Shown: piece by piece, positions 1 through 20,000 of the stretch
Layout: every line of letters starts with the position of its first letter
Numbering within the stretch: position 1 is the first letter of the stretch
Origin: Lophium mytilinum
Lineage: Eukaryota
Length of the DNA stretch: 20,000 nucleotides
Direction of reading: 5' to 3'
Assembly (NCBI GenBank): GCA_010093605.1
Contig: MU004181.1
Location: 3,828,846 to 3,848,845, forward strand
Notes under the pieces: model-generated
The model's input: the letters and a program-made list of their open reading frames with translations, nothing else
Told to the model about the DNA's origin: nothing
The model's database searches: none
Made by a program: the position numbers and the translations under genes

Positions 1-45
1 ATCTATCTATCTATTTATTCTTCTATTAACTCTATACCTTTAATA
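1..45 (+). repeat. 3' end of Copia 5' LTR (truncated by window start)
   Basis: Ends ...CCTTTAATA (RIP form of ...TAACA) immediately before the PBS. Confidence 0.65.
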
Positions 46-59
46 GGTTATAAGCCTAG
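46..59 (+). promoter_or_regulatory. Copia primer-binding site (GGTTATAAGCCTAG)
   Basis: Differs only by transitions from the GGTTATG(A/G)GCCCAG PBS of Drosophila copia-type elements, which prime from an internal initiator tRNA-Met fragment. Confidence 0.75.
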
Positions 60-597
60 ATTACACTACGCAATCTACAGCTATATAAAGCACTAACAGG
101 CAGGTTCCATCTTAAAATTAACTAGATATTAATTAAAATTATCTAAATTAAAAAAATATTAATAAGAATTATCTAAATTAACTAAATATTAGATAAAAAC
201 AACGCTATTTACTATCTTATTTACTATTACTAGTATATAAACCTACTATACTACTATATAAGTAGTTTTAAGCTTAAAATAAAGCTAAAATAGCTAAAAA
301 TAAAGCTAAAATTAAAGAAGAGGACAAAGTTATTAACTATAAACCCGCTATATAATAGCTAGAATGTAATCTAGAATTATAAATCTATTACAAATAAAAT
401 TAGACTAAAGAAATTTATATTTACTATTATAAAGCTTCTATAAGCTTATATTATATTATAAACTACGCAATTAACCTTCTAACCTCTATTATCTATTACA
501 TATTAAATCTAGATACTCTAGATTAAATTATAACCTTTTATCCTATTATCTTATCTAACATAAGATAAAGAAATTAATTAAAAATTAAAATATTTCT

Positions 598-786
598 CTT
601 TCTATCTATCTATCTATTTATTAAATACATAGATATATAGAATCCATCTATCTATCTATTCACTAAATACATAGATAGATAGAAATCTATCTATTTAAAT
701 AAAAATCTATAGATATATAGAAATCTATCTATTTATCTATTTATCTATCTATCTATTTGCCTAACAGGCTATCTATCTATCTATTT
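598..786. repeat. Degenerate (ATCT)n/(AGAT)n repeat units in Copia 5' leader
   Basis: Repeated units of about 40 bp like TCTATCTATCTATT..TAAATACATAGATA.ATAGAA, each with internal inverted ATCT/AGAT arms. Confidence 0.7.
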
Positions 787-794
787 AATCTAAA

Positions 795-3651
795 ATAGAT
801 AAAATTAGTATTACTAAGCTAGTTAGTTAATTTAACTATAAAGTTTAGGCTCTAAGAGTATAATCTCTCTTAGTAGAAAAAAGTTATAGTAATGCTATTA
901 GTAGTACTACTCCTATTCCTATTAATAAGGAAAACAATATAAAAGCATTAGCCACTATTAGGCTTACTATAGAGGACGGTCCTCTATTATAATTATAGTA
1001 TTCTACTACTATAATAGAAGCTTAGAAGCTACTAAAAAAGCTATATAGCTCTAAGGGCTTTAGTTCTAAATTTCTTATTTATAAGGAACTATTTAATACT
1101 ATTTTATCTAAGTTTTTAACTATAGAAGACTACTTAAATAAGATAAAATAGTTAATAGATTAATTAAAAGTAAAAAAGCTTAAATTACTAAATTAAGTTA
1201 TTATAGCTTAGGTTCTAAATAACCTAATAGACCCCTATAACGGCTTTATAACTATAGTTACGCAATCCTATAGGGAAAATTTATCTAATATTAAACTAGA
1301 TAATTTATTCTCTAATTTAATAGATAAAGTAAGACAACAGAAGTCTAAAGAGCACGAAACGGCTCTATTTAATAGAACTAAAAAGTTCTTACTAAAAAAG
1401 AATAGAGTAGAAAAAATAAGATATTATAAGAAGTATAAAGCAGCTATGCACTTTATAAAAGATTATTTCTATCTATTTCCTAAAAAAGCTCTAAAATAGT
1501 TTAGAATAAAGGAATACTTTAAACCACTAAAAGATAATAAGGAAGAATCCTTACTTATAGAAGAATCTAACCCTAATAATTAGGGAGATTTCGATATAGA
1601 TCTAGATGCAGCTAAAGTAAAGGTATTTCTAGCATTCTATTATACCCCTAATAATAAAGCTAATTATATATTAGACTCCGGGAGCATAAGCTATATAATA
1701 GTAGATAGAAATCTATTTACTAGTTATAAGGAGCAAGCTATTATATTAAATTAGGGAGAAAATAAAACTATAACTATAGAAGGTATAGGAAATGTATAAT
1801 TAAAACTAAATAGAAATATATTTATACTAGAAAAGTGCCTTTTTATACCTAACTTTAGATATAATCTAATATCTATAAGTAAACTAGATTCTATAGGAAT
1901 AAACATTACATTTAAGAATAAAATAGCTATTATATATAAAAAGAATAATATACTAGCAATAGCATCGCTTAAAAACTTGTTATACTATATAAATATAGAA
2001 AATACAACACTTTTTATAAACTAAATACATAAATAGATAGATAAAAGCAATTTAATAAATATATATATAGATAGAAATAATCTATCTATTTAGCACTAAA
2101 GAATGGGCTATATAAGCTCTAGAAAGCTTAGTATACTATTAGGTATAAATATAAAAGAACCTATATAATATAAAGCCTATATAAAAGCTAAAATAATAAA
2201 AAATAAAAGAAGTAAAGAAATAATACTAAAAACGGTAATTCCTTTATAAAAAGTCTCTTTAGATTTAGCAGGGCCTATAAATCTATCTAGTTTAAGGGGT
2301 AATAAATACATTATCTTCTTTATAGATACAGCTTTAAGATATATAGAATATAAACTATTAAAATCTAAAGATAAAGCTTATAACGCCTTTTTAGAATATA
2401 AAGCTAAGGCTAAAAATATAAATACAGGAGATAAAAGAAAAATATAAATTTTTAAAACTAATAATAGGGGAGAATATATAAATAAGAAGTTTAAAATAAC
2501 TCTTTTAAAAATAGGTATAACCTATTAATTCTTAAGCCCCTATACGCCGGAACAAAACGGTCTAGTAGAGCAAATTAACTTAACTATATTTAATATAGTA
2601 AGGGCTCTATTATATATAGCTAATTTACCTTTTAACCTATAGAAAGAAGCTGTAAATGCGGCCGTATATATATATAATAGAACGCCGCACTCTAGCTTAA
2701 AAGATAAAACGCTATTTAAGCTATATTATAAAAGAAAAGCTAAAATAGATAATATAAAAATCTTTAGCTCTACAGCTTATTATAAGGTTAAAACGCAAAT
2801 AACTAAATTAGAACTAAGAGCTAAAAAGGCTATAATATTAGGCTATAGTTTAAATGCGTATAGATTATTAGATCTAGAAACTAATAAGATCTTCTAGGCA
2901 AGAGATATAACTATAATAGAAAGCTTTCTAAATATAAAGAATAAAGTAAATAAAAAGGAAAGCTCTATAGAATATACTATAAAACCACTAAAAGAACGTA
3001 GAAATATAGATAATACTATAATAAGTAGTAATAATACTATTAGAGATAAAAGTAGTACTATTATAGATAAAAGCTTATCTAAAGATAAATTAGCTATAAA
3101 ACTATCTAAAAATCTATCTATTTAAAGATATATATAAAATCTAAATTTAATAAATAGATATATAGATAAAAATTAATTATTAAATATATTTATAGATAGA
3201 AACTAAACTTAATTATCTATAAATATATATATAGATAATCTATCTAAAGATAAATTAGCCTTTATTATTAATAATAATAATAAGCTAAATATATATAAAT
3301 AAGCTATAGAATCTCTATATAATAATAAATAGAAAGAAGCTATATAAATAGAAATAGACTAGCTTAATAAGTAAAATACCTAGAAGTTAGTAGACTTACT
3401 AGTAAATAGAAATGCGTTAAAAGAATACTAGGTTTATAAAATTAAAACTAATATAGATAATAATATATCTAAATATAAGGTAAGATAGATAGTAAAAGGT
3501 TTTAGCTAAATCTATAGCGTAGATTATAAAGAAACCTTTACTAATATCTGCTATCTAGAAGTATATAGGCTATTACTTATATTAGCTACTTATTATAACT
3601 AGGAAATAATATAATAGGACTTTAAAAATGCATTTACGTATATAGACTTAG
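795..3651 (+). pseudogene. Copia gag-pol polyprotein relic (gag, zinc knuckle, aspartic protease, integrase, N-terminal RT)
   Basis: One frame throughout. Putative start ATA(ATG) at 795; NYKV*ALRV*SLL at 834 (NYEVWALRVQSLL); de-RIP CX2CX4HX4C at about 1425-1466; ILDSGS at 1668-1685; PYTPEQNGLVE at 2538; EAVNAAVYIYNRTPHSSL at about 2646; *KEAI*IEI at 3330; KYKVR*IVKGFS*IYSVDYKETF at about 3471; DFKNAF at about 3618. Confidence 0.92.
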
Positions 3652-3837
3652 TATAAGAAACGCGAGCGTATAGTATAGATATAGAGTATAGGCGTATTAA
3701 GTTATTAAAGATAAGTTTATATTATAAAGTATATTAAGTATAAGGCTCTATATAATAAAACTATATAGGGTGTATATATACTAGCTAGTATATATATACT
3801 AGAAATATATATATACTTAATAGCTATATTTCTTATA
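3652..3837 (-). repeat. 3' LTR of element A (186 bp)
   Basis: Perfect 9-bp terminal inverted repeat TATAAGAAA...TTTCTTATA (RIP form of TGTAAGAAA...TTTCTTACA). It begins exactly where Copia RT stops. Adjacent 3838-3849 reads ..AGGGGCTTC on - (short PPT-like). Left flank CTTAG is the predicted TSD. Confidence 0.8.
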
Positions 3838-4006
3838 GAAGCCCCTATAAAGAAAGTTACTATTTTAGTAACTATGCTACCCGCCCCTAGAGAAAGAAAA
3901 AGAGAGACTAAAGTAAGTATATATATAGAATATATATATTAAGAATATATATATTAAAGAGTAATTAAGCCTTAGTAACTAGCTCTAGGTAGTTAAGCTA
4001 GAGTAA

Positions 4007-5310
4007 TTAGCTTAGCTTTAGCTTCTTAAGAATATTACTAGTAATATCTATAGCTCTATACTTCTTATTTATAGCTTTAAGGGCCTACTAGTATTTAATA
4101 TTAACTAGTAAAGGTATAGATATATTTTACTTTAGTTATAGTATTACTATACCTTTTATACTTATAGCTGGTAGTATTATCTTTAGTAGTATTACTATAG
4201 TAGCTTTAGTAGGCTTTAATAGTATTAGCGTGCTAGCTTATAGTATAGAGGGCGTTAGCGCTATAGTAGCTTTAGCAGGCTTTAATAGTATTAGCGTGCT
4301 AGCTAATAGTATAGAGGGTGTTAGCGCTAAGAATACTATAGGTATCTTAGTAGTTACTAATATAGATATAGGTACTACCTTTATAGTATATATACTTACT
4401 TACTAGGTACTATTATTTATTAGTAAGAGATAAATCTATCTATCTAGCGCTATAAGAATTACTAGTAGAGGCTCTCTTTTCTTTTTTAGCGGCGTCTATA
4501 GTATAGTATTAGTATTTATAAGCTTTATATCTTATATAAAAGTAGTAGTATATTAGTCTTTAATAAAGTAAAAGAAGTCTAGTAGTAGATATAGGTATAC
4601 CTTAGTAATTAATTTAACTATAGTATCTACTATAGTATTCTTAATAGTAATAATATTAAGTCTACTAGCGCCTATAGCTATATTACTACTAGCGCGCCTA
4701 TAGCTATAGAGGTTATTTACTCTTATCTATACTATCTAACTTATCTTAAAATATACTATATTATAGTAGCCTATATATATATCTATAGTATCTTATAGAA
4801 GCTATATCTACTTATTATAGATTTATAGCTTATATTAGAGCTTTAAATCTACTATTACTACTAGGTTTACTACTATCTATAGTATTTATAATAATTACTT
4901 CTAGATAGAGCTTATATATATCTTTATTAACTACTATATAGCTTTCTTATAGTTAGATTAAATATAGATAGTATACGCTACTATTTCTACTAGTATTACT
5001 ATAGCTTACTTTAATAATAGTATTACTAGGGTTAGCTATATTACTATAGGCTAGGCTTTAGCGGGGGTTATCTTTACTAGAGCTATAATAGATAAAAATA
5101 TCTTTCTTACTACTTATTTTATTATTACTAGCTCTATACGTATTTTATATAATTCTATATAAAAAGATTTAATAGTATTCTTATAGCTTTCTATTTAGGC
5201 CTTATATTTCTAGTAGCTATATTTAAGGCCCTAGATAGAATAGTAAGATAGAATATATTATTTAGCTAGTAGACGCGCCTATTTACTATTAAAGGTATTA
5301 ATAATAGTCT
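4007..5310 (-). pseudogene. C-terminal half of extra ORF of element A (unknown product)
   Basis: Single minus frame with sparse TAA/TAG stops. Contains TPLKKKREP and an in-frame 66-bp duplication. In frame with 13204-15019 after element B is removed. Confidence 0.7.
4195..4329. repeat. 66-bp tandem duplication (2 copies; 22 codons)
   Basis: CTATAGTAGCTTTAG(T/C)AGGCTTTAATAGTATTAGCGTGCTAGCT... at 4195 and 4261. Confidence 0.9.
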
Positions 5311-5315
5311 TATAC

Positions 5316-5482
5316 TATTATAAGAAGTAAGAAGTAGAGGTAAAAGATATTCTATTAAGCTAGCTAGCAGGCGTTACCTTAAGGGGACGCCGGCGTATAG
5401 AATACTAATATCTAGCTAGGCGTATATATAAACGTCCGTTATATACTATATACTATAGCCTACTATCTATAAAACTATAATA
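5316..5482 (-). repeat. 3' LTR of element B
   Basis: Direct repeat of 13037-13203 with 13 mismatches by manual alignment, all transitions. Termini TATTATA...TATAATA (RIP of TG...CA). Confidence 0.95.
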
Positions 5483-5782
5483 ACTACCCTAAATAGAAAA
5501 AATATTATTATTCTTAATAACTATATATCTAAGCTATTCTTTCTAGATAATAGCGTTCTAAGAATAAGATAGTAAGTAATAATTAGTAGCGTAGAAGATA
5601 AATATAATAGAAAGATAGTTCTTATAGATTATAAAAGATAGTAAGCTATAAAAGGAGATAGAGTTATAGAAGTTATAGAAAATAATAGATTTATATAAGT
5701 TATAAAAGAGAATAGCTTCTTAAGCTAGTATACTATTAGCGGGTAGTAGAGTATAGATAGCTATAAAACTTTATAGGCGGCT

Positions 5783-5962
5783 GTAATTAGGCTATAGTAA
5801 TTAGCTTATAGATAAGTAATTAAGCTATAATAGATTTCTAGAAGCTAGCTAAGATAACTAGTTCTAATAGACGGGGGCGTATAGATAGGCGGAGGCATTA
5901 TAGTTCTAGGTAATTAAGCTTATAGTAATTAAGCTATAGTAATTAATCTATAGTAATTAAGC
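5783..5962. repeat. GTAATTA(A/G)GC-type short repeats in 3' UTR of element B
   Basis: About 14-bp units (TATAGTAATTAAGC) at 5910-5962 (4 copies) and related copies at 5783-5830. Confidence 0.75.
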
Positions 5963-5989
5963 CCTTTAAAAAGTCTATAAGGCTTATTT

Positions 5990-8900
5990 TTAAGAGGGGT
6001 GCGCCTTATTATAGGTGTCTACTAAGTTAATATTAATATCTCTATAGTATATCTATTAGTTTTTCTTAGTACTATAGCCGCGCCACTTAATAAAGTACTT
6101 AATAAACTTTTTTTTAGCTTACTCTATATAATAAACTTAGCGGCCGAGTAGCTTCTTAATATAATAGAAGGCGCTATTATTATTATTATATTTATTATTA
6201 ATGGCAGGCAGCTAAGAGAGTTAACTAGCCTTATTATACTTATATAGGTCCGTCTCTAGTACTATAGTAGGCTCTAATTACTTAATAGAAATTACTAGAT
6301 AGATCTTCTAGGTATCTAGAAGGTCTATTTTATACGTGTTATACTCTATAGTATATTTAATAACTCTAGAATCTATATATTACTAGCTAAACTTCTATAT
6401 TAGGCTAGAAATCTTAAAGCCCTTATTTAGATAGATATATACTAGATCTCCTAGCTATAGTATAAGCGGCTAGCGTTTAGTATTAAAGTAGATCTTTATA
6501 CGCGCTATAGTAAAGGTAATAGTATTAGTAGTATTCTAGTAGAGTATATTATAGGCTTACTAAAAGCTCTAGATACCTACTTTAGAAGTTAAGAGCTATA
6601 TATCTAGTAAGAATATAAATATTAGTAAAGGGCCTACTATAGATATCTAGAGTCTTAATATAGATATCTAGAGTCTTAATATAGATATCTAGAGGCTTAA
6701 TATAGATATCTAGGGGGCTTATATACCTATAACTATACTAATAGCTAGTTTAGTAAGGTTATCTATAGTAATTAAGAATAGAAGGCCTTTATTAATATAG
6801 AAGCTATAGATTACCTTATTTAGAGAGATATTTATAGACTTATTCTTTATATTATTTATAGAGTAATAAAGCGTAATAAGAAAAGCTAGCTAATTAAAAC
6901 CTTCTTATAAGATATAGTAATAAATAGTAATTTCTATTATCTAATTTATATATTTAGACTAGCTATCTATTCTAGAGTAGTACGCCGTTAATATTAAAAG
7001 CCGGGTTTCTAATTATTTAAAGAGGGACTTCTAGAAGGCGCTAGTAAACTTATAGTTCTAGTCTATAATTATAGCGGCGGGTATACTCTAATTAGCTAAA
7101 AGATCTAGTATAATATCTATCTAGTTTTTAGTATTATAGATATCTTTACTAGGGCTAGCTATAGCGCGCTTACTAAACTTATATATAATAGTAACTATAG
7201 TATTAAAGCTATTATAGTTAGATAACCCTACTATAAAATTAATAGATACTATATAAAAGAGTATTAGAGGAGTCTATATAAATATAAGTAAGCTATAGAG
7301 CCTATAATAGTAGGTAGTATTAATATAATAAATAGAGTAGTAAAGAAGATAGGCTTTAAAATATCTAGAAAGCTTTCTTATATAGTATATAGCTTATATA
7401 TACTTATAAGAGTATTAAAAGCCTATATATAAGTAAGTATTATAATACTTATAGAAAATATCCCCTTTTAAGGCTTTAAAAATATATAGCTATAGCCGGC
7501 CGTCTATAGTATCTCTATAATAGATAAGGTTATTATATAGAAAAAAAAAGAGTTCTAGAGTATCTATATTAGAGAGATACTATTTACTAGCTTCTAAGAT
7601 AGTCTCTATAAGTAGAGTAAGTATATCCGCCTACTACTTATTAGTTATATACGCCTAGATAAATATATTATAGAAGTCTATTACTAGCTCTATAATTATT
7701 ATATTAAAGGTAAATAGCTTCTCTAAGGTATCTAATATAGCTTATTCTAGATCTCTTATTATAAGACGTAATAGGGCGTTAGGTATAATATATTATTTTC
7801 TAGAATAGTAGTATATATTAAGGTAAAATTATAATAGATACTATAAGGCCTATATAAGCCTTATATTAAGCTTATTAATAGCTAATAAAATTAATAAGGA
7901 GGCCTTTATAATACTAAGGGTGGCGGCGTAGTTAGTAATAATAATAACGGGAGCCTCTAATACCTTAATAAGATAATAGATATAATAAATAGTCTATACT
8001 ATATAGGCGACTTCTAGCTTAGTTAACTAGTAATTATGCTTAGTAGCTAAGAGTAGTTTACTAAGAAATAGAATAGATTTAATCTTATTACGCTTAATAT
8101 TCTTAATTAATAGTAGGTTTTCTTAAATATAATAAACTATAATACTAAAGCTATATTTTAAGGCGTTAATATCTATATATAGCTATCTAGCTAGTTAATA
8201 GTATACTAGAAATAAAGAGTTACTAAAGGCTTATTAAATAGCCTTATATAAGTTATAGAGCTCTATATAATTATTAACCTAGGCCTTATATATATAATTT
8301 AGGTAAGCGTATTCTATAATAGGGGCATTTATAAGAAGATAGGTTTTCTTCTTTTATAAAAGCTTTAATAGCTAGGCGTAGTAGCCTATATACTATTATA
8401 GCTATCTAGTAAGCTTTAAATAGTACTCTAGCTTCTTTAAGAAGGTTAGAAAAGCTAGATTCTAGATAGTAGTAATCTTTTTAGCTACTATTATAAGGCC
8501 TAGGGCGTCTATATACTACCTTAAAAGTATTAAAAATAGATAGCCTAGATATAACTTCTCTACCTTAAGTATAATATTTAATTCTATTAAGGTATTAAAT
8601 AGCTACTATAGATAGTATAGATATTCTAGTAGTATCTTACTATAGATAACTATATTATCTATATAGGCCTTATAAAAGGCCTATAGTTTATAATATCTAA
8701 TAATCTTATTAATCTACCTTTAGATATAGATAATAGAGCTATAGAAGCCTATAATAGCTATATTAAAATATTTTTATCTATAGTATAAAATAATAGTAAA
8801 CTTCTTATAGTTATTATAACTAATAGGCTATTAATAAAAGAAGAAGGCGGCGTTTATAGTAGATATTTAAGGGTAGCCCGCTACTAAGCTTATAAGCTTC

Positions 8901-11900
8901 TTCTATTTTAGTAGTAGGTAGAAGTTCTTAATAGTAACTCTATTTAGGCCGCGGATATTAATAATAATATAGCCTTTTCTTATTAAAACTCTATTAATAG
9001 TAATAGTCCTCTATATAATAAATATAGAAAAGCTAAAATATATTAGAGCTATAGACTACTCTATACGCCCTTATTAGTAGAGCTTATTAAACTTAGTATC
9101 TATAAGCGCCTGTTCTTACTATTTAAGAGAATAGACTTAGTAGGCTAGCTTAGTATTATAGCTATTTACTTTATTAGTAAGTAGAATCTATAGCTACTAG
9201 TTCTTAGAAACGCTAGTAAGCTTACTATTATTAGTAAAGAGGGGTTTAAACTTATTAATAATATTATAGATTTATATTACTATATTCTATATACTATAAA
9301 TAGTAATACTAAAGGGGCTAATAGTCTTAATACCTTCTTTAAGTATTCTAGTAAGTATTAGCTACTTATTCTATATAGGGTATAAAGTTTTAACTTAACT
9401 AGTTTAGGTATTATAGCTACTAGGTAGTAGAAATGCCGGGTTTTAGCTAGTTTAGGGTTACTAAAGCGGCGCTTATTACGCGGTAAGGGCGTATTTACCG
9501 GCATTAATAGTATAGGCAGCTTTCTTAAAATAGTCTATAAGCGTGCTAAGCTTTCTATACTAGGTAACTATAAAGAGTTTCTTAATTATATTATATACTA
9601 GAATATATAATATACCGGCGTCTAGAATATAGATATATACGCCGCCTTTATTACTAAGCTTTAAAGGTAAATAAAGCTCTAGTATAAATATATAGTCTCT
9701 ATCTAGAAGCTTATTATACTTATAGACCTTAAATAGAATAGGGGAGATAGAGTATATAGAAATAATTATTATAGCTATAGCCTATATAAAATACTAAATC
9801 TTAGTAGGTAAAGACTTACTATTTCTTATCTATACTATTATTAGAGCTTTTATATTCTAATAGCTTACTATATATAGGCACTTATTCTTAAAGTTAATAA
9901 TTACACCTTCTAGATCTAGAATATCTATACTAAGAAGTAGATTTATATATAGCTATTTAATAATATAAGCCTTAAATATTATAATAGCTATAATAGGCTT
10001 TCTATTAAGTAGCCTAGATATATATAGGTTAATAATATAGTACTTAGTTAATAAAACTAGGTAATTTTCAACACCTTATACTATTATTAGCTTAATTATT
10101 TTAAGCTTTATAGAGTTTCTATACTTTTTAAGAAAGTCTCTACTAATTAGGGTTATTATATTACCTAAGTTAGGCGTAATATTATTTAAGGGGCCGTTCT
10201 TTATTAAGAATACCCTTATAATTATATAGTAATAGCCTCTAAATATAATACTAGAGCTAATCTTTAGGTTTATTACTAAGAAAAACACGTAGATAGGCTT
10301 TATAGTTAGAGGCTTATCTTCTATAGCTATTACTAGAAGGCTATAATAAGCGCTTTTAATCTCTATATAGAGTATAGTAATATATTAATAGATAGTTTCT
10401 AGTATAGGCTTTATAGCTAGCCTTCTATAAAAGGCTATAGAGGGCTTATAGTCTTTATAGAGATATTAAAATAAAGTATTATTTAATAGAAAGCTTACTA
10501 TATAGGTATAATAAGTATATACTAATATAAGGCTTACTAGAGAGGTTAAGGCATTAAAGATATCTATAAATCCGGCGTTAATAAGATTAAAAGGCTTATT
10601 CTTAATATAAGGCTTCTAATAGGCGTTATTAATATATTATTTCTAGTGCTTATTATCTATATAGCCTATTTAGGCTATAGTCTTCTTAACGCCGGCTTAT
10701 ATATCTACCTAATATTATTTATTCTAGGCGTTAATATTAGTATTAGCATTAATATTAGCGTTATTTATAGCTATCTTAAATAGCTATTTACTAAAGTAGT
10801 TAGCTCTAGTAGACCTATAGCTTCTAAAGCTACTAATATTTTAAAAGAAAGGCTAAAAGGGTTATATATTACTATTTATAAGTATAAAAGGCTATTAAAA
10901 GGCTAGTAGCGCTAGTTTTAATATTACTATAGAAGCACTTTATTAATACTATAGGGTATAAGTATTATAGTTAGTATACCCGCTAAACTAATTAAAAGAT
11001 AGCTATCTATAGTATTTACGGTACGGCTAGTTACTAATAGGTTAGTAGAATTATAATAGCTAGAAAGTCTATTAAGAAGCGTAGAAGTTATACTAATCTT
11101 AAAGGGCTAATTACTAGCTATTAAAGCCTATCTAGATATAGACGCTAGCTAGGTTATACTAGTTATTATATCTAGACTCTAATAGCTATATAAACTTATA
11201 AACCGCTATAGCTACTATAGATAGTAATATACTATTTCTAAATAAGGGGTTAATACTATTCTAGATAAATATAAGCCTATTACTACTACCTTTAGTATTA
11301 ATACTTAACGCCTTTATATTATATATTATATTATATATATATATTAATATACTATAATAGAAGTAAGTATCTTAGAGTATATAGAAGGCTATTATTAGCT
11401 TTATAAGTAACTTAGTAAGTAGCTTCTTAAACTAGTAAATAAGGGATTTATACTAGCTATTAGTAAGAGCTATATATTAGAGGCCCGCCTTCTCTATATT
11501 AGTAAGAGTAGAGGTATACTAAGTAAAAGTACTTTCCCTTAAATACTAAGGTAGCTTATTTCTTATAATATCTTTAAAATAGAGCCTAGTAATATTTCTT
11601 ACGCGCTTAATAAAGATATAGATATTCTTAATATATATATTATTTCTACTATAGAAGATACTATTAATAAAGTTAGCTAGAAGCTTTAACTTAAAGTAGA
11701 AAAAGCTAACTTCTTATAGTTAGAAGCCTTCTATACTACTATCTCTAGCACTAGCACTAGTACTAGGTATACTAGAAAAACTAGGGGGGCCTAGTAGTCT
11801 AGAGGCTCTAGAGGCTATCTATACGCGTATAATAGCCGCATTAATAAGATTCTAGAGCTACTATAGCTAGGTAGTATTAAATACTATATTAGGTAATAGG

Positions 11901-12298
11901 TTCTAATTCTTATTATAGGTAACTTACTCTATTTAGTTTATATAGCTAGAGTTAGCTAAATATAGAGAGTTTATAATAGTAAGCTAGTATTATTTAAGCT
12001 ATTATATAAAGTTTCTAATATTAGCCTATAGTATCTAGAATAAGGTTAGCTACTTTAAAAGGTATATCTAGCTCTAGTAAGAGCTAAGGGGCTACTTAGT
12101 AACTAGAAATTAAGTAAGAAAACCGCTTCTAAAGGCTATATTAAGTAACTAGCTCTAGAGTTAGCTAGAGTTAGTATACTTAAAGGTATAGAGCTAGTAC
12201 CTAAGATAGATAATATTCTAAGGTAGCTCTAGGTAGATATACTATAGTAAGAAAGTATTAAAGCTACTTATACTAGATATAGAGTTTTAAAAAGCTAT
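5990..12298 (-). pseudogene. Element B gag-pol polyprotein relic (gag, C2H2-like finger, protease, RT, RNase H, integrase, chromodomain)
   Basis: Putative start, finger, protease, RT and terminal stop are in the same minus frame. ATA(ATG) at 12298; protease ITPNLG (=DSG) at about 10170 and LLLSIDIL (=LLLGMDIL) at about 9930; RT INIRGLNRVT at about 8950 and AYIDNIVIYS (=YIDD) at about 8660; RNase H NY*LTKLEVA at about 8020; integrase IITD..KFTSAF*KSL-like at about 7050 and LTAYYSRIDS*S (=STAYHP.TDGQS) at about 6975; chromodomain YFIKWRGYS at about 6085; stop at 5990-5992. Confidence 0.92.
6640..6714. repeat. 21-bp in-frame tandem repeat (about 3.5 copies) in integrase C-terminal region of B
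   Basis: Unit TAGATATCTAGAGTCTTAATA; reads (P/T)LDIYIK on - in the pol frame. Confidence 0.9.
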
Positions 12299-12310
12299 AG
12301 ACGGGGGCGT

Positions 12311-12459
12311 ATAGCTAAATATAGGCGTTAATAGCTAAATATAGATATTAATAGCTAAACGCGGGCGTTAATAGCTAAACGCGGGCGTTAATAGCTAAAC
12401 GCGGGCGTTAATAGCTAAATGCAGGCATTAATAGCTAAACGCGGGCGTTAATAGCTAAA
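12311..12459. repeat. 20-bp tandem array (7 copies plus a partial) in 5' leader of element B
   Basis: Unit ATAGCTAAACGCGGGCGTTA, head-to-tail with no spacers. Variants differ by transitions only. Confidence 0.95.
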
Positions 12460-13019
12460 GAAGATAAGAATAAAAAAGAGATTAATAAGAGTAGAGAGAA
12501 TAAAAAAGAGAAAAAGTTAATAAAAGAAAGTAGATAAAGCTTTATTAATAATATAGTTTTCTTCTAGACTATAGAACTACTTTCTTAGGGCCCTATAAGC
12601 TATATAATAGTAACTTCTAAAAGCTACTATAGACTATAGTCTAGAAGTTATTAAAAATAGTAGTTTTCTAAGAGTTATCTAAGATAGTAACTTTCTAGAA
12701 CCTATTATAGACAGCAGTTTCCTAGAGGTTATTATTATTAATAGCTAAGTAGGTATTTAGAGACGCTAATACTAGTAAGTAGACTTCTATAATATAAATA
12801 TATATAACGCGGATAATAGAGAACTAGAAGATAGTTATATCTAGCCTATTAAAGCTATAGTAGATATAGACTAGTATAGAGTTATAGAGTTATAAAGCTA
12901 ATACTAGTAATACTATTAACTATAGTTTCTTAAGTTCTAGTAGTACTCTAAAGGTTATAAAGAGCTATAGATCTAGTACTTATAATATATAAAGCTAGTA
13001 AGTAAGCTCTAGTAATAGT

Positions 13020-13036
13020 AGTACTAAGCTACTATT
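13020..13036 (-). promoter_or_regulatory. Putative primer-binding site of element B
   Basis: The minus strand after the 5' LTR reads AA-TAGTAGCTTAG, compatible with RIP of TGGTAGC.. (complement of a tRNA 3' CCA end). Confidence 0.5.
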
Positions 13037-13203
13037 TATTATAAGAAGTAAGAAGTAGAGGTAAAAGGTATTTTATTAAGCTAGCTAGTAGGCGTTACCT
13101 TAAGGGGACGCCGGTATATAAAATACTAATATCTAGCTAGGTATATATATAAATATTTATTATATACTATATACTATAGCCTACTATCTATAAAACTATA
13201 ATA
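13037..13203 (-). repeat. 5' LTR of element B
   Basis: Direct repeat of 5316-5482, followed by TSD TATAC. Confidence 0.95.
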
Positions 13204-15019
13204 TATACTTAATAATTCTATTAATTACTACGCTAAGTTTAATATTATTTTCTTTCTTCTTTTTAGTCTTCTAGTTCTACTTAAAGTAGAATTACTACTT
13301 TAATATTTCTAGAAAAGTATTATAGTCTAGGGTATTTAGGTACTTTTTATTTCTTATTTTTATCTCTTCTCTAAGTACTATATATATAAATATAGCGTAC
13401 TTACCTATAGCTACTATAGCTTACTAGTTATTATAAACTATATTCTACTATTATTTATTATATTTATAGATATATAAGATATTACTAGCGCTATATACTA
13501 TTTTACTAATTAGAGTAGGTGTATTTTTATATATATACTACTAGCTTTCTTACTCTAGAATAATATTATTAGGTAAGTTAATTAAGTTAGTAATATTTAC
13601 TATACCGGCGCTATTATTACTATTAACTCCTTTCTAGCCTTTAAGTACTATAATAGTAGTATTTATCTTTCTATTAAGCTTCTATACTTCTATATAATCC
13701 CCTATTACATCTATTATATTTAATAATTCTAGCGGCGGCCTAGGCGCAGAAGTATAGGGGATAATTCTAGTCTTAAGTAATACTATTATTAAGGGTGCAA
13801 GTAATACTATTATTAAGAGTATAAGTAGTATATTAACTACTACCTAAAGCTTTATCTACTAGGCGTTTATTCTATATTAGAGCTGCCTAGATAGAGTTAG
13901 TAATAGTTATACTTCTAGCTCTATCTCTTTTACCCTTCTCTCTACTATTTTTATAGTAAATATATCTAGGTTACCTAAATTATTTAGAACTTAGCCTATC
14001 TCTTTAAATTATTTATTATAGCAGCGTTTCTCTACTTTAGCTAGAGCTACTTTATCTAATAGAAAAGGCAGCTTCTCTTTAGCGCTTCTATTAGCGGCTA
14101 GATTAACTTTATTAAAGAGGTTATAGCTTTTAATACCTTTAGCTTTAGTATTTACTTCTTTAGGGCCCTTATCTCTATTATATAGCTAGCTAATATTATT
14201 ACTACTAATATTAATGCTAGCTACTATATATAGGTTATAATTCTATACACCGCCCGCTAGATATACCTTATACTCTAGCTAGATATTATCTAGTAGAGGC
14301 GCTATAATAGTAATATTTTTAGTATAATTTAGATTTAAGTATATAACTAATTCTAGCTCTAGAAGATAGTCTATAACTATCTTAAAGGGTCTAATAATAA
14401 CCTTTATTTACGCTAGTATTAGCTTAAGTATTTTATAGGTAAGGCCCCTCTATATACTATAGGCGCTAAAAAGAATAACTTTACTATAGATAATATAAAC
14501 TCTACTATTAGCTTCTACGCTAGATAGGCCTATTAGCTCTCTTATAAGTAATACCTTATCTTTCTTAGTAAAAGTAGCTAGCTAGTTAATATAAAGCTTA
14601 TAGAGGGAAATATTACTAGTAGTAAGTAAGGCTAGAAGTTTCCTAATATACTAGTCTATAAGTAGTACTTATAATAGAGGTAAATATATTTAGTTAATTA
14701 GATAGTAGAATAGATATAGTATAAAGTTATATTTAGCTAGTAGAATAGATTTACTAGAGTAGCTTTACTAGTATTCTATAATATTATCTAAAATAGTACT
14801 ATTTCTATTACCCGGGCGCTAGAATTTTAGCTCTATAATAGTAGCGCTATAGTAGATATTATTAGAGAGTTATATTATAGAGAAAGAGTTTATTATAGTA
14901 AAGTTATAGATAGTAGGTTTAATATCTATAGTTTTAGTAATTTACTATCTTTTTAGCTTAGTAATGCTAGAACTATATTTTACTATAAATACTAAAAACA
15001 CTAAAAATACTATAATTAT
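13204..15019 (-). pseudogene. N-terminal half of extra ORF of element A (unknown product)
   Basis: One minus frame with roughly one RIP-type stop per 20 codons over 1.8 kb (e.g. KGPKEVNTKAKGIKSYNLFNKVNLAANRSAKEKLPFLLDKVALAKVEKRCY). In-frame 24-bp duplication at about 13775-13827. Start position is uncertain. Confidence 0.7.
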
Positions 15020-15020
15020 A

Positions 15021-17268
15021 TTACTAATAAGAGCGCCTACGGGCCTTAAACTTCTCTACTATTTATAGAATATTCTTCTATAGTTATTTAACTAGCTCTA
15101 CTATAATATTCTTCTTATTATTATACCCTTTCTATTTAATATTATAGATATTCTCTTTCTCTATAGTTCTACGCCTAATAATCTTCTCTATAATATATTT
15201 ATTATAGCTATCTATAATAATTAGTTATAGAGATAGAAGCTTTCTATAGAAAGAATCTAGGGTTACCTATTCTAAATAGGTAATACTAATAACCGGGTAG
15301 ATTTATCTATATTTTTTAGAAAGTTTAAGCTTATAGGCTAAGTAGCTAATATACTTTATAATCTTAAATAGGCCTACTTAAATTAGTAATAGTAAGCTAC
15401 TATCTAGAAGCCTATAGCTATAATAGACGCCTCTAATAACCTTAAAATAAATAGAATCTTTTAAGTCTAGGGGTATATAGTTCTTATTATAGTATACTAC
15501 TATTTTAGCTTAGGCTAGTTTAAAAGTATTAACTATATTAAAGTATAGTACCTTTCTATCCCTTAAAATAGAAATATTATCTATATTAGTACTATAGAAT
15601 ATTTTTAGTATAAGACTATATATAATCTTATATAGTATATATCTACTAGAGGCGTTAACTACTATATTAAGAGTATATTCTACCTATAGTAGAAGCTTCT
15701 ACTACTATATCTTATACTATTCTATAAGTAGATAGTATAAGGTTATTTCTACTATTTAGTTAGTTCTCTCTACTTATCTATCCGCGGATAGATAGTATAA
15801 TATTATTATTTAAAGGTCTATCTTATATTATCTAAATAGCTCTATCTAAAAGGCGCTTATAAATTTTAGGTTTCTATTACTAATAATTACTTCTAGTAGG
15901 CCCTAATTATAGTAGATCTAATTAAAGAAGTAATGCATCTATATCTTAGCTATATCTATCTTCTTTTCTAGTAGTAGGCGTATAGCCTTAGAGAACTTAT
16001 TAGTAGTTATTATAATTATATTATTACTATTAGTAGATAAGGGTAGTACTACTATAAAGTTAATTATAAAAGTTATAAAAGGCCTATCTAGCATCTATAC
16101 TAGCTAGAGCTATCTATAGAGCTTTTAATTTCTTAGTTTTAAAGTCTTATATACTAGGCATGCTAGTATCTATTTATTAATCTTCTAATATAGTTTAGGT
16201 ATATAAATCTTATACCTAAGATAATAGTAGGCTTAGTTAGCGCTATTATAGCCGCTTTTATTATGCGCCTTTTTAATAGCGTTATCTACTATACTACTTA
16301 GTAAGTATAAATATTACTTATTACTACTACCTTTTAGATATAAAAGGCTATTATTTAAGAAAAACCTATAATAGTAGATTTTATTACCTTATTTTACATT
16401 TATTCTAAGGTATTCTAGAATAACTTTAAAGATTTTATTCTTCTTTAGCTTTAAGTAGATTTATTTCTTATAAGCGTTCTTAATATATATAACTATAGTA
16501 GTAAGGCTAGTAGTAGTAGTATCTACTACGCCCTTAGCTATAATATTATTATAGATAGTAGGTATTTATAAAAGCCTATCTATATTTTTATAGTATTTCT
16601 CTAGCTTATAAATAATTATTATCTATAGTAGAAATATAGATAGATATAGCTTCTATTTTCTTAGGCGTACTAACTATCTATTTTTACTACCTATTTATAA
16701 GGCTAACTTTAAGGCTTTATAGTCTATATATATAGTAAAGTTATTACTATCTAGATAGTATTAGAGTTTCTATAACGCCTAGACTAGGGCGCCTACTTCT
16801 AACTCTATAGCCTAGTAATTTTACTTATACTTTTTTAGTAATTAGCTAATAAAAAGAACTAGCTATTTAATTCTATTAAATCTAATTTAATATATAGCGC
16901 ATCTATAGCTATACTCTTTAGAGCTATTAATATAGATAATAAATAGTTTAAGATAGTCTAGTAGAGCTAGTACTAGCTTACTATAAAGTATTACTTTTAC
17001 TACTTTCTAGGCGTCTAGGCACTTCTTTAAAGAATTAGTAATCTTCTATATAGTTATATAGTTCTTTTATATATAGCCTTTTTAAGAACTATTCTTAAGG
17101 CTATTTAGTTTTAGCTTTTATAAGAGTATAATAATATAGCTATATTTTTTAATATATTAGTAGTACTATCTAAAGAAGGCTAGCCTAGATTTAAGCTTAT
17201 AGAGCGTCTTTAGAAACCTTATATTCTTAATTACCTCTATCTTTTTATTTAATATACTAAGGCCTTAT
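15021..17268 (-). pseudogene. Element A pol relic: RT C-terminus, RNase H, integrase, chromodomain
   Basis: GLSILNKKIEVIKN and FLKTLYKLKSRLAFF at about 17170-17265; IIYINSSKEY (=YVDGSK) at about 16925; NY*AIELEVGALV*AL at about 16800; HHCC AHNKSGY...ACLVY at about 16150-16270; GLLEVIISNRNLKFISAF at about 15880; YYLSADR*VERTN at about 15780; chromodomain IIEKIIRRR...IK*KGYNN at about 15110-15200. Confidence 0.92.
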
Positions 17269-17535
17269 TATAGTATAAACCTAGAATTATAATAATTATA
17301 TACTAAGGTTATATATAGCCCCTTATATAACCTAAGTAAGGCGCTAGGCTATAGCCCGTGCGCTAGCCTTAAACTATAACCTCTTAAGAGCTTCTAGCTC
17401 TCTCTCTTCTTCTTAGCTTAGATTTTTATAATAGTTAATATACCTTATTACTTATATTATATTAGCCCCCTATATAATCTAAGCTTACTCTTCTATACTT
17501 AAAATCTTATTAATTTTTTCTAGAACTCTATTATA
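17269..17535 (+). repeat. Putative 5' LTR of element C
   Basis: Non-coding segment bounded by TATAGTA...TATTATA (imperfect inverted termini, RIP of TG...CA), with a CT-rich tract. The second copy is not in the window, so boundaries are approximate. Confidence 0.5.
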
Positions 17536-17570
17536 AAATCTAGGCGTTTTTACTAAAATTAATTAAATAC

Positions 17571-19909
17571 CCTTCTACCGGCCTAGCTATATAGCTACGC
17601 GCGGCACCTAAATCTAACCTAGTAGACTATAACCTAGTACTACCTCCTTTAAATAAGCTAATTAATCTAATAGCTAAACTTTAAGGTAATTTAAAGACTC
17701 TAGGCGCTATAAGTAGCGCTAATCTAAATACTTTAGAACGTACTTCTATAACTCTACTAACCGCTAGTAATAAAGAAGCCCGCTACGCTACGCGCCTTAT
17801 ACGCTTTTAAGGTGCAGCTAAAAGCTCTTCTACTCTAGCTATTATTTCTAGCTTCTACTATAGAACTAGAGGACTAATTCTAAATATCTAAAAATAGATC
17901 TAGAACTCTATAACTCTACTAGCCACCTTATAGATAATAGATAATACCTAGCGCGCTAATATATAGCGCCCTAAACGCCTAGTAAATAAGTAAGTTAATA
18001 CTACTAGACTCTCTAGCTAGAACTAGACTATTACTAATAAACTTAATCTAGACTACAACTCTAATAATAAAGGTAGCTTTATTACGCCTAGTATAAATAT
18101 TCTAGATAAGCGCGCTATATAGTTTATTACTAAGAATAATATAAATAAGATATAAGCTAGAGGTAGTAAGCTATACTCTACTTATTACCGCGTCTCTATA
18201 GTAGATTAATAAGCATCTATTCTAGTTATATACTATAAAACTAAATAGGCTATAGATACTAAATCTAAGTATATAGATATTCTAGAGAATCTATAAGAAA
18301 GTAACTTCTAGAGCTATATTTAGCTACTAATTTAGCTTTTTAACTATTATACTAATAGCTCTATAACTATTATACTAATAGCTCTATAACTATTAACCTT
18401 ATAGTTACTAATAAGACTAAGTTTACTACTATAGTAAATAAGAATAAGCTTATATAGTAGAAGTCCTTTTAAAAGCTCTATATAGAATATAAAGTTAGCT
18501 TTAAAAAAGCTAATAATAAAGATAAGTACTATAATAACCTCTAGAATAAGTACTAGAAATATAAATAGAATATAGCTAATAATACTACTATAATAGAATA
18601 AGAGTTAGAGGCCTATTATACTAAATAGCTATAGCACGCTATAAGTAGTTACTAGGTTAACCTTAAACTTAACTAAATACACCTATACTATAATTACTAG
18701 TATAGTAAGTACTAGAACCTTAAGAAGATATATAAGAAGCTTACTACTTATATTAAAAAGCTTAACTAATAGCTTTATTAATAGACTTGCCTATAGCCCT
18801 TAGACCTAGACTATAATTTAGATAATAATAATAGTACTTATTTTTCTATACCTATAGTACTACTTTACTATTATTCTATTAGCTAGCCTCTATAGTTTAA
18901 ACCTATTAAGAGTAAGTCCGCTACTCTATTTACGCCTATTTAGGACCCCGGCGCGTACGCGGTAATATATTACTACCCTAATCTAGATAAATTTAGTAGT
19001 AGTAATAAAAATAAGCTATTCTACTAATAGTAGTATATATAGGTTCTTAGTAAGCTTAATATCTATATACTATTATATACTACTATATATTATTATATAG
19101 TATATATTTATAACTAGCTTAAGAGTAAAGCGTTTAATATAATCTTCTACCGCGCTAAATCTAATAGTAATAAGCTATACCTCTCTATAGAGAAATTAAT
19201 TAATAACCTAAATAAGGTCTATAGACTCTTTAATAAAGTAGCTAATATATATACTAACCTATATAATAGTAAATTTATATAGAAGAAGAATAAGTATATT
19301 ATAACTTAGGTAGGCTACTTTAATACTAGCGTAGCCTTCCTCTATCTTAAGAACCCTAAAAAGATCTACTATATATAGTATAACCTTACTAATAGCCTTA
19401 AGTATAAGGCTACTAATAGATAGAATAGTAATATTATAACTTTTATTATATTTCTCTAGACTTTAGAATTCTAGCTTAATATTATTAAACTAAATAAGAA
19501 TATCTATAAGAATAAAAACGCCTTTAAGTTTATATATAATACCTATAAAGCTACTAGTACTAGATTAGCCTCTAATACGCCTTACTATCTACTACTTACT
19601 AACGCTAAGTATATATTTAAGAATAATACTAGTAATACTACTCTAACTACTACTACTATAAATAATTCTCTAGGCCTCTTTAGCTATAATTACTATACTA
19701 TTACTTACTTTAAGTAGCTAGGTTACTACTAGAACTATCTTAAGCGTAGATATATAGCTAATAGTAACGCCCTATATATTAGCTAATAGCTAGTTCTAAT
19801 CTATAAGATTAGTAGTCTTACTAATAAAATTAACCTTACCGGTATTAATATTAATATTAGCGCTATAAACACTAGCTCTACCTATAATAAAATAATAGAA
19901 AATACCTAG
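17571..19909 (+). pseudogene. gag relic of element C (with internal frameshifts)
   Basis: Long low-complexity N-terminus; YPNLDKFSSS at about 18975 (=HPDPDKFSG, typical of fungal Gypsy gag); LNKVYRLFN at about 19210; de-RIP C-W-N-C-x4-H-x7-C knuckle at 19727-19777; ends GAA AAT ACC TAG. Confidence 0.65.
18341..18395. repeat. 23-bp tandem duplication (about 2.4 copies)
   Basis: TAACTATTATACTAATAGCTCTA at 18341 and 18364, partial copy at 18387. Confidence 0.85.
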
Positions 19910-20000
19910 TTTTTAGTAATAGTTACTACTAAGAACCTCTAACGGCCTTTAATAATAGAAAATTAAGAGTAGTTATAGATAGAATTACTATTTTAGAATA

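Follow-up and report, generated by a model that had tools for sequence, protein, structure and literature searches.

Behind the pol gene of element A, a Gypsy-type chromovirus in the Lophium mytilinum genome, lies the relic of a coding region, about 1000 codons long and in sense orientation on the strand of the element. The explanation that we favor, with a probability of about 0.55, is that these 3.1 kb are a third sense coding region internal to A, killed by repeat-induced point mutation (RIP) and bordered by pol on one side and by a 3' LTR of about 355 nt on the other. The window, by which we mean the whole 20,000-nt stretch of DNA analyzed, is an AT-rich fungal block ruined by RIP, and its features are as follows.

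801-3651, plus strand: Copia-type relic with gag, protease barrel, integrase and the start of reverse transcriptase (RT), broken inside RT at 3651.
3652-4006, minus strand: non-coding, LTR-sized segment, putative 3' LTR of A by size and position only.
4007-5310, minus strand: extra coding relic, distal part, with a 66-bp tandem duplication, the motif PLKKKRE and a low-complexity tail.
5311-5315, no strand: TATAC target-site duplication, left copy, the one taken out when the frame is joined.
5316-13203, minus strand: element B, a nested Gypsy LTR element.
13204-13208, no strand: TATAC target-site duplication, right copy.
13204-15058, minus strand: extra coding relic, proximal part, its frame open from 15058, with 9-bp and 24-bp tandem repeats.
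15021-15026, minus strand: TAG TAA closing the pol frame of A.
15021-17336, minus strand: pol remnant of A, limited to RT thumb, RNase H, integrase and a chromodomain-like stretch.
17337-20000, plus strand: element D, an unidentified repeat, weakly coding-like, which interrupts or truncates A inside RT.

The pol remnant identifies A as a Gypsy element. Its RNase H, at 16653-17024, is of the Gypsy type (Pfam RT_RNaseH, E 2.7e-11; RT_RNaseH_2, E 1.4e-8), and the integrase follows in Gypsy order, its matches to Integrase_H2C2 (E 0.007) and SH3_Tf2-1 (E 0.002) both missing the Pfam cut-offs. We also used a RIP-tolerant aligner, which compares with a target protein, for each codon, the best-scoring ancestor from which RIP could have produced that codon. 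By this means the A pol is colinear with amino acids 335-1087 of P0001, with a score of 495 against 44-69 on reversed targets, and it aligns as well to amino acids 1149-1900 of P0157. The chromodomain gives no match to Pfam Chromo; the alignment covers the C-terminal part of P0001, which bears PF00385 (IK*KGY in A, IKWKHF in P0001). No RT core, protease or gag of A was found upstream of 17337 in the window, where the best windowed score was 43 (null maximum 41.2; positive-control windows up to 70), and the remainder of A, interrupted by D, may extend past 20000.

Element B splits the extra region, in agreement with the first-pass annotation, and is bounded by LTRs at 5316-5482 and 13037-13203 that are 92% identical over 167 nt. 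Excision of B together with one TATAC copy joins 15019-13204 to 5310-4007 in 3120 nt, reading ...INRIIKY up to the junction and KTIINTF... beyond it, as had been proposed. Continuity of the frame across the excision requires that one TATAC copy be removed, and the extra region is older than the insertion of B. Element B aligns to the A pol (E 4e-28). Its own pol runs in a single minus-strand frame from 9364 to about 5531, with the LTR starting at 5482, and the 3' region of B is therefore short.

The joined sequence had been described as one continuous minus frame with sparse stops. It is indeed depleted of stops: its 1040 codons include 71, whereas the two remaining minus frames have 185 and 160. 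A first-order Markov null predicts 131.8 +/- 14.7 per frame, and in 500 simulations the lowest six-frame minimum reached was 89. It is not open, its longest stop-free run being 58 amino acids, and is a relic rather than an open reading frame. That all of its stops are TAA or TAG, as RIP predicts, is uninformative, the count of TGA being 0 in all six frames. The joined frame is lowest or tied for stops in 15 of the 20 blocks of 50 codons, and over about 300 nt (5026-4727) another minus frame is clearly better. The internal duplications are present as first noted (66 bp, 2.0 copies, at 4195-4329; 24 bp, 2.6 copies, at 13775-13835), as is the basic PLKKKRE. Carrying 71 stops, locally broken in frame at least once and split by B, the extra gene is dead in the present copy, and its product cannot be recovered from it.

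The Copia relic and the A pol were the sole training data for a codon model, which was tested in 420-nt blocks for assignment of the six frames to their own class. All six frames fall in their own class, with minus as sense, in 6 of the 7 blocks of the extra region, including the first (15019-14600); held-out B pol reached this in 2 of 5 blocks and non-coding controls in 0 of 5. Over the first 420 nt past the pol stop, the joined frame has 9 stops, whereas its two minus-strand alternatives have 19 and 21. The coding signal thus runs from the pol stop onward, which leaves no space for an LTR immediately behind pol. In composition the extra region and the A pol are alike (GC 0.261, 0.261 and 0.248; AT skew -0.110, -0.096 and -0.091).

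The pol frame of A closes with TAG TAA at 15026-15021, just past the chromodomain-like stretch, where the first-pass annotation had placed its end, and directly past 15021 the same frame is full of stops. The extra frame, open from 15058, overlaps the end of pol by 13 codons at an offset of one base. RIP yields transitions only, so the offset is more likely original than acquired.

At the other end, the coding signal stops at about 4007 and is followed by about 355 nt of non-coding sequence reaching to 3652, the Copia break. In this segment 0 of 6 frames fall in their own codon class, as in the controls from the LTR and UTR of B, and its AT skew of +0.135 is unlike that of the extra region and the A pol. 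A 3' LTR of A had been placed below 4007; it stays putative, as no second A LTR was found within the window, beyond which the 5' end of A lies. Neither 3652-4006 nor 3652-4071 has a partner in 19300-20000, 17337-18200 or 1-800, the segment does not resemble the LTR of B, and a clean polypurine tract upstream of 4006 was not found. Among the matches listed, stretches of the extra region recur in other contigs of the same sample, 4886-5222 with about 84% and 13660-14099 with about 81% likeness, and the region is therefore partly repeated in the genome; none of the contigs listed bridges the A pol and the extra region as a second copy. Of the third sense gene proposed at the position of env, what stands is the coding relic immediately after pol. 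Its membership in A rests on anatomy, and we regard this as somewhat better than an even bet.

The wider layout fits a nesting order in which A entered the Copia relic and B and D then entered A, since the 355-nt non-coding stretch ends exactly at the Copia break. The Copia relic matches Retrotran_gag_2, Pol_BBD, rve_3, SH3_retrovirus and RVT_2 (profile positions 2-94 of 244) in Pfam, and positions 801-3644 align to amino acids 5-968 of the 1363 of P0002 with a RIP-tolerant score of 1412. At least four contigs of the same sample, among the matches listed, diverge from the window sequence past 3651. The 3' remainder of Copia is absent from the window, as judged from a degenerate search with the continuation of these contigs past 3651 and from comparison of P0002 with D and with the extra region. 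A contig junction from 45 to 3789 was judged unreliable, one side being 24 nt of TA-rich sequence. For element D the codon model favors the plus strand, and comparison with 179 polyproteins gave nothing above low-complexity noise; D as the RT of A, as the Copia remainder or as a plus-strand Gypsy element was rejected, the alignments being of low complexity only. Summed contig depth, which cannot rank the parts and is a hint only, is about equal in the extra region and the integrase part of A and several-fold higher in Copia and D among the matches listed.

Searches for a relative of the extra region were negative. Both parts, in the joined frame, the shadow frame and the alternative frame, gave nothing in Pfam beyond noise (GGDEF_GdpP, E 0.21). 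A HMMER search of 13204-15019 against 1.84 billion representative proteins gave 0 matches at E <= 0.001, which is weak evidence, as the equally mutated A pol found only one protein in a word-indexed search. The six frames found no match elsewhere in the window at E < 0.05, and uncorrected matches to the B pol (E 0.015) and in antisense (near 1e-3) were judged compositional. With the RIP-tolerant aligner, the six frames against 179 Gypsy and Copia polyproteins reached at most 195 where the reversed-target maximum was 189, and the joined frame did not exceed 127; the positive controls were the A pol at 495 and Copia at 1412, and the target set excluded LINE and DNA-transposase proteins. An exact 39-mer of the region had no match in JGI metagenome contigs. 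The earlier statement that no domain is recognizable therefore survives even RIP-tolerant alignment as regards Gypsy and Copia domains, and by sequence comparison the extra region is unrelated to gag, pol or Copia proteins.

If the extra region is internal to A, it would have been copied and spread with the element as an ORF3. Its expression would have come from the transcript of A itself, through a spliced or re-initiated message or through a frameshift at the overlap. The product may have been a mostly low-complexity accessory protein, rich in Thr, Ser, Pro and Ala and carrying a basic KKKR patch, rather than an enzyme, with a putative role in the element's own cycle such as particle trafficking or nuclear entry. 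Against an ORF3 internal to A stand the absence of such a region from B, the related Gypsy element in the window, the survival of A here as only a 3' piece cut at about 17337, and the failure to find a homolog.

A possible, although less probable, explanation is that the extra region derives from an unrelated mobile element, one whose termini cannot be recognized and which was brought beside the A pol by nesting or truncation. It could be a 5'-truncated non-LTR element (Tad- or LINE-like), a DNA transposon whose inverted repeats were erased by RIP, or an older element hit by A. Blocks of this kind are as a rule nested mosaics: here B and D interrupt the region of A, and A interrupts Copia. No LTR pair in the window links the extra region to A. 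Fungal "complex transposons" arising from multiple insertions have been described, in the part of the source available (PMC3248453). RIP has also erased most of the domain signal: the integrase and chromodomain of A miss the Pfam thresholds, and a LINE or transposase domain could escape in the same way. Pfam gave no RT/endonuclease or transposase match in the extra region, with sensitivity low after RIP. The position of the relic speaks against an unrelated element. Coding begins in the first 420 nt past the pol stop, and its frame already overlaps the last 13 codons of pol, so that an insertion or truncation would have had to strike, in matching orientation, no more than some tens of bases from that stop. 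The region, moreover, has no inverted repeats at its ends and no A-rich 3' tail, and its composition is that of the A pol.

It is improbable that the region is a long C-terminal extension of pol, with TAG TAA produced by RIP from Gln or Trp codons and a one-base indel accounting for the frame. RIP turns CAA, CAG and TGG into TAA or TAG, so the two stops are exactly its products, and indels do occur in the region, as the frame break at 5026-4727 attests. Some fungal Gypsy polyproteins, among them P0157 and P0160 of Bipolaris maydis, do extend about 290 residues past the chromodomain. However, a tail of 1000 residues far exceeds these 290, and the tail of P0157 does not align with the extra region (score 62 in the joined frame). 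The pol frame fills with stops past 15021, and the offset frame opens 13 codons earlier, an arrangement typical of overlapping ORFs.

Still more doubtful is an env-like identity for the product, as a secreted or membrane protein encoded by a fungal chromovirus. The idea derives from a hydrophobic start at the pol overlap, Thr/Ser/Pro-rich repeats like those of glycoprotein stalks, and further hydrophobic segments. Five hydrophobic loci (19-amino acid windows with Kyte-Doolittle hydropathy >= 2.2) occur in the extra region, whereas translations of pol and Copia, mutated to the same degree, show 0, 1 and 0. Of the 76 Ile, Leu, Val and Phe codons in these loci, 64 are NTA, the RIP product of Thr, Pro, Ser and Ala codons. 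If the env-like reading were true, the lineage would be a fungal counterpart of the insect errantiviruses and the plant Athila elements.

It is very unlikely that the plus strand is the coding strand, with the minus frame as its mirror. The complementary plus frame has only 64 stops, fewer than the 71 of the joined frame, and contains the longest open stretch of the region, 104 amino acids at 4092-4406, in whose frame the relic would be read; between 3901 and 4650 it shows 3-6 stops for every 150 codons, compared with 7-9. For this reason the strand was called from the codon model and from skew. Two codon models, trained independently, put the plus frames of the extra region in antisense classes, and the strand rich in A is minus here and in the A pol, opposite to the plus-strand Copia. 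In addition, no plus frame matches the missing part of Copia, amino acids 969-1363 of P0002. Least credible of all is a non-coding region whose frame bias stems from multiple-of-three repeats and RIP composition: tandem repeats of 9, 24 and 66 bp and 71 stops are there, but the repeats span less than 10% of the region, the bias recurs in 15 of 20 blocks, and non-coding controls of the same composition scored 0 of 5.

In canonical fungal chromoviruses such as MAGGY, Skippy and CfT-1, the 3' LTR follows shortly after pol. These elements and B share with A the order RNase H, integrase, chromodomain, the last being in A a chromodomain-like stretch; what sets A apart from them is the coding relic of about 3.1 kb behind its pol. 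The first-pass annotation took such chromoviruses to encode gag and pol only, implying that A was unprecedented, and this was too strong. Novikova, Smyshlyaev and Blinov (2010) give a range of 4.4 to more than 13 kb for fungal Gypsy elements, and fungal Gypsy LTR elements with an "additional ORF of unknown function" already figure in the available part of their paper (PMC2864245). Like A as reconstructed here, these are longer than canonical fungal Gypsy elements and carry an extra ORF without a recognized domain, a comparison made by description only; unlike them, A is a RIP-dead fragment whose LTR pair was not found in the window. Plant Gypsy elements of the Athila/Tat type have an env-like or other extra ORF of obscure origin between pol and the 3' LTR, the position proposed for that of A (PMC2864245; PMC4408406, as far as these texts were available). 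The likeness is one of layout only, Athila/Tat being other Gypsy clades from plants and the extra ORFs of Tat carrying a plant mobile domain, which was not found in that of A. According to Muszewska et al. (2011), in the section available, multiple insertions account for the extra domains of fungal LTR elements (PMC3248453). Their "complex transposons" resemble the A region in having extra coding material in a nested, degenerate fungal LTR context, whereas the A region starts at the pol stop, shares the strand and composition of A and has no termini of its own. The LTR elements of bdelloid rotifers, according to the available text, carry a captured third ORF beyond gag and pol, as A would, but in an animal host and with ORFs of recognizable families, none of which is recognizable in the extra region of A (PMC5408684).

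Scoring codons by their RIP-reversible ancestors raised the A pol signal from 57 bits with phmmer to a score of 495 (null about 50), and is a cheap route to the annotation of RIP-ruined repeats. With the extra gene destroyed here, the value of this copy is as a pointer to a family rather than as a sequence. If the region travels with A, a large third gene without a recognizable domain would join the short list of extra ORFs in fungal Gypsy elements, and would offer a concrete family in which to ask what extra genes do for a retroelement under RIP.

The sequence behind the pol stop of element A, the minus-strand Gypsy/chromovirus piece at 15021-17336, is a coding relic on the strand of A that starts at that stop, one base out of register, and extends to about position 4007. 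It lies in a fungal AT-rich block bearing the signature of extreme RIP in both base composition (GC 0.21-0.31 in every 1-kb window) and dinucleotide ratios (TpA/ApT = 1.73 and (CpA+TpG)/(ApC+GpT) = 0.09 over the whole window). The features surrounding it are:

~801-3651, plus strand: Copia relic, with Pfam matches to gag, protease barrel, integrase, SH3-like domain and RVT_2 (the first 94 of its 244 positions)
5316-13203, minus strand: element B, a nested Gypsy LTR element, with TATAC on both flanks and 92% identity between its LTRs (167 nt)
16653-17024, minus strand: Gypsy RNase H of element A (Pfam)

Excision of B together with one TATAC joins minus-strand 15019-13204 to 5310-4007, as the first-pass annotation had described (1816 + 1304 = 3120 nt, with INRIIKY running into KTIINTF); we call the product the extra region. 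The frame runs on across B solely when one TATAC copy is removed, and the relic is therefore older than the insertion of B. The 24-bp and 66-bp duplications within it are in frame, as claimed. Stops number 71 in the proposed frame, while the two remaining minus frames have 185 and 160. Under a Markov null 131.8 +/- 14.7 stops are expected per frame, and 0 of 500 simulations had a six-frame minimum below 89, so the periodicity is real. What had been called a hidden ORF is instead a relic, its longest open run in that frame being 58 aa. Continuity of the frame was borne out in part: of twenty 50-codon blocks, 15 show their lowest stop count there, ties included, but 5026-4727 clearly favours another minus frame (2 and 5 stops vs 8 and 7). 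The restriction of stops to TAA and TAG, described as expected from RIP, is uninformative, since TpG has been wiped out and TGA is consequently absent from all six frames. The original observation thus stands for the join and the periodicity and falls for the open frame, and its interpretation is partly supported.

The strand and extent of coding were assessed with a codon model of six classes, one for each sense and antisense frame, trained on the Copia relic and A pol; the test is whether the model places every frame of a block in the class to which that frame belongs. All six frames were assigned correctly in six of the seven 420-nt blocks of the extra region, including the first (15019-14600), the exception being 5026-4607. 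The same result was obtained in two of five blocks of the held-out B pol and in none of five non-coding controls, among them the B LTR and UTR and 3652-4006. Over the first 420 nt after the pol stop the proposed frame meets 9 stops and its two minus-strand alternatives 19 and 21, and the proposed frame is open for 13 codons back into pol.

Ordinary searches barely detect element A, phmmer with A pol returning one protein only (57 bits), and we therefore devised a codon-reversal scoring. Each codon takes the best amino acid reachable if T was C and A was G, with a penalty per reversal, in a Smith-Waterman alignment against fetched proteins, reversed targets serving as the null. A pol scored 495 (null 44-69) and the Copia relic 1412 (null 51-66); for A pol, with a null of ~50 and 57 bits from phmmer, the homology signal is about ten-fold above that of an ordinary translated search. 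Low-complexity targets rich in Ala, Gly and Pro inflate the null up to 189, so that large margins alone count. The targets for the extra region were 179 Gypsy and Copia polyproteins, gag-bearing and long ones (2000-4400 aa) included. Against these the proposed frame reached at most 127 and the other frames up to 195 (null maximum 189); a second gag-pol was accordingly rejected. As had been noted, the extra region has no recognised domain, Pfam giving no match; HMMER with 13204-15019 found nothing at E <= 0.001 among 1.84 billion representative proteins, and nothing similar occurs in the rest of the window.

A complete chromovirus in the window was not borne out. Alignment of A pol to the Gypsy polyprotein P0001 begins at nt 17318 (aa 335), immediately downstream of the RT catalytic region, and to a second, P0157, at 17336; after the RNase H come weak integrase matches, and pol closes with a chromodomain-like stretch ahead of TAG TAA (15026-15021). 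Upstream of 17337 Pfam gave no RT, protease or gag. The RIP-tolerant aligner found nothing above the null in the minus frames of 18500-17300, and 45-codon windows over 18700-17250 scored at best 43 (null maximum 41.2; RNase H/integrase control windows of A, 70). This absence of signal marks a different repeat, D, at ~17337-20000. Element A is thus represented by a 3' piece, and its remainder, if it exists, lies beyond D. D cuts A within RT; the codon model rates D as weakly coding-like on the plus strand, the aligner gives it no match among Gypsy and Copia polyproteins, and its summed contig depth exceeds that of any other part of the window, a measure that serves as a hint only.

We consider that the extra region was part of element A, with a probability of about 0.55. 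An LTR would not fit behind pol, and strand, GC and AT skew equal those of A pol. Inverted repeats at the ends and an A-rich tail were looked for in the extra region and not found, which also argues for membership. Between the relic end and the Copia break lie 355 nt of non-coding character (3652-4006), and this LTR-sized end adjoining a broken Copia argues likewise for membership and for a nesting order that would run from Copia through A to B and D. The Copia relic matches the intact polyprotein P0002 (E 1.7e-150; aa 5-968 of 1363) and is broken at 3651, since four contigs of other Copia copies carry unlike sequence past that point. The contig sets, two runs of one sample with ~45 million letters, contain 58-65% of sampled words. 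Other contigs span parts of the extra region at ~81-84% likeness, and these matches, like its full RIP load, imply that it is repeated in the genome. At the far end of the window, positions 1-800 are much less RIP-mutated (index 0.455 vs 0.04-0.08 elsewhere). Many contigs agree with the window up to 43-45 and then part from one another, which places a repeat end there; one contig, from a run labelled with a different organism (X3), matches both 1-45 and 64-159.

The claim of a third, sense-strand gene of A in the env position accordingly stands for a coding relic at the pol stop on A's strand. An LTR partner for 3652-4006 was looked for in the window and not found, and among the contig pieces listed none crosses the pol boundary in a second copy. 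Membership is disfavoured by the AT skew of 3652-4006 (+0.135), which differs from that of A, and by the canonical layout of B, whose pol runs in a single frame from 9364 to ~5531 and thus leaves a short 3' region. Mosaics are also generally frequent in such blocks (PMC3248453). A foreign element next to the pol end of A is nevertheless unlikely, as it would need an insertion or truncation point some tens of bases at most from the pol stop, and on the same strand. An extension of pol itself is improbable: RIP makes no indels, so the frame offset is likely original, although the break at 5026-4727 indicates that indels did occur in the region. Coding from the plus strand, where the complementary frame is interrupted by 64 stops and includes the longest open run (104 aa at 4092-4406), is highly improbable, and a wholly non-coding extra region is scarcely credible beside the codon-model result.

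Element B has features of its own. Some 3.7 kb (9364-13036) separate its 5' LTR from the start of alignable pol, exceeding the gag and protease need in P0157 by roughly 1 kb. No relic frame anywhere in the window is cleaner than 9501-10650, inside this 5' region, which shows 12 stops over 383 codons and has no match. The 5' region also holds, at 12290-12469, a 20-bp tandem array of ~6 copies (unit TTAATAGCTAAACGCGGGCG), several units of which retain CpG-rich cores spared by RIP. A 21-bp array of 4.5 copies (90-98% matches) lies at 6631-6725 in the C-terminal region of B pol.

The translation of the extra region contains five strongly hydrophobic loci, one at the very start; equally mutated translations contain none (A pol), one (B pol) and none (Copia). 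RIP turns ACA, CCA, TCA and GCA codons into the NTA form, and NTA accounts for 64 of the 76 Ile/Leu/Val/Phe codons in these loci, ATA alone for 26 of all 111 codons. Judged from codon usage, Thr/Ser/Pro/Ala-rich low-complexity repeats would be a simpler reading than membrane helices, in line with the in-frame duplications. The hydrophobic start may be genuine, because it uses TTT, ATT and GTG codons; it is also a 9-bp tandem repeat. We infer that the product may have been an accessory protein without enzymatic activity, disordered over most of its length and bearing a basic patch; an env-like protein is very improbable.

Long Gypsy polyproteins from environmental and JGI sources (P0153, P0161 and P0168; 2548-2944 aa) carry a SET methyltransferase domain (PF00856) and a chromodomain; these retroelements have thus gained a domain that modifies chromatin. 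In the protein collection, Bipolaris maydis Gypsy polyproteins have ~290 residues behind the chromodomain. The survey of fungal Gypsy elements by Novikova et al. 2010 (PMC2864245) refers to an "additional ORF of unknown function", and full-text literature searches for Gypsy elements, fungal or RIP-affected, with extra ORFs yielded nothing closer. The extra region is thus a further example, larger and dead, of a kind noted already rather than a new category.
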